A stretch of 64,000 nucleotides of DNA from Pseudomonadota bacterium (GTDB lineage: Bacteria > Campylobacterota > Campylobacteria > Campylobacterales > Sulfurimonadaceae): positions 32,001-96,000 of the forward strand of contig JAZDQA010000008.1 in the NCBI GenBank assembly GCA_043797085.1. The letters are read 5' to 3'. Each line of letters starts with the position of its first letter. Within the stretch, counting starts at the first letter, position 1. The notes beneath the pieces were generated by a model, which searched no databases, had not been told where the DNA came from, and was given only the letters and a program-made list of their open reading frames with translations. Shown here piece after piece: positions 1 through 64,000 of this stretch. A program made the position numbers and the translations under genes.

Positions 1-108
1 ATGGCACGTGATATACAAGAAGGGTTGGAGATAGCGCGGGATACGCTTCAAAGCGGCAAAGCGGCGAAAAAACTTGAGCAAATCATTTCGGTATCGTCGA
101 AATTATGA
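1..108 (+). CDS. trpD: C-terminal end of probable anthranilate phosphoribosyltransferase (partial)
   Basis: Open frame ...ARDIQEGLEIARDTLQSGKAAKKLEQIISVSSKL* ending at TGA 106-108 resembles the TrpD C-terminus; only 35 codons are visible. Confidence 0.6.
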   Translation: MARDIQEGLEIARDTLQSGKAAKKLEQIISVSSKL

Positions 109-515
109 TGCAATTAACGCTTCAAGAACTTCCGAAACTTTGTGAGACGGTAACACAGACTCTTCCAAATGGAGGAGTTGTCATTCTTCAAGGAGATTTG
201 GCAAGCGGTAAAACCACTTTTACCCAAAGTTTCGCCGCTTTTTTAGGGTTAAAAGATGCCGTCACTTCCCCTACGTTTTCGCTTCAACAAAAATATGGTG
301 ATAAATTGTATCACTATGATTTGTACAATTATGGATTTGATAAATTTTTATCTTTGGGAATGATGGAAGAACTGGAGCATGCTGGGTATCATCTCATAGA
401 GTGGGGAGATGAAAAGCTCACAGCGTGGCTCAAAAGAGCGGGAATAGAGTGTATTGTGATAAAAATTACGAAATGCAATAATGATATGCGATGCTACGAG
501 GTGCAAAATGGATAA
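105..515 (+). CDS. tsaE: tRNA threonylcarbamoyladenosine biosynthesis ATPase TsaE
   Basis: GDLASGKTT P-loop, VTSPTF, HYDLY, IEWG motifs. Confidence 0.93.
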   Translation: MMQLTLQELPKLCETVTQTLPNGGVVILQGDLASGKTTFTQSFAAFLGLKDAVTSPTFSLQQKYGDKLYHYDLYNYGFDKFLSLGMMEELEHAGYHLIEWGDEKLTAWLKRAGIECIVIKITKCNNDMRCYEVQNG

Positions 516-1242
516 AGTAAACCACACGTTAAAAATTGAAAATTTAGTCAAAACAATTAAAAATCATGAAATTGTACGAGGCATCAGTATGGAGCTTCAT
601 ACGGGTGAAGTAGTAGGATTATTAGGACCCAATGGTGCTGGGAAAACGACAACATTTTATATGATCTGTGGTTTGGTCGAATCCACATCGGGTCGTGTTT
701 ACATTGATGGTGAGGATGTATCCTCGATGCCATTGCATAAACGCTCTCAAATGGGAATTGGGTATTTGCCCCAAGAAGCTTCTATTTTTAAAGATTTGAG
801 TGTGGAAGAAAATCTTATTATCGCGGCTGAAGCTGGAAAACTATCCAAAAAAATGCGAGAACAACGCATCGAAGAACTCTTAGAGATGTTTAATATCGAG
901 CCTATTCGCGCTCGTCGCGGAATCAATCTAAGCGGTGGAGAGCGACGACGGGTTGAGATTGCTCGTGCATTGGTCAATAAACCCCGTTTTTTACTCCTTG
1001 ATGAGCCTTTTGCAGGGGTTGATCCTATCGCCGTAATGGACATTCAAAATGTCATTTCACAGTTGGTTGAATACGGTATTGGTGTATTGATAACGGATCA
1101 TAATGTTCGGGAAACGTTGGCGGTATGTGATCGTGCCTACGTCATTAAAAGCGGAGAGCTTCTGGCTTCTGGAACGAGCGATGAGATCGCACACAATCCT
1201 GATGTGCGAGAACATTATCTGGGCGAATCGTTTAAACTCTAA
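508..1242 (+). CDS. lptB: LPS export ABC transporter ATP-binding protein
   Basis: GPNGAGKTT, GYLPQEASIF, LSGGERRR, LDEPFAGVDP; precedes rpoN; start moved to the ATG at 508. Confidence 0.95.
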   Translation: MDKVNHTLKIENLVKTIKNHEIVRGISMELHTGEVVGLLGPNGAGKTTTFYMICGLVESTSGRVYIDGEDVSSMPLHKRSQMGIGYLPQEASIFKDLSVEENLIIAAEAGKLSKKMREQRIEELLEMFNIEPIRARRGINLSGGERRRVEIARALVNKPRFLLLDEPFAGVDPIAVMDIQNVISQLVEYGIGVLITDHNVRETLAVCDRAYVIKSGELLASGTSDEIAHNPDVREHYLGESFKL

Positions 1243-1244
1243 AT

Positions 1245-2516
1245 ATGGGCGCATTAAAGGTTCGAGCATCGGTTGAGGTTAAAAACAAACTCTCGAATAC
1301 TTTGCGTAATTGGCTTCCGATTTTACATTCGAGTTTGAGTGATTTGGGAGAAGCGATGGCACCTTTTGTTGAGGGGAATCCGCTTATTGACGTTAAATCT
1401 GGATACGAAGAGTCATTCGAAGCAAAAATACCGCGAAAAATTCAATATGGCTATGTCCAAAATTCACACTCTGAAGCGATAGAAGCCCTGACAGTACAGC
1501 AGAAAAGTTTATATGATGTTTTAGATGAGCAATGTGAAGCTCCACTTTTTCCGACACCACTCTCGCAAGCAGTCGCTCGTCATGTCTGTGAAAATCTCGA
1601 TGAGGGAGGATATTATGAGGGGGATGGTGAAACTTTTTGTCTCTCAATGGGGATAAGTTTCGAGACGTTTGAACAAATACGAAAGCGTTTTCGATTTATA
1701 GAGCAAGTGGGAATCGGTGCAAGAAATTTACAGGAGTCCTTCTTATTTCAGCTCGACCACACCTCTATAAGCGATACTGTTTATCATCTGGCAACCGACA
1801 TGATAGAAAATTTAGAAAGCCTAAATCGTTACCATAAAGAAGAATATTTTCATGAGGCAATGAGAGTAATAGGGAGTTTTAAAAATCCGCCTGCCATTGA
1901 TTTTTTGGAAAACTCATTGCAAGTTATTCCTGATTTGATGATTTTTAATGATCCGGATACGGGAATAGAAGTTAAGCTCAATGATAACTATTATCCTGCC
2001 ATCACAATCGATACTGAATATGGTGTTGAACACAGCTTTATTACGCAAAAGTTTAAAGAAGCAAAAAGTTTGGTAGATGCTTTGGAAATGCGTAAAGCAA
2101 CCTTGTATAAAGTGGGACTGATGATTGTTGAATATCAGTATACTTTTTTCACAGGCGGAGCGATTAAGCCGTTAACTCTGAAAATGTTAGCCGATGAGTT
2201 TGGTCATAACCCTTCGACGATTTCACGCGCTATTGCCAACAAATACATTGCGTGTGACCGAGGTATTTATGCGATGAAAGAGTTTTTTACGACCGCCATT
2301 GATGAGGATGTATCCAATGCTGCTATCAAAGAGTATGTCAGTGAATGTGTGAAACAAGAATCGCATAAAAAACCGTTGAGTGATATGAAACTTCTGGAGA
2401 TGGTTCAAACCAAATTTAATATCACAATGGTTCGCCGAACAATTGCCAAATACCGTTCACAAGCCAATATCGCAGGGTCAAGTGAGCGTAAAAAACTCTA
2501 TCAGCTAGGACGATGA
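1245..2516 (+). CDS. rpoN: RNA polymerase sigma-54 factor (housekeeping/flagellar locus copy)
   Basis: APLFPT, NPPA, STISRAIANKY HTH, RpoN box VRRTIAKYR; conserved lptB-rpoN synteny. Confidence 0.95.
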   Translation: MGALKVRASVEVKNKLSNTLRNWLPILHSSLSDLGEAMAPFVEGNPLIDVKSGYEESFEAKIPRKIQYGYVQNSHSEAIEALTVQQKSLYDVLDEQCEAPLFPTPLSQAVARHVCENLDEGGYYEGDGETFCLSMGISFETFEQIRKRFRFIEQVGIGARNLQESFLFQLDHTSISDTVYHLATDMIENLESLNRYHKEEYFHEAMRVIGSFKNPPAIDFLENSLQVIPDLMIFNDPDTGIEVKLNDNYYPAITIDTEYGVEHSFITQKFKEAKSLVDALEMRKATLYKVGLMIVEYQYTFFTGGAIKPLTLKMLADEFGHNPSTISRAIANKYIACDRGIYAMKEFFTTAIDEDVSNAAIKEYVSECVKQESHKKPLSDMKLLEMVQTKFNITMVRRTIAKYRSQANIAGSSERKKLYQLGR

Positions 2517-3256
2517 AAAAGTTAAAAGCACGTTTAGACGCAGAGGTTGCACGACGGAATTGTTCAGAGGAGATGTGCGAGGATAAGCCTGATCCTTTGA
2601 TGATTGCGCGTTCATTTGGAGATGAATGCAATGCCCTTACGTGCGCTTTATTTGCGTATGGAAATGTACGTGCAATTGTTGGTTTTTTACGATCATTGGA
2701 CAGCGGACTAATTGATATGGGCGAAGAGGATATTGTGAGGTCTGTTGAGGGAAAATATTATCGTTTTCAAAATAGTGAAGATATAGCACAATGGTTTATC
2801 ACGCTTCGACGTTTAAAACTTAATGGAGGAGTAGAAGAAGCATTTAGGCAGGGATACGACCAAGGAGGGGTATTGGAGGGGTTAGATGCCCTTATTGAAA
2901 CATTGTATGCTCTAAACCCGTATCGATCCAAAGGCTATGCCTTCCTCATTGGAAAACCAATTAAAAAAAGTTCTTCCCCCTCAGCTATGAAACGTATCTT
3001 GATGTATTTACGCTGGATGGTTCGTCATGATACGCTTGATATGGGGTTGTGGAGCGTTATGTCGTCTTCTGAACTCATTATGCCGCTGGATACCCATACG
3101 TTTCATGTTTCAACTAAATTAGGGCTGTTAAAGAGAAAGCAATGTGATCTTAAAGCCGCACTGGAATTAACGGAAAATTTAAAAAAATTTGATCCATTAG
3201 ACCCCATAAAGTACGATTTTGCACTTTACAGGCTAGGGCAAGAAGGAATTATTTAA
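2513..3256 (+). CDS. TIGR02757-type conserved protein (HhH-GPD-like)
   Basis: KRILMYLRWMVR, PLDTH, DPIKYDFAL motifs. Confidence 0.85.
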   Translation: MKKLKARLDAEVARRNCSEEMCEDKPDPLMIARSFGDECNALTCALFAYGNVRAIVGFLRSLDSGLIDMGEEDIVRSVEGKYYRFQNSEDIAQWFITLRRLKLNGGVEEAFRQGYDQGGVLEGLDALIETLYALNPYRSKGYAFLIGKPIKKSSSPSAMKRILMYLRWMVRHDTLDMGLWSVMSSSELIMPLDTHTFHVSTKLGLLKRKQCDLKAALELTENLKKFDPLDPIKYDFALYRLGQEGII

Positions 3257-5181
3257 GGAAGGTGGCTTGGACCTCCAATGTAAAATCCTTGTACATAGTC
3301 GATATTTAATGTTTGTAATGTTGTGAAAATTACATCGTTTTCAACATTTTCAGCAATTGATTTTGCTCCAACGGCGTTGGCAAATGCTGCTATGATTCGA
3401 ACCGTTTCTAAATATTTTCGATTATCATTGATTTTATTAATCAACCCACCATCAATTTTAAGATAATCAATATCCAAGTGAATAATTTTATCTAAATTGG
3501 AATAGCCTGCACCAAAATTATCAACCGATATTTTTACGCCCAACTGCTTAACCCTTGCAATGAAGAGCGATACCAGAACATAATGATCATAAATATCCTC
3601 TTCAGAAAGTTCAAAGATAATTCGGCGAGCAGTATTGGTGCCTACGATTGTCTCTTCGATGTAGCGTAGTGTATGATTATCTGCGATATCGAGTATGGAT
3701 AAATGAACAGTGAAGTTTTCACTACGATTTGCAAATGCCTCACACGTTTGACGAATAATTTCTCGTGAGATTTCAGGATAAAGGGCTGTCTTTTTGGCAA
3801 TGGCTAAAAAGTTCAAAGGAGAGATGAGGGTTGCATCTTTACTAATTAATCGTGCGAGAGTCTCATAAGCTTGAATCTCTCCGCTTTGAGTCGAAATTAT
3901 GGGTTGATAATAGCAAATTATACGCCCATCATAGTACGCCTCTCGAATAGAGGATGCAATAGCGATATTTTGATGTTGCTCCTTTTCAAGTTCTTTATCT
4001 TCTTTATAAATCGAAAAATCTTGTGATGTTTCGGTTGCATTAGCGAGTGCTTCATCCGCATGAGAAAGAGAAAGATGAACACTAGTATCAATTCCAAGCC
4101 GAATTGATACGATAATTTTCTCATTTAATACATTAAATGAGTGCTGGTTGAGTGAATGGAGCAAAAACTCAGCAAAAGTTGGCAAATCTTCTGTCGTTTT
4201 ATCTGAATCGAGGAGTAGGGCAAATTCATCTCGTCCTAATCGATACGCAATGAGTCCCAATTTGGTAAGAAGCAGTGAAACTTGTTGTCGTAAAGAATCA
4301 GTGATTGAAGCACCAAAAAAGTGATTCAGTTCTTGAAAATTTTTAAGATGAATAATGACAAGAGCATGATAAGCATGACGATCCATATCAAACGCAAGAC
4401 GATGTCTGTTTGGAAGATGGGTCAGGGGATCAATAAATCCTTCATTAATCAGTTCTTTTGTTTTTTCTTCTACTCGTTCATGTAAAATCTCAGTAGTTTC
4501 CTGCAATTTTTCAGTGGTGGATTCAATCTCTTCGCTCAGGCGCTTTGTATCATTTGCAAGTACATTGCGGTAAACAATTAAGAAAGGGAGAATACCTGCA
4601 AAAAGAAGAAGGGATTTTGCAATGGTATCAAAAATTGCCATTTGTGATAGTTTTTGAAGCGAAGTGGGTTCTGTAACGGCAACAGTTAAATAGTGAATTC
4701 CTGATGCGGTAGTACTTGGAAGATAGAGAGTGTGAAAACCTTGAACCGGATCAAGATGAAAATAGGGTTGATTGCTTTTTAGAATTTTAGTGAGTTGTTC
4801 ACGATCATTATGCACTGCATCAAGAGGTCCAATGAGTGTTTGATTAGAGGCAGTATAGATATTACTCATACCATAACGCAACGTATTATTGGCATCCACA
4901 AATACACTGTAAAGGCGTCCCATTTTGTGGCTGCGTGCAAATGATGTCATGTTCTCTATCATGGTTGCCGTCTCTATCGGGGTGATTTGACCTTCCCATA
5001 GATGATCATAATAATTGCTTCCTGGAAGTATTGAGGCAGACGAGGCAGCTTCTAATAAATCACTTTTAATTGTTTCTATATGGGTTTTTTTAGCATCATA
5101 ATATTCTCGAATACCCATTCCGATGACCACTGCAATAAAAAGTAAAAGAGTTATAAAAAATTTCTTACTATTAACGCGCAT
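3253..5181 (-). CDS. Membrane-anchored GGDEF-EAL domain protein (degenerate motifs)
   Basis: Two TM segments, DPLTHLPNR, RLGRDEF, YQPI..YETLAR, DNFGAGYS, DYLKIDG, QGFY. Confidence 0.88.
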   Translation of the reverse strand: MRVNSKKFFITLLLFIAVVIGMGIREYYDAKKTHIETIKSDLLEAASSASILPGSNYYDHLWEGQITPIETATMIENMTSFARSHKMGRLYSVFVDANNTLRYGMSNIYTASNQTLIGPLDAVHNDREQLTKILKSNQPYFHLDPVQGFHTLYLPSTTASGIHYLTVAVTEPTSLQKLSQMAIFDTIAKSLLLFAGILPFLIVYRNVLANDTKRLSEEIESTTEKLQETTEILHERVEEKTKELINEGFIDPLTHLPNRHRLAFDMDRHAYHALVIIHLKNFQELNHFFGASITDSLRQQVSLLLTKLGLIAYRLGRDEFALLLDSDKTTEDLPTFAEFLLHSLNQHSFNVLNEKIIVSIRLGIDTSVHLSLSHADEALANATETSQDFSIYKEDKELEKEQHQNIAIASSIREAYYDGRIICYYQPIISTQSGEIQAYETLARLISKDATLISPLNFLAIAKKTALYPEISREIIRQTCEAFANRSENFTVHLSILDIADNHTLRYIEETIVGTNTARRIIFELSEEDIYDHYVLVSLFIARVKQLGVKISVDNFGAGYSNLDKIIHLDIDYLKIDGGLINKINDNRKYLETVRIIAAFANAVGAKSIAENVENDVIFTTLQTLNIDYVQGFYIGGPSHLP

Positions 5182-5311
5182 ATAATCCTCCCTGTCTTAA
5201 TAAATGTCAGTATAACATTATATTAACAAAATAAATAAGTCAGTATTGGCGCAACGGTTGTAAAAATGAAATTATGGTACAATCGCCTAATTAATCAGGA
5301 GTCCAATTGGA

Positions 5312-6721
5312 ATGAAAAAAATTTTAATCGTGAGTGATGGGGTTATCGGTCACCATTTTATTGAACGTGTTATTGGTACGCATACTACTGAAAATGTCTA
5401 TTATGTTATACACTCAAAAGCAGATGAAACGTATGACAGCTACAACCAATCACGTTTTAAATTTTTTAATTTCGATCCAACCAGTTATTATAAAATTACC
5501 ACTATTTTAAAAATGGATTTTACGCAAGCTATTTTAGCGATGGAAAATCAGCTCGAACTTGAACAGACAATCAAAAATATTCGCGCATTAAAACCGAATA
5601 TTCGTATTGTCGCCTTAGATTTATGGAACTCGGTCAGCCTTGAAGATGGGGTTGAATGGATTAATATGCGTCAAATCTTAGCTTTGAATCTTATCGATCA
5701 TCTTCCTAACATCCCTGTTCTCGCTCAAAATATCGGCTTGGGAAATGGTGAAATAATGGAGGTTTTGGTCCCTTTTGGAAGCTCGTTTGTGTATCGGCAC
5801 ATCGGTTCAATTGAACAAAATAATTGGAAAATAGCGGCAATTTATCGGAATCGTCAGTTAATTTTACCTTCGGATCAAAAAATGATTCAGCCCAATGATG
5901 TCTTGATATTAGTGGGCGAACCCAATGTGCTTAAATCCGTTTATCGTGCAATTAAGCGTGAGCTTGGTCAGTTTCCGGCTCCTTTTGGCAGTAAACTTTA
6001 TTTGTACATCGATATGGCGTATGAAAAGCCAAAAACAATGTTTGAATTGGTGCGACGAAGTATTTATATCCAACGAAAATTGAAAAAACCGCTCTTAATC
6101 AAGATTGTAAATCCAGGAAATATAGATCATTTACGTCAGATTAAAGCCTGTGCAGTAGAGGGTGTAGAGATTGAAATCGTTTACGATTCCATCGTTGACG
6201 AAGAGATGTTTTTATCCGATATTAAAAAACATCATATTGGTCTTTTTCTTGTTTCTCATACCATGTTTGCACGTCGATCCATACGTAAAAAGCTTTATCA
6301 AGGAAATGTTCCGGTTTTAAAACTTGCAAACCGATCATTTTCAACGCTCAAGCAATCTTTGGTTATTTTGGGGGAAGAAAATCATGTTGAGCATATTTCA
6401 ACCACGGTTTTTGATGTCGCGTCGCAGCTTGGCTTTAATTTGGAATTGATTGATTATACGGTTGAGGAGAGGGCAAATGTTACGCAGGCGATTGAACATT
6501 TTAACAATCTTTCGACTATCTTTTCTAAATCGATTAATGTCGTAAAAACCGATGAAAATCCCATCCGTTTTTTACGAGATTATGATAATTTTTTGCAATG
6601 CCTCCCTTTTACGGACAAGATGTTTGAAAATCCGTTTAAATGTTTTTTCGCTACCGATCCTGAGATTTTATACGCAAAACTCGATGGTTACCACCAGCTT
6701 TTTATCCCGACACAAATATAA
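5312..6721 (+). CDS. COG3400-like protein with TrkA-C (RCK) domain
   Basis: GLGNGEIMEVLVPFGSSFVYRHIGSIEQNNWKIAAIYR, typical of this Campylobacterota family. Confidence 0.75.
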   Translation: MKKILIVSDGVIGHHFIERVIGTHTTENVYYVIHSKADETYDSYNQSRFKFFNFDPTSYYKITTILKMDFTQAILAMENQLELEQTIKNIRALKPNIRIVALDLWNSVSLEDGVEWINMRQILALNLIDHLPNIPVLAQNIGLGNGEIMEVLVPFGSSFVYRHIGSIEQNNWKIAAIYRNRQLILPSDQKMIQPNDVLILVGEPNVLKSVYRAIKRELGQFPAPFGSKLYLYIDMAYEKPKTMFELVRRSIYIQRKLKKPLLIKIVNPGNIDHLRQIKACAVEGVEIEIVYDSIVDEEMFLSDIKKHHIGLFLVSHTMFARRSIRKKLYQGNVPVLKLANRSFSTLKQSLVILGEENHVEHISTTVFDVASQLGFNLELIDYTVEERANVTQAIEHFNNLSTIFSKSINVVKTDENPIRFLRDYDNFLQCLPFTDKMFENPFKCFFATDPEILYAKLDGYHQLFIPTQI

Positions 6722-6780
6722 TTTAAGCCTATTTAAAGTATCATAGTAAAACTTTCATACTTTATTTCAGTAGGCTTTTT

Positions 6781-7827
6781 ATGACAATCAATATTTCTCT
6801 TAATCGAATCATCGATGACTCTTATCCTATCCATATCGGTCCGTTGCAAGCGATTGATTTCAATGGTAAAGTAGCGGTTCTAACCAATCCAAAAGTGGCA
6901 GGATTGCATCTGGGAACACTTCTTTCGAAACTAAATGCAAAAGAAGTTTTTATCATTACGATCCCCGACGGAGAACAATACAAAAATCTTGAGACAATAG
7001 AATTTATTTTGGATCGGATGTTTGACCACCGATTGAATCGAAAATCTTTACTTATCGCTTTTGGCGGTGGTGTGATCGGTGATATGGGGGGATTTGCTTC
7101 AAGTCTTTATAATCGCGGTATTGATTTTGTACAGATCCCAACGACATTGCTTTCTCAAGTTGATGCGAGTGTTGGTGGAAAAACAGGCGTGAATAACCGA
7201 TTTGGAAAGAATCTTATCGGAGCCTTTCATCAACCCAAAGCCGTTCATATTGATCCAAGTTTTTTGAACACACTTCCTTCCCGTGAGTTTGGTGCAGGTG
7301 TGGCAGAAATTGTCAAGATGGCAGTGACGTTTAATAAAGATTTTTTTGAATGGCTCGAAAACAATGACTTACGAGAAGACGATAATCTGCTTCATGCCAT
7401 TTCCAAAGCGGTTGAAACAAAAGCCCGTGTTGTCGAAGCCGATGAAAAAGAGTTGGGACTTCGAGCTGCACTTAACTACGGGCACACTTTTGGGCATGTG
7501 ATTGAAAATGAGACCCGATATGAGACTTATTTGCATGGAGAGAGTGTGGCAATCGGTATGATTATGGCGAATAATCTTGCATGTGAATTAGGATTTATGA
7601 CCATTGATGAGATGTTACGGATTCGAGTTGTCTTAGAGCGCTATGGTTTACCCCTTTCATATGACATTATTGATGTAGAGAAATTTTACCAAGCATTTTT
7701 CTTGGATAAAAAAAGTGCTGACAGTGCTATAACGTTTATTTTACCTCGCTCTATCGGCGACGTTGAAATTACAGACAGCGTGGATGCCAATATCGTTAAA
7801 TCAATTTTAAGACGATTCCAAAAATGA
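6781..7827 (+). CDS. aroB: 3-dehydroquinate synthase
   Basis: GGGVIGD, PTTLLSQVDASVGGKTG, LNYGHTFGH. Confidence 0.97.
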   Translation: MTINISLNRIIDDSYPIHIGPLQAIDFNGKVAVLTNPKVAGLHLGTLLSKLNAKEVFIITIPDGEQYKNLETIEFILDRMFDHRLNRKSLLIAFGGGVIGDMGGFASSLYNRGIDFVQIPTTLLSQVDASVGGKTGVNNRFGKNLIGAFHQPKAVHIDPSFLNTLPSREFGAGVAEIVKMAVTFNKDFFEWLENNDLREDDNLLHAISKAVETKARVVEADEKELGLRAALNYGHTFGHVIENETRYETYLHGESVAIGMIMANNLACELGFMTIDEMLRIRVVLERYGLPLSYDIIDVEKFYQAFFLDKKSADSAITFILPRSIGDVEITDSVDANIVKSILRRFQK

Positions 7828-9449
7828 AATCACTTTTTTTCTCTAAACGTATTCTCCTTATTTTATTTTTTATAACGCTTTCATTGAATGCAGTAGCTGT
7901 TGAACAGGGGGAGACTGACACCAATAGTGCGTTTCAAGAGAATGTCGATAGCAAAAAAAATGAATTGGAAAAACTCCAAAAAACACTCTCAAAAGAAAAT
8001 AGTATTTGGATTAAAAGTTATGATTCGTATTCGGCATATCGAGCGGCACGTAAGAGCTTGCGTGAGGTTAAATGGCGTATAAATGAGCTAAAAGATTCTC
8101 GTTCAACCAGTGAACATAAGCTCGAACTGGAAGCGCTTCAGGCAAAAGAGAGAATCTTGACCGATCAGATTGCATTGTTGCAAGCACAGGGAACTTCTCC
8201 TTTTATCGCGTTACTCAAACCTGATGAAGCCGGTACGCTTCCCAGTGTTACCAATCCTTTTGAGATTGTTATGGGTCTCTCATACGTTAAGCGTCTCAAT
8301 AGTCAATTTAGTGATTACACCGTTCGTGCAGAAGATTTACAAGATATTATTGCCAATCTTGAGCGGCAAGCTCAGCTAAGCAAAGAGCTTACACTGCTGG
8401 AACCAAAAGAGAAAAAATATTGGACGGACTTAGAAAATACTCTCTTGAGAATTGAAAAGTTCAAATTGGCACTCGATACGTTAAATACCACGACGAAAGT
8501 ATATGAAAAGCGGATAGAAACAACGGAAGCCAAAATTAACAAAGAGATTAAAGATCAGTTGTATAAACTCTTTACTCTCTTTGTTGTTGTTGTTGTTTTA
8601 TTGCTTATCTCATTTTTGATAAAGCGCACCGTTAAACATTACGTTATAGACAATGAACGATTTTATACGGTCAATAAAATCGTAACGTTCATTAGCATGA
8701 CGCTCATTACGATGGTTGTCCTTTTTAGTTATATGGATAACGTGGGCTATCTTGCAACCGTTCTTGGTTTTGCTTCTGCCGGTTTAGCAATTGCGATGCG
8801 TGATTGGTTTATGTCTCTTTTTGGATGGATTGTTATTTTCGTTGGGGGATCGATTCATGTCGGTGATCGTATTCGTGTTGTCAAAGAGGGGATGGAATAC
8901 GTCGGTGATATTTTAGATATTTCTCCGTTGCGAATCACTTTGATGGAAGATGTGACACTGACAACGGTTGAAGTAAATCGCAGAGCAGGGCGGATTATTT
9001 TCGTTCCTAACAATTATATTTTTACGTCAATGATTGCTAACTATTCTCATGCCTCACTCAAAACGGTATGGGACGGGATCGATGTGATGATAACGTTTGA
9101 TTCAAATCATAAAAAAGCAGTTCAGATTGTTAAAGAAATTTGCCGTAAATATTCCAAGGGTTACACCGAAATCACCCGTAAACAGCTCAACAAATTACGC
9201 GATAGATACAGTCTTAAAAACAGCAATGTTGAACCTAGAATATTTACCTTTATTGAATCAAATGGAATAAAAGTAAGTGCGTGGTATTTAACCAATGCGT
9301 ATGCTACTCTTACGTTGCGCAGTACCATTTCAGGTGATATTGTCGATGCATTTAATGCCGAATTTGATATCACGATAGCCTATCCTACTCAAACGTTTTA
9401 TAGTGCGCCCATTCCTCCCAAATCATTGCCTAAAGTAGAAGAAGTATGA
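7824..9449 (+). CDS. MscS-family mechanosensitive channel with periplasmic coiled-coil N-terminus
   Basis: Signal peptide, coiled coil, TM helices, GFASAGLAIA..D, VGDRI, IFVPNN, IAYPTQ. Confidence 0.85.
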   Translation: MKSLFFSKRILLILFFITLSLNAVAVEQGETDTNSAFQENVDSKKNELEKLQKTLSKENSIWIKSYDSYSAYRAARKSLREVKWRINELKDSRSTSEHKLELEALQAKERILTDQIALLQAQGTSPFIALLKPDEAGTLPSVTNPFEIVMGLSYVKRLNSQFSDYTVRAEDLQDIIANLERQAQLSKELTLLEPKEKKYWTDLENTLLRIEKFKLALDTLNTTTKVYEKRIETTEAKINKEIKDQLYKLFTLFVVVVVLLLISFLIKRTVKHYVIDNERFYTVNKIVTFISMTLITMVVLFSYMDNVGYLATVLGFASAGLAIAMRDWFMSLFGWIVIFVGGSIHVGDRIRVVKEGMEYVGDILDISPLRITLMEDVTLTTVEVNRRAGRIIFVPNNYIFTSMIANYSHASLKTVWDGIDVMITFDSNHKKAVQIVKEICRKYSKGYTEITRKQLNKLRDRYSLKNSNVEPRIFTFIESNGIKVSAWYLTNAYATLTLRSTISGDIVDAFNAEFDITIAYPTQTFYSAPIPPKSLPKVEEV

Positions 9450-10690
9450 AGCCAAAAGTCTATTTTAAAACCTTCGGATGCCGTACTAATGTGTTTGATT
9501 CCCAAGTAATGATGAGTGGTCTAAAAGATTATGAGGTTACTGAAGAAGAGAGTGCAGCAGATATTGTCGTTGTGAACTCATGTACGGTAACCAATGGAGC
9601 GGATGTAAGTGTTCGCGGCTATATTAACAGTATGGAAAAACAAGGAAAAAAGCTTTTTCTAACCGGTTGCGGAGCACACACGAAAGGTGAGAGCCTTTTT
9701 GGTGCCAATAAGGTTCATGGAGTATTCGGTCAATCGGAAAAAATGAAAATCAATACGCTGCTCTCCAGCGAAAACCGTTTTTATGAGATTGGTGATTTAA
9801 ACTACGTCGATGATGCGATCGTTGATGAATTTGTTGGAAAATCGAGAGCTTTCATCAAAATTCAAGAGGGATGCAACTTCCGTTGTAATTACTGTATTAT
9901 CCCGTTTGTCCGTGGCGATGCGCGTAGTATGGATGAGACGAAGATTTTAGAACAGGTTTCACGTCTTGCGAGCAACGGTTTTGGTGAATTTGTCCTCACG
10001 GGGACGAATGTCGGAAGCTATGGGCAGGGCGAGGGGAAAACTATTGCCTCTTTGATGCAAAAAATGTCGCTTATACGGGGTGTTCGCCGTATTCGTGTCG
10101 GGTCACTTGAACCTATCCAAATCAATGAAGCGTTTCGCGAAATTTTAGATGAACCGTGGTTGGAGCGTCATTTACATATTGCTATTCAGCACAGCTCTAA
10201 TGAGATGTTAAAGATGATGAACCGTCGGAATCGATTTGAGAGTGATAGAGAACTTTTTAGCCTTTTGCATGAAAAAGGTTTTGCTTTGGGGACGGATTTT
10301 ATTGTCGGTCATCCGGGAGAGAGCGATGCACTCTGGGACGATGCAATGAAAAATATCCGTGAACTTCATTTGACGCATATCCATCCTTTTACCTATTCTA
10401 AGCGGGATGGAACCCCCAGTGCTCTTTTAAAACCTGAGATAAATGGAGCAGTTTCCAGTGTACGAATGGCGGAGCTTAATGCTCTGATTACGTCGAATAA
10501 TCTTAACTTTCGACGTACAATGACAGCTGCGTTAGAGGTTTTAATTGAATCAGGTAATAATGGTATTTACAGTGGATTGGATCAATTTTTTAATAAAACA
10601 GTAATCTATAGTGAGGAAGATTTATCAGGTAATTGGGTAACAATCGATAACTATGAGGTAGAAGATGAACATAACAAAGCTCAATTTTAA
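9446..10690 (+). CDS. mtaB: tRNA t6A37 methylthiotransferase
   Basis: TFGCRTN, NSCTVT, TGCGA, radical SAM CNFRCNYC. Confidence 0.92.
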   Translation: MKPKVYFKTFGCRTNVFDSQVMMSGLKDYEVTEEESAADIVVVNSCTVTNGADVSVRGYINSMEKQGKKLFLTGCGAHTKGESLFGANKVHGVFGQSEKMKINTLLSSENRFYEIGDLNYVDDAIVDEFVGKSRAFIKIQEGCNFRCNYCIIPFVRGDARSMDETKILEQVSRLASNGFGEFVLTGTNVGSYGQGEGKTIASLMQKMSLIRGVRRIRVGSLEPIQINEAFREILDEPWLERHLHIAIQHSSNEMLKMMNRRNRFESDRELFSLLHEKGFALGTDFIVGHPGESDALWDDAMKNIRELHLTHIHPFTYSKRDGTPSALLKPEINGAVSSVRMAELNALITSNNLNFRRTMTAALEVLIESGNNGIYSGLDQFFNKTVIYSEEDLSGNWVTIDNYEVEDEHNKAQF

Positions 10691-12332
10691 TCGTAATCAG
10701 CTTATTTTATTAGCCTCAGGCGGAATTATCCTTCTCTTATTGCTTTATGCTCTTTTGCGAGACAGCAGTGAAGTAATTTCTCTCGATGAAGCAACCCGTA
10801 TTGTTGAAGCCAACCTCGTCGAAAAAGCGGTAATGGATGGCGGATATCTCTATCTCTCAACTTCAAATGAAGGTGTTGTTAAAATTTCATCATCACAGCT
10901 TCCGAGTGAATTAACATCTCATTTAAAAATTGAAGCTAAAAAATCAAACGGATGGCTTTGGTTTATATTGGTCGTTTCGATTATTTCAGGGGCTATCGGA
11001 TGGGTTTATAATACGAGACGTATTGATGGTGGCGTACATGAAGAGAATAATCAACAGACGCCTGTAAAATCTTTAGATACCGAAACTTCCACTCAATCTT
11101 CTCCCGTTCCCGTTAAATCAAATGTACGCTTTAGCGATATTGGCGGTATCGGTGATGTGAAAGAAGAACTCGAAGAGATTATCGATTTTTTACGCAATCC
11201 TAAACGCTATTACAGTTTTGGAGCACGAATGCCTAGAGGAGTATTGTTAGTAGGACCTCCGGGTGTAGGAAAAACGATGATTGCCAAAGCAGTAGCAGCA
11301 GAAGCAGACGTTCCGTTTTTCTACCAAAGCGGTGCCTCGTTTGTTCAGATTTATGTAGGGATGGGGGCTAAACGCGTACATGAGCTTTTTGCAGCAGCGA
11401 AAAAAAATGCTCCTTCGATTATCTTTATTGACGAGATTGACGCTGTAGGTAAAAAACGTGGAGGCGAACGCAATGATGAGCGAGAAGGGACTCTCAATCA
11501 GCTCTTAACCGAGATGGATGGATTTGAGGATACGAGCGGTATTATCGTGATTGCAGCAACCAATAATATTGAGATTATGGACAGTGCACTACTGCGTTCA
11601 GGACGCTTTGATCGTCGAATTTTTGTTGAACTTCCCACTGCAAGTGAGCGCTCTTCCATTTTAGAAAAATATTTACAGCATATTCCTCATGATCTTAGCG
11701 TTGACGATATCGCAAAAATGACCGTAGGATTTAACGGTGCATCGTTGGCGGCATTAGTCAATGAAGCGGCACTTCTATGTTTACGCGGCAGAGAGTTTCA
11801 AGTCAAAATGGATCATTTTTTAGCCGTAAAAGATAAAGTAATGCTGGGTAAAAAACGGCTTACGATGTTGAGTGAAAAGCAGCGTCACTATCAAGCACGC
11901 TATCAGGCAGGTAAAGTATTCGCAGCTACATGGTTTGATTTGGCGTATGAAAAAATTACTCTCAGTAATGACACCATAACCCCTCCCGTTTCAGAACCGC
12001 TTTTAAAACATGAAATAGAAGCGCATGTACGAATTCATCTTGCCGGAATTGTTGCGTGCGAACTTCGTTTTGGGGAACACGCTTCTTCATCTTCCCATGA
12101 TTTATCGGTTGCACGTTCATTGGTAGATTCGATGGTGGATGAGTATGGCATGGGTACTTCACTTATACCATCTGTAAACGACAGGTTTGAATTAATCAAT
12201 CGTTTATACGAAGAAACACGTATCTTGCTTGATCATCATGAAAAAAATATTGATAAGATTGAAGCGATTTTGAGTGAATATGAGCATATTTCAAAAGCAC
12301 TGGCAAAAGAGACTATTCGTGATATTTTATAG
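10665..12332 (+). CDS. FtsH-like membrane AAA ATPase (protease motif degenerate)
   Basis: Two TM segments, [37 protein letters not shown] absent. Confidence 0.88.
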
Positions 12333-12843
12333 TGGATTTTTTCTAAAAAATGAGAATGTATTTTTTCAAAAATATTTAGAAGAGAGTGCTTATACCGTTG
12401 CAGGATTTAGCTATGGTGCGATTAAAGCTGCTCTTCATGCATCTGAATCAACGATGCGTATTGATACATTGCAACTTTTTTCACCTGCTTTTTTTCAAAC
12501 GAAAAAGGAGTCGTTTAAACGGCTTCAACTCGGTGCATTTACGAAAGACATGGAGCTTTATAGAGATAATTTTTTCATCAGTTGTTTTACACCAAGATAC
12601 GTTGAATACGTTGAATTAGACGATAAAGCAGATGAAAACCAACTTCGTGAATTACTTTATTTTGAGTGGACTCAAGAGCTGATGGATTCTATCGTCTCCA
12701 AAGGAATACGGGTTGAAGTCTATCTGGGACTCGAAGATCGCGTGATCGATCCTGTAGGGGCAAGAGAATTTTTTATCCAATATGCCACCGTGACATCCAT
12801 ACAAACAGGCAACCATTTTTTACAGGAGAAAAACAATGATTAA
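12319..12843 (+). CDS. bioV: Pimeloyl-ACP methyl ester esterase BioV-like
   Basis: [15 protein letters not shown] nucleophile motif, LQLFSPAFF, GNHFL; GTG start inferred. Confidence 0.8.
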   Translation: MIFYSGFFLKNENVFFQKYLEESAYTVAGFSYGAIKAALHASESTMRIDTLQLFSPAFFQTKKESFKRLQLGAFTKDMELYRDNFFISCFTPRYVEYVELDDKADENQLRELLYFEWTQELMDSIVSKGIRVEVYLGLEDRVIDPVGAREFFIQYATVTSIQTGNHFLQEKNND

Positions 12844-13354
12844 AATCGGCGTAATTACAGCATCAGACCGTGCGAGTGCGGGAATTTATGAGGATATATC
12901 AGGAGTGGCTATCCAAGATACTATGAAAGATTATTTAAAATCGGAACATGAAATTGTTTATCGTTGTATACCTGATGTCCAAGCAACGATCGAAGCAACG
13001 ATGATAGAGTTGTGTGACACAGGGTGCTGTTTGGTGGTGACTACAGGTGGAACAGGTCCCGCGTTACGTGATGTCACGCCGGAGGCAACGGAAAATGTTT
13101 GTGAGAAGATGATGCCGGGATTTGGCGAACTGATGCGTCAGGTGAGTCTTAAATACGTTCCTACTGCGATTTTGTCTCGTCAAACGGCAGGAATTCGCGG
13201 TTCTAGCCTCATAATCAATCTTCCGGGGAAACCAAAATCAATACGTGAGTGTCTGGATGCGGTGTTCCCAGCTGTTCCTTATTGCATCGATTTGATTGGG
13301 GGAGATTATTTGGAGTGCAATGAAGAGGTTATTAAGGCATTTAGACCGAAGTAA
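12836..13354 (+). CDS. mog: Molybdopterin adenylyltransferase
   Basis: SDRAS, TTGGTGPALRDVTPEAT, NLPGKPKSIRECL. Confidence 0.95.
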   Translation: MIKIGVITASDRASAGIYEDISGVAIQDTMKDYLKSEHEIVYRCIPDVQATIEATMIELCDTGCCLVVTTGGTGPALRDVTPEATENVCEKMMPGFGELMRQVSLKYVPTAILSRQTAGIRGSSLIINLPGKPKSIRECLDAVFPAVPYCIDLIGGDYLECNEEVIKAFRPK

Positions 13355-13431
13355 CTCGATGAGTTTTAAAACTCTTTCAACACTTCTTGGCTATAATTCG
13401 CCCAATAAATCATACTTTATAGGATACCTTG

Positions 13432-13941
13432 ATGCAAAAAATTGAAGGGAAAGTTTGGAATTTCGGTAAAGATATCGATACCGACCTTATTATCGCTGCT
13501 CGTTACCTCAATACCTCTAATCCGCAAGAGCTTGCAAAGCACGTTATGGAAGATGCTGATCCGACATTTGTGACCAAAATGACTCCCGGTGATATTATCG
13601 TTGCGGATGAAAATTTTGGATGCGGTTCATCTCGTGAGCATGCTCCAATTGCTCTAAAAGCTGCTGGAGTAGCAGCGATTATTGCTCCGACTTTTGCCCG
13701 TATTTTTTACCGTAACGCGTTTAATATGGGATTGCCTATTTTTGAACTTCCTGAAAGTTTGGAAATCAAAGAAGGCGAATCGGTCAGCATTGATATGGAT
13801 GCGGGAACGATTACCAATATGACAAATGGAAAAGTGTATAACTTTATCCCTATCCCGCCTTTTATGCAAGAACTTATCAGCGCAGGCGGATTGATGAATT
13901 TCGCGTCAGCAGAAATAGCAGCGCAAGGAGAAAAAAAATAA
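13432..13941 (+). CDS. leuD: 3-isopropylmalate dehydratase small subunit
   Basis: [30 protein letters not shown]. Confidence 0.95.
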
Positions 13942-15017
13942 TGAAAAAATACAATATTGCCCTTATCAAAGGGGACGGAATCGGTCCTGAGATTATCGAT
14001 GAAGCGACCAAAGTTCTCGATGCAGTAGCCGCATCTGAAGACATTGAATTTAATTACCAAGAAGTATTAATGGGAGGGTGTGCGTATGACGCTACCGGCG
14101 ATCCGCTTCCACAAGAGACGATTAATGTTTCATTGGCAAGTGATGCAGTCCTTTTTGGTGCTATCGGCGGTGAAAAATGGGATACTCTTCCGAGAGAAAA
14201 ACGCCCTGAGAGTGGATTGCTCCGTTTTCGCAAAGAGTTAGGTGTTTTTGCCAATCTTCGTCCTGCTAATGTGTACGATGAACTGGTCAATGCAAGTTCC
14301 CTCAAGCCTGAGATCGTTAAAGGTGTTGATTTGATGGTGGTGCGTGAGCTTATCGGCGGAATTTATTTTGGTGAGCCAAAAGGGCGCGACGAGAATAAAG
14401 GTTGGAACACCATGGTGTACACCCGTGATGAAGTTATACGTATCGCTCATGTCGCCTTCAAAATCGCGATGGATCGTTCGAAAAAAGTATGTTCCGTCGA
14501 TAAAGCAAATGTATTGGATGTCAGTCAGTTGTGGCGTGAAGTGGTCATCGAAGTTTCTAAAGAGTATCCAGAAGTTGCGCTTTCACATATGTATGTTGAT
14601 AATGCTGCAATGCAGTTGATTCGTGATCCAAAACAGTTTGACGTTATTTTGACGGGAAATATTTTCGGAGATATTTTGAGCGATGAGGCGAGTATGCTCT
14701 CCGGTTCTATCGGTTTACTTCCATCGGCTTCGGTTGGTGCGGCTATTGGTGTATATGAACCGATTCACGGTTCTGCTCCGGATATTGCAGGGCAGGGAAT
14801 CGCCAATCCTATCGCAACCATCGCAAGTGCTGCCATGATGCTTCGTTACGCATTGGGTGAAAATGCAGCGGCTGATCGAATCGACTATGGTATCAAGCAA
14901 GCGTTAGCCCAAGGGTATAGAACCAAGGATATTGCGGCATTTGATGCTAAAGAGATTTGTTCCACCAGCGAAATGGGTTCCATTATCGCTAACTTAGCGG
15001 CGAAATGCAAACTCTAA
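13941..15017 (+). CDS. leuB: 3-isopropylmalate dehydrogenase
   Basis: [36 protein letters not shown]. Confidence 0.97.
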
Positions 15018-15253
15018 CCCTCGCAAATATTTATGAACTTCAAGGTCTCAAAGAGGAGGCGCTTGAAATTTACAAAGAAATTTTAAAAAAAGATCCTTCC
15101 AACGGAGATGCTAAAATAGCAATTCGACGACTCTCCGGAATGCGTAAAAAGTTTTTAGGCGTTAACAATGAGATGAAAGCTTTTTTTGTCCAAATGGATG
15201 AGGAAGCCGAATTTATCCAATTTGAAAGGTGGCTATTACGAGCATGGAATTAA
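15005..15253 (+). CDS. Small conserved TPR-like hypothetical protein
   Basis: [34 protein letters not shown]-like helix pair; overlaps both neighbours. Confidence 0.75.
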
Positions 15254-15585
15254 AAGATGTTATTTTATCAACTCTTGCAGAAATTGAAGAGATTGGTGCT
15301 CTCAGAGAAATAGAAATACCAACAATCAAGAAAGAGTCTATTGAAGCAGTACGTTTAGTTGAAACTCAAGCTTCATATTCTCAAAATGTTAGTGAGAATA
15401 CTACTTCTCATGATGATGAGATGAGAATATTAGATGGTATTCGAGAGCGTCTTTTAGTTTTATTTGAAGGTTTTCAATCGCCCAATAATGTTCAAATTGA
15501 AGCAAAAGTAGATCTGACGTTGAATTTTTTAGAATATTTACTCGCTACCATCGACAATCGACTCGAAACAATTAAAGTGAAATAA
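15244..15585 (+). CDS. CiaD-like domain protein
   Basis: [14 protein letters not shown]...RERLLVLFEGFQS...KVDLTLNFLEYLLATID resembles the Campylobacter CiaD family. Confidence 0.7.
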   Translation: MELKDVILSTLAEIEEIGALREIEIPTIKKESIEAVRLVETQASYSQNVSENTTSHDDEMRILDGIRERLLVLFEGFQSPNNVQIEAKVDLTLNFLEYLLATIDNRLETIKVK

Positions 15586-15603
15586 CCAAAGGCTAAGACT
15601 TAC

Positions 15604-16443
15604 ATGACAGAACAATATCGAATTTTGATTCAATGCAACGATGAAAAAGGGTTGGTTTACAAAGTATCCAGTATTTTTTATCATCGAAATTTGAATATTT
15701 TATCCAATAACGAATTTGTAGATAAAACCCATAATAAGTTTTTTATGCGAAGTGTCGTGAGCGGTGAAGCGGATATGGAAGCGCTTAAGAATGAGCTTAT
15801 TGCCGTCCTACCTTCTGATGTACACTTGGATGTTATCGCTCCGCGTAAAAAACGAATCGTTCTCATGGCTACAAAAGAGTCTCACGCACTTGGAGATATT
15901 TTGATTCGTTATGAAGCGGGTGAATTGGATGCAGTTATTGTAGGGGTTGTTTCCAATTATGATACATTAGAGCCTTTAGTATCGAAGTTTGACATCCCTT
16001 TTTATGCCGTATCTCATGAGGGGTTGGACAGAGAGGCTCATGAGCAAAAAGTCTTGGAGTGTTTAAGCTCTTTGGGTGAGATTGATTATATGGTATTGGC
16101 AAAATACATGCGAATCCTGACACCCCAATTTGTGGATGCGTACGAAGATAAGATTATCAATATTCATCACTCATTTTTACCGGCATTTATCGGTGCAAAT
16201 CCTTATAAACAAGCGTATGAACGTGGCGTAAAAATCATTGGAGCAACAGCCCATTTTGTTAACAATAATCTCGATGAAGGACCGATTATCGCTCAGAACG
16301 TTATTCATATCGATCACGCCTACGGATGGGAAGATATGCAGCGTTCAGGGCGTGATGTTGAAAAAATCGTTCTTTCTCGTGCCTTGAAGCTTGCTCTTGA
16401 AGATCGTATTTTTGTCCACGCCAACCGAACGGTAATTTTTTAG
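15604..16443 (+). CDS. purU: Formyltetrahydrofolate deformylase
   Basis: N-terminal ACT domain, LAKYMRIL, INIHHSFLPAFIGA, GATAHFV, DEGPII. Confidence 0.96.
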   Translation: MTEQYRILIQCNDEKGLVYKVSSIFYHRNLNILSNNEFVDKTHNKFFMRSVVSGEADMEALKNELIAVLPSDVHLDVIAPRKKRIVLMATKESHALGDILIRYEAGELDAVIVGVVSNYDTLEPLVSKFDIPFYAVSHEGLDREAHEQKVLECLSSLGEIDYMVLAKYMRILTPQFVDAYEDKIINIHHSFLPAFIGANPYKQAYERGVKIIGATAHFVNNNLDEGPIIAQNVIHIDHAYGWEDMQRSGRDVEKIVLSRALKLALEDRIFVHANRTVIF

Positions 16444-16446
16444 GTT

Positions 16447-16917
16447 ATGTTTAATATTGTATTAGTAACCCCTCAAATTCCTAACAATACAGGAGCTATT
16501 GGCAGATTATGCGTCAATACAGGCTCAGCTCTTCATCTCATTAAGCCCTTAGGCTTTGATATTGACGAAAAAGCGGTTCGTCGAGCTGGTTTGGATTATT
16601 GGAACAAAATTGATTTACATGTTTGGGAAAGTATAGAGGAATTTTTTATCCATAATCCTCTGAGTGAGCGTTTCTTTTTTGCCACAACAAAAACTACACA
16701 ACCTTATTTTGACCACAAATTTCAATCAGGGGATTACCTTTTCTTTGGCAGCGAAACAGCAGGCATCCCAGCTGAAATATTAGCGTCTGCACCAAAACAA
16801 TGTATGACCATACCCATGACTAAAGAGGGGCGAAGTCTTAATCTTGCTATTAGTACAGGAATAATTTTGTATGAAGCAATCAAACAAAATTTTGTTGAAT
16901 ATCAAGAAGGTATGTAA
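16447..16917 (+). CDS. trmL: tRNA (cytidine34-2'-O)-methyltransferase
   Basis: PQIPNNTG, RRAGLDYW, FGSETAG, RSLNLA. Confidence 0.93.
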   Translation: MFNIVLVTPQIPNNTGAIGRLCVNTGSALHLIKPLGFDIDEKAVRRAGLDYWNKIDLHVWESIEEFFIHNPLSERFFFATTKTTQPYFDHKFQSGDYLFFGSETAGIPAEILASAPKQCMTIPMTKEGRSLNLAISTGIILYEAIKQNFVEYQEGM

Positions 16918-17045
16918 TGTGGTTTCAAATTCTTGATTCTTTTATTATCGTTTTATTCGTTCTTTTCATAATTTTTATTTTTAGAGGATACCATCTCTCT
17001 AAGCGTGAAGAAGAATATGATAATGATGAATCTAAAACGAATTAA
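16917..17045 (+). CDS. Small single-TM protein, 42 aa (not in ORF track)
   Basis: TAATG coupling to trmL; MWFQILDSFIIVLFVLFIIFIFRGYHLSKREEEYDNDESKTN. Confidence 0.55.
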   Translation: MWFQILDSFIIVLFVLFIIFIFRGYHLSKREEEYDNDESKTN

Positions 17046-17125
17046 AATAGTTGTGATGCCCATTTCTCCATTTTTGTTTCGAAACGATTCATAAATCCAC
17101 TTGCTTTAATAATAACCTTTGCCAT
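17042..17125 (-). CDS. Small 27-aa protein divergent from the S24 repressor (not in ORF track)
   Basis: SD GGCGGAG immediately upstream of ATG; MAKVIIKASGFMNRFETKMEKWASQLF; TAAAAT -10 candidate upstream. Confidence 0.55.
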   Translation of the reverse strand: MAKVIIKASGFMNRFETKMEKWASQLF

Positions 17126-17188
17126 TTTCTCCGCCTTTTAGTATTTTAAATTGTCAAATAGTAAGGTATTTGAAAAATAAAGATTAAA

Positions 17189-17231
17189 AATATTGCAATT
17201 TGACATATTTTTGTCAATAATATGGCATAAT
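17189..17231 (+). promoter_or_regulatory. Candidate operator/promoter of the S24 repressor
   Basis: Inverted repeat TTGACA-N6-TGTCAA (17200-17217) and extended -10 TGGCATAAT (17223-17231). Confidence 0.5.
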
Positions 17232-17266
17232 GTCTTTATTGAATGAATGAGAGGGAGTGTTTTATT

Positions 17267-17926
17267 ATGAAAAGTTTTTTTGATATAGTAGAAACCATTA
17301 AAGATGTTGTCTCAGGTGAATTTGCTGAGAAAAAAGTATTTGATAAAGATGTTGCAGAGTTATTGGATATTTCACAAATGAACTTTGCTACTATGAAAAA
17401 AAGAAATAAAATCCCCTTTAATGAATTACTTGATTTTTGTGCCAAGCGTTCTATTGCTATTAATTGGCTTTTGTACAATCAGTCACCTGAAAGTTTGATA
17501 GAGCCGACAAATCGTTTTTACATGGTTCGATATTTTTCATCGGTAAGTGCATCTGCTGGCGGTGGTGCTGAAAATGGTGATTTCGATTTTGAACCGCTGA
17601 TGCTTGAAGGAAATTTTGTAGCAACACTGGGTGGTGAGAAAGAGCTGCGGTTTATAGAGGCGATAAATGTTTCCGGTGATTCGATGGAACCCTCTTTTAG
17701 TTATAACGATATCGTCTTTATTAATCGATCAAAAACCGATGTTGGACGGGGTGGAATCTTTACGATTCGAACGGAACATGGACTCTTTATTAAGCGGGTA
17801 CAAGTGAGAATTGATGGGAAACTGGATATTATTTCGGACAATAAAGACTATCCAATTTCCATAGCACGGCGTGATGAAGTGGAGATTATTGGTCGTGTTG
17901 TCGGACGATTTGGTTGTATTGACTGA
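17267..17926 (+). CDS. CI/LexA-type repressor: N-terminal HTH plus S24 autopeptidase
   Basis: Phage-CI-like HTH, Ala-Gly cleavage site (SASAGGG), catalytic Ser (GDSMEP) and Lys (IKRV). Confidence 0.88.
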   Translation: MKSFFDIVETIKDVVSGEFAEKKVFDKDVAELLDISQMNFATMKKRNKIPFNELLDFCAKRSIAINWLLYNQSPESLIEPTNRFYMVRYFSSVSASAGGGAENGDFDFEPLMLEGNFVATLGGEKELRFIEAINVSGDSMEPSFSYNDIVFINRSKTDVGRGGIFTIRTEHGLFIKRVQVRIDGKLDIISDNKDYPISIARRDEVEIIGRVVGRFGCID

Positions 17927-17947
17927 CAAAATTCAAAGGTTTTTTGT

Positions 17948-19414
17948 ATGATTTTTTTTAGATATATCGCTTTCATTTTGATACTTATTTTAAGTGGTTG
18001 CAGTGCTAAGAGTGGCATTGCAGTGACTCAAGTCATAACTACGGCTCCCGTACCACCTCTTTGCGTAGAGGGAAATAGTACCGCTCTTTCAGATGATATA
18101 GCATTAGTGCAAGAGATTGAATCGGATCCCCAAGTAAATATGGCTAAAGTTAGTGATCTTGACCATTATCCTCAAATTATGGCTCCGTATGTCAATCTAA
18201 ATGCCAATAATCAAACCAATGTATATGAAATTCAAAAACATTTTGATGAAAATTACTATCGAACTTGGAGCTATCAAGCAGCACCTATTTGTGCCAAAGA
18301 AGCTGCATGGTATGTCAGTGCATTTAAATCGGGCTATGGAAGCAATTTAAAGCCATTGCCTGCATCATGGTTTAATGAGATGGAAACTCAAAGTAATTTT
18401 CAGGCATTTTCAAGCGTGAATCAATACGCTATCGCGACCAAATGGATGAATATGCGCGTATTCCCAACAGCAAATCCTCTGTATAAAAATCCTCAAAAAG
18501 CCGGAGATGGTTATCCCTTTGATTTGCTTCAAAATAGCAGTGTAGCGTTTAATGAACCTCTCTTTATTTCGCACGCTTCATTGGATGGCGCATGGGTCTA
18601 TATTTTTACCAACAGTGCTTCAGGATGGGTTGAAGCAAACGGTATTGCGGTATTGAACAGCGATCATATTGAAATCTTAAAAAGAAAAGAAAAACTTTTT
18701 ATTACTGACGATAAAATTCCTTTACGTGACAGCGATAAACGCTTTGTGGCGTATTCACGCATTGGTATGGTTCTTCCGCTTTTAGAAGAGACTAATGATA
18801 ATTATAAAGCTTTATATGTTGATAACAGCGGAAGATTAAAAGAACTTTTTGTTCCAAAAGAATCAGCCCATATTGGAAGCAGTTTAATAAATAAAGATGA
18901 ATTGATGAAGCTTGGTACTCATTTATTACGTAATACGTACGGGTGGGGCGGAATGTTTGAAGAGCGCGATTGTTCCTCAATGATTCGTGATTTTGTTACC
19001 CCTTTTGGAATTTGGTTACCGCGCAATTCTGCTCAGCAAGCGAAGAAAGGAGAAGTGATACCTTTTAATGATTTAAACAATTCTCAAAGAATTAGCTTGA
19101 TCAAAGAAAAGGGAATTCCCTTTGAGACGATTTTGTATAAAAAAGGGCATGTTCTTCTTTATCTTGGAACGTATGAAGACAGCGTTATGGTAATGCACAA
19201 TATTTGGGGTATTCGGACAAAGGACAAAGCAGGGCTAAAGGGGAGAGTGATTGTTGGTCGAGCTGTAATAAGCACCCTTGAACTTGGTGCCGATGTTGAA
19301 AATTTCGATTCTAGCAATATGCTTTTGAGTACATTAGTAAGTATGAATATTTTTACAAAATCTCCGCTTCCTATCGCACAAAAACGGGAGAAAGCAAAAC
19401 TCTCTAAGCTTTAA
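17948..19414 (+). CDS. SH3b + NlpC/P60 peptidoglycan endopeptidase lipoprotein
   Basis: Lipobox LSGC, YGWGG, RDCS, LPRNS, GHV.LY. Confidence 0.87.
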   Translation: MIFFRYIAFILILILSGCSAKSGIAVTQVITTAPVPPLCVEGNSTALSDDIALVQEIESDPQVNMAKVSDLDHYPQIMAPYVNLNANNQTNVYEIQKHFDENYYRTWSYQAAPICAKEAAWYVSAFKSGYGSNLKPLPASWFNEMETQSNFQAFSSVNQYAIATKWMNMRVFPTANPLYKNPQKAGDGYPFDLLQNSSVAFNEPLFISHASLDGAWVYIFTNSASGWVEANGIAVLNSDHIEILKRKEKLFITDDKIPLRDSDKRFVAYSRIGMVLPLLEETNDNYKALYVDNSGRLKELFVPKESAHIGSSLINKDELMKLGTHLLRNTYGWGGMFEERDCSSMIRDFVTPFGIWLPRNSAQQAKKGEVIPFNDLNNSQRISLIKEKGIPFETILYKKGHVLLYLGTYEDSVMVMHNIWGIRTKDKAGLKGRVIVGRAVISTLELGADVENFDSSNMLLSTLVSMNIFTKSPLPIAQKREKAKLSKL

Positions 19415-19709
19415 TATCGAGTAATGAACCTAGCATTTCATCTTGAGTGCGAATGGCATTCACATTCGCTTCTGTAATGTTTTCGATAGAGATTTGATCG
19501 GTAATCTCTTTGTTTAGATTGGTCTGTGATTTTTCCGATTTAGTGTCATCTGCTCTTGAGCTTATCGCTTGAGTAGAATTTCCTCCATTCTCTTTAACAA
19601 GGGTGTTTTTTGGAATAAATCCATCCGTATTAACATTGGCTACATTATTAGCACTATTATTCATATAAGTCTGATTCGATGTAAGAGAAGAAATATTTGA
19701 GCTTATCAT
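19404..19709 (-). CDS. Small flagellar basal-body rod/hook terminal-domain protein
   Basis: ANNVANVNTDGF N-terminal and NAIRTQDEMLGSLLDIKA C-terminal axial-protein signatures. Confidence 0.8.
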   Translation of the reverse strand: MISSNISSLTSNQTYMNNSANNVANVNTDGFIPKNTLVKENGGNSTQAISSRADDTKSEKSQTNLNKEITDQISIENITEANVNAIRTQDEMLGSLLDIKA

Positions 19710-19743
19710 TTAAAGCGCCTTCTTTTGGATATAAACAGTATAA

Positions 19744-19773
19744 AACCAGCCACCTTAAGAGATGGCAATGGTT
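19744..19773 (-). terminator. Probable intrinsic terminator after dapD
   Basis: Minus-strand hairpin AACCATTGCCATC-TCTTAA-GGTGGCTGGTT followed by TT. Confidence 0.5.
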
Positions 19774-19778
19774 GTCAA

Positions 19779-20975
19779 TTAGTGTAAATCGGCGTTGAGT
19801 TTTACTTCACGGGTTGAACGTCGAATGAGCAATTGCCCCGTCGTAGAGTCTTGACGATAGTGGATACCGTTAAGTGCAACTAAATCTTTCCCTTTGAAGC
19901 TGACTCCGCTCAATTGTGCATTTGGGTTTGCTTCTTGGATTTTAGAAAGCTCTTCGCCACTCACCGAAAATTTGGTTCCTGCTAGTACAGCGATCCCAGC
20001 ATCGACGATACAACCATCACCCAGTGCAATACCCGTTACCGAGTTAGCACCTAAAAGAGTGTTTTTACCGATAGTGACAGGGATACCGTCCGTTCCGCTA
20101 AGAACACCGAGGATCGAAGCTCCACCGCCCACGTCTGAGCCATCACCTACGATAGCAGAGCTTGAAATACGTCCTTCTACCATACTGACACCGGTTGTTC
20201 CTGCATTGAAGTTCACATAACTTGCACCCGGCATGATTGTTGTTCCTGCATGGAGCTGTGCTCCGAAACGTACTTTTGAATCATCCAATACGCGAGTATT
20301 GTTCGCAGGGATGATATGTTGGAGATAACGAGGGAATTTATCGACGAAATCGATTTTCGGATATTCGTTGGCAAATTTGAGTTCGATCTCGTTTTCACGG
20401 AGCCATTCGAGTTCGATCGGTTGACCGTCTGACCATGCCACATTGTGCAATGCACCAAAGGCACCATTGAGATTGAGGGAACGCAAAGGAGCTTTTGATG
20501 ATGAAAGAGCGTAGAGTTTGAGATAAGTTCCCTCAACACTGACGCAGGCAACATCGTTGAAAAGTATAACGAGACGAAACTCGCCATCACGCATACCGCG
20601 CTCTTTGATTTGATTGTAAAGTGCGGAAATGATTTGAATATTTTTATGTGCATCACCATACGCTTCATCAGAGTATGGGGTAAATGCATTCAAGCATCCT
20701 TCTAAAAACTTGACCGTGACGGGGATAATTACTTCATCCGCGTTAAAATCGATCTCAAAGCCTTGCTCTTGAGCACTTTTGATAAAAATTGCCGCACTGC
20801 CGAAGTTTTCATTCCAATTGATATGTGGGTAAGTAGCTTGGAGAATTTTATCACTGTTAAGCTGACCGAAATCGACACGGCAAATACCGAATGCTAGAGG
20901 ATTTTTATACCCTTGTGAGTTTTGGATTTCATTGACGCACTCTTTGAAAGCACTTTCTGTTTCTATTATATTCAT
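19779..20975 (-). CDS. dapD: Tetrahydrodipicolinate N-succinyltransferase (Campylobacterota type)
   Basis: VDKFPRY, YVNFNAGT, EGRISSSA, GGGASILG hexapeptide repeats. Confidence 0.93.
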   Translation of the reverse strand: MNIIETESAFKECVNEIQNSQGYKNPLAFGICRVDFGQLNSDKILQATYPHINWNENFGSAAIFIKSAQEQGFEIDFNADEVIIPVTVKFLEGCLNAFTPYSDEAYGDAHKNIQIISALYNQIKERGMRDGEFRLVILFNDVACVSVEGTYLKLYALSSSKAPLRSLNLNGAFGALHNVAWSDGQPIELEWLRENEIELKFANEYPKIDFVDKFPRYLQHIIPANNTRVLDDSKVRFGAQLHAGTTIMPGASYVNFNAGTTGVSMVEGRISSSAIVGDGSDVGGGASILGVLSGTDGIPVTIGKNTLLGANSVTGIALGDGCIVDAGIAVLAGTKFSVSGEELSKIQEANPNAQLSGVSFKGKDLVALNGIHYRQDSTTGQLLIRRSTREVKLNADLH

Positions 20976-21081
20976 TAAAGCTCTCTTGTTTAAAATTTAA
21001 TTCCGAATTTTAGCATAACTCTCTACGGCTGTGTTGAAGATCGCATGTTATACTACGTATAAATTATTTTATGGAATTATT

Positions 21082-21567
21082 ATGGAACAGTGGATTGAAC
21101 TTTTAAAAGCGAACAATTATTTAGGGATCAAAAAGTATCTTAAAAATGGTGCTTCACCAAATGAGAGTGAAGAAAATGGAGAATCGGTCATTTGTTTCGC
21201 GCTTCGTTATCATTGTGATTTGGAAATACTTGAATTGTTGATTGCAGAGGGTGCTGATTTGTATGAGACGGATAATGAAGGGGTGAGTGTCTTTGATGTT
21301 GCCGTGACGTATAATAATCTTTTTTTGATTGAGAAGCTGATTAAAGATGGTTTTGATGTCAACAAATCGACACGCCGCAGTGGATTCACCCCTTTGATGG
21401 GAGCTGTATGTTATGGACGAGTTGAAGTGATTCAAAAATTGTTGGAGATGGGAGTGGACGTCAAAGCACGGGACGGACATGGATTAACTGCTATTGACTT
21501 TGCCCGTAAAATGCATAAAAAAGCAATTTTAGCCTTACTTCAAGGAGAAAAAGATGGAACAGTTTAA
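21082..21567 (+). CDS. Ankyrin repeat protein
   Basis: [35 protein letters not shown]. Confidence 0.88.
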
Positions 21568-22444
21568 AACGTTTTTATTGCTTGGAAGTCTTAGTGTCGT
21601 ACTGGTGTTTATCGGCGGCTATTTAGGGGGTCAGATGGGAATGCTCATCGCTCTCATTATGGCAGGTGGAATGAATTTTTATGCTTATTATTTTTCGGAT
21701 ACGGCGATTTTGAAACACTACAATGCGGTTGAAGTTGATCCCCGAGAAGCGCCGATGCTTTATCGGGTTATTGAAAGATTGGTGGAGCGCGCCGAACTTC
21801 CTATGCCGAAAGTTTATATTATCCACGATCACATTCCCAATGCGTTTGCAACGGGACGAAATCCTGAACATGCGGCAGTAGCGATTACAACAGGGTTATT
21901 GGAACTTTTAAACGAAGAAGAGGTTGAGGGAGTGATGGCGCATGAGCTCTCTCATGTTCACCATCGCGATATTCTCGTCGCAACGGTTGCTGCCACCATC
22001 GCTGGGGCTATTGCATTTATTGCCAATATGTTGCAATTTGGAGCTATATTCGGCAATCGGGATAATCGAGGCGGTAATCCGATTATGATGATAGCAATGG
22101 CGATTGTTTTACCTATCGCTGCAAGTGTGATTCAAATGACGATTAGCAGGTCGCGTGAGTTTATGGCGGATGAGGGGGCTGCAAAGTTGACAGGGCATCC
22201 TGAATGGCTTCAAAGTGCTTTGGTAAAGTTGACAAATTACAATGGACGAGGAGAAGTGCAGGGTGCTACACCTGAAAATGCACACATGTTTATTATCAGT
22301 CCATTTGACGGGAAAAACTTTTCATTTTCAAATCTTTTTAAAACGCATCCCACAACGGAACAAAGATTGGAACGATTGGAAGCATTAAAAAATCAAATTG
22401 ATACAGAAGAACCGTCAAAATTGTATGACCGTCATTACAGTTAA
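21554..22444 (+). CDS. htpX: Zinc metalloprotease HtpX
   Basis: [24 protein letters not shown]. Confidence 0.95.
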
Positions 22445-22447
22445 ATA

Positions 22448-22585
22448 TTATTCGTGTTCGATTTTTAGTGTAAAATAAGGCTTTTTAGCCTCTGTCGAAT
22501 GTGGTTTATGAAAAAAATAACTCCGATAAAAAGCGTACACAATCATCATCAATGCTAATACAATGATTAAAAAACCTATCATCAT
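22448..22585 (-). CDS. Small single-TM protein, 45 aa (not in ORF track)
   Basis: Strong SD AAGGAGG; MMIGFLIIVLALMMIVYAFYRSYFFHKPHSTEAKKPYFTLKIEHE. Confidence 0.6.
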   Translation of the reverse strand: MMIGFLIIVLALMMIVYAFYRSYFFHKPHSTEAKKPYFTLKIEHE

Positions 22586-22642
22586 TTTTTTCCTCCTTGG
22601 AGTCTACAAAAAGTATATCGTCATTGTAATAATAATTTTTAA

Positions 22643-23383
22643 TTATAGAACTTCAAAAAGGATCGATTTGTTCGTTAGATCATGGATAAAAAGATTAAAA
22701 TTCTCGTCACACAATGTTTTATCGGGGGATGCAATAGAAATTTCTACGGTAGGAATACCATTATTCATCATCGGAAGAGATGAAAAATCAACGCTTGGAT
22801 TAAGTTTTTCCATAACCTCAATGAGGGTGTTTTCACTTGTTTGAGCGATCAGTGTTTTTCGATAGGTTTTCTCTGCCAAGGGATAAAAACGTTCCAATGC
22901 TTCTTCAACCATAGGATGAGACATCTCAGGAAATCCCGGCATGAAAAAATAACGATTTTCAAGATAAAATCCTGACATATTGTTGATAACGTTATGCAAT
23001 AATTCGGACTTTTTAGGCAACATTGCCATGTTAATACGATGGGGGAATGCCTGATCTCCAAATCGCTCAAGAATATTCGCATAAAATGATGGATGAGAAA
23101 CAAGGATACTGTCACTAAAAACATCGCTGGCAATTTGACGGGTTAGATCATCGGGAGTAGAGCCGATACCGCCAAAACTAAACATGACACCATTTGGATC
23201 TTTTTTAATAAGGGTATAAATTGAATGGATGAGTTCAATGTCATCTTTGATGATGAACGTTGAAAATAAAACGTGTCCTCGATGTAAAAGAGCATCACGA
23301 ACGAAGTCAAAATGTTTGTCAATTCTGCGACCATTGAGAATTTCAGAGCCGATAATAACGGCATAAAAGTGTGGTGTTTTCAT
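22643..23383 (-). CDS. CinA-like / MoCF-biosynthesis domain protein
   Basis: IIGSEILNG, GGIGSTPDDLT, MPGFPEM. Confidence 0.85.
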   Translation of the reverse strand: MKTPHFYAVIIGSEILNGRRIDKHFDFVRDALLHRGHVLFSTFIIKDDIELIHSIYTLIKKDPNGVMFSFGGIGSTPDDLTRQIASDVFSDSILVSHPSFYANILERFGDQAFPHRINMAMLPKKSELLHNVINNMSGFYLENRYFFMPGFPEMSHPMVEEALERFYPLAEKTYRKTLIAQTSENTLIEVMEKLNPSVDFSSLPMMNNGIPTVEISIASPDKTLCDENFNLFIHDLTNKSILFEVL

Positions 23384-23466
23384 CTGATTATTATAGCGTA
23401 ACAGCCATTTTTAACCAACATAGCGCTAAAATAAAGCTATTAAATAATGACAATTGGATAAGAATT

Positions 23467-25524
23467 ATGGTTAAACCTCTTTTAATTGAAATCGGTGTTG
23501 AAGAACTCCCAGCCGTTCCTTTGCTCAAAGAACTTGCGGAAATTGAGAAAAAATGGGTAAACGTTTTGGAAAAAAACGGTTTGCTGTGTGAGTTTGAATT
23601 TTACTATACCCCTCGTCGTCTCGTGTTGTGGCACCGTGAGTTTAAGACTGCCCAAGAAGATCGAATCGAAGAATTTTACGGTGCTCCGGTAGAAATGGCG
23701 ATAAAAGATGGTGTGGCTACCCCTGCTGCACTTGGTTTTGCAAAAAAATGCGGCGTTGACTTTGAACAGCTCTCGCGTTCAGAAAAGGCGGGCAAAGAAG
23801 TTCTTTATTATTCCAAGAATGTTGAGGGGAAAGAGAGCTCAGTTTTACTCAACGAAATGATTAATCAGTGGATTAAAAGTCTTAATTTCGGTAAATCCAT
23901 GCGATGGGGAAGCAATACGGAGAGCTTTATCCGTCCGATTCGCTGGTTAAATGTGATGTTGGGTGAAAAACAAGTAGACGCAGAGCTTTTTGGTGTGAAA
24001 TCAGCTCCTGAAACCTACGTTCACCGTATCAGCCATTTTGAAGCCAAACCGCTCGGCTCGTTGCATGAGTATTTTGATGTTCTTAAAAACGGTTCGGTCA
24101 CATTATTTCCACAAGAACGTCGCTCTACTATTTTAGAAGCCTTCAAAAACTTAGAAAATGAGCATGGAATTACGATTGAGATTGATGAAGATTTGCTCGA
24201 TGAAGTCGTGGCAATTACTGAACATCCGACACCTTTGCTTGGTAAGTTTGATGAAAGTTTTTTAGAGCTTCCTCCTGAAGTCATCGTCACCTCAATGAAA
24301 GAACATCAGCGTTATTTCCCAGTATTTAAAGAGGGTAAACTTATCAATGCGTTTGTAGTGGTTTCTAATGCCTTGGCGGATGATTTTACACAGGTAATCG
24401 AAGGGAATGAACGTGTTTTACGACCGCGTCTTAGTGATGCATTGTTCTTTTATCATAACGACCTCAAAAAAGGACTCAGTACCGCTGGCTTGGAAAAAGT
24501 TGTCTTTATGAACGGTTTGGGAACGTTGGCAGAAAAAATCAAACGTGAAAAAATAGTAGCTAAAAAGCTTTTGTCTGAATCACGAATTTGGGGACTTTTT
24601 TTAGACGACGATTATGCTGAAGAACATCTTGAAGAAGCAATGACTTTAGCTAAAGCTGATTTAATGTCTGAGATGGTTTATGAATTTACTGAGCTTCAGG
24701 GGCTGATGGGTTCGTATTATTTTAAAAAATTATATCCTGAAAAAGGTTCGAGGATTGTTGAAGCAATTAAAGAACAATATAAATTTTCGGGTGAAGAGAT
24801 TAGTAGCTCTTTTAGTGCTATTGTGAATATCGCTATGAAACTTGATACATTAATTGGGATGTTCAGTATTGGAGAGATTCCGACGGGTTCACGTGATCCG
24901 TTCGCCCTTCGCCGTGCTGTCAATGGTATTATTAGTATTGCTTTAAAACATAAAATTCCTTTGGATTTTTCAACTTTTATAGATTCTGTACAAGAATTTT
25001 ATCCTCAAAATATTGATTATAAAAAGAATATTGAGCAATTTATTATTGAGCGTTTATCTGGTATTTATCCAAATGTAAATTCATCAATTATCCAGTCGGT
25101 AGTAGTAAAAAAAGAAGGTATATTTTTAGATATTAGAGTAGTTGATTTAAGGATTAAAGCTGTAGATGAAATTGCTTCTTCTGATGGATTTGAAGAAATA
25201 TTTTCTACATTTAAACGAGTGTGTAATATTTTAAAAGATGATAGTGATGATAATCTTTTTCCAGATATCGACCTTTTTGAACATGAGGCAGAACATATTT
25301 TGTGGAATAAATTAGTAGAAGTTATCAATAATAAAGATTCGTATGGGTTGATGATAAAATATTTAGATGCACTATTTGCTCTTAAAGCTCCGTTGGATTC
25401 ATTTTTTGAAAACGTTATGGTTAATACAGAAGATTTATTGGTTCGAGCTAATCGAAAAACATTATTAAGAAAAATTTACGCAGAGATATACTCGATTGCC
25501 GATATTAAAAATATTACCTTATGA
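23467..25524 (+). CDS. glyS: Glycine--tRNA ligase beta subunit
   Basis: LLIEIGVEELP, TPRRL, FIRPIRW, GNERVLRPRLSDA, KADL..EMVYEFTELQG, PTGSRDPFALRR. Confidence 0.96.
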   Translation: MVKPLLIEIGVEELPAVPLLKELAEIEKKWVNVLEKNGLLCEFEFYYTPRRLVLWHREFKTAQEDRIEEFYGAPVEMAIKDGVATPAALGFAKKCGVDFEQLSRSEKAGKEVLYYSKNVEGKESSVLLNEMINQWIKSLNFGKSMRWGSNTESFIRPIRWLNVMLGEKQVDAELFGVKSAPETYVHRISHFEAKPLGSLHEYFDVLKNGSVTLFPQERRSTILEAFKNLENEHGITIEIDEDLLDEVVAITEHPTPLLGKFDESFLELPPEVIVTSMKEHQRYFPVFKEGKLINAFVVVSNALADDFTQVIEGNERVLRPRLSDALFFYHNDLKKGLSTAGLEKVVFMNGLGTLAEKIKREKIVAKKLLSESRIWGLFLDDDYAEEHLEEAMTLAKADLMSEMVYEFTELQGLMGSYYFKKLYPEKGSRIVEAIKEQYKFSGEEISSSFSAIVNIAMKLDTLIGMFSIGEIPTGSRDPFALRRAVNGIISIALKHKIPLDFSTFIDSVQEFYPQNIDYKKNIEQFIIERLSGIYPNVNSSIIQSVVVKKEGIFLDIRVVDLRIKAVDEIASSDGFEEIFSTFKRVCNILKDDSDDNLFPDIDLFEHEAEHILWNKLVEVINNKDSYGLMIKYLDALFALKAPLDSFFENVMVNTEDLLVRANRKTLLRKIYAEIYSIADIKNITL

Positions 25525-26638
25525 TGTTATCATCATCGGTGCAGGGATAAATGGCTGTTGTAGCGCCTATACTCTCGCGCAGGCAGGATTAAACGTTGCT
25601 TTGGTTGATCAAGATGGTATTGCTTCGGGTGGCAGCGGTGCGGCAGGGGCATTTATCTCACCTAAAATCTCTAAAGCCGGTGAACTCAAAGAGATAATGA
25701 GTGAAGCACACGCCGAAGCACTCGAATTTTACACCACCCGTTTCCCCCAGTTTACCCTCACAAAACCCCTTCTTCATATTGCTAACAGCCCACAAGAAGC
25801 CGATAAACTCGAATATTTCAAGCATGAAACTTCTCTGCATCATTCTGCACTCGATGAAGAATTAAAATCACTTCTGAGCGAAGACGCGTTAAATGAGAGC
25901 ACTATCTATTTTGATGAAGGGGCGGTTGTTGATGCGCAGGGGGTATGTCGTGCGATGGTGGATGGAATCGATTTTTATCTCCTCAAGGTACAACAGCTTA
26001 TCTATTCAGATGGATTATGGCAAGTCGGTGAATTGCGTGCCAAACATCTCGTCCTCTCGATCGGAGCCTATCCCAAACTCTTGCCGATTGATTATGTCGG
26101 ATTAAGAGGAATTTGGGGGCATCGTATCGACATTGAAACCTCTACGCATATTCCCTGTATCCTTCACCACCATGTTTCTATATCACCGATGACAAAAAAG
26201 GGAATAGTCGCTATAGGTGCTACCCATGATGTCCATTATTCTCCGTTTTCAGGAGAACCATATGAGGTAGAGCAGGGGAGAGTATTGCTTCTCGAAAAAG
26301 CATCCAAAACATTAAAACTAAATGATACTAACATTCTAAATGACTATATGGGATTGCGTTCGGGTTCCAGTGACTATCTCCCGATGCTGGGGAGTTTGGT
26401 TAATGCTGAGGCAACGCTCGAAAAATTCCCCCATTTACGGCATGGTCAAGCCGTCGATTCGAGCGAATATATTTATTATCCAAATCTTACGATGATAAAT
26501 GGTTCAGGGGGATATGGATTTGTTCTCGCTCCCTATTTGGCAAAGCGATTAACCGCGTATATTGCAGAGAGAAAAAGTATTGATCCGATTTTATCCCCGT
26601 CACGCTTTTTCCCGCGATGGGCAAAACGTCAGTCATAA
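25496..26638 (+). CDS. FAD-dependent oxidoreductase, stand-alone MnmC C-terminal-like
   Basis: GAGING Rossmann motif, ASGGSGAAGA, DYLPMLG, GGYGF; start uncertain. Confidence 0.75.
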   Translation: MPILKILPYDVIIIGAGINGCCSAYTLAQAGLNVALVDQDGIASGGSGAAGAFISPKISKAGELKEIMSEAHAEALEFYTTRFPQFTLTKPLLHIANSPQEADKLEYFKHETSLHHSALDEELKSLLSEDALNESTIYFDEGAVVDAQGVCRAMVDGIDFYLLKVQQLIYSDGLWQVGELRAKHLVLSIGAYPKLLPIDYVGLRGIWGHRIDIETSTHIPCILHHHVSISPMTKKGIVAIGATHDVHYSPFSGEPYEVEQGRVLLLEKASKTLKLNDTNILNDYMGLRSGSSDYLPMLGSLVNAEATLEKFPHLRHGQAVDSSEYIYYPNLTMINGSGGYGFVLAPYLAKRLTAYIAERKSIDPILSPSRFFPRWAKRQS

Positions 26639-27093
26639 ACCACAACCCCATAGTTGTCATCAATACGATAAAAGCGCGAATCACTGGTGATACTTAAATC
26701 ACCTAAACGTCCTAAATGAACATAGCTTTTTTTGTTTAATGCAATTCCATTTTCGGTAAAAAAGCGTTTGAGATTGACGAATTTGATGTCATTAACGTAT
26801 TTGTATTCAAACTGATTATAGAGACGCATTTTTTTGTACGCAAAGATGTGGGAATCCATATTGAGAGTGGATGCGGCGTAGTTGGTAGGCAGGTATCCGG
26901 TGAGATCGGTAAGAGAGGTTTCGATATGCGAATATCTTTCAGGCAAAGTCTGTTTTTCGATAAAAACGTAACGATTAAGCTTGATATGGCGACTTTCATT
27001 CCAGTAGGTATAAGCCGGCGAACTAAGTTGTAACTTGGTATTGATTTCTCGCCAGAGCCAATGTTTATCCAGCAGTGAATAGAGTGCTGACAT
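26629..27093 (-). CDS. Conserved hypothetical protein
   Basis: 154-aa ORF directly downstream of the NlpC/P60 gene; no motif recognised. Confidence 0.65.
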   Translation of the reverse strand: MSALYSLLDKHWLWREINTKLQLSSPAYTYWNESRHIKLNRYVFIEKQTLPERYSHIETSLTDLTGYLPTNYAASTLNMDSHIFAYKKMRLYNQFEYKYVNDIKFVNLKRFFTENGIALNKKSYVHLGRLGDLSITSDSRFYRIDDNYGVVVYD

Positions 27094-27099
27094 TAATAA

Positions 27100-27897
27100 T
27101 CACTCATTTTGAGAATCTTGATCATTAAGAGCTATACGCTTGGCATACATGAAACGTTGCTTGTAGTATCCCTTGTCAATTGAGTCGTATTGTACTTTTT
27201 GTCCGGTAAAGGATGCGTGAATAATTTTTCCCTCACCCGCATATATTGCCACATGTGAAGGATCGGATTTGTAAGTACGGTAAAATAATAAATCACCCAC
27301 TTCTAAATCTTTGTAATTGACATCTTCACCGAGTTGTGCTTGTTCAGCTGCGCTGTGTGGAAGTGTAACCCCAAACTGACGATAGACTTGCTGGGTAAAC
27401 CCGGAACAGTCGGTACGATCCCCATCCTTATTTCCAAAGCCATAGGGGGTTCCTAAAAACTCTTTGGCTTTCGCCAAAACACGCCCTTTTATGGAACTTA
27501 AATTTGCAAAAAGTGATTTTTTTGGTTTTTCTTCTGTTTTTGCAGTATTCGTCAGGAGTATCGGATCGGGACAGCTGTTTAGTATTTCAACTTTGGGTGA
27601 TGAGGGTTTATTAATGACTAAATAGGGTAAGTCATTATTGCCGATAGAAGGTTTTTTAGGAAATACCGGAGTAGCTGCTATGGTTGGCGGTGTAATAATA
27701 TAGGGGGTTTGAGGTTTTGTCGGGGTAAGATTATGTATGATTTTTTTGAAAGGGTTTGGTTCATCTTGAGAGTTATCAGCGGATCGTGATAGTTCCCGTT
27801 CGTATTCTAAAAATAATGATGTTTCACGTTTTGGAGAATCAGCGAAAAGATGGGTGGAAAAAACGATAAATGTAATAATTAGATACCTGCTAATCAT
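27100..27897 (-). CDS. Secreted NlpC/P60 (C40) peptidase
   Basis: Signal peptide, LGTPY, DCSGF, HVAIY, IHAS; SD GGAGG supports the start at 27897. Confidence 0.9.
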   Translation of the reverse strand: MISRYLIITFIVFSTHLFADSPKRETSLFLEYERELSRSADNSQDEPNPFKKIIHNLTPTKPQTPYIITPPTIAATPVFPKKPSIGNNDLPYLVINKPSSPKVEILNSCPDPILLTNTAKTEEKPKKSLFANLSSIKGRVLAKAKEFLGTPYGFGNKDGDRTDCSGFTQQVYRQFGVTLPHSAAEQAQLGEDVNYKDLEVGDLLFYRTYKSDPSHVAIYAGEGKIIHASFTGQKVQYDSIDKGYYKQRFMYAKRIALNDQDSQNE

Positions 27898-28040
27898 CCA
27901 ACCTCCTGTATTCGTCACAATATAGTTTATTTCGAACCTCAACCATTATAAATCTAAAAAACTTTAGTTTTTATTATAATTTAATATTCTTGTCATGGCG
28001 TTATGGTACACTATCATTAAAAACAAACAGTAAATGAGGC

Positions 28041-28997
28041 ATGAATTTAGTGAAAGAAGCAATCGTACTTCTCAATATGGGTGGTCCCAATAATCTGCGT
28101 GAAGTAGAGATGTTTTTAACCAATATGTTTAATGATCCTGCGATTATTCGTACAAAAAGTGTCTTATTACGTCGTTTTATTGCTGGAATAATTACTCTTT
28201 CGCGTGCTGAAAAATCCCAAGAAATTTATCGTCAAATTGGTGGAAAATCACCCATAGTAGATTTAACAACGTCATTGGTTACTAAACTTCAAGCCGCAGT
28301 TGGTGAAGAGGTTATTGTTGATTTTGTGATGCGGTATACACCTCCTATGGCGGATGAGGTGATTAAAAAGCTGAAAAAAAGCGGTGTTGGAAAAGTATAT
28401 CTTATCCCTTTATTTCCGCAATATTCCACTACTACAACGGCGTCTTCCCTCGATGATTTTGAAGCCGTTTCTCGTAAAAATGAGTGGTATCCTATCATGG
28501 TAGAGTTAAAACATTTTTTTACTAATGATAAATATAATACTCTTCTGCTGACTCTTATTAAAGAAACGCTTGCTGATAATAATCCGAATGATTTTGAATT
28601 GATTTTTTCTGCTCACGGTTTGCCTCAAAAAATTGTCGATAGCGGAGACCCGTATCAGCGGCATGTAAGTGCTCATGTCGAGCTATTAAAAGATAAATTT
28701 CATAATGAAGGGATTTATTTTAGAGGAGTTCACTTGGCATATCAATCCAAAGTAGGTCCAATGAAATGGTTAGATCCCTCTCTTGAATCGATGCTGAAGA
28801 GTTTGAATACGAAAAAGGTGATTATCGTCCCTATCGCTTTTACGATTGATAATTCTGAAACCAACTATGAACTCTCAATGGAATACGCTGAAATTGCTCA
28901 TGAACTGGGCTATAGCGATTATCGTGTCTGTAAATGCCCTAACGACCATTCCCTCTTTGTTCAAACTCTCAAAGAACTTTTTGAAAAAATGCGATAA
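28041..28997 (+). CDS. hemH: Ferrochelatase
   Basis: LLNMGGP, PLFPQYSTTT, FSAHGLP, YQSKVGP..WL.P. Confidence 0.96.
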   Translation: MNLVKEAIVLLNMGGPNNLREVEMFLTNMFNDPAIIRTKSVLLRRFIAGIITLSRAEKSQEIYRQIGGKSPIVDLTTSLVTKLQAAVGEEVIVDFVMRYTPPMADEVIKKLKKSGVGKVYLIPLFPQYSTTTTASSLDDFEAVSRKNEWYPIMVELKHFFTNDKYNTLLLTLIKETLADNNPNDFELIFSAHGLPQKIVDSGDPYQRHVSAHVELLKDKFHNEGIYFRGVHLAYQSKVGPMKWLDPSLESMLKSLNTKKVIIVPIAFTIDNSETNYELSMEYAEIAHELGYSDYRVCKCPNDHSLFVQTLKELFEKMR

Positions 28998-28999
28998 TT

Positions 29000-29632
29000 A
29001 TGTCTAAAATAGTCATTTTTGATATGGACGGTACTCTGATAAATTCCAGTTTGGATATTACTCTCTCTATCAATCATGTACGTTTAGCGTGTTACTCTCT
29101 TGAGCCTCTAACGGAACAATTTGTGATTGATGCTATCAATGCACATGATCGTAACTTAACTTCTCTTTTTTATCAAACTCAAGAATATGAAATAAAAGCC
29201 AAAAAACTATTTGAATCCCACTACTACGATCAGTGCATACAAAATGTACATCCTTATCCCCAAATCAAAGAGACGCTTGAACATCTTCAATCCAGTGGAT
29301 GTCTCATGAGCGTTGCGACCAATGCTCCCAGTATCTTTGCTAAACGGATGTTGACTCATTTGGGTATTGCAGAGTATTTTAGTTGTATTATTGGTGCGGA
29401 TAATGTGGATCAACCAAAACCGCATCCTCAAATGATTGAATTGATTTTAAACCATCATGGTTACGATGTGTACAACGACCAAGCATGGATGATCGGTGAT
29501 AACAGTAAAGATATGCAAGCTGCCCGGAGTGCCAATGTCGGTACAATATTTGCTGCATGGGGATTTAGTGATACGGGAGTAGGTGATTATATCGCCTTCG
29601 CGCCATCGGAAATCAAATCGATTATTTTATAA
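29000..29632 (+). CDS. HAD hydrolase (phosphoglycolate phosphatase-like)
   Basis: DMDGT, KPHP, IGD..KD motifs. Confidence 0.88.
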   Translation: MSKIVIFDMDGTLINSSLDITLSINHVRLACYSLEPLTEQFVIDAINAHDRNLTSLFYQTQEYEIKAKKLFESHYYDQCIQNVHPYPQIKETLEHLQSSGCLMSVATNAPSIFAKRMLTHLGIAEYFSCIIGADNVDQPKPHPQMIELILNHHGYDVYNDQAWMIGDNSKDMQAARSANVGTIFAAWGFSDTGVGDYIAFAPSEIKSIIL

Positions 29633-29642
29633 GGAGCTTACT

Positions 29643-30878
29643 ATGTTTGAAGTAGATCTTTTGGTGTCAATCGTCATGATGTCGTTACTTTTTTTACGGC
29701 ATATCAGCGTTTATAAAGATCGCAATAAAATAAACTATACCCCTGTGGTGTTGGCGATTGGTTTTATTGGAGGACTTCTTCATTTTGTAATGCTGGGTGA
29801 TGGGACAGGATGGCTGTTGGTCTTGCGTGAATCAATGCTGACATTAACGGTAGGCATTGTCCTCTCAACGATTATGAGCGTTATGAGTCAAACGCAAAAT
29901 GCCCAAAATCAGTACACCAGTAACCTTCGTATTCAAACTATAGTGGATGAGGTAGAGCAGTTAAAACCTCTTTTTAGCACTATCAATACATCGCTTTCCC
30001 GTGTAACTCAAATGGAAAGCACGACACACGAACAACTAAAAAATATTTTTAGAGAAGAAATCGAAGCGCTGGGATCAATTTTGAATAATCAAAAGTTCTT
30101 TATCCAAAAAGTTGAGTCTGTTTTAGCCCAGCAACAGCTTGCGCAGGAAAAATTTGAAGAGTTTAGTCTCAGCGAGCTTCCGAGTCTGGACAATGTGGTT
30201 CACCGTCATATCGATTTATTGCGTATTGCAGAACAAGATCATTTTAATCAGCTTAAAAGTGTTATCAAGAGTTCCAGTGAAGAGAAAGTCGAAATTCATA
30301 ATGAATTCATTCAAATGAAACATGCTCTCGAAAAACTTCAAAAATCTCATTCGATTGATGGAGCGATGGGAGTTATGGAACATGAGTTCTCACGTATCAT
30401 TGCTGAATTCGCACGTCATATTCAAACCATTGGTTCAAAGAGTGAAAGCATCGTAACGACACTGCTGGAAAATGAAACCATACTCAAAGCTTCTCGTGAT
30501 CAAAGTGAATTGATAATGCAGCAAATGGTGTTGTCATCCAATCAGATGCGAGAAATGAATCACAACACCAAGGAGCTCAATGAGTCTTTGCGACCGCTTG
30601 GATCGCTTTTTGGATCGGCGGAGTCGTTGTTTAAAGAGTTTATGATGGCTAAAAGTACTTTATCTGAACTTATCGTTACTCTCGAATCGTATGAGAAACA
30701 TGAACATCGTGCTCTTCGTGAGCATTTGGAAAACGTTGCCAACAATGCAATTATACAAATGGAACTTTTTACTCAAAATATAGCAAAATTTGAGGAAACT
30801 CAACGTTTTGTTTCTCCCAAAGATGTACAGGAACTTTCCCATAAAGTGAAGCTTCACCAAAGCTACAATGGGGAATGA
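29643..30878 (+). CDS. Membrane-anchored coiled-coil hypothetical protein
   Basis: Three N-terminal TM segments then a long helical region; SD AAGGAG. Confidence 0.75.
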   Translation: MFEVDLLVSIVMMSLLFLRHISVYKDRNKINYTPVVLAIGFIGGLLHFVMLGDGTGWLLVLRESMLTLTVGIVLSTIMSVMSQTQNAQNQYTSNLRIQTIVDEVEQLKPLFSTINTSLSRVTQMESTTHEQLKNIFREEIEALGSILNNQKFFIQKVESVLAQQQLAQEKFEEFSLSELPSLDNVVHRHIDLLRIAEQDHFNQLKSVIKSSSEEKVEIHNEFIQMKHALEKLQKSHSIDGAMGVMEHEFSRIIAEFARHIQTIGSKSESIVTTLLENETILKASRDQSELIMQQMVLSSNQMREMNHNTKELNESLRPLGSLFGSAESLFKEFMMAKSTLSELIVTLESYEKHEHRALREHLENVANNAIIQMELFTQNIAKFEETQRFVSPKDVQELSHKVKLHQSYNGE

Positions 30879-30929
30879 GAAACATTTGGATAAAATGCTA
30901 TTCGTAAAATAATAAAATATGGATAAATA

Positions 30930-31640
30930 ATGATTGAATACTATGAACAAGCCGATGAAGAGGGACAAAACTATCGAATAGAGGTAGATTTATCTCTAGT
31001 TGACGAGGTTCCTGATCTAGAAAAGCCTTGGTTACTATGGCTTTTTGTCAAAGTGGCTGACAGTGAAGATGCTGAGTTTATCGGCTTTAGAGATGACCTC
31101 ATTGTGACTCTTGATGCTCAAGTAGAAGCTGTGTATGCAGGTACTATTGTAAAAGATGGATGGTGTGAGCTTTATTTTTACGCATCTACGTCTAAAAAGT
31201 TTGAAAACATTACCTCGGATGTCATGGCTCGACATAGTAAATATGCTTACGAGCGTGGTTCTTCACGTGACACAAAATGGGAAATGTATCAGGAGCGTCT
31301 CTATCCTGAGCCTTTTGACCTTATCAGTATACAAAGCCGTCATACTCTCGAAGCACTTTTGGAAGAAGAGGATGATTTGTCTGTCCCTAGAGAAGTGGAA
31401 CATTATTTCTTTTTTCAAACGCCTACCGCGTTACAGCGTTTTGAAGCGTCAATGATTTCAGATGGATTTAGTCTCAAAGAGCATATTAATGATGATGAAA
31501 GTGATTATGTATATGGAGTGACTTTGACAAAAATGGAGTCTGTGACTCCAGAGCAAGTCAATGAAACGACATCAACGCTTTATGAATTAGTGATGCAAGA
31601 GCATGGTCATTATGAGGGCTGGAGCACGGTGCTTTCTTGA
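30930..31640 (+). CDS. DUF695 / RraB-like acidic protein
   Basis: ELYFY, D.KW..Y...LYP, REVEHYFFF, GHYEGW. Confidence 0.75.
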   Translation: MIEYYEQADEEGQNYRIEVDLSLVDEVPDLEKPWLLWLFVKVADSEDAEFIGFRDDLIVTLDAQVEAVYAGTIVKDGWCELYFYASTSKKFENITSDVMARHSKYAYERGSSRDTKWEMYQERLYPEPFDLISIQSRHTLEALLEEEDDLSVPREVEHYFFFQTPTALQRFEASMISDGFSLKEHINDDESDYVYGVTLTKMESVTPEQVNETTSTLYELVMQEHGHYEGWSTVLS

Positions 31641-33460
31641 AGCTCTCCCTTTGGAAGATGAAAGGGGTTCTCCCCTATTTAGCAGCCCTTTTTCTAAATG
31701 CTTTTACCGATTTAGGGCATAAGATACTCATCCAAAATACCGTTTTTAAAATCTATGACAATCAAGAACAAATCATACTTACCGCGATTTTAAATGCTTT
31801 TATCCTCCTCCCTTTTATCGTATTGTTTACTCCCGCAGGATTTTTGTCACAGCGTTTTTCACGTTCTCATGTCATGCGCTATGGTGCACTTTCTGCTATA
31901 TTTATCACATTGGGAATTACGCTTGCTTATTATCAAGGATGGTTTTGGTGCGCTTTTGCCTTTACGCTTCTTCTTGGGGTGCAAGCTGCATTGTATTCAC
32001 CGGCTAAATATGGATATATCACGGATTTGGTCAAAGAAAATCGACTTAGCGGACTGAATGCTTTGGTTCAATCGGCTACAACCGTGGCGATACTCTCTGG
32101 AATAATGGTTTACACCTTATTGTTTGAAACTTCTTTGCATGGTTCATATAGCAATGAAAGTGATATTTTAAAACAAATTGCACCGCTTGGCTGGTTGTTG
32201 GTGGGAGGGTCTGTTGTGGAGTATCTGCTGACGTTGCGATTGCCCTCTAAACTCCCTGTTTCTAAAGCTCCTTTGAATCTTCGTCGATATATTCGAGGAT
32301 TTTATTTTCGCAAAAATTGGCTTGCCATTCGTAATGATGAAAGTATTTTAGAAGCGATTATCGTTTTATCCCTTTTTTGGGCAATCTCTCAAGTTATTTT
32401 GGCGTCATTTGGAGCGTATGCAAAGTCTACTTTGCACCAAGACAATACTATTGTTGTCCAAGGTCTGATGGCACTGGCTGCGTTTGGGATTATTGCCGGT
32501 TCGTTTATTGCTTCACGTGTCAGTCGCTACTATATTCATAACGGTCTTATTCCTATGGGATCGATCATTTTGACGTTTACCCTCTTTGCATTACCGTTTG
32601 CTACGTCACTTACTGTTATTGGCGGACTCTTTTTTCTGTTTGGGATAGGAGGAGCTGCCATGATTGTCTCTCTTAATGCCCTGATACAGTCTCGTGTTCT
32701 AGCTGCACGATTGGGATATGTCCTTGCGGGAAATAATTGGATGCAAAATATTTTTATGACAGGCTTTTTAGTCCTCACGACCCTTGCTGCAATGTTTGGC
32801 ATGAACAGTCTTTATCTATTTTGGATGATGTTTGGTGTCTCTTTGCTCCTATCGCTTTGGCTGATAAAGCGTCATGGAGATTATTTACTTTGGCTCTTTT
32901 TTGAAAAACTTTTATCTCTTCGCTATGATATTAATCCTATCGGTTTGCATCATATTCCTCACAAAGGGGCCGTTTTGTTGCTGGGAAATCATATCAGCTG
33001 GATTGATTGGATTGTGGTTCAAATCGGTATTCCGCGTCGTATTGGCTACATGATGGAACGTTCTATTTATGATAATCCTCTCATTCGTCCTATTATGGAG
33101 CTTGGTCGTGTGATACCAGTATCGGCTCGTGCTTCCAAAGACGCGTTTAAAGCCGCTCAAGCGCGATTGCAAAATAATGAGATTATCGGTATTTTTCCCG
33201 AAGGAGGGATTAGTGCTACGGGTGAAATAGAGAAATTTTATTCGGGTTTTGAAATCGTAGCACGGGGAATTGATGGTGTTATTGTCCCCTTTTATATTCA
33301 TGGCATGGAAGGGAGTCTCTTCTCCCGTAGATCAAAACAACGCACGTGGTCTCGTCGCCGTGTCCGTATCATCTATGGAGCACCTATTCCTATGGACAGC
33401 GACGCCAAAACAGTATATGATGTTATTATTCATCTAAAGGAAGCTCATGGCTCTAAATAA
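31637..33460 (+). CDS. MFS (LplT-like) fused to PlsC-type acyltransferase
   Basis: FLNAFTD, YSPAKYG, many TM segments; NHISWID and FPEG acyltransferase motifs. Confidence 0.88.
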   Translation: MKLSLWKMKGVLPYLAALFLNAFTDLGHKILIQNTVFKIYDNQEQIILTAILNAFILLPFIVLFTPAGFLSQRFSRSHVMRYGALSAIFITLGITLAYYQGWFWCAFAFTLLLGVQAALYSPAKYGYITDLVKENRLSGLNALVQSATTVAILSGIMVYTLLFETSLHGSYSNESDILKQIAPLGWLLVGGSVVEYLLTLRLPSKLPVSKAPLNLRRYIRGFYFRKNWLAIRNDESILEAIIVLSLFWAISQVILASFGAYAKSTLHQDNTIVVQGLMALAAFGIIAGSFIASRVSRYYIHNGLIPMGSIILTFTLFALPFATSLTVIGGLFFLFGIGGAAMIVSLNALIQSRVLAARLGYVLAGNNWMQNIFMTGFLVLTTLAAMFGMNSLYLFWMMFGVSLLLSLWLIKRHGDYLLWLFFEKLLSLRYDINPIGLHHIPHKGAVLLLGNHISWIDWIVVQIGIPRRIGYMMERSIYDNPLIRPIMELGRVIPVSARASKDAFKAAQARLQNNEIIGIFPEGGISATGEIEKFYSGFEIVARGIDGVIVPFYIHGMEGSLFSRRSKQRTWSRRRVRIIYGAPIPMDSDAKTVYDVIIHLKEAHGSK

Positions 33461-33818
33461 ACCAACCCAACACACTTTGTTTAAAAATACCCGCTTTGCA
33501 CTGAATGGTCTTGTTGAAGTGACTCAAAATGAAAGATCGTTTCGTCTTCAAATCCTCCTCTTTGTTTCGGGTATGGCAATAGCATGGATTTTGCCAATTT
33601 CATTTATTCATAGTGCTGTGTTATCGGTTGCTCTTTTTATTCCTCTAATCGCTGAGGTCATTAACAGTGCTGTTGAACGTACTGTTGATTTAGTTACTCT
33701 TGAACATCATGAACTGGCTAAACGGGCAAAGGATGCCGGGGCTGCCTTTGTATTTCTTTCATTGGCAATGTTGACGTTCATTTGGGCATTGACTCTTTAC
33801 GATGCATTTTGTTTGTAA
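33447..33818 (+). CDS. dgkA: Diacylglycerol kinase
   Basis: E.SFR, EVINSAVERTVD, AKRAKDAG. Confidence 0.9.
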   Translation: MALNKPTQHTLFKNTRFALNGLVEVTQNERSFRLQILLFVSGMAIAWILPISFIHSAVLSVALFIPLIAEVINSAVERTVDLVTLEHHELAKRAKDAGAAFVFLSLAMLTFIWALTLYDAFCL

Positions 33819-33838
33819 CCTTCTTTAATCTCTTATCT

Positions 33839-33861
33839 ATCCCGATTTGATCGGGAATCTA
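33839..33861. repeat. Degenerate REP-like palindrome
   Basis: TCCCGAT-TTG-ATCGGGA-ATCTA, similar to the GTCAT(T/C)CC..GG(A)ATCCA units at 55437 and 55485. Confidence 0.5.
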
Positions 33862-34003
33862 TTCCACTTTAAAATAACAATCAACTATTACTATTTATTG
33901 TATAAAAAATAAATTACTAAAATAAACATTATTTAATTTTTAAAATGATAATATTGCAGATTAAATCATATTTATTCATATTTTATAGTTAGCAAGGTTT
34001 TTA

Positions 34004-37000
34004 ATGGCTAAAAATTTCGGAGCACGTAAAAATAGCAAATATAAAGTCGTAAGTTCGTCTCCGAGTGTCAATAAAACTCCGAGAGGGTCCTCAACCCCAA
34101 ACATTCCTTATGATGTACAACAGGACTTGGGTGGATCAGAGGGGACATCCCCGAATGTCTTTTTTAACAGTGATCCCGTCTATGTAAAAACCTCCCATAG
34201 TACTAAAGTTACCGGAGATAAAGAGGGGAGCTCCGGAGGGGTAAAATCGGGGACGGTCGGTGCCCAGTCCGATCCTATAGAAGCATCTCCGAGTGTATTT
34301 GTCAATGGAAAAGCAGTAGTGCGCGTCGGTGACAAACAATACATGCAAGGGAAAAATACGGTCGGTAAAGTGACTTCATCTGAGAGCGGAAGCGCAGCAC
34401 ATATCACCGATGAGGGAAAAATAGAGGGAATTACTCAGCCCGAACCCATCCCTGAACCGTATGCAAAAAATAAACCCACCAATAACTCAGGAAGCGGTTC
34501 ATTAGGTTCCCGCACCGGTTCCCCAGTCCTCCTTGCCTCAGGTAAACTTTTTTATACTCAAAGTGATGTTGAGCTTATCGCTTCAATAGCTTTTGGGTTA
34601 CGTCGAACTTACATCAGTGACGGGCGAACAGGGATATTCGGCAGAGGATGGCAAAGCAGTTATGAGACTCGACTGAATCGAAGCGATCCGCATACTCTCA
34701 GTCTCATTTTTACCGACGACCAAACCTATCGCTTCACCTATGCCGAGAAAGGCTTTATCGATACGGATGATTTGGGAGCCAAACTCACTATCATCAGTCC
34801 ACAAACCTTTTTACTCGAATACTTTCATGATGCACATACCGAGCTGCATGTGAACGGATTTCTCACCAAGATCAAAGATCGTAACGGCAATACTCTCGAT
34901 TTTATTCGCGAAAATAACGGAAAACTCATCCGCATCACTTCGCATCACGTCACACTATCCTTTAGTTACAACAAAGAGGGGCTTGTCTCGCAGGTAAGTG
35001 ATCATACCCACCGTGTATGGAGCTATACCTATAACACATCAAATGAGCAACCTACTCATTATACCCTCACGCATGTCACTGATCCGATGGGTGGGGTGAT
35101 GCACTATGTCTATCAAAAGAACGCCCCCTATTTACTAGAACGTATCATCGACGAGAGTGGTGTTACAATACTCGATGTGACTTATGATACCGTAGGGCGT
35201 GTTGAGAGCTACACCGAAGAGGCTCTTAGCTATACCTACCGCTATGAGCCAAACCGCGTTATAAAAACAGAGGCTACTGGGGATAAAACGATTTACGGGA
35301 TCGACAACTTCGGAGCCATTCGCGCTATCACCTATCCTGATGGTTCCACAACACGAGAAGAGTATCATGACAACATCTCTATCGTTATCGATGAGGGGGG
35401 AAACACCCATATCCGAGTTTTTGACAACCGTCACCGTCTCATTCGTGAAATCACCCCCGATAAAAGCACTATACTCTATAGCTACAAAGGAAACAACCCC
35501 TACCCATCACACATAAACCGTGAGGATAAAATCACGACGCATGTATATGATGAGCGTTACAATAAACTCAGTACCACATACAGCGACGGGACAACCGAGA
35601 GCTATTCGTATGAGGAGGTGAATGGCAAAGCCAGAGAGACCACCCTGGGGTATGATCGCGGCAACAAGATCACTTTTATCGACCGCTCCGGTGTCTCTAC
35701 CTCGTATGCCTACAACGATTTAGGACAACAGATCCGTATCAGCGATGCACTCGGAGGTGTTACTCAAAACGTCTATGATGATCTCGGTAACCTCGCGACG
35801 ATTATCGATTCACAGGAGCGGATCGTGCAGTTCGAGTACGACACCCTCTCACGACTGATAGCTATCACGGACAATGCTCTCATAAACACTCGCATCTATT
35901 ACGACAACGCAGGACGCATCAGTGCCGTTCGTGAACATAGCGGGGGGATGACCCGATATGCTTATGATAGTAACGGCTTTTTATCACGCATGATCAACCC
36001 CGCCGATCAGCTCCGCATCTACACCTATGAGGGTAATCGTCTCGTCTCGATTTTGCGTGAAGACGGAGAGAGTTACCGATTTACCTATGATAAAAAAGGG
36101 CGCAGAATCTCTCAGAGTATCGGCGATAAAACACTCTCATACAGTTACGACACCTTGGGTAATTTGTTGCGTATCGATGATGGTCTTACCGCTATCGAAT
36201 ACGTCTATGATGTCAATGCCAACATACTATTAGAGCGTTTAGGGGAGGAGAGTGTTTCGTATGCGTATAACACCGATGGTTCCAAACGCTTTATCGGCTA
36301 TGAGGGGATGAACTATCAATTGCAGCGTGATGAGAGGGGCAATCTTGCCCACATACGCAGAGGGTTAGAATTGTACGCCTTCCAATACGATCCATTGAAA
36401 AATCAAACCGCCCTCTCGTATCCCAACCGTCTCACCCAAAAGAGTCTATTTGACCCGTTAGGTCGACTGATAGAGCGGAGCGTTGCCGATGATACCCTCG
36501 TCTATACCTATGACAAAAGCTCACGCCTCACTTCGCGTAACAAACGTCCCTATCTCTATGATGAGGCGGGTCGTATCATCCTCTGTGATGAGGAGAGCTA
36601 TGCCTATGATGAGTTGGGCAATATCATCATCGACAACACCCTGATCGATCCCCTAACCCACCGATTGCTTCGGTACGGTGATAGCGATTTTACCTACGAT
36701 ACATTAGGACAGATGATAGAGAAAACCTCTCCTGAGGCCCGCACTACCTATACCTATGATATCGAGGGGTATTTGATAGGGTATCAGCGCACGGAATCGG
36801 ATTCGTCATTCCGTGCACGGTCATGGAATCCATCCCCCGTATTGGAACTTCGTTTCACCTACGACCCACTAGGGAGACGAATCAGCAAACACTTTAAGTC
36901 GTTTGTGGTGAGCCAGTCGAACCATGAAACGATAGAGGAGTACCACCACCGCTACCTCTACGCAGGAGACAACATCGTAGCCATCTATGATGCAGACACA

Positions 37001-38284
37001 GATGAACTGATTGCTACACTCTTGCATGATGAGGGGATTGATACACCTCTCTCCATCAGTGTTTATCCAACTACTCCTCTTAGTTCTGAGGAGCAATACC
37101 ATTATGAAACATTGGATGAGAGCGAGCAATATCTTTTTAGAGAGTCACGTATTCAAACCTATTACTACCACCGAGATCATCAGAACTCTATTCTCTCTTT
37201 GACAGATAGAGAAGGTAAGATTGTTGAGAGCTACAGTTATGATGCCTATGGGAAAATCATCCATAGTACCAAGAGTGTAGAAACCTATAACCCTTATGGG
37301 TATACGGGACGGGAGATAGATGCGCCTGATCTGTATTACTATAGAGCACGTTATTATGATCCTACTATAGGACGATTCATCACTCCCGACCCGATAGGGT
37401 TTATGGGTGGGGATACGAACTTCTATCGCTATGTTGGGAATGATCCGGTGAATTTTATTGATGATAGCGGGTTTAGTGCACACGCAACAGGCGAAGCAGT
37501 TAATCATTCTCAACAAATGCTTTCAAAAACTACCGCAGGAACGAATCCGACCCCTCCAAAACCTAAACCCTCTAATGGTGGAGGAGCTTCGGCTAAAATG
37601 AATTGCGGGGTTAAGGTGGCAGGAACTCCACCAAAACTAAAAGAGGAATGTTGTAAAAAACCTGTTCCAGCGATAGCTCCAACACCAAATTCACCAAACT
37701 ATTATCAACTTAGACATGATAATTATAATACAAGACATGAACCATGTGGAAAGATTCCTGGTCCACCTGTATATTATAAGGAATATGGTTATTATTATTG
37801 CAATAAGTTTTTGACTAAAACATATCAAAATCTATCACCTGCTGGGCAAAAATGGTTAAACGAAACTTTAAAATTGCTCCAAATATTTATGGACAAAGGA
37901 TTGGTTAATTTAAACTACACATCAACTAACAACAAAAGGTTTACCAATAAAGTCACAACTATTGGACTACAAGCTTTTTATACTGGAATTGAGTGTCGAA
38001 ATATAGATCATAAGGATTTTGCATTTGCGACACACCCTGATGCTTACAGACCAAAAGATATGAAAACTCTCCCTTGCAGCGATTTACTAAAAATTTCTAA
38101 AACTCCCGACTGGAAAGAATGGCTAGATGGTGCTACATGGGAACAAGCCAATATTATGCGTGAGAAAATGGGTGTGTGGTCAACTATTAACAACTGTAGC
38201 AAAGCAGAAGCTGGCATGAGAACCGATCAGATCAAAGAAAAAGCGGAAGATTTACTAGAATCTATACGAAGCTTATTCCAATGA
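34004..38284 (+). CDS. Rhs polymorphic toxin with N-terminal PAAR-like (DUF4150) domain
   Basis: N-terminus SPSVNKTP..IPY...SPSVFVNGKAVVRVGD; GRGW, YD repeats, YYYRARYYDP.IGRF..PDPIG, YVGNDPVNFIDDSG. Confidence 0.93.
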   Translation: MAKNFGARKNSKYKVVSSSPSVNKTPRGSSTPNIPYDVQQDLGGSEGTSPNVFFNSDPVYVKTSHSTKVTGDKEGSSGGVKSGTVGAQSDPIEASPSVFVNGKAVVRVGDKQYMQGKNTVGKVTSSESGSAAHITDEGKIEGITQPEPIPEPYAKNKPTNNSGSGSLGSRTGSPVLLASGKLFYTQSDVELIASIAFGLRRTYISDGRTGIFGRGWQSSYETRLNRSDPHTLSLIFTDDQTYRFTYAEKGFIDTDDLGAKLTIISPQTFLLEYFHDAHTELHVNGFLTKIKDRNGNTLDFIRENNGKLIRITSHHVTLSFSYNKEGLVSQVSDHTHRVWSYTYNTSNEQPTHYTLTHVTDPMGGVMHYVYQKNAPYLLERIIDESGVTILDVTYDTVGRVESYTEEALSYTYRYEPNRVIKTEATGDKTIYGIDNFGAIRAITYPDGSTTREEYHDNISIVIDEGGNTHIRVFDNRHRLIREITPDKSTILYSYKGNNPYPSHINREDKITTHVYDERYNKLSTTYSDGTTESYSYEEVNGKARETTLGYDRGNKITFIDRSGVSTSYAYNDLGQQIRISDALGGVTQNVYDDLGNLATIIDSQERIVQFEYDTLSRLIAITDNALINTRIYYDNAGRISAVREHSGGMTRYAYDSNGFLSRMINPADQLRIYTYEGNRLVSILREDGESYRFTYDKKGRRISQSIGDKTLSYSYDTLGNLLRIDDGLTAIEYVYDVNANILLERLGEESVSYAYNTDGSKRFIGYEGMNYQLQRDERGNLAHIRRGLELYAFQYDPLKNQTALSYPNRLTQKSLFDPLGRLIERSVADDTLVYTYDKSSRLTSRNKRPYLYDEAGRIILCDEESYAYDELGNIIIDNTLIDPLTHRLLRYGDSDFTYDTLGQMIEKTSPEARTTYTYDIEGYLIGYQRTESDSSFRARSWNPSPVLELRFTYDPLGRRISKHFKSFVVSQSNHETIEEYHHRYLYAGDNIVAIYDADTDELIATLLHDEGIDTPLSISVYPTTPLSSEEQYHYETLDESEQYLFRESRIQTYYYHRDHQNSILSLTDREGKIVESYSYDAYGKIIHSTKSVETYNPYGYTGREIDAPDLYYYRARYYDPTIGRFITPDPIGFMGGDTNFYRYVGNDPVNFIDDSGFSAHATGEAVNHSQQMLSKTTAGTNPTPPKPKPSNGGGASAKMNCGVKVAGTPPKLKEECCKKPVPAIAPTPNSPNYYQLRHDNYNTRHEPCGKIPGPPVYYKEYGYYYCNKFLTKTYQNLSPAGQKWLNETLKLLQIFMDKGLVNLNYTSTNNKRFTNKVTTIGLQAFYTGIECRNIDHKDFAFATHPDAYRPKDMKTLPCSDLLKISKTPDWKEWLDGATWEQANIMREKMGVWSTINNCSKAEAGMRTDQIKEKAEDLLESIRSLFQ

Positions 38285-39468
38285 AAAAGGTTTTTAAAAT
38301 ACTTATGTGGATCGTTTTAGGCTTCATTGGCATTATCACTATAGTCCTAGTGATATTCTTTAATTTTCAAACAATCTCAAACTTAAGAATAGGATTAAAA
38401 ATGCAAGGTTTTACCGAAAAAACAACGCAATGGACAGATATAGACTTTTCAACGGTGATAGAAGGTGAAACACCATATATTGGTAGATACGACAATAAAC
38501 CATATCCAGCGTTAGAGAAATACAGGGTAAACGGTATTTATGGTATCAAAAATCTACTGTTAATCTATGGTACTGACGATATAAGCGCACTTGTTGGTGA
38601 TAAAATGCTTGAATACGATAAGTACGAACAAGCCTATATCTTTCGCTCCACTGATAACGGGAAATCGTTTGAAAAAGCTTGTTTAGGGCATGGCACAATC
38701 AGCTACGTTACAGGAACACCTATTTTTGCCAATAATCTACTTTACATCCAAGTCGATGAACAAGACACTCAAAAGGTACGTTATTACCGCTCCGAAGATA
38801 TGGGTAAAACATGGATTTCCAATGATTGGAAACCAACATCGGTCTGGAGGGATGGGACGATATTTATCGAAAACGAAGAAAATAAAAGTGCTACTATAAG
38901 TCAAGATCATAGTAAAACATGGCATCCGCTATCGGGTACACTAAAAGAGTTTTATGATAAAACGCAATCATTGCTACAACTAAATGAAAATACTTTAGTG
39001 GGCATGACAGACAACAAAGAATTTCTATTCCTTGATCTAAAAACCATGAAAATAGAAAAAAAGATTTTTGAAACGCCTGAGAATAAAAAAATAGTTGGAT
39101 TTGCTATTAGCAATCATCAGCTAGGCTTGGAGCTTGAAGAGTATGCTCTTAATGATGGAAGAGATATACAAACATCGTATTATTTTCCGGAAACTAAAGA
39201 ATATGTGAATCTTCCAAAACAGTTACCATATCACGTTTATTGGGATGTCAAAGATAACTACATTGGTGGAATTATGCATTATGGCGATGATGTGTTTGGG
39301 ACAATTGTTCATGTTTATACGTTAGATCGAGGCAAACACTGGAGTTATGAAATACTGGATAAATATAATCTAATGACAGCATCTGCGTATATCGATGGTC
39401 AATTTTGGTTTGTTGCAAGTAAAGATTCTGCTGGAGGTGTTTTTTTAACCAAAGGGAAAATTGAGTAG
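38281..39468 (+). CDS. Putative cognate immunity protein, membrane-anchored Asp-box (BNR) beta-propeller
   Basis: ATGA overlap with the rhs stop; N-terminal TM; Asp-boxes STDNGKSF, SEDMGKTW, SQDHSKTW, TLDRGKHW. Confidence 0.7.
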   Translation: MKKVFKILMWIVLGFIGIITIVLVIFFNFQTISNLRIGLKMQGFTEKTTQWTDIDFSTVIEGETPYIGRYDNKPYPALEKYRVNGIYGIKNLLLIYGTDDISALVGDKMLEYDKYEQAYIFRSTDNGKSFEKACLGHGTISYVTGTPIFANNLLYIQVDEQDTQKVRYYRSEDMGKTWISNDWKPTSVWRDGTIFIENEENKSATISQDHSKTWHPLSGTLKEFYDKTQSLLQLNENTLVGMTDNKEFLFLDLKTMKIEKKIFETPENKKIVGFAISNHQLGLELEEYALNDGRDIQTSYYFPETKEYVNLPKQLPYHVYWDVKDNYIGGIMHYGDDVFGTIVHVYTLDRGKHWSYEILDKYNLMTASAYIDGQFWFVASKDSAGGVFLTKGKIE

Positions 39469-39482
39469 TGGCACTATCCGCC

Positions 39483-39614
39483 AATAATGCAGGATGTATC
39501 AGTGCCGTTCGTGAACATAGCGGAGGGATGACTCGCTACGCCTATGATGAACGCGGATTTCTATCTCGTATGATCAATCCTGCCGATCAACTCCGTATCT
39601 ATACCTATGAAGGT
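39483..39614 (+). pseudogene. rhs core remnant
   Basis: Diverged copy of 35903-36034 (NAGCISAVREHSGGMTRYAYDERGFLSRMINPADQLRIYTYEG). Confidence 0.85.
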
Positions 39615-39662
39615 ATATAAAGAAATTGTAAAAGCAATGAATCTTGAAATCGGAGAAATAAA

Positions 39663-40390
39663 ATGAAAAAAGTCGGATTAATATTTATACTGATAATTTT
39701 ACAATTATCAGTATATGCTAGTGATTATTTTGAATTTAAATATACTAAAGTTGGCTCAGTTCAAATTTTTAGAAATGGATTGAAACTCGATGTCTCTAAA
39801 ATTGAGTATATTGCTGAACCTTCCAAAGGACATGAAGTTGATTTGGATAATGATGGAATTCCTGAGATTAAAATTACCTTTATAGACTTGGGCGGATCTA
39901 GCGGTACTGAGTCAAAATTTTTGAAATATGAGCCAAAAACAAATACTATAAAAGAAATAGTATCAAATGTTGATTTGCATAATGTAAAATTTATTAATAG
40001 TTATATTATTAGTTCTTATAGTGATGTTGGTTTCTGGTATGAAGCAGTTTCAATATATGATACTAAAAGCAATAAAATAAATTTACTCTATAAAGATCAA
40101 AACGGATATACTGACTTAGGGTTATTAAGACATAAAGGTAATTTTACTCAAATAGTTGATAAAAATAAAAATATTTTAGAGAGACAACCACTTATTCTAC
40201 CTTTAACATCTAAAAGTATTTTGTATAAAAATCCTTCCGAATCATCTCAATCAAAAATGTACCTAATCGCAGGCGACAAAGTTACATTGTTAGATAATAA
40301 AACTGACGAATCGGGCAAGAATGGTACTACATCAGCTACCAAGGGAAAAAAGAGATAAAGGCGTGGATAAAAGCTGAAGTGGTGAAATGA
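39663..40390 (+). pseudogene. Secreted orphan immunity-like protein with C-terminal SH3b-like tail, frameshifted
   Basis: Signal peptide; MYLIAGDKVTLLD..DESG continues in another frame as QEWYYISYQGKKEIKAWIKAEVVK*; uncorrected ORF ends at 40358. Confidence 0.7.
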
Positions 40391-40596
40391 ATCTCTCCCG
40401 TTGAAAAATAAAGAATTTCAAGACGTTTTACCTTGGTTTTTTTGGGCTAGTAAAAGAAGCAAAATAGGGAATTTTTTAAAGGTGAGGTATCTATCGACAC
40501 TGGAGATGATGCCGTAGAAGCTACCAAAAAAGCAATACAAGGTCTATTCAAATAAAAAAAGTTTTAAGGATATTCATTTGCCCTATTTTTTGAATT

Positions 40597-40637
40597 AATA
40601 TGTCATTTTGACATCTATTTGTAATCCTCTCTAAAAT
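40597..40637 (+). promoter_or_regulatory. dinB promoter with palindromic operator candidate
   Basis: Inverted repeat ATGTCA-TTT-TGACAT (40600-40614) overlapping TTGACA-N18-TAAAAT. Confidence 0.5.
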
Positions 40638-40679
40638 CCTACTACACTGCTTTTACTATAAATCAGGGGAGGGCATATA

Positions 40680-41966
40680 ATGATTATCCATTTAGACTTG
40701 GATTGCTATTTTGTCTCTGCTGAGCGAACGAGATCACCTTATTTGAAAGGTAAACCTGTCGTTGTGGTAAAGAGCAGTGATAGGGCAATATTCTCTAAAG
40801 AAGATACCACATGCGTTATGACACGCAGCGTTGGGGGATTTAACTCATTGTTTCAGCATGAAAAGCAATGGAGCCCTTACAATCCTAATCAATGGAAGAA
40901 AGATTTTTTAGACGAGCAGGGGAGAATTCACGGTATCGTTATAGCTAAAAGCTATGAATGCAAACCCTACGGCATAAAAACGGGAACAACCTTGAGTGAT
41001 GCCTTGCGCATGTGTCCGAATCTATTGGTAGTGCAGGGGGATCATCTCTTCTATCAGCTCACTTCAAGCCGTCTTGGCGAATTCCTTCAAACTAAAATAC
41101 CGGTTTTAGAACAATATTCGATTGATGAGTTTTGGGGAGAGCTAGACGGTTGGGTGGAAGATGGAGATGTGTATGATTTTATTGCCGCACTGCAAGAGGA
41201 GATATTACAGAAGTTTGATCTTCCGATGTCCATCGGAGCATCCAGCGCCAAATGGATCGCTAAACTGGCGACGGATTTTAATAAGCCCTATGGTATCACC
41301 ATTGTTCCCAAAGAAAAAATAATTGACTTCGTTTCACCCATGAGTATCGATGCATTTCCCGGAATCGGTAAAGCCCTTTCCAAACGTCTTGGAAGTTACA
41401 AGATAAAAACCTTAGGAGAGGTACTAGAATCCGCTCATATGCTTCAATCATGGGGCAGGGCGGGTGAAGACCTGATCAGACGTATTAGCGGCACTGACCG
41501 CGAGAGGGTTAATCCAAGCCATGATCGTAAATCCATAGGAATATCGCGCAACTTCACAGCAACCATGGACAGAAATGAGATAAAACGCCGAGTTATTATC
41601 CTCTCACGACATTTATCGCATACCATTAGCAAGCTGGAAGTAAATCCAACCACCTATTCATTTGCCCTCAAATACAACGGTGGAGCCTCTTCGAGTATCT
41701 CTACAACCATTGACCGAGCATTTAGCGAAACACTGATGCGCCATATTGCCGTTGAAACGATAAGCAAGATTGATAATCTTCCTCGCTACGGTATTCACTG
41801 TATTTCCATGTCAGCTTCCAACTTTGCCTCCGCAACAAAACCAAAAACGTTCTCCCTGTTCGATCGGGATGATGATGAAAAGTCTGTAGCCTTAGGGGAA
41901 CAGATCACAAAACTGCGCGACAAGTACGGAGTAGATATTTTAAGGTGTGCTATTGAGAAGGGGTAG
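40680..41966 (+). CDS. dinB: Y-family DNA polymerase (DinB/Pol IV-like)
   Basis: HLDLDCYF, SYE...YGIK, YSIDE, AKLATD..KP.G, PGIG. Confidence 0.88.
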   Translation: MIIHLDLDCYFVSAERTRSPYLKGKPVVVVKSSDRAIFSKEDTTCVMTRSVGGFNSLFQHEKQWSPYNPNQWKKDFLDEQGRIHGIVIAKSYECKPYGIKTGTTLSDALRMCPNLLVVQGDHLFYQLTSSRLGEFLQTKIPVLEQYSIDEFWGELDGWVEDGDVYDFIAALQEEILQKFDLPMSIGASSAKWIAKLATDFNKPYGITIVPKEKIIDFVSPMSIDAFPGIGKALSKRLGSYKIKTLGEVLESAHMLQSWGRAGEDLIRRISGTDRERVNPSHDRKSIGISRNFTATMDRNEIKRRVIILSRHLSHTISKLEVNPTTYSFALKYNGGASSSISTTIDRAFSETLMRHIAVETISKIDNLPRYGIHCISMSASNFASATKPKTFSLFDRDDDEKSVALGEQITKLRDKYGVDILRCAIEKG

Positions 41967-41978
41967 GGGGATAGTATG

Positions 41979-43088
41979 TCATGACCATGAAATACAAGTG
42001 ATTTCTGCTTGTGAACCAAGCCTCATGGGCGGTCCCCAAAATCCGATACCGCTATTGACATAAATATGGCGATTGGATCCCAGAGGATAGAGCCCTTTTA
42101 TGTAAGGCTGTGCCAACCGGACTAGATATTCAAACGGCCAGATTTGCCCACCATGGGTATGACCGCTGAGAATCAAGGAGGGGGTAAACCCTTCCAGATA
42201 CTCTACGTATTTAGGCTGATGGGCTAAGAGCAGTGTTGGAGCGTTACTTGGGATATCTTTCATAGCTTGTCTGATGTCAGGTGCATGAGAACCAAATCGG
42301 TATCCAAAGAGATCATAGACTCCGGCGATGTAAAAATCATCAATCTTAACAGAGCTGTTTTCCAGCACATGGATACCCAGTGTTTTTAGATGAGCGATGG
42401 TTTCATCCAGCGAATGAAAATATTCATGGTTTCCCACAATGTAATAGGTCCCGTAACGGCTTTTAAGATGGCGCAGCTCATCAATCGTCTCTTTGATGAC
42501 ATTGACATGCGCATCAGATAAATCTCCCGTTATGGTGATGATATCAGGATTGAGTTGATTAATCATTTGAACACTTTTGCTCACAAACTCTTTATCGATG
42601 AGTCCTCCAATGTGCATGTCGCTTATTTGGGCGATGGTGTAGGTTTTGCCGTTGAAGCGGTTTTGTTGTACGTCGACAAACTTGACGACAGGATCTTTGG
42701 AACCCTCGTGTATTCCAGCTGCGATATAGGCACCTCCAAGAGTTAAAAATCCGATGTCGGTAGTCCGTTTGAAAAAAATCCGTTTTTCCGGACTAAATGG
42801 GGTATATTGCTGAAGAAGATGAAGTATTTCGTACAAGATCGTTCCGATAAAAAGGACAAATCCGACACCAATACCCAATGAAAGTACAAAATAGAGGACT
42901 TTAGGGGGGCTGAGGGTGTAACGGCTTGCGAGGTAACCGATGATGACAATCATGTTGAGCATGAGTAGATATTTTAAGAGTGATTTGGTTTGTACTTTAA
43001 CATGCAAACGACTGATCACACGGGTATAAGCCAAATAGTGAACCATTGCAAAAAAAATAGTGATAATAAAAGGGAAGAGACTTTTCAT
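41979..43088 (-). CDS. Membrane-anchored metallophosphoesterase (YkuE-like)
   Basis: SDMH, TGD, GNHE, AHQP, SGHTHGGQ. Confidence 0.9.
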   Translation of the reverse strand: MKSLFPFIITIFFAMVHYLAYTRVISRLHVKVQTKSLLKYLLMLNMIVIIGYLASRYTLSPPKVLYFVLSLGIGVGFVLFIGTILYEILHLLQQYTPFSPEKRIFFKRTTDIGFLTLGGAYIAAGIHEGSKDPVVKFVDVQQNRFNGKTYTIAQISDMHIGGLIDKEFVSKSVQMINQLNPDIITITGDLSDAHVNVIKETIDELRHLKSRYGTYYIVGNHEYFHSLDETIAHLKTLGIHVLENSSVKIDDFYIAGVYDLFGYRFGSHAPDIRQAMKDIPSNAPTLLLAHQPKYVEYLEGFTPSLILSGHTHGGQIWPFEYLVRLAQPYIKGLYPLGSNRHIYVNSGIGFWGPPMRLGSQAEITCISWS

Positions 43089-43201
43089 AGGGTCATTTTA
43101 ACGAAAAAAAGTGTCATATCTGATGCATTTTGCTTGTAACATTTTCGTAAGAGACTTTAGCTTATAATTGCAAAAATATTTACCAACTAAAGGGTTTAAC
43201 T

Positions 43202-44386
43202 ATGGCAACTGCACTTATTATCGGCGCCGGCGGAGTAGGGCGTGTTGTGGCACACAAATGTGTTATGAACAACAGTACATTCGATCGTATTATTTTGGCA
43301 AGCCGTACGTTAAAGCGTTGCGAAGAGATCCAAAGTGAACTTCCAGAGGGTGCAATCGAAATAGCGACCGTGGATGCGGATAATACTCAAGAAGTTATTG
43401 ATCTCATTAACCGTGTTAATGCGGATATTCTTATCAATGTTGCTCTTCCGTACCAAGATTTGACCATCATGGACGCATGTATCGCGACCAAAACACCGTA
43501 TCTCGATACGGCGAACTATGAACATCCCGATGAGGCAATGTTTGAATACAAAGAACAATGGGCAAAAGATCAGGCATTCAAAGATGCAGGTATTATGGGA
43601 CTATTGGGAAGCGGATTTGATCCGGGTGCAACCAATGTTTTTTGTGCGTATGCTCAAAAACACTATTTTGATGAGATCCATACGATCGATATTCTCGACT
43701 GTAACGCGGGCGATCATGGATACGCTTTTGCGACGAACTTTAATCCTGAAATCAATTTACGTGAAGTAAGTGCAAAGGGGCGTTATTGGGAAAATGGTGA
43801 GTGGATAGAGACAGAACCGATGGAGATTATGCAAGTATGGGATTATCCTGAAGTGGGACCAAAAGACAGCTATCTCCTTTATCACGAAGAGATGGAGTCC
43901 CTTGTTAAACACATCAAAGGGCTTAAACGTATCCGTTTCTTTATGACATTCGGTCAAAGCTACCTTACCCACATGAAATGTCTCGAAAATGTCGGAATGT
44001 TGGGAATCAAAGAGGTTGAACACAAAGGGATGAAGATCGTTCCGATGGAATTTTTGAAAACCTTGCTCCCTGATCCTGCGTCATTGGGTCCACGAACCAA
44101 AGGGAAAACCAACATCGGTATCGTAGCCGAGGGTCTAAAAGACGGCAAAAAACGTAAAATTTATATTTATCAGATCAAAGATCATGAAGAGTGCTATGCC
44201 GAGGTTAAATCTCAAGGTGTTTCATACACTACGGGTGTTCCAGCAGTTATCGGTGCAAAACTGATGGTTGAAGGGAAATGGAGCGGTAAGGGTGTGTTCA
44301 ATATGGAACAGATGGATCCTGATTTCTTTATGGATGAGATGAACACCCAAGGGCTTCCTTGGAATGTTATCGAGATGGACGTTTAA
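43202..44386 (+). CDS. Carboxy(nor)spermidine dehydrogenase (saccharopine dehydrogenase family)
   Basis: GAGGVG, NVALPYQDL, GFDPG, NFNPEINLRE; nspC nearby. Confidence 0.9.
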   Translation: MATALIIGAGGVGRVVAHKCVMNNSTFDRIILASRTLKRCEEIQSELPEGAIEIATVDADNTQEVIDLINRVNADILINVALPYQDLTIMDACIATKTPYLDTANYEHPDEAMFEYKEQWAKDQAFKDAGIMGLLGSGFDPGATNVFCAYAQKHYFDEIHTIDILDCNAGDHGYAFATNFNPEINLREVSAKGRYWENGEWIETEPMEIMQVWDYPEVGPKDSYLLYHEEMESLVKHIKGLKRIRFFMTFGQSYLTHMKCLENVGMLGIKEVEHKGMKIVPMEFLKTLLPDPASLGPRTKGKTNIGIVAEGLKDGKKRKIYIYQIKDHEECYAEVKSQGVSYTTGVPAVIGAKLMVEGKWSGKGVFNMEQMDPDFFMDEMNTQGLPWNVIEMDV

Positions 44387-45183
44387 CGAAAAAGTGCACT
44401 TGCATATCCGACGACACGGGCGGTATCTCCGCTTGCGTCGGCACTTGTTCGATAATCGAGTAAAGTAGCTTCCAGTCCTCTCTTTTTAGCGACGCTTAGC
44501 ATTGCTTCTACCCCTATCATTCCACACGCTTCACACCCATGATGCAACTCTTGCACATTTTCAGTACGAATCGCTTCCAGACAAACAGAATCGAGTTGTT
44601 TTGCCTTTTCAAGAGAGTAATAATGGCTCAAATCGGTACTAATAACGACAGCTGTATCAGGCAGATTTAAAACATACTCGATGATTGGTGAAATCTGTGA
44701 GGGATTAGAGTTGGCATATACCAGTTCAACAACTTTAACTTCATTCATATAATGTTTGATAAAGGGCATCTGCACTTCGGTACTGTGCTCGTGATGCGCT
44801 TGGGGAAAATATGAAATGTCTAAGTGCTGTATCAAATCTTTGACGAGTTTATGATCTATTTCTAAATTTCCAAGCGGCGTTTGATAGACTTCCATATCAG
44901 AAATACTTACCCCTTCAAATCCTACACGGTGGGATGGTCCGATGACAACAATGGTTTTTAAAGCGTTGTGGGAGAGGACACGATAGGCAATATTGGCAGT
45001 AAACCCTGAATAAATCCATCCAGCATGGGGGACAATCACCGCAGATCCGTAAAAAGAATCAAATTTCTCTAATGCTTCCGGATGAGATTCTAAAACAGTG
45101 TTGAAGTGATCTATCATTTGGATGATTTCATTCGATGTTGCAGGGTAAAAGCTTCCTGCGACGCTCATGGTTCGAATGCTCAT
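44383..45183 (-). CDS. AmmeMemoRadiSam system protein B (Memo family)
   Basis: VAGSFYP, VPHAGWIYSG, GPSH, EHSTEVQ.PF, STDLSHY, ACG, VVGYAS. Confidence 0.92.
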   Translation of the reverse strand: MSIRTMSVAGSFYPATSNEIIQMIDHFNTVLESHPEALEKFDSFYGSAVIVPHAGWIYSGFTANIAYRVLSHNALKTIVVIGPSHRVGFEGVSISDMEVYQTPLGNLEIDHKLVKDLIQHLDISYFPQAHHEHSTEVQMPFIKHYMNEVKVVELVYANSNPSQISPIIEYVLNLPDTAVVISTDLSHYYSLEKAKQLDSVCLEAIRTENVQELHHGCEACGMIGVEAMLSVAKKRGLEATLLDYRTSADASGDTARVVGYASALFR

Positions 45184-45184
45184 T

Positions 45185-45733
45185 TTAGTCCTCCTTTATT
45201 TTCTCAACTTGATAGGTATATATTTCGGGATGATACTCCAGTGGATCATTCCCAATACCTGCTTTTATCCCTAAATGGGCAAAAAAAGTTTCAAAATCAT
45301 TGAGTTCTTCCCATACCTGAGGCAAAAATGTTGCCTGATAGTTTCCTACTCTTAGAATCACGCCATCGGTTCTTGGGTGAATACGTGATTTTAAATCCGA
45401 TTTATCGGTATAAGGAACTAATTTAGGTTCGCTTAACAGCGAGACTTCTATGTTAATTTCAGTAAATTCAGCGGGGCTAAGAGGTGAAAAACGGGGGTCA
45501 TTAAACGCTGCTGATTGGGCATTGGAGATTAAATCATCTAAAAGAGGACGGTGTGCGACAAGAGAACCAATGCACCCTCGTAATTGTCCGTGCAGTGTCA
45601 AAGTAACAAAAGTTGCTTTCGGCTCGGACAGTTCAGGATGAGCAGCCAGTAACGCTTTTTTATCCATTTCCAGTCTCGAAAATCGTTTGAGTATAGACTC
45701 ACGCGCTATGGAGAGATAGAGTGAGGGAATCAT
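45185..45733 (-). CDS. AmmeMemoRadiSam system protein A (AMMECR1 family)
   Basis: FVTL, LRGCIG, AAF.DPRF, ATFLPQVW. Confidence 0.92.
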   Translation of the reverse strand: MIPSLYLSIARESILKRFSRLEMDKKALLAAHPELSEPKATFVTLTLHGQLRGCIGSLVAHRPLLDDLISNAQSAAFNDPRFSPLSPAEFTEINIEVSLLSEPKLVPYTDKSDLKSRIHPRTDGVILRVGNYQATFLPQVWEELNDFETFFAHLGIKAGIGNDPLEYHPEIYTYQVEKIKED

Positions 45734-45754
45734 GTTGACCTCCTATGAAATAAA

Positions 45755-46366
45755 TTATTCTACAAAGCTATTCGCTTTGGTATAAATAGTATAAAGTTCT
45801 TCATGCGTTAAGTTTAGTTTGGGTGCAATAGCGTCAATCATCCCCTCTAAATTTTTTGTTTTTTCGAGTTTTTCAGTGATTGTCAAAATTTTACCCAAAT
45901 AGCCCTCTCGCGATAAAAGCGCATCCCTTATGGATTTTCCTACAACAATTTTCTCCAGCAGCTCTTCCATCGTCATTTGGAAATAAAGATCTATCAACGA
46001 TAAGCTTCCGGTTAGAAATGCTTCATCAGAAAGTTCATTTTTTTTGTGTGCAATGACCAATTCTCGCATCATATTAGCTCTAAATTTAGCTGATTTGATG
46101 GTTTCTTGACTCAAATTTGTTTCATTATCACTTGAATACACAAAAAGACCAAGCCATGAATGTAATCTTGCCGGTCCAAGCAGATTTATAATTTGTCGAA
46201 CACTGGTGATTTCACTTCTAAAATTGTATTCGGCAGAGTTAATATAGCGTAAAAGATTAAACGTAAGTTCCGGATAGAGGGAAAATTTATCGGTAATAAT
46301 TTTTAAATCGGTTGTTTCATTTAATGTGTTTAAGACATCAATGACATTTAGACTTTTTACATTCAT
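45755..46366 (-). CDS. Stand-alone HDOD domain protein
   Basis: P.LTFNLLRYINSA, ITSVRQ...LLG, FLTG.LS.ID. Confidence 0.8.
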   Translation of the reverse strand: MNVKSLNVIDVLNTLNETTDLKIITDKFSLYPELTFNLLRYINSAEYNFRSEITSVRQIINLLGPARLHSWLGLFVYSSDNETNLSQETIKSAKFRANMMRELVIAHKKNELSDEAFLTGSLSLIDLYFQMTMEELLEKIVVGKSIRDALLSREGYLGKILTITEKLEKTKNLEGMIDAIAPKLNLTHEELYTIYTKANSFVE

Positions 46367-46459
46367 AGCGGTTACCTTATTGTTGTATGGTTGTTTATTT
46401 TAGGTGAAATCATCTTAAATACTCTCAAGAATAAGGGGTATAGTAGTAAATCCAATTTT

Positions 46460-46475
46460 TGGAACTGTTTTTGCT
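46460..46475 (+). promoter_or_regulatory. Sigma-54 -24/-12 promoter
   Basis: TGGAAC-TGTTT-TTGCT; GG and GC 12 nt apart; matches the Campylobacterota TGGAAC-N5-TTGC form. Confidence 0.7.
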
Positions 46476-46501
46476 AAATTTTAAAAGCTAAAATCCGATA
46501 G
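46475..46501 (+). promoter_or_regulatory. Sigma-28 promoter candidate
   Basis: TAAA-N15-TCCGATAG versus consensus TAAA-N15-GCCGATAA. Confidence 0.55.
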
Positions 46502-46557
46502 TATTAAAAATAGATTTTTTATAATACATTTTACAGAATGATGAAGGAAAATGAAGA

Positions 46558-47313
46558 GTGGACAGAAGAACGTTTTTAACACTAAGTGCACTGACCGCTT
46601 CGAGTCCTCTCTTTGGAATAAGGGAAGAGATAGATTTGGCCGAAAAAAGAAAAGGTGCAAATAGTCTTGTTACTTCGCTTTTAAAAAAACTTATTATTGT
46701 GCAAAATCAAGTCGGCTATGTTCAGTTTAACATTTTAAGTTTTGATGATTTATTGAAAACAGCAGCACAGTGCAAAAAACCGCTTCAGCCTGAGGAAATT
46801 GATTATATTGAATCGATCTTTTATGGTGATCCGCGAAAATATGGTTTTTATGGAGAGAGAACCGTTCCTGAACTTACCGTAGTAACACCTAAAAAAGATG
46901 TTATTTATATGGATAAAACAGGACATTTTCTGATGAAGGGAGCAGCCAGTGAAAAATTTGCCCAAATTAAACGTCTGATTGGTCCCGATCTTGTTCTCAC
47001 ATCGGGCGTACGTGCTCCTGTTAAACAGCTTTATCTTTTTTTGAAAAAAATGGAGTATGCGGGCGGTGATTTACGCCTCACTTCTAACTCCATAGCTCCT
47101 CCCGGCTTTACATTCCACAGTGTCGGTGATTTTGATATTGGTAAAGCGGGATACGGACATTTTAATTTTACCGATAAATTCCAAGAAACAGATGTTTTCA
47201 AAAAGCTTTATGACGGCGGATACATATCTATTCGTTACACATCCAATAATCCATACGGTGTTCGATTTGAACCGTGGCATATCAAGGTCACAGGCGGTTT
47301 TGAGACGGCTTAA
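46558..47313 (+). CDS. Tat-exported M15-family (VanY-like) peptidoglycan peptidase
   Basis: DRRTFL Tat motif, LTSGVR, APPG.TFH..GDFD, FEPWH. Confidence 0.85.
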   Translation: MDRRTFLTLSALTASSPLFGIREEIDLAEKRKGANSLVTSLLKKLIIVQNQVGYVQFNILSFDDLLKTAAQCKKPLQPEEIDYIESIFYGDPRKYGFYGERTVPELTVVTPKKDVIYMDKTGHFLMKGAASEKFAQIKRLIGPDLVLTSGVRAPVKQLYLFLKKMEYAGGDLRLTSNSIAPPGFTFHSVGDFDIGKAGYGHFNFTDKFQETDVFKKLYDGGYISIRYTSNNPYGVRFEPWHIKVTGGFETA

Positions 47314-47359
47314 TACCCTTTTATGATACAATGACGCCATTAAAATTAAGGATTTTTGG

Positions 47360-48505
47360 ATGTCTGGTATCGATTTGACTCAACTGCCTCATACCCCTAT
47401 GTACATTTGCGAAGAAGCTCTTTTAGAAAAAAATTTAGACCTTTTAGGACGTGTTCAGCGTGAATCGGGAGCCAAAGTTATCCTTGCTCTCAAAGGGTTT
47501 GCAATGTGGTCAACTTTTCCGCTTGTGTCGCAATATCTCCAAGGATGTACCGCGAGCGGATTGCATGAAGCCAAGCTTGCACGCGAGAAGATGAATAAAG
47601 AGGTGCATACCTATTCACCTGCATTCAAAGACGATGAAATCGATGAAATAGCGCGTATTTCCGATGATATTGTGTTTAACTCTCCTGCTCAGTTTCACCG
47701 TTATTATGAGCGTGTCAAGACTATCAATCCTACTATCTCTGTTTCTTTGCGTGTTAATCCTGAATATTCCTCTTCTCCCGTGGATTTGTATAACCCTTGC
47801 GGTCTTTACAGCCGTTTGGGAACGACAATAGCCAACTTTGACCCTGCCATTGTTTCGAAGCTCGATGGGCTCAATTTTCATGCATTGTGCGAACAAAATG
47901 TCGATGCTCTCGAAGGGGTACTTGAAGCGTTTGAAGCAAAATTCGGCGATTACATCGACACAATGAAGTATATCAATTTCGGAGGAGGGCATCATATCAC
48001 CCGTGTTGATTATGATGTTGATCGTCTTATCGAAGTGATTCGTGCATTTAAAGCTCGTCATAATGATATTATCGTCTATCTTGAACCCGGTGAAGCCGTT
48101 GGATGGCAGACGGGAACACTTGTTGCCTCAGTTTTGGACATTGTCCGCAATGGAATGGATATCGCCATTCTCGATACCTCTGCTGAAGCACACATGCCCG
48201 ATACTCTGGCAATGCCGTATCGTGCAATGATTCGACATTCAGGTGAAGCAGGAGAGAAGGCGTATACGTATCGATTTGGTGGGAATACGTGTCTTGCAGG
48301 GGATATTATGGGAGATTATTCGTTTGATGAACCGCTTAAAGTCGGAGATAAAATTATTTTCGAAGATCAAATCCATTATACCTTTGTGAAAAATACAACA
48401 TTTAACGGGATCAAGCTTCCTTCCCTTGCTATTTGGACGAAAGAAAATGAGCTAAAAATCGTTCATGAATTTGGATATGAGGATTATCGAAACCGTCTCT
48501 CCTAA
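47360..48505 (+). CDS. nspC: Carboxy(nor)spermidine decarboxylase
   Basis: LALKGF, GCTASGLHEA, NFGGGHHIT, EPGEA, CLAGD, VKNTTFNG. Confidence 0.95.
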   Translation: MSGIDLTQLPHTPMYICEEALLEKNLDLLGRVQRESGAKVILALKGFAMWSTFPLVSQYLQGCTASGLHEAKLAREKMNKEVHTYSPAFKDDEIDEIARISDDIVFNSPAQFHRYYERVKTINPTISVSLRVNPEYSSSPVDLYNPCGLYSRLGTTIANFDPAIVSKLDGLNFHALCEQNVDALEGVLEAFEAKFGDYIDTMKYINFGGGHHITRVDYDVDRLIEVIRAFKARHNDIIVYLEPGEAVGWQTGTLVASVLDIVRNGMDIAILDTSAEAHMPDTLAMPYRAMIRHSGEAGEKAYTYRFGGNTCLAGDIMGDYSFDEPLKVGDKIIFEDQIHYTFVKNTTFNGIKLPSLAIWTKENELKIVHEFGYEDYRNRLS

Positions 48506-49578
48506 ATCAGCTCTTCTCTGAGCTTTTTAATAATTTCTTGTTCACGTCGAGAGATATATTTACTAAGTTCTGCCTCTTGCTGCACTGTCGGAGTTATTTT
48601 GAAATGGTATTTGTATCCACCTTCATACGCAGATTTGAAGATCAGTTGACCTTGTACTTCACAGGTTTGTTCCATGATCTCAGTGGGAAAAAGCAGGGTT
48701 ACATCAACAAAAGGTGAGAGTGAGTAAAAATCTTTGCTCGTGACGGCAATCCCTCCGATTGAAATATCATAGGCTTGTGCTTGCAATGTAAGTGATGGAT
48801 GAATAATGGTGAATTTGTAGGGTTGATGCGGATGAACACGAATACTTTGACGGTGGAAAAGAGATGTTTGAAGCTGGTCAAAGCGGCTTAGTTCTAAAAG
48901 TCGTTCTCCCATGAGTGTTATTGGATTGACCGAAGCATAAACATCATACATAAAGTGATCATTTTTAAGAAGATAAATACCATTTTGTAGCAGTGAAGCA
49001 GTCTCTTGGAGAGGATGCGGTCGGATAATGACACTTTGCTTATCGGTGTGGAGTATTTCTGCCGGATATTGGATCGGTACACCGTAATACGTATTGAGCA
49101 CGGTGATACTCTCTGAATTTTGTCTCAGCATTTCAAGTGCATTGATAAGAGCATCTTCAAATATAAACAAGGACTCATCTTCGAAACGTTCGGCAGCATA
49201 GGCGATAAATTGTTCGATTGCAAAAGCAAAAGGGGGAATTTTTTCCCAGCCTCCAACCGTTCCGTAAAATGATTTGATATAGTGATTTAAAACAATATAA
49301 AAAGTATCAGAAAAAAATCGTTCAATTTTACTTTGTTCTAGAACGTGCTTGCGTATATCATGAAGAATATTTTTAAAGTCTTGATTCGTATTGACAAAAA
49401 GAGCGTCAAACAGCGGAGTGAAAAGATTTTGGAAACGGCTTTGTGATATAGGATTTTGATCAATATCGGTATAGACTTTCCATGCAGCTTTGAGAAAGAT
49501 TTGACGGAATGATTTTAGGTCAAAATTCGGATCTGAAAGAGATTTAAATACATCAAGAAAAGCTTTATTAGTTGACAT
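48502..49578 (-). CDS. PilZ domain protein (c-di-GMP receptor candidate)
   Basis: RxxxR (RQSIR) and DxSxxG (DISIGG). Confidence 0.8.
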   Translation of the reverse strand: MSTNKAFLDVFKSLSDPNFDLKSFRQIFLKAAWKVYTDIDQNPISQSRFQNLFTPLFDALFVNTNQDFKNILHDIRKHVLEQSKIERFFSDTFYIVLNHYIKSFYGTVGGWEKIPPFAFAIEQFIAYAAERFEDESLFIFEDALINALEMLRQNSESITVLNTYYGVPIQYPAEILHTDKQSVIIRPHPLQETASLLQNGIYLLKNDHFMYDVYASVNPITLMGERLLELSRFDQLQTSLFHRQSIRVHPHQPYKFTIIHPSLTLQAQAYDISIGGIAVTSKDFYSLSPFVDVTLLFPTEIMEQTCEVQGQLIFKSAYEGGYKYHFKITPTVQQEAELSKYISRREQEIIKKLREELI

Positions 49579-50509
49579 TTGTAGGTTCTTCCATTGTAAA
49601 TGAAACTGCTGCTTTTATGGCATTAATATAACTTAATGTCGATGCTTTATTTTGGTACGCAATATCAAATGCCGTTCCATGATCGACAGAGGTTCGTATG
49701 ATTGGAAGCCCCAGTGAGACATTGATCCCCTCATCAAAATAGAGTGCTTTGAGGGGGGCTAGTCCTTGGTCGTGATACATGGCGATGTAGTGGGTAAAAT
49801 GCTCACGTACACGAGGTGTAAAGGCAACATCGGGGACAAGCGGTCCTATGAATATTTTTTCACCCAGTTGTTCGTTTACGCGGGCTATGGCTTTTTCGAT
49901 TTCACGTTCTTCATCCCCTAGTACACCATTATCTCCTGCATGAGGATTGAGTCCTAACACAGCAATATTTTTAACTTTCATACTCTCATAAAAACGGAGC
50001 ATAAAATCAGTGAGTTCATCGGTATTGATATGACTCATAACATCTCGAAGCGGAATATGTTCTGTAAAGAGGGCTACATACATTTTTTCGCATCCGAGCA
50101 TCATGATTGCTTCTTGGTTGAATATGTCTCTTAATGCGTCGGTATGACCTTTGTACTGTATCCCTGCCATCATCCATGCCTCTTTGTGAATGGGGAGAGT
50201 TACGATAGCATCTACTGCCTTACTGCGTGCTAGATCCACCGCACTTTTAAAAGAATCAAAACTGTATTTTCCGCTGGATGCCGATACTTCGCCTGCGGTG
50301 ATAGTGAATTCTCCTGAAACTTTAAACATATGAAAATCATTGGGAATTTGTTTTTTCAATAATAGTGCAGCTTGATGCGACATCGTGTAATTAATGCAAT
50401 ATAAAGGGGTACAAAGGCGTTTAATTTGATCATGTGCTTTGAGAAGTATCTCAAAACCAACGCCGTTTAGATCACCAACACTGATGGCGATACGCTTTAG
50501 CGCTGACAT
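49568..50509 (-). CDS. pdxA: 4-hydroxythreonine-4-phosphate dehydrogenase
   Basis: GHTD, LNPHAGD, AMYHDQGL, RTSVDHGTAFDIA. Confidence 0.96.
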   Translation of the reverse strand: MSALKRIAISVGDLNGVGFEILLKAHDQIKRLCTPLYCINYTMSHQAALLLKKQIPNDFHMFKVSGEFTITAGEVSASSGKYSFDSFKSAVDLARSKAVDAIVTLPIHKEAWMMAGIQYKGHTDALRDIFNQEAIMMLGCEKMYVALFTEHIPLRDVMSHINTDELTDFMLRFYESMKVKNIAVLGLNPHAGDNGVLGDEEREIEKAIARVNEQLGEKIFIGPLVPDVAFTPRVREHFTHYIAMYHDQGLAPLKALYFDEGINVSLGLPIIRTSVDHGTAFDIAYQNKASTLSYINAIKAAVSFTMEEPTNVN

Positions 50510-51300
50510 AGACTTTTCATATCTTGGACAGCATGAGCGAGACCGGTAAAAATGGATCTGGCAATGATACTTTGACCAATGTTGAGCTCTTCTATCGTAG
50601 TGATGTTGACGATTTCTGTAACATTTTGATAATTTAGTCCATGTCCTGCGGCGACTTTTAATCCTAAACTTCGTGCATGATTCGCGGCTTCTACGACATC
50701 GCCATAGGCACTTTCAAGCCGTTCATCGAGTTGGGCTCGGCTAAGGCGCAATGAGTCAATAGCGTGATGAGAATGGGGAAGGCAACTGTGACGCATGGCA
50801 TAGATATTGGCATAGCTTCCTGTGTGCAGTTCTACCCATTGAGCCCCTAATTTAGAGGCAAGCTCTACCGCCTCTCGTGTAGGATCGATAAAAAGGGAGA
50901 CTTCGATTTCATGGGCTTTTAATGTATTAATAGTGTTTAATATTGATTCGTAGTGTCCTGATACATCGAGTCCTCCTTCGGTGGTTACTTCTTCTCGCTT
51001 TTCAGGAACAAGCGTCGCACGGTGAGGATGCAATGCACATACGATTTCTATTATCGCAGGATCTATCGCACACTCCAAATTGACAGGAAGCACAGAGGAT
51101 GCGATAATACGGCGAGTATCTTCATCATGGATATGGCGACGATCTTCTCGTAAATGAATCGTTATTTGATCCGCACCCGCTTGTGCGCAAATCGCTAATG
51201 CCATAAGTGGATCAGGATCATTGATCTTACGTGCTTCACGTAAAACTGCAATATGATCTATGTTGACACCTAGAGTCATTTTAGGCTTGCCGTTTTGCAT
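50497..51300 (-). CDS. pdxJ: Pyridoxine 5'-phosphate synthase
   Basis: LGVNIDH, HLREDRRHI, TTEGG, AGHGL, ELNIG. Confidence 0.96.
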   Translation of the reverse strand: MQNGKPKMTLGVNIDHIAVLREARKINDPDPLMALAICAQAGADQITIHLREDRRHIHDEDTRRIIASSVLPVNLECAIDPAIIEIVCALHPHRATLVPEKREEVTTEGGLDVSGHYESILNTINTLKAHEIEVSLFIDPTREAVELASKLGAQWVELHTGSYANIYAMRHSCLPHSHHAIDSLRLSRAQLDERLESAYGDVVEAANHARSLGLKVAAGHGLNYQNVTEIVNITTIEELNIGQSIIARSIFTGLAHAVQDMKSLCQR

Positions 51301-51395
51301 AAAAATCCTTTTGTATGATTTTAAATTTTCTTAAAGCTATTAACGAATTATACCGAACAATTAATGGCAAAAAAATAGGATACAAATACCCCCTC

Positions 51396-51411
51396 TCGCA
51401 CAAATCTTGCA
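51396..51411 (+). promoter_or_regulatory. Variant sigma-54-type promoter candidate upstream of nifN
   Basis: TCGCAC-AAATC-TTGCA: one change (GG to CG at -24) from TGGCAC-N5-TTGCA; suitably placed before SD AAGGAG and ATG 51438. Confidence 0.5.
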
Positions 51412-51437
51412 ATACAACTTTTAATCAAGGAGTTGCC

Positions 51438-52736
51438 ATGGAATTCTCCCTCAGCAAACACGAACATAAGCCTCTTCAAGTCAACCCGATCAAACACTCT
51501 CAGCCTATGGGAGCGACGCTTGCATTTTTAGGGGTAAAGGATTGTATGCCTCTTATGCATGGTGCTCAGGGGTGTGCGTCGTATACAAAGGTCTTTTTTA
51601 CCCGACATTTCAACGAACCTATCGCGATTAACAACACCTCGGTGAGCGACATCACTGCCGTTTTGGACGGTGGAGATTACTCGATATTGATGGCGATTGA
51701 GAATATCCAAAACAAAGAGAAAAACCTCAAACCCTCTATGATCGGTCTACATACGACAGGATTGACGGAGACTAAAGGGGATGATGTGCGCGGTGTGGGG
51801 ATGCATATTGAGATTCCGTATGTGTTTGTCAATACTCCCGATTATGAGGGGGGGATGGAGAGTGGCTGGGCGCTTACAGTGAGCGCGATGATCGAACAGC
51901 TCACTGTTTCTGCTACCGAGACCAAACCAAATAAACTCGTATTTCTTCCCCATTTGAGTACGCAACCGATTGAGGTGGAGAAGATCAAAGCGATGTGTGA
52001 GGATTTCGGGTTTGAGACCTACGCGCTCCCTGATCTTTCGACTTCACTGGACGGGTATTGGGAAGCGGGGCAGGGGAAACTCTCTAACGGCGGGATAACG
52101 GTCGATCAGATTCGTGATTTAGCCTCCTCTAGCGTTGTGGTCTCTATCGGTGCATCGATGAAAAAAGCGGCTTTGGCACTCCAAAAAAAGAACCCTGCGA
52201 TTGAACATATCCATTTTGATCATTTGATGGGATTGGATGGGTGCGACAATTTTGTAAGTGCATTGATGAAAATCCGACAAGATGAGCCAAAACCGATGAT
52301 AAAGCGGTGGCGTTCACGTTTGCAAGATGCGATGCTCGATTCGCACTTTCTCATCGGGAGTTCCCATTTCGTCATCACGGGTGAACCGGATATGCTGGCG
52401 GGAATGTGTGCGTTGATACGCAGTGTCGGCGGAACCATCGATGCAGCGGTATCTACGACGTTTAGTGATTCGCTGCATCTGATCGAAGCGGAGAATATTT
52501 TCGTTGGGGATTTGGAAGATGCACGACGCTTTTTTGATAAAGCGGATATGGTGATCAGTAATTTTCATGCAGAACGAATCTTGCATAGTTATCACGATAC
52601 GGCATTGGTAATACGAGGTTTCCCCAATTATGAAGAGTTAGGGAATCAGCTTAAAAACGATCAGCTGTATGAGGGAAGTACGTACTTTTTATTTGAAATA
52701 GCCAATGCACTCAGAAAGGTCAAACATGAACACTAA
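51438..52736 (+). CDS. nifN: Nitrogenase FeMo-cofactor scaffold subunit NifN
   Basis: NPIKHSQPMGA, HGAQGC, RHFNEPI, TTGLTET.GDD, LPDLS.SLDG, R.RLQDAMLD.H. Confidence 0.93.
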   Translation: MEFSLSKHEHKPLQVNPIKHSQPMGATLAFLGVKDCMPLMHGAQGCASYTKVFFTRHFNEPIAINNTSVSDITAVLDGGDYSILMAIENIQNKEKNLKPSMIGLHTTGLTETKGDDVRGVGMHIEIPYVFVNTPDYEGGMESGWALTVSAMIEQLTVSATETKPNKLVFLPHLSTQPIEVEKIKAMCEDFGFETYALPDLSTSLDGYWEAGQGKLSNGGITVDQIRDLASSSVVVSIGASMKKAALALQKKNPAIEHIHFDHLMGLDGCDNFVSALMKIRQDEPKPMIKRWRSRLQDAMLDSHFLIGSSHFVITGEPDMLAGMCALIRSVGGTIDAAVSTTFSDSLHLIEAENIFVGDLEDARRFFDKADMVISNFHAERILHSYHDTALVIRGFPNYEELGNQLKNDQLYEGSTYFLFEIANALRKVKHEH

Positions 52737-53178
52737 AATCACAATAGAGGGAAATGACATGATGGATAGCGCTTTGCGAGTTGCTTTTGCAACCAAAGAT
52801 ATGGAAGAGATCAACGCCCACTTCGGAGGGGCAAAAGAGTTTGTGGTGTACAACGTTTCTAAAGACGGTTATGAAGTTTCTGAGGTGATTAAAACCGACA
52901 GTACTGATCCCGAGGATGATGATAAAACCGATTATCGTGTTCGTGCATTGAAAGGTGTCAACATCATGTACTGCGAGAGTATCGGCGGTACGGCGGCGGC
53001 AAAAGTGATCCGTGCAGGGATTCATCCGATGAAAGTGAGTGAATCAACGTTAATCGAAGATGTCCTCAAGACTTTAGTAGGAATGATTAATGGCAATCCG
53101 CCACCGTGGATAAAACAGATTATACAAATGAAAACCGAACACGATGTTCGACAAGACCGATGGGCAGTGGGCGAATGA
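52726..53178 (+). CDS. nifX: FeMo-co carrier NifX
   Basis: VAFAT.D..INAHFG.A, IGGTAAAKV..AGIHPMK, PPPW; follows nifN. Confidence 0.88.
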   Translation: MNTKITIEGNDMMDSALRVAFATKDMEEINAHFGGAKEFVVYNVSKDGYEVSEVIKTDSTDPEDDDKTDYRVRALKGVNIMYCESIGGTAAAKVIRAGIHPMKVSESTLIEDVLKTLVGMINGNPPPWIKQIIQMKTEHDVRQDRWAVGE

Positions 53179-53190
53179 TAAATGAGCATT

Positions 53191-53256
53191 GGGCTTCCTG
53201 CCGAAGGAAACTCAGCGTTAGCGTAGTCAAGAGGGGCTTAGCTCCTTTGGCGTATA
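53191..53256. repeat. GC-rich multi-hairpin intergenic element
   Basis: TTCCT-GCCGA-AGGAA and AGGGGC-TTA-GCTCCT hairpins in an AT-rich background. Confidence 0.5.
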
Positions 53257-53275
53257 AAAATTAAAGGTAATAATT

Positions 53276-53731
53276 ATGGAAGCAGAAAAAACAATGAATC
53301 CTTTTGGTGTGGAACTTATCCGCCAAATCCGTGCGCTTGATCAGTTTGGAAATTGGGCAAAAATTACGGATGATGAATTACTCATCAAGAAATACGTCAA
53401 GACCAAAGAGGAGCTAAAAGCCGTTCCTGTAATCGCGGATATTGATGAGATGATGATAAATGACATCAAAATGATCTACAAAGCGATTGCATTATCGTTC
53501 GAGCGCCAAACGGGTGTTGTGTGCAATGTTATCATGGAGATGAGCCATGAGGGATTTGGTCGATGCGCGGTTCTTACAGATCGTATTTGTATCGTGGACA
53601 AGTATTTTAAAGATGCACACCGTTTTAGCTTTCGTACCCTTGACGCATTGTTCGAAGAAGGGGACAAAAATTTGGCTAAAGCGATTGCAATCTATGAACA
53701 ATTTAAACCATGTAATGGTCAACAGGGGTAA
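53276..53731 (+). CDS. NifX-associated protein (DUF269)
   Basis: ELIRQIRALDQFG.W, MSHEGFGR, KDAHRF.F. Confidence 0.88.
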   Translation: MEAEKTMNPFGVELIRQIRALDQFGNWAKITDDELLIKKYVKTKEELKAVPVIADIDEMMINDIKMIYKAIALSFERQTGVVCNVIMEMSHEGFGRCAVLTDRICIVDKYFKDAHRFSFRTLDALFEEGDKNLAKAIAIYEQFKPCNGQQG

Positions 53732-53734
53732 AAA

Positions 53735-54250
53735 ATGGCAACAATAGGTATATTTTTCGGTAGCAGCAGTGGAGTGACGCGGGGAGCGGCAGAGCTTTTG
53801 TCTGAACAACTTTCAGGTTCTGAATTGATAGATATGGAAGAAGATTTTGACGGGATTGAGCAGTTTGAGGAGTTTGATGTTCTTCTCCTTGGTTCTTCCA
53901 CATGGGGGCAGGGTGATCCGCAACGCGACTGGGTTGATCCGTTATATGATCTTGGGAACGACACTCCTGATCTTAGCGGTAAAAAAGTAGCTTTTTTCGG
54001 TGCCGGTGATCAGAAGACGCACGGGGAACATTTTCTAAGCGCTCTTGGAAAAATGCATGATTTGTTTGTATCTTTGGGTGCGCAAGCGTATGGATTTACC
54101 TCTACCGATGGATATGACTATAAATATTCTCTAGCCGAGCGTGACGGGAAATTTTGCGGGCTTGGAATCGATGATGTGAACCAAGAAGATTTGACCGAAG
54201 AACGTGTTGTCGGTTGGGCAAACCAGCTCAAAATTGAGATGGGATTATAA
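53735..54250 (+). CDS. Long-chain flavodoxin (NifF-like)
   Basis: GSSSGVT, GSSTWGQG, FGAGDQ, GLGIDD.NQ. Confidence 0.92.
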   Translation: MATIGIFFGSSSGVTRGAAELLSEQLSGSELIDMEEDFDGIEQFEEFDVLLLGSSTWGQGDPQRDWVDPLYDLGNDTPDLSGKKVAFFGAGDQKTHGEHFLSALGKMHDLFVSLGAQAYGFTSTDGYDYKYSLAERDGKFCGLGIDDVNQEDLTEERVVGWANQLKIEMGL

Positions 54251-54260
54251 GGAGATTACG

Positions 54261-54635
54261 ATGGGAACGTTAAACGAATTTCAACATATTACAGACACTG
54301 AGGAGTTTTTCGAGTTTTTCGATTTGGCATACGATGAGCGTCTTGTAAATTCAAAACGGTTTCATATCATGAAAAAATTTGGTGAAATGGTCGAAAAATC
54401 CAAAGGTCATGATATGGGCAGTGATGAAAAATTACTTGAGTTCTATAAATTTGCTCTCATCAGTGTGTATAAAAATTTTGAAAACGGTTACAGCCCATCT
54501 GCTGCCGATGTTTGGGAAATGTTTGATAAACCCAGCGGATGCGGTACATGTGCAACGTCCACAAGTTGTAATGATGTAGAGGAGGTGAGTCATGGAGTCC
54601 ATGCCTGTACAAGCCAAGCCACAATTACATTCTGA
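54261..54635 (+). CDS. nifW: Nitrogenase-stabilising protein NifW
   Basis: L.EF..ITDTEEFFEFFDLAYD..LVN.KRFHIMKKF; SD AAGGAG. Confidence 0.85.
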   Translation: MGTLNEFQHITDTEEFFEFFDLAYDERLVNSKRFHIMKKFGEMVEKSKGHDMGSDEKLLEFYKFALISVYKNFENGYSPSAADVWEMFDKPSGCGTCATSTSCNDVEEVSHGVHACTSQATITF

Positions 54636-55038
54636 AGAAGAGATGCCTATCAATGATGAGGCACGAAAAACCAATCTCTATAAGATGTCAACCAAAGATG
54701 AGATTTTATCTCTCTACCGAGTCGGACAGAGGGTTCGATTGGTAAAAGCGATACGAAATGACGGAACCTATCCGCATGCTGGGGTTGGTGATACTCTCGT
54801 TGAGGCAGGGTCAGAGGGTTATGTTCGTAAAATCGGTGATTTTTTACAGACAATTCGAGTATATGAAGTGAACTTTATCGAAGAGGGTTTGACCTTCGGA
54901 TGCCGTGAAGCGGAACTGGAAAGTGCACTCGAAGACGACGGATACGATGAGGTCGCCGAAGAGCTGCAATGGCTCAAAGAACATCGTGCGCAACGTGCCG
55001 CAGAAAAATTGGCGCAATCTCAAGAAGAGGGGGAATAA
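54592..55038 (+). CDS. nifZ: Nitrogenase maturation protein NifZ
   Basis: GQRVR....IRNDGTYP, G.FLQ..RVY.V.F, GCREAEL; SD GGAGG. Confidence 0.92.
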   Translation: MESMPVQAKPQLHSEEEMPINDEARKTNLYKMSTKDEILSLYRVGQRVRLVKAIRNDGTYPHAGVGDTLVEAGSEGYVRKIGDFLQTIRVYEVNFIEEGLTFGCREAELESALEDDGYDEVAEELQWLKEHRAQRAAEKLAQSQEEGE

Positions 55039-55125
55039 TATCGACTCTTCTGAGATTTTTGCATATCGTATCAAGATGAATTGGTGCCCTTGGGGCTAAA
55101 TAATGTAATTAACAAAGGAGTTGGG

Positions 55126-55416
55126 ATGACAACACGTGTAGAAATTATAAATGACTTTTTGGCAATCAACGTCATACCGGGTAAAACGATTCAAGATATC
55201 GTTGAAGCATCGGGAAGTGCATTGCCGTTTGGCTGTCGTGATGGCGAATGCGGTACTTGTGTAGTGATGATCGAATCAGGGATGGAGTTCATGAGCCCTA
55301 TCAATGATAAAGAAAAAGCGGTGCTTAAAACAGTGGGTGAAACCAGTGCAAAAGCACGTCTTGCTTGTCAAATGAAAGTTATCGCCCCAAATGGATTGGT
55401 ACGGGTTAAATATTAA
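55126..55416 (+). CDS. 2Fe-2S ferredoxin
   Basis: FGCRDGECGTC...RLACQ; SD AAGGAG. Confidence 0.92.
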   Translation: MTTRVEIINDFLAINVIPGKTIQDIVEASGSALPFGCRDGECGTCVVMIESGMEFMSPINDKEKAVLKTVGETSAKARLACQMKVIAPNGLVRVKY

Positions 55417-55436
55417 TACGTATATATACGCATTTT

Positions 55437-55511
55437 GTCATTCCGTGCTACGACACGGAATCCAGTGCTCTTAAATCCAGGAGATGGATCCCGTATCAAG
55501 TACGGGATGAC
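55437..55511. repeat. Inverted pair of REP-like palindromes (REPIN-like)
   Basis: GTCATTCCGTGCTACGACACGGAATCCA (55437-55464) and, on the minus strand, GTCATCCCGTACTTGATACGGGATCCA (55485-55511). Confidence 0.8.
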
Positions 55512-55624
55512 GAGAAATCTGCCTCTTTTTTAATCACTTATATCTTTCATAATCCTCTATAATACTTATTGAGAACAAAATATGCAGTCTCTTGGATAGA
55601 TTTATAGATTTTAGGTGGATTATT

Positions 55625-56890
55625 ATGCAAACAACTCTCTCTTATAAACAAAAACAACTCCCACGACTTTCGATGCAGACATGGCTTCCATTGTTGCAAT
55701 GTTCCCTCAATGATCTTGAAAAACATTTACAAGTTATAACCAATGAAAATCCATGTATAGAGATGAAATCAGGTTTTGAAGAGTCCAATGCACAAGCAGG
55801 AGGTGCATCGGCGTACGGTGCATTTCAAAACTATGTTTCGAATGCTTCGAGTGATCAGATTGAATGGCTTAGTATCTCTTCGACTTCATTGTATGAAAAA
55901 CTGGATGAGCAAATTGTAGCACCACTTTTTCCAACCCCAATATCTCAAAAAATTGCTCGACAGATCATCTATTACATCAGTGATGAGGGATATTTTGAGG
56001 GAAATGTGGAAGAGATCGCCCAGCAATGTGATACGGATTCTCATACGGTTGAGCGTGTACGTCAACGGTTTGCGCATTTAGAGCCTTCCGGCGTGGGAGC
56101 GTGTGATTACAAAGAGTCCTTTTTGTTTCAGCTCAATGATTATGAACTGGATGATGATTTGAGTATCTTGCTCTCTGCTATGATTTTACAGTTCGATAAG
56201 ATGGAGAAATTTATCAAAAACCCTCGTTTTGGAGATGCAAAACACGTACTGCAACATCTCAAAAATCCTCCGGCGTTGGAATACATGGAGCCTGAAACGC
56301 AAATTATTCCTGATTTATTTGTCGAGTTTTCAGGATCGGAGTTGAACATTCGGATTAATCATACTTTTTATCCCGATTTAAAAGTCAGTATGATCGATAA
56401 GTACGATAATTTTGCCAAACAAAAATTCAAAGAGGCACGCGAACTCGTCAAACTTCTCGATTTGCGCAAAGCAACTCTCTATAACGTTGCCTTGGTATTG
56501 ATCGAGAAACAGTACAGCTTTTTTATGGGAGGAGAACTTAAACCGCTTCGCCTCCAAGATGTTGCCGATGAACTGGGCTTTAATGAATCCACGATTTCCA
56601 GAGCAATTTCGGATAAATACATGCAAACTGAGCGAGGGTTGTATCCCTTTAAAGATTTTTTCTCCAACTGCATCGGAGAAGTATCGACTTCAGAGATTAA
56701 ACACTTTTTGAAACGGCTTGTTTTGAGTGAAAATAAAGATGATCCGTTTAGTGATAAAACACTGCATGAGATGATCGAAGAGCGATTTGGGGTAAAAATG
56801 GTACGACGGCTTATTGCTAAATATCGTCAAGAACTTGATATTCCATCGTATAAAGAACGATTGTTTTTATATAAGCTAGAGCTGCTTTAA
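55625..56890 (+). CDS. rpoN: Second sigma-54 factor (nif-cluster paralog)
   Basis: WLPLLQ region I, APLFPTP, NPPA, ESTISRAI.DKY HTH, RpoN box variant VRRLIAKYR. Confidence 0.92.
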   Translation: MQTTLSYKQKQLPRLSMQTWLPLLQCSLNDLEKHLQVITNENPCIEMKSGFEESNAQAGGASAYGAFQNYVSNASSDQIEWLSISSTSLYEKLDEQIVAPLFPTPISQKIARQIIYYISDEGYFEGNVEEIAQQCDTDSHTVERVRQRFAHLEPSGVGACDYKESFLFQLNDYELDDDLSILLSAMILQFDKMEKFIKNPRFGDAKHVLQHLKNPPALEYMEPETQIIPDLFVEFSGSELNIRINHTFYPDLKVSMIDKYDNFAKQKFKEARELVKLLDLRKATLYNVALVLIEKQYSFFMGGELKPLRLQDVADELGFNESTISRAISDKYMQTERGLYPFKDFFSNCIGEVSTSEIKHFLKRLVLSENKDDPFSDKTLHEMIEERFGVKMVRRLIAKYRQELDIPSYKERLFLYKLELL

Positions 56891-56919
56891 ACGCGCACAA
56901 CTTCCTCTATTTCTACTTC

Positions 56920-56943
56920 TACAACAGCTATTTCGCTGTTGTA
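56920..56943 (+). terminator. Hairpin downstream of the second rpoN (terminator or operator)
   Basis: Perfect 9-bp stem TACAACAGC-TATTTC-GCTGTTGTA; no U-tract. Confidence 0.4.
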
Positions 56944-57103
56944 ATTATAAGACACAAGAACTTCTTTTTGTAATCATCCTGCAACATTTACTTCTATAAA
57001 CATAGCTATATCACAATTGTGATTTTTTTGTGATACTTTAACAATAAGATTGCTGAAATTTGAAAGTCTCTGAAATCACACATAATGCATAGAGGTAGTA
57101 AAA

Positions 57104-57490
57104 ATGGCAAAAAGAGTAATAATCGTCGATGATTCCAGAGCAGTAGTTGCGACGGCAGAATTAGCACTGGATGGGTTGATTAGCAGTGGTGTGATCGAGT
57201 TTAAATCGTATTTGAATCCATTGGAGTTATTGGGTGCATTGCAAGCGGGAAACGAGAATTTCGATCTGCTCATCAGCGATGTTAATATGCCTGAGATGAA
57301 TGGTTTGGATTTGGCGCGATTGATTAAAGCCGATGATCGATACAAAACAAAACCCATCATTATTTTGACTACCGAAAGTTCAGAACAGATGAAAATGGTC
57401 GGTAAAGAGATCGGAGTTACAGGATGGATGGTCAAGCCTTTTAGTGAAGAGAAGCTGGTGAAATCCCTCAAAATGGTATTGGGGGTATAG
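57104..57490 (+). CDS. cheY: Chemotaxis response regulator CheY
   Basis: VDDS, DVNMP.MNG, LTTE, GW.VKPF; heads a che operon. Confidence 0.88.
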   Translation: MAKRVIIVDDSRAVVATAELALDGLISSGVIEFKSYLNPLELLGALQAGNENFDLLISDVNMPEMNGLDLARLIKADDRYKTKPIIILTTESSEQMKMVGKEIGVTGWMVKPFSEEKLVKSLKMVLGV

Positions 57491-57492
57491 CA

Positions 57493-57990
57493 ATGGAGTC
57501 CAATATCGTCCAGTCACGAAAGGAACGCTACCTCACTTTTTTCCTAGGAGAGGAACAATACGGAATCTCAATCGATCGGATCAAAGAGATCATTGCGATG
57601 ATGAAAGTGACTCAAGTGCCTAAAACTCCCCACTATATGCGTGGCGTGATCAATTTGCGCGGATCCATCATCCCAGTAGTGGATACTCGTCTTCGTTTTG
57701 GGATGGAGCCGCAAGAAGAAACGATGCACACGGCAATCATCATTGTCGAAGTGGAAAAAGTAAATATTGGATTTATCGTGGATCGTGTCGAAGAGGTTGC
57801 CTCTATCGATACGGCACGTTTGAGTGAGCCTCCGAAATTTGGCAGTCATATCGATACTGATTTCATTTGCGCTATGGCCCAGATCGAAGAAAATGTTGTG
57901 ATGATTTTGGATGTAATCAAGCTTTTTGAAGCCGATGAGTTGGTGAGTTTAGAACAAATACAGCAAATACAAATGCGTGAGGGAGAATGA
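57493..57990 (+). CDS. cheW: Chemotaxis coupling protein CheW
   Basis: YLTF.L..E.YG, GVINLRG.IIPV, VD.V.EV. Confidence 0.93.
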   Translation: MESNIVQSRKERYLTFFLGEEQYGISIDRIKEIIAMMKVTQVPKTPHYMRGVINLRGSIIPVVDTRLRFGMEPQEETMHTAIIIVEVEKVNIGFIVDRVEEVASIDTARLSEPPKFGSHIDTDFICAMAQIEENVVMILDVIKLFEADELVSLEQIQQIQMREGE

Positions 57991-57991
57991 G

Positions 57992-59629
57992 ATGAATTGG
58001 TTAGAAAATATGGTGCTACAAACTAAATTGGTATTATTAACCGCAGTTATGATGATTGCTCTTGCTACGTTAGGGTATTTGGGGTACAGTACAACACAAA
58101 AATGGGAAAGTGGAATCACAGAAGTAGGGGGAGTAAAGCTTCCATCTATCGTTGGTATCATGGAAATGCGTACGGGGATCAATCAAGTAGTGATTCAGCA
58201 AAATCGTGTACGAGCACTTAAAGATGATCCAATGATGAACGCAAAGCTTGAAGATGCTCGCGAAAAGCTTGTTAAAGGATTTGAGCGGTTTGACAAAGGG
58301 TATAAAATTTATGCACCGCTTCCGCAAACGCCCGAAGAGGCTATCGAGTGGAAAAGTTTTGAAGAAAATTTTGGTAAATGGAAAGAAATGAGTTTATCGT
58401 TTCGTGCCAATACTCTGGTTCCTTTGATAAACAATACCGATCCGGCAATGGTAGATGTCTATTTCGAGCAAATGAAAGAGTTTATTGAATCAAGCCGTGC
58501 TCCTCGTCAGGCGGCATTGGAAAGTATGGATAAAATCGCTAAGATTAATATTGATGGTGCAGATGCAGCGGTTAAGACGGCACAAAAAGATTCAAGCAGT
58601 GCGGTACAAATGACCATTCTAATCATCCTTATTTCTTTTGCAATATCGATACTATTGGCAATACTGATCATTCGTTCCATTACCCGCTCTATCACATCAA
58701 GCGTTACTTCTATCCGTGATGGCGCGATGCAAATCACTTCGGCTTCCGATCAAGTAGCTGCATCGTCTTCCTCTCTTGCACAAGGTGCCAGTGAACAAGC
58801 GTCAAGCGTTGAAGAGGTAAGTGCAACATTAGAAGAGAGTACGGCGATCAATACACAAAATACCGATAACGCACGTCAAGCCGATATTTTGGCTAAAAAT
58901 GCCAATGATTCTGCACGTGCAGGATTTGAAAAAGGGGAACAGCTTTCTCGTTCCATGCACGCTATTACCGATTCAGCGGCAAAAATATCAGGAATCATAA
59001 AAACTATCGATCAAATCGCATTCCAAACCAATCTTTTGGCGCTCAATGCAGCCGTTGAAGCGGCGCGTGCGGGTGAACATGGTTTGGGCTTTGCCGTTGT
59101 AGCTGATGAAGTGCGTAATCTCGCACAACGTGCGGCATCTGCAGCAAAAGAGACCTCGGTGATTATCGAAGAGGTTGTCTCTCAGATCAAAGAGGGAAAT
59201 CAAATCGCCCTCGCAACCCATACATCATTCCAAGAAATTGTCGAACAGTCGAAAAAAGTGTCTAATCTTATAGGTGAAATCGCCATTGCCGGTAAAGAAC
59301 AAGCAGAGGGTATGACCCAAATCAATCAAGCTATGGGGCAAGTCGATCAAGTGACACAGCAAGTTGCTGCAAACTCGGAAGAAGCCGCTGCGGCTGCTGA
59401 AGAGCTTAATGCTCAAGCTACTTCGATGATGGAAACTGTACGAATACTTGCTCAAATGGTTGGAATGACAACAGATGCTCCAGCAACAAAAGCAAAACCG
59501 CTCCGTCATTTAGAGATGAAAGCTCCAGTAGCTCAACGTAGAACTATGAATATTCCTCAAAGCAGAGGCTCTTCCACTAAAGCGGATGATATTTTTCCTC
59601 TCCATGAAGATGATTTGAAAGAGTTCTAA
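57992..59629 (+). CDS. Methyl-accepting chemotaxis protein (4HB sensor) with C-terminal pentapeptide
   Basis: Two TM segments, IAFQTNLLALNAAVEAARAGEHG.GFAVVA.EVR, C-terminus DLKEF. Confidence 0.93.
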   Translation: MNWLENMVLQTKLVLLTAVMMIALATLGYLGYSTTQKWESGITEVGGVKLPSIVGIMEMRTGINQVVIQQNRVRALKDDPMMNAKLEDAREKLVKGFERFDKGYKIYAPLPQTPEEAIEWKSFEENFGKWKEMSLSFRANTLVPLINNTDPAMVDVYFEQMKEFIESSRAPRQAALESMDKIAKINIDGADAAVKTAQKDSSSAVQMTILIILISFAISILLAILIIRSITRSITSSVTSIRDGAMQITSASDQVAASSSSLAQGASEQASSVEEVSATLEESTAINTQNTDNARQADILAKNANDSARAGFEKGEQLSRSMHAITDSAAKISGIIKTIDQIAFQTNLLALNAAVEAARAGEHGLGFAVVADEVRNLAQRAASAAKETSVIIEEVVSQIKEGNQIALATHTSFQEIVEQSKKVSNLIGEIAIAGKEQAEGMTQINQAMGQVDQVTQQVAANSEEAAAAAEELNAQATSMMETVRILAQMVGMTTDAPATKAKPLRHLEMKAPVAQRRTMNIPQSRGSSTKADDIFPLHEDDLKEF

Positions 59630-59630
59630 G

Positions 59631-59894
59631 ATGCAATTCGACGGAGATGTCCTCACGATAGGATTGGATATGTCGATGGAAGAGATTCGAGAGTTTGAAG
59701 AGTTTGTTCGACCTCGTTTGGAGTATATAGAAACCATTGAAGCCGAAGATGGGACGCAGCTGCGAAACAGTGCATTGTTAGCACTGTTGATGAGTTTAAA
59801 ACGGACAAAAAAAGAGCTGAAAATACCTTTTATCGAACGTGGTGAAGCAGCTTCGGCTGCTTACGGAACGTTGCATTGGATGTGTCATGACTAA
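59631..59894 (+). CDS. Small protein, degenerate STAS-like
   Basis: 87 aa between MCP and cheA; NSALLALLMSL resembles the STAS DSAGL.LL motif. Confidence 0.55.
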   Translation: MQFDGDVLTIGLDMSMEEIREFEEFVRPRLEYIETIEAEDGTQLRNSALLALLMSLKRTKKELKIPFIERGEAASAAYGTLHWMCHD

Positions 59895-61965
59895 ACAAGA
59901 ACAAGTCAAAGCGATTTTTATCGAAGAAGCGGGTGAAATCATCGAAAAATTGGATGTCGATATTCTCCGATTTGAAGAGAACTCGGCTGATTTTGATCTA
60001 CTGAATGAGATTTTCAGAGGAGTTCATACCCTAAAGGGAAATGCCAATGCGTTTGGCTTTACCCGTTTGGGAGAATTTGTACACCATTTCGAAGATGTTC
60101 TCGACCACTATCGCAGTACCAAAGAGGATGTAGAAGAGCATCATCTGGAACTCTTTGTCGGTAGTGTGGATGTTATAAAAGAGGTCATGACATGTGAACT
60201 CGATGCACTTCCTGATTTGCCCTTGGATTATGCAGGATGCTTGGAGAAGATCAAACACCTCATAGCGTCGAAAAAAAATAAATTCGTAGAACCGAGTATA
60301 GAAGTAAATATGCAAGTATTTAATGATTTAGCCACAGAATTTGCTTTTGATGATATTCAGCTTCAAGATACAGCAGTAGAGAAATGTATTGAAATCCATC
60401 AAGCTTTACGTACTGAGGGGCTAAATCTCTATCGCATCGAGTTAACGCTCGATGGTGATTGCTATAAACGAGGGTTTGATCATCTTTTGTTTTTGAAGTT
60501 ATTGGCCCAAAATGCAACTGCATTGGAAAGCTTCTTTGAGCTTGACAATGTTCATTCTTTGGATACCTTCAGCAGTGATGAAAATGCGATCACGAGAGTA
60601 AGTGCAATTCTTTTGAGTGCTCAAACACCCAACGATGTAGCAGAGAATTTTGAATATTTATCCGATCATGAATACAGCATCGTGCTCATTGACCCTATTG
60701 TTGTGTCTGTAGAAAAAGTACAAGCGGTTGTCGTTGAAAAAAGTCCCGATACAGAGGTGGCAAAAACATCCTCTGCGAATGCACCAAAATCTACTATTCG
60801 TATTGATACGTTCAAACTTGACGAGCTTTTTGATTCGGTTGGTGAACTGGTAATCGCCCAAAACTTCATCGCCCAAAATGAAAAAATACGTGCCATCGAA
60901 GATGAATCGATCAGCCGAGCCATTGAAACGCTGTCCAAAATCACAAAACGAATTCAAGACCGAGTTATGAGTCTGCGAATGGTCGCGATACGCGATACTT
61001 TTGACAAGATGAAGCGAGTGGTTCGCGACACGTCTAAAAAGACGGGAAAAGAGCTTCATCTAAACGTCCAGGGTGAAGAGACAGAAATCGACAAAACGAT
61101 GATAGACAGTTTATCGGATCCATTGATCCATATTATCCGAAATGCTATCGATCACGGGCTTGAAGCGGATGGCGCTGAGAGACTGAGTGTCGGTAAAAAA
61201 GTAGAAGGGACAATAACGCTTCGTGCCTATCATAAAAGTGGCAGTATCGTTATCAGTGTCAGTGACGACGGACGAGGAATCAACAAAGAAAAAGTATTGA
61301 AAAAAGCGATTGAGCGAGGGATAATCACGGGGGATGAAAATTTGACCGATTCTCAGATCTTTGCACTCATTATGCAGCCGGGATTCTCAACAGCGGATGC
61401 TATCAGTGATCTCTCCGGACGCGGAGTTGGTTTGGATGTGGTGAAAACCTCGATCGAAAAACTGCGCGGGAAGATCGAAATTGAATCCAAAGAGGGAGTA
61501 GGGACAACATTCTCCATGGTTCTTCCTCTGACGTTGGCGATTATAGATGGAATGCTGGTTCAAGCTGCCGGTGAGATTTATATTATTCCGACTCTCAGTG
61601 TGGTGGAATCTTTTCGACCCGAACGTGAAATCGTCCATGCCCTCAAAGAAAAAGGGGAATTTGTCTCTCTGCGAGGACAGCATATACCGGTTATCCGTCT
61701 CAGTGATATATTTGAACTCCCCACTAAGCGAATCGAGCCGTGGGAAGGGATTTTAGTCTGTGTCGAAACGGAAGCCGGGCGTATTGCTATCATGGTGGAT
61801 GAACTTGTAGGTCGGCAGCAAGTGGTGATAAAACCCTTGGGCAAGGCATTGGCGAAACTTAAAGAGATCACAGGTGGTGCAATTTTAGGAAGCGGTGACA
61901 TTGCTCTTATTCTTAATGTCGATGAACTGCGTCCTCTAATCGAGGCTCCTCATGGTGGAAATTGA
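59887..61965 (+). CDS. cheA: Chemotaxis histidine kinase CheA (no fused receiver)
   Basis: FRGVHTLKG Hpt, HIIRNAIDHG, DDGRG, GFST, SGRGVGLDVV, CheW-like C-terminus. Confidence 0.96.
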   Translation: MTKQEQVKAIFIEEAGEIIEKLDVDILRFEENSADFDLLNEIFRGVHTLKGNANAFGFTRLGEFVHHFEDVLDHYRSTKEDVEEHHLELFVGSVDVIKEVMTCELDALPDLPLDYAGCLEKIKHLIASKKNKFVEPSIEVNMQVFNDLATEFAFDDIQLQDTAVEKCIEIHQALRTEGLNLYRIELTLDGDCYKRGFDHLLFLKLLAQNATALESFFELDNVHSLDTFSSDENAITRVSAILLSAQTPNDVAENFEYLSDHEYSIVLIDPIVVSVEKVQAVVVEKSPDTEVAKTSSANAPKSTIRIDTFKLDELFDSVGELVIAQNFIAQNEKIRAIEDESISRAIETLSKITKRIQDRVMSLRMVAIRDTFDKMKRVVRDTSKKTGKELHLNVQGEETEIDKTMIDSLSDPLIHIIRNAIDHGLEADGAERLSVGKKVEGTITLRAYHKSGSIVISVSDDGRGINKEKVLKKAIERGIITGDENLTDSQIFALIMQPGFSTADAISDLSGRGVGLDVVKTSIEKLRGKIEIESKEGVGTTFSMVLPLTLAIIDGMLVQAAGEIYIIPTLSVVESFRPEREIVHALKEKGEFVSLRGQHIPVIRLSDIFELPTKRIEPWEGILVCVETEAGRIAIMVDELVGRQQVVIKPLGKALAKLKEITGGAILGSGDIALILNVDELRPLIEAPHGGN

Positions 61966-62776
61966 GTTAAAACCGGAAGAATTTGCACTTTTTCGTCGTT
62001 ATATTTATGACAAAGTCGGAATCGCATTATCTGAACAAAAAAGTACATTGGTAAAAGGACGGCTGAACAAACGGCTCAATCAGTTGGGTTTACACTCATT
62101 CCGTGCTTACTATGATTATTTGATCGTGGAGGAATCGGGCGAAGAATTAGCATTGTTTATCAATGCCATCTCGACCAATGTCACCTCCTTTTTCCGTGAA
62201 GGGGCGCAATGGAAATGGCTGGAAACGTATTTGCCCGCACTCATTGCGTCAAAGCGGGAGAAAAAAATTCGTATCTGGTCGGCTGGATGTTCCAGTGGTG
62301 AAGAACCTTATACTATTTTGATGTTTTTACAGCATCATTTGAGTGATTTCGAGCAATGGGATATTAAGATTTTGGCAACCGATATCTCGGCTAAAGTCCT
62401 CTCAAAAGCCATTGCAGGCAAGTATGATGCCAAGCAAGTAGAATCGCTTTCTAAAGAGATTCTCCATCGTGCCTTTGATAAAGTAAAAACCCAACAAGGT
62501 TTGACGTATCAGATAGCACCTCATTTACGCCAGAAAGTTCTGTTTCGTCTTTACAATCTGGTAACCGATCCATTTTTTTTCAAAAATAAATTTGACATGG
62601 TTTTTTGCCGTAATGTGATGATTTACTTTGATGATACGACCCGTCATGAACTAATCGGCCGTTTTACCACGGTATTGCCAAAAGGAGCTCCTCTTTTTCT
62701 AGGGAGTTCCGAATCTTTGACCACCCATCGCGAGACACTAAAGCTTTTGGGTTCGTCGATCTATCAACGTTTATAA
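61952..62776 (+). CDS. cheR: Chemotaxis methyltransferase CheR
   Basis: TNVTSFFRE, WSAGCSSGEEPY, ATDIS, FCRNVMIYF. Confidence 0.95.
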   Translation: MVEIELKPEEFALFRRYIYDKVGIALSEQKSTLVKGRLNKRLNQLGLHSFRAYYDYLIVEESGEELALFINAISTNVTSFFREGAQWKWLETYLPALIASKREKKIRIWSAGCSSGEEPYTILMFLQHHLSDFEQWDIKILATDISAKVLSKAIAGKYDAKQVESLSKEILHRAFDKVKTQQGLTYQIAPHLRQKVLFRLYNLVTDPFFFKNKFDMVFCRNVMIYFDDTTRHELIGRFTTVLPKGAPLFLGSSESLTTHRETLKLLGSSIYQRL

Positions 62777-62786
62777 AAGGGCTCCT

Positions 62787-64000
62787 ATGGAGAAACTACA
62801 AACCGCTATGACACTAAAAGAGGCCAAATTCGACATCAATGAGCTCTTTTTTTCGATTACCGATCAAGACAGTACGATTCGTTCCGGAAATGAAGTATTT
62901 ATTCGAATTAGCGGCTATAGAAAAGACGAATTAATCGGAAGTTTTCATAATATTATCCGCCATCCCGATATGCCTAAAATCCTTTTTAAAACGTTTTGGG
63001 AGTATTTGCAAGCGGGTAAACCGATTGTGGCGTATGTGAAAAACAAGACAAAAGAGGGGGGATACTATTGGGTTTTAGCGGCGGTTTTTCCTCTCAATGA
63101 CCGCTATGTTTCGATTCGTATTAAACCCAACAGCACGCTCTTCACAGCAGCAAAAGAGCTTTATTTTAAATTATTGATGGCAGAAACAAAAGAGAATGTT
63201 GAAGCCAGTGATACACTCTTACCGCAACTATTAAGTGAGCTAGGATACACAACGTACGATCATTTTATGAGTGATATTTTACTCCACGAGTTGCAAGAAC
63301 GCCAAAAGGTCATTTCATATTCAGAAAATGAATCACAGCTTGAATCTCCTTTGACTTTGGCTTACAGCTACAGTAAAACACTCATGAAAGAGTATGACCG
63401 CTGGTTTGACAAAATAGAGATGTTTAGCCAAGTAAAGTCGATGTTTGAAGAAAAAGGTATGGTTCTGCGTCTTCTTGCACGTGAGATTGTGTTTTTGTCA
63501 CTCAATGCCTCGGTATCGTCCTATAAAATTGAAAACGGGGGTGAAACGTTTGGTGTCCTTGCCCGTGATATTCGGATAAATGCAAAAGAGAATGATGCTC
63601 TAATCGATCAGATTCATCGCAGTGTTGAGATGATAACACTCTTGCTTAATGAGGTTATTTTTTCTGTTTCCACCCTACGGCTGCAAATTGAGATGGTGCT
63701 CTTTTTTTTAGAAGAGGTATTGCATAACAGTGATGAGTTTGGGATGAATGAGATAGTGAATAATATGAATGATTTAGTCGTTTTGGTCATAAATTATACG
63801 GATAAATTAAACGCGGTTCAAACACAGCTGGAGACAAAAATTCAAGAGACGCTTATTAATCTTGATCAGCTCGAACAGCAAATGATGTATTTGGGCTACG
63901 TTCAAATCTATGGCATTATCGAAGCTGCTGCGAGCCAAGATGAGTCCGCACGGTTTCAAGTTATCTTCTCACAACTCAAAACGTTGGTACAGCAAACCTC
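62787..64000 (+). CDS. Aer-like PAS-domain chemoreceptor (partial, runs off window)
   Basis: Own translation: FSITD...N..F.RISGY..DELIG..HNIIRHPDMPK...VKN..K.G.YYWV, then LSLNAS.....GGETFGVLA; no TM in the visible part. Confidence 0.82.
   Translation, partial: MEKLQTAMTLKEAKFDINELFFSITDQDSTIRSGNEVFIRISGYRKDELIGSFHNIIRHPDMPKILFKTFWEYLQAGKPIVAYVKNKTKEGGYYWVLAAVFPLNDRYVSIRIKPNSTLFTAAKELYFKLLMAETKENVEASDTLLPQLLSELGYTTYDHFMSDILLHELQERQKVISYSENESQLESPLTLAYSYSKTLMKEYDRWFDKIEMFSQVKSMFEEKGMVLRLLAREIVFLSLNASVSSYKIENGGETFGVLARDIRINAKENDALIDQIHRSVEMITLLLNEVIFSVSTLRLQIEMVLFFLEEVLHNSDEFGMNEIVNNMNDLVVLVINYTDKLNAVQTQLETKIQETLINLDQLEQQMMYLGYVQIYGIIEAAASQDESARFQVIFSQLKTLVQQT

Follow-up and report, generated by a model that had tools for sequence, protein, structure and literature searches.

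In the nif regulon of this genome, the first G is missing from the -24 element, whose GG is treated as a fixed signature of sigma-54 promoters and whose first G is thought near-obligatory. At the sequence level, we observed two promoter classes tied to RpoN clades, non-GG sites in genomes where the nif-linked RpoN2 is the sole sigma-54, and contrasting domain make-ups of the activators NifA and FlgR. We consider it probable (about 0.72) that a relaxed RpoN2 of the type we call clade B serves nif together with NifA, that RpoN1 serves the flagella together with FlgR, and that the loss of the G insulates the two.

The window, which is the whole stretch of 64,000 nucleotides analysed, contains both of the rpoN genes found in the entire genome. 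As the original prediction had it, they are full-length and diverged; both proteins exceed the TIGR02395 cut-off and are 41% identical. The closest named relatives of the genome are Sulfuricurvum.

481-1242, ABC ATPase gene, with rpoN1 behind it
1245-2516, plus strand, rpoN1, flagellar-type sigma-54, 423 aa; TIGR02395 and PRK05932.2-4 above cut-off
40680-41966, DNA polymerase IV gene by family-model match, not an rpoN
55625-56890, plus strand, rpoN2, nif-linked clade B sigma-54, 421 aa from ATG; TIGR02395 above cut-off (318 bits, cut-off 277.35)

RpoN1 carries the box VRRTIAKYR (2430-2456) and is placed in the tree with the single-copy RpoN of nif-negative relatives. RpoN2 carries VRRLIAKYR (56801-56827), the T-to-L difference on which the original prediction was built: Leu396 (codon 56810-56812) replaces Thr, and Tyr409 (codon 56849-56851) replaces Ser. 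Judged by family model, modelled fold and arginines, RpoN2 is a true sigma-54. The structure model of its last 159 aa (pLDDT 95.4) has the fold of ELH-HTH together with the RpoN domain, the top structural matches are sigma-54 chains only (E 4e-13, rmsd 2.6), and the two arginines of the RpoN box, R455 and R456 in E. coli, are kept. The RpoN-box threonine (T457) is missing, being Leu here and S, V or L in 47/47 clade B rows. By gene context and co-occurrence, one RpoN goes with nif and the other with flagellar genes, and an activator accompanies each. In domain searches, NifA has the GAF-AAA-HTH_8 architecture of a NifA-type activator and FlgR showed no HTH_8. In family f7, the seven of 15 genomes with rpoN are the same seven with nifH, and in family f4 both genes occur in the same 2/12 genomes. 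The closed genomes G254, G339 and G496 each carry a single rpoN and a single enhancer-binding protein, and FlhA is absent from them. Gene context and nifH co-occurrence thus support the proposal of a second sigma-54 dedicated to nif.

Family-model matches confirmed the predicted cluster order nifN-nifX-TIGR02935 (originally named DUF269)-flavodoxin-nifW-like-nifZ-ferredoxin-rpoN2.

51396-51411, plus strand, putative variant sigma-54 promoter of nifN, TCGCAC-AAATC-TTGCA, with C at -25 and A at -11; conserved in relatives
51438-52736, plus strand, nifN; TIGR01285 above cut-off
52723-53178, plus strand, nifX; TIGR02663 above cut-off
53276-53731, plus strand, NifX-associated protein; TIGR02935
53735-54250, plus strand, long-chain flavodoxin; TIGR01752 above cut-off
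54261-54635, plus strand, nifW-like; PRK14102 E 2e-19, below curated cut-off
54592-55038, plus strand, nifZ; PF04319
55081-55416, plus strand, 2Fe-2S ferredoxin; PF00111
46460-46475, plus strand, canonical GG/TGCT sigma-54 site of the RpoN1 class, TGGAAC-N5-TTGCT, before a VanY-family peptidase gene

Both promoter observations behind the original prediction were reproduced, namely the canonical site at 46460 and the variant site in the nifN leader (51301-51437), where GG-N10-GC is absent. The variant site lies 26 nt upstream of the ATG at 51438, with a predicted +1 near 51422 if its GC is taken as -13/-12. In a count restricted to the window, the variant motif had 8 matches vs 5.6 expected, and 23/100 shuffles reached 8, which is not above chance, so that the single nifN instance proved nothing. 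The site gains significance from its genome-wide leader position and its conservation in relatives.

Throughout the genome, all 15 of the nif-regulon leaders examined carried xH-G[AC]AC-N5-WTGCA at 26-74 nt upstream of the start codon, and none had GG at -25/-24; the -25 base was A in nine, C in four, T in two and G in none. The G at -24, the GC at -13/-12 and the 10-base spacing were likewise found in 15/15, as the search pattern demanded. No promoter-like GG-N10-GC occurred in these leaders, the single match sitting within a repeat element. The original prediction had named GG promoters at other nif operons as evidence against itself; our search found none at nifH, nifE, nifB or nifS. The variant site was absent from the leaders of nifT, nifA, the ferredoxin at C8:132698 and the genes at C8:128209, 163015 and 167509; most of the leaders without it fall inside operons. 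Among 2311 gene leaders, just two classes rose above chance: non-G/TGCA (nif), with 20 vs 4.35 expected and at most 8 in 20 shuffles, and GG/TGCT (flagellar), with 11 vs 0.8. The GG/TGCA class (1 vs 0.75) and the non-G/TGCT class (3 vs 4.25) did not. Flagellar leaders retained GG and TGCT, and in five relatives the site was present in 10/14 flagellar leaders, always as GG/TGCT. The -11 base is A in nif leaders and T in flagellar leaders, a difference that the original prediction missed and that is older than the change at -25. The 20 RNA runs listed for the nifH-nifK stretch were all assembled contigs with a word share of at most 0.22, and four aligned RNA runs yielded only coding pieces of distant relatives.

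We compared RpoN clades among relatives with a quick IQ-TREE tree, comprising 28 RpoN1 rows, 45 RpoN2 rows (support 99) and, within RpoN2, 27 clade B rows (support 99); a second tree was made with FastTree, and the placement of the long-branched RpoN2 of G256 and G054 is unsure. Orthologous leaders were searched with -25 left free and the site required at 20-95 nt upstream. The -25 tallies leave out three loci whose DNA was already represented, two clade A genomes read by eye, and the queries nifW, nifT, flavodoxin, nifZ, nifD and TOBE. GG occurred at 36/37 sites in clade A vs 11/276 in clade B outside two genera, counts that overstate independence because the sites are orthologous, and the -25 shift may be one event. 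At those 276 sites, -25 is A in 207, C in 55, G in 11 and T in 3, so the -24 'CG' originally proposed gives way to 'not GG, mostly AG'. Leaders of nifN, nifS and, in many cases, nifE typically carry the C; among 29 clade B nifN sites, TC stands at -26/-25 in 26 and C at -25 in 27. The median distance to the start codon is 36 nt in both clades. Even within genus g2, the clade A carriers G187, G399 and G400 keep GG at nifH, whereas the clade B carriers G245, G411, G419, G421, G477 and G478 have AG. GG is also retained by clade A genomes that carry the two sigmas. Comparative sequence evidence thus indicates that non-G at -25 follows RpoN2 clade B.

In two genera of non-flagellated genomes, those of the closed genomes G254, G339 and G496, RpoN2 is the only sigma-54 and has the Ser form; this group spans these two genera only. 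Their sites are GG in 23/49 and non-GG in 26/49. Since no other sigma-54 is present, RpoN2 must read the non-GG sites, and with GG sites alongside them it is relaxed at -25, not strictly orthogonal. G338 combines both sigmas with FlhA and still has GG at 3/6 sites; it and the two-sigma clade A genomes are counter-cases to insulation. Of the orthogonal sigma-54/promoter pair originally proposed, the missing first G of nif promoters stands, and strict orthogonality is doubtful. Exclusion in both directions may depend on -11.

Three further elements lie within the cluster.

52570-52585, plus strand, variant sigma-54 site in the coding part of nifN with A at -25, +1 predicted near 52596; candidate promoter of nifX-ferredoxin
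55558-55563, plus strand, candidate housekeeping-sigma -10 (TATAAT), conserved; its start would fall on the RpoN2 site
55571-55586, plus strand, putative variant sigma-54 site in the rpoN2 leader, A at -25, predicted +1 near 55597; conserved across clade B

The intragenic nifN site is present in 45/46 related loci (43 AG, 2 GG) and missing from 5/5 clade A nifN. Its Leu382 codon is the most fixed among 32 conserved Leu columns, and its -25 A is held at a wobble position. Upstream of rpoN2, a repeat element was resolved by BLAST; TATA[AC]T stands 3-10 nt upstream of the site in 41/41 Val/Leu rpoN2 leaders vs 1/102 other nif leaders. The canonical NifA enhancer is TGT-N10-ACA. It was not clearly enriched upstream of nif promoters (17/160 leaders vs 9.2 in shuffles), and ACA-N4-TGT occurred in 81/160 vs 9.6, making the latter a candidate enhancer.

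In the reading we favour, the variant sites would be active promoters, those of nif being served by RpoN2 and NifA and those of the flagellar regulon by RpoN1 and FlgR. Nif and flagellar promoters of Campylobacterota diazotrophs are set apart at -11 by A vs T, and in clade B (Sulfurimonadaceae) the RpoN domain would have been freed from the G at -25, taking A, C or G and only rarely T. In genomes that also have RpoN1, almost all nif promoters have lost the -25 G, a loss that should conceal them from RpoN1 and, with it, from FlgR, presumably as insulation; FlgR, having no DNA-binding domain, could act on any RpoN1 closed complex. The causal protein change is probably the loss of the RpoN-box Thr combined with Ser409 to Tyr/Phe, not the Leu itself. 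Basal RpoN2 would probably be made from the housekeeping promoter overlapping RpoN2's own site, an overlap suggestive of autoregulation that could damp expression with NifA off and amplify it with NifA on. More tentatively, and in our estimation rather unlikely, the circuit might be fully recoded in both directions, with the Thr loss and the change at 409 reading A/C at -25, a regulon-wide promoter dialect, and NifA acting on inverted ACA-N4-TGT. If so, E. coli sigma-54 grafted with the two residues would gain a further orthogonal channel, at the first G, which would add to that of the engineered R456 variants at the second.

A fully orthogonal pair, in which clade B RpoN2 (at least in its Val/Leu forms) reads A/C and rejects G while RpoN1 rejects A/C, would account for the non-neutral base usage at -25, with T rare (3/276 clade B sites) in AT-rich leaders, the A kept at the wobble position within nifN, and the 0/15 leaders with G in this genome. 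We consider it unlikely, as the clade B Ser form uses GG at 23/49 sites where it is the only sigma-54, and GG also stands in a small number of Val/Leu loci, at nifU, at P-II or at the intragenic nifN site. Improbable, too, is neutral drift after loss of the -25 contact, with discrimination left to -11 and NifA-RpoN2 pairing and the -25 base set by AT bias and ancestry, with no insulation. Clade A does keep GG alongside a flagellar RpoN1, GG-rich genomes are also GC-rich (0.47-0.60), G338 groups with genus g6, and -11 and activator pairing are the determinants reported for C. sphaeroides in the consulted part of PMC11999139. However, spacer G is 0.24 in single-sigma vs 0.20 in two-sigma genomes, yet -25 G is 23/36 vs 4/78 in the same gene set; the GC-rich two-sigma G285 has GG at 0/5, and T is avoided at -25.

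That Thr-to-Leu itself shifts recognition from GG to CG, as originally modelled, is highly improbable, even though this genome has Leu and clade B nifN sites mostly have C. The expected covariation of the RRL box with CG promoters did not appear: C follows the gene and not the residue, the -25 counts for Leu loci are A 22, C 5, T 4 and G 2, and Val and Ser forms share the same nifN site. Across 63 related loci of the same promoter class, the residue is Val in 35, Ser in 16, Leu in 11 and unread in one. Among readable representative sigma-54s, it is T in 114/134 and S, V or A in 20/134; G177, G256 and G054 likewise have Ser, with GG kept in their nifH leaders. Leu is therefore not the determinant; Thr is lost elsewhere too, and its loss does not suffice for non-GG. 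Thr396 and Ser409 are the best-conserved RpoN-domain positions altered in clade B. The other change specific to this clade, Tyr/Phe for Ser at 409, is a candidate determinant. K. pneumoniae T457 and N471, named in the consulted part of PMC2715252 as hydrogen-bonding the -24 element, align with RpoN2 Leu396 and Lys410. Neither PMC7057263 nor PMC10083551, as excerpted, describes a contact of the RpoN-box Thr at base level; the T380 of the latter belongs to the HTH. Barely credible is an operator of another nitrogen regulator with nif transcribed by the housekeeping sigma, which the conserved TATA[AC]T next to the site in rpoN2 leaders might suggest, but spacing and start-codon distance match those of orthologous GG-bearing sites, perfect GG-N10-GC stands at such sites in genera g6 and g7, and the -10 box is nearly confined to rpoN2 leaders.

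An altered-promoter nif sigma-54 system was not found in the published literature searched. What we describe looks, from the sequences, like a natural, separately wired version of the textbook promoter code, with a whole nif regulon lacking the first G throughout a family of sulfur oxidisers from groundwater and marine settings. Such regulons escape standard scans built on GG. The sister clade and the single-sigma lineages are natural controls, so that the rule linking RpoN domain and -25 is testable with two named residues; the finding also suggests that sigma-54 parts for nif engineering could be made orthogonal along a second axis.

A close relative of this system is the nif RpoN2 of clade A, from other families of Campylobacterota, a sister group that is nif-linked and has A at -11 like clade B. 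Unlike clade B, it mostly has Thr, has Ser409, keeps GG, sometimes has TGTA for TGCA, and lacks the intragenic nifN site. Helicobacter and Campylobacter share RpoN1, the GG/TGCT class and a FlgR without DNA-binding domain, but their sigma-54 is the only one, and they lack a nif regulon that would need separating (PMC3930126, PMC3847290, as excerpted). There, H. pylori FlgR activates without DNA binding (PMC3930126), and the flagellar GG/TGCT sites of our relatives match the start-site-based C. jejuni motif GGaa-N6-tTGCTt (PMC3847290). According to the excerpts of PMC11999139 and PMC3162934, Cereibacter (Rhodobacter) sphaeroides pairs RpoN1 with NifA and RpoN2 with FleQ, and its promoters vary at -11 only (PMC3162934). 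It thus resembles our system in having nif and flagellar sigma-54 in one cell with their own activators and promoters differing at -11; here, however, the first -24 G is missing from the entire nif set as well, and the RpoN domain has clade-specific changes. In the excerpted work on engineered sigma-54 R456H/Y/L (Liu et al. 2025, PMC12096077), Arg456 was replaced and the second G changed to give GA, GC or GT, an RpoN-box change paired with a -24 change and with NifA on nif promoters, as here. The present system differs in being natural, with both arginines intact and the first G altered. Those authors argue that nature settled on a single code and ask why it never varied; clade B is a candidate exception, at another position than the R456 variants.

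The window, positions 32001-96000 of contig C8, carries two full-length sigma-54 genes, as the original prediction had claimed: rpoN1 at 1245-2516, encoding the flagellar-type RpoN1, and rpoN2 at 55625-56890, encoding the nif-linked RpoN2. Each scored above the TIGR02395 cut-off; they are the genome's sole sigma-54 genes, and their products are 41% identical. The RpoN boxes VRRTIAKYR (RpoN1) and VRRLIAKYR (RpoN2), the gene order nifN-nifX-TIGR02935-flavodoxin-nifW-nifZ-ferredoxin-rpoN2, the nifN leader with TCGCAC-N5-TTGCA at 51396-51411 and no GG-N10-GC, and the TGGAAC-N5-TTGCT site at 46460 were all as described, so that at the sequence level the observation is real. The closest named relatives of RpoN2 share 88-99% identity with it and are mostly labeled Sulfuricurvum. 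The helix-turn-helix motif binding the -12 element reads HNPSTISRA in RpoN1 and FNESTISRA in RpoN2; the Pro/Glu difference, which sets the two groups apart, may bear on the preference at -11 or for the spacer. Elsewhere in the window, positions 34004-38284 hold a 1426-aa Rhs/YD-repeat gene followed by a BNR-repeat protein gene.

We number the sigma-54 site with GG at -25/-24 and GC at -13/-12, and term a site without G at -25 a variant site. The nif genes of this genome are dispersed, with nifU, nifQ, nifS, nifB, nifHDK, and nifA on contig C8 and nifE on contig C3. Our set of 15 nif-regulon leaders comprises eight picked by homology (nifE, nifN, rpoN2, nifU, nifQ, nifB, nifH, and nifS) and seven recognized partly via the motif itself (those of the P-II, redoxin, flavodiiron, Sel1-NifU, SIR2-like, ferredoxin, and TOBE proteins). 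All 15 contain xH-G[AC]AC-N5-WTGCA, 26-74 nt upstream of the start, with A (9), C (4), or T (2) and never G at -25. The absence of a GG promoter noted at nifN thus extends to nifH, nifE, nifB, and nifS. Within the window alone, the variant pattern does not rise above chance, with 8 matches against an expected 5.6. Genome-wide, the 2311 predicted leaders include 20 with non-G/TGCA, against 4.35 expected from shuffled sequence, and 11 with GG/TGCT, against 0.8; GG/TGCA has 1 leader against 0.75, and non-G/TGCT has 3 against 4.25. The GG/TGCT leaders include genes that we take, from N-termini read by eye, to resemble fliD, flgF, flgL, flgH, and flgB. These counts and the GG/TGCT gene set revealed two promoter classes, distinct at both -25 and -11. 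The GG/TGCT set agrees with the start-site-based motif of C. jejuni, GGaa-N6-tTGCTt, in the accessible part of that report (PMC3847290).

Variant sites also occur in the leader of an ammonium transporter gene (G000:C7:17070, +, G000 being this genome), before an unassigned 225-aa gene (C12:117209, -), and before a gene whose N-terminus resembles lysyl-tRNA synthetase (C6:184075, +); some of these three may be chance matches. The SIR2-like gene, with its variant promoter, leads a series of genes adjoining nifB, clpP-like and clpX-like ones among them (C8:161483-162313, -; C8:159659-161470, -), which is a nif-linked protease operon. Only two enhancer-binding proteins in the genome scored strongly:

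G000:C8:112075-113703, -, NifA-type activator (GAF-AAA-HTH)
G000:C7:9354-10508, -, FlgR-type activator (receiver-AAA, without HTH)

The GAFTGA motif is replaced by GAFTDA in NifA and GSFTDA in FlgR; GAFTDA was present in 20/20 NifA-type proteins extracted.

Families and genera are designated here by codes such as f7 and g2; the family to which the window belongs includes named relatives labeled Sulfurimonadaceae. We sampled 301 genomes across the phylum; rpoN was matched in 259 and nifH in 32. In family f7, 7 of 15 genomes have rpoN, and these are exactly the ones with nifH; in family f4, rpoN and nifH likewise coincide, each in 2 of 12 genomes. Quick maximum-likelihood analysis of 73 sigma-54 proteins gave a tree that separated 28 flagellar-type RpoN1 rows from 45 nif-linked RpoN2 rows (support 99), the latter comprising clade A (16 rows, 15 with Thr at the RpoN-box position), clade B (27 rows with Ser, Val, or Leu), to which RpoN2 of this genome belongs, and a long-branched f9 pair with Ser. 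In searching leaders of genes with homology to those of the G000 set, we allowed any base at -26 and -25, and duplicates were removed. Of the 37 clade A sites, from 10 genomes, 36 had GG; of the 276 clade B sites outside genera g6 and g7, from 84 genomes or loci, 11 had GG and the rest A (207), C (55), or T (3) at -25. Because the sites are orthologous, these counts describe a clade-wide trait rather than hundreds of independent events. Sites lie a median of 36 nt from the start codon in clades A and B alike. Within genus g2, nifH has GG with the clade A cluster and AG with the clade B cluster. Flagellar leaders of five relatives yielded a site in 10 of 14, every one GG/TGCT. The base at -25 tracks the gene, C with nifN (27/29), nifS (3/3), and nifE (17/30), and A with nifH, nifB, nifU, P-II, and rpoN2. 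At the sequence level, these comparisons leave little doubt, to our reading, that the promoter class exists and goes with RpoN2 of clade B.

Outside clade B, other departures were seen. Several GG-keeping nif promoters have TGTA in place of TGCA (nifH leaders of loci L051, L057, L063, L268, and L269), so that here it is the other "invariant" dinucleotide that differs. The f6 nifH leaders L048 and L052, from genomes with one sigma-54 of RpoN1 type, lack the standard site and have a common TGGAA element and a conserved downstream block. Locus L235 (G216) encodes a very diverged nif-linked sigma-54, 36% identical to RpoN2, with the box RRTIGKYR and GG promoters.

The proposal that Leu in the RpoN box determines the altered specificity did not hold: only 11 of 63 loci have Leu, against 35 with Val and 16 with Ser (one was unread), all with an identical promoter class. 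Loss of Thr is itself insufficient, since Ser occurs at this position in G177, G256, and G054, all with GG at nifH, and S, V, or A in 20/134 readable representative sigma-54s. Val or Ala is found in the distant sigma-54s P0062, P0078, P0087, P0099, P0106, P0116, and P0133. In a column-by-column comparison, the best-conserved RpoN-domain positions altered in clade B were Thr396 and Ser409 (G000 RpoN2 numbering): position 396 is Thr in 93-100% of rows across the groups other than clade B, and position 409 is Phe/Tyr in 47/47 clade B rows and Ser in every clade A and RpoN1 row. Lys378, His381, Gln402, and Phe414 are further clade B-specific residues. Leu396 and Lys410 of RpoN2 align with T457 and N471 of enterobacterial sigma-54, which are named as hydrogen-bonding to the -24 element in the accessible text of PMC2715252. 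Both RpoN-box arginines and the fold are intact in RpoN2, judged from alignment and predicted structure.

In genera g6 and g7, the sole rpoN match is a clade B RpoN2 with Ser. G254, G339, and G496, closed genomes from these genera, each encode a single enhancer-binding protein and lack FlhA, and a search for FlhA in G346 and G348 gave no match. The nif leaders of these genera are mixed at -25 (G 23, A 18, C 8). On sequence grounds, such mixed sites in genomes with RpoN2 as the only rpoN show that non-GG sites must be readable by RpoN2 and that GG is read by its Ser form as well. For the purine-type gene set, 23/36 single-sigma sites have G at -25 versus 4/78 of the remaining sites; the spacers are comparable in G content (0.24 and 0.20). 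This pattern fits G having been removed in the presence of RpoN1. H. pylori FlgR activates without DNA binding, according to the portion of PMC3930126 available; every promoter bound by RpoN1 would thereby be at risk, giving a reason for losing G. We propose that RpoN2 is relaxed at -25 and that the nif promoters would be hidden one-way from RpoN1. Against such hiding, G338, which groups with g6, has both sigmas and FlhA yet GG at 3/6 sites, clade A copes with GG, and RpoN1 is absent from only two genera. Weighing these points, we give the full model of a relaxed RpoN2 with one-way hiding a probability of roughly 0.7.

A third variant site lies inside a coding region:

52570-52585, within nifN, AG in 43/46 related loci and GG in 2/46

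Across 33 aligned nifN genes, the site's Leu382 codon reads TTG in 0.96 of rows; no other among the 32 conserved Leu columns is as fixed (runner-up 0.75, median 0.41). The site is present in 26/28 clade B and 0/5 clade A genes, and in several clade A genomes a GG site immediately precedes nifX. The internal site is likely a promoter for nifX to ferredoxin. The leader of rpoN2 itself bears a variant site, with TATA[AC]T 3-10 nt upstream in 41/41 Val/Leu rpoN2 leaders versus 1/102 other nif leaders. A housekeeping start would land on the RpoN2 site, and this overlap could provide basal rpoN2 expression together with autoregulation.

The NifA site is TGT-N10-ACA, which was found in 17/160 upstream regions (9.2 in shuffles); ACA-N4-TGT was found in 81/160 (9.6 in shuffles). 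Of 30 clade B nifH leaders, 29 carry the latter at -82, -92/-93, or -102, as do most nifB, nifU, and P-II leaders; it was not found in nifE, nifS, nifQ, or rpoN2 leaders. Outside clade B it occurs in 2/39 leaders, which were taken at a shorter length (170 nt). We consider it a candidate enhancer. A short palindromic repeat between the ferredoxin gene and rpoN2 (window 55436-55515) recurs in the nifU/P-II and nifT leaders of G000:C8, with 20 BLAST matches, or 32 by pattern, in the genome, and resembles REP-type elements. The 5' regions of nifB in this genome (G000:C8:163525-163565) and in relatives share a conserved block with complementary ends, which begins a few bases past the predicted start in 13 of the 15 leaders listed and is possibly an RNA hairpin in the 5' UTR.

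Full-text searches, with subscription journals mostly outside coverage, listed no study of nif promoters or of a second rpoN for Sulfurimonadaceae, and the accessible part of PMC12316311 does not mention the genera concerned. A close parallel is the RpoN1/RpoN2 pair of C. sphaeroides, where specificity comes from -11 and activator pairing, as far as the available text of PMC11999139 goes, and promoters vary only at -11 in the excerpt of PMC3162934. Unlike that pair, the G000 nif set has lost G-25 regulon-wide. In the engineered R456 variants, whose authors call Arg456 100% conserved, the second G and the arginine were altered (PMC12096077, in the part accessible), whereas in G000 the nif promoters have lost the first G and the RpoN2 arginines are intact.
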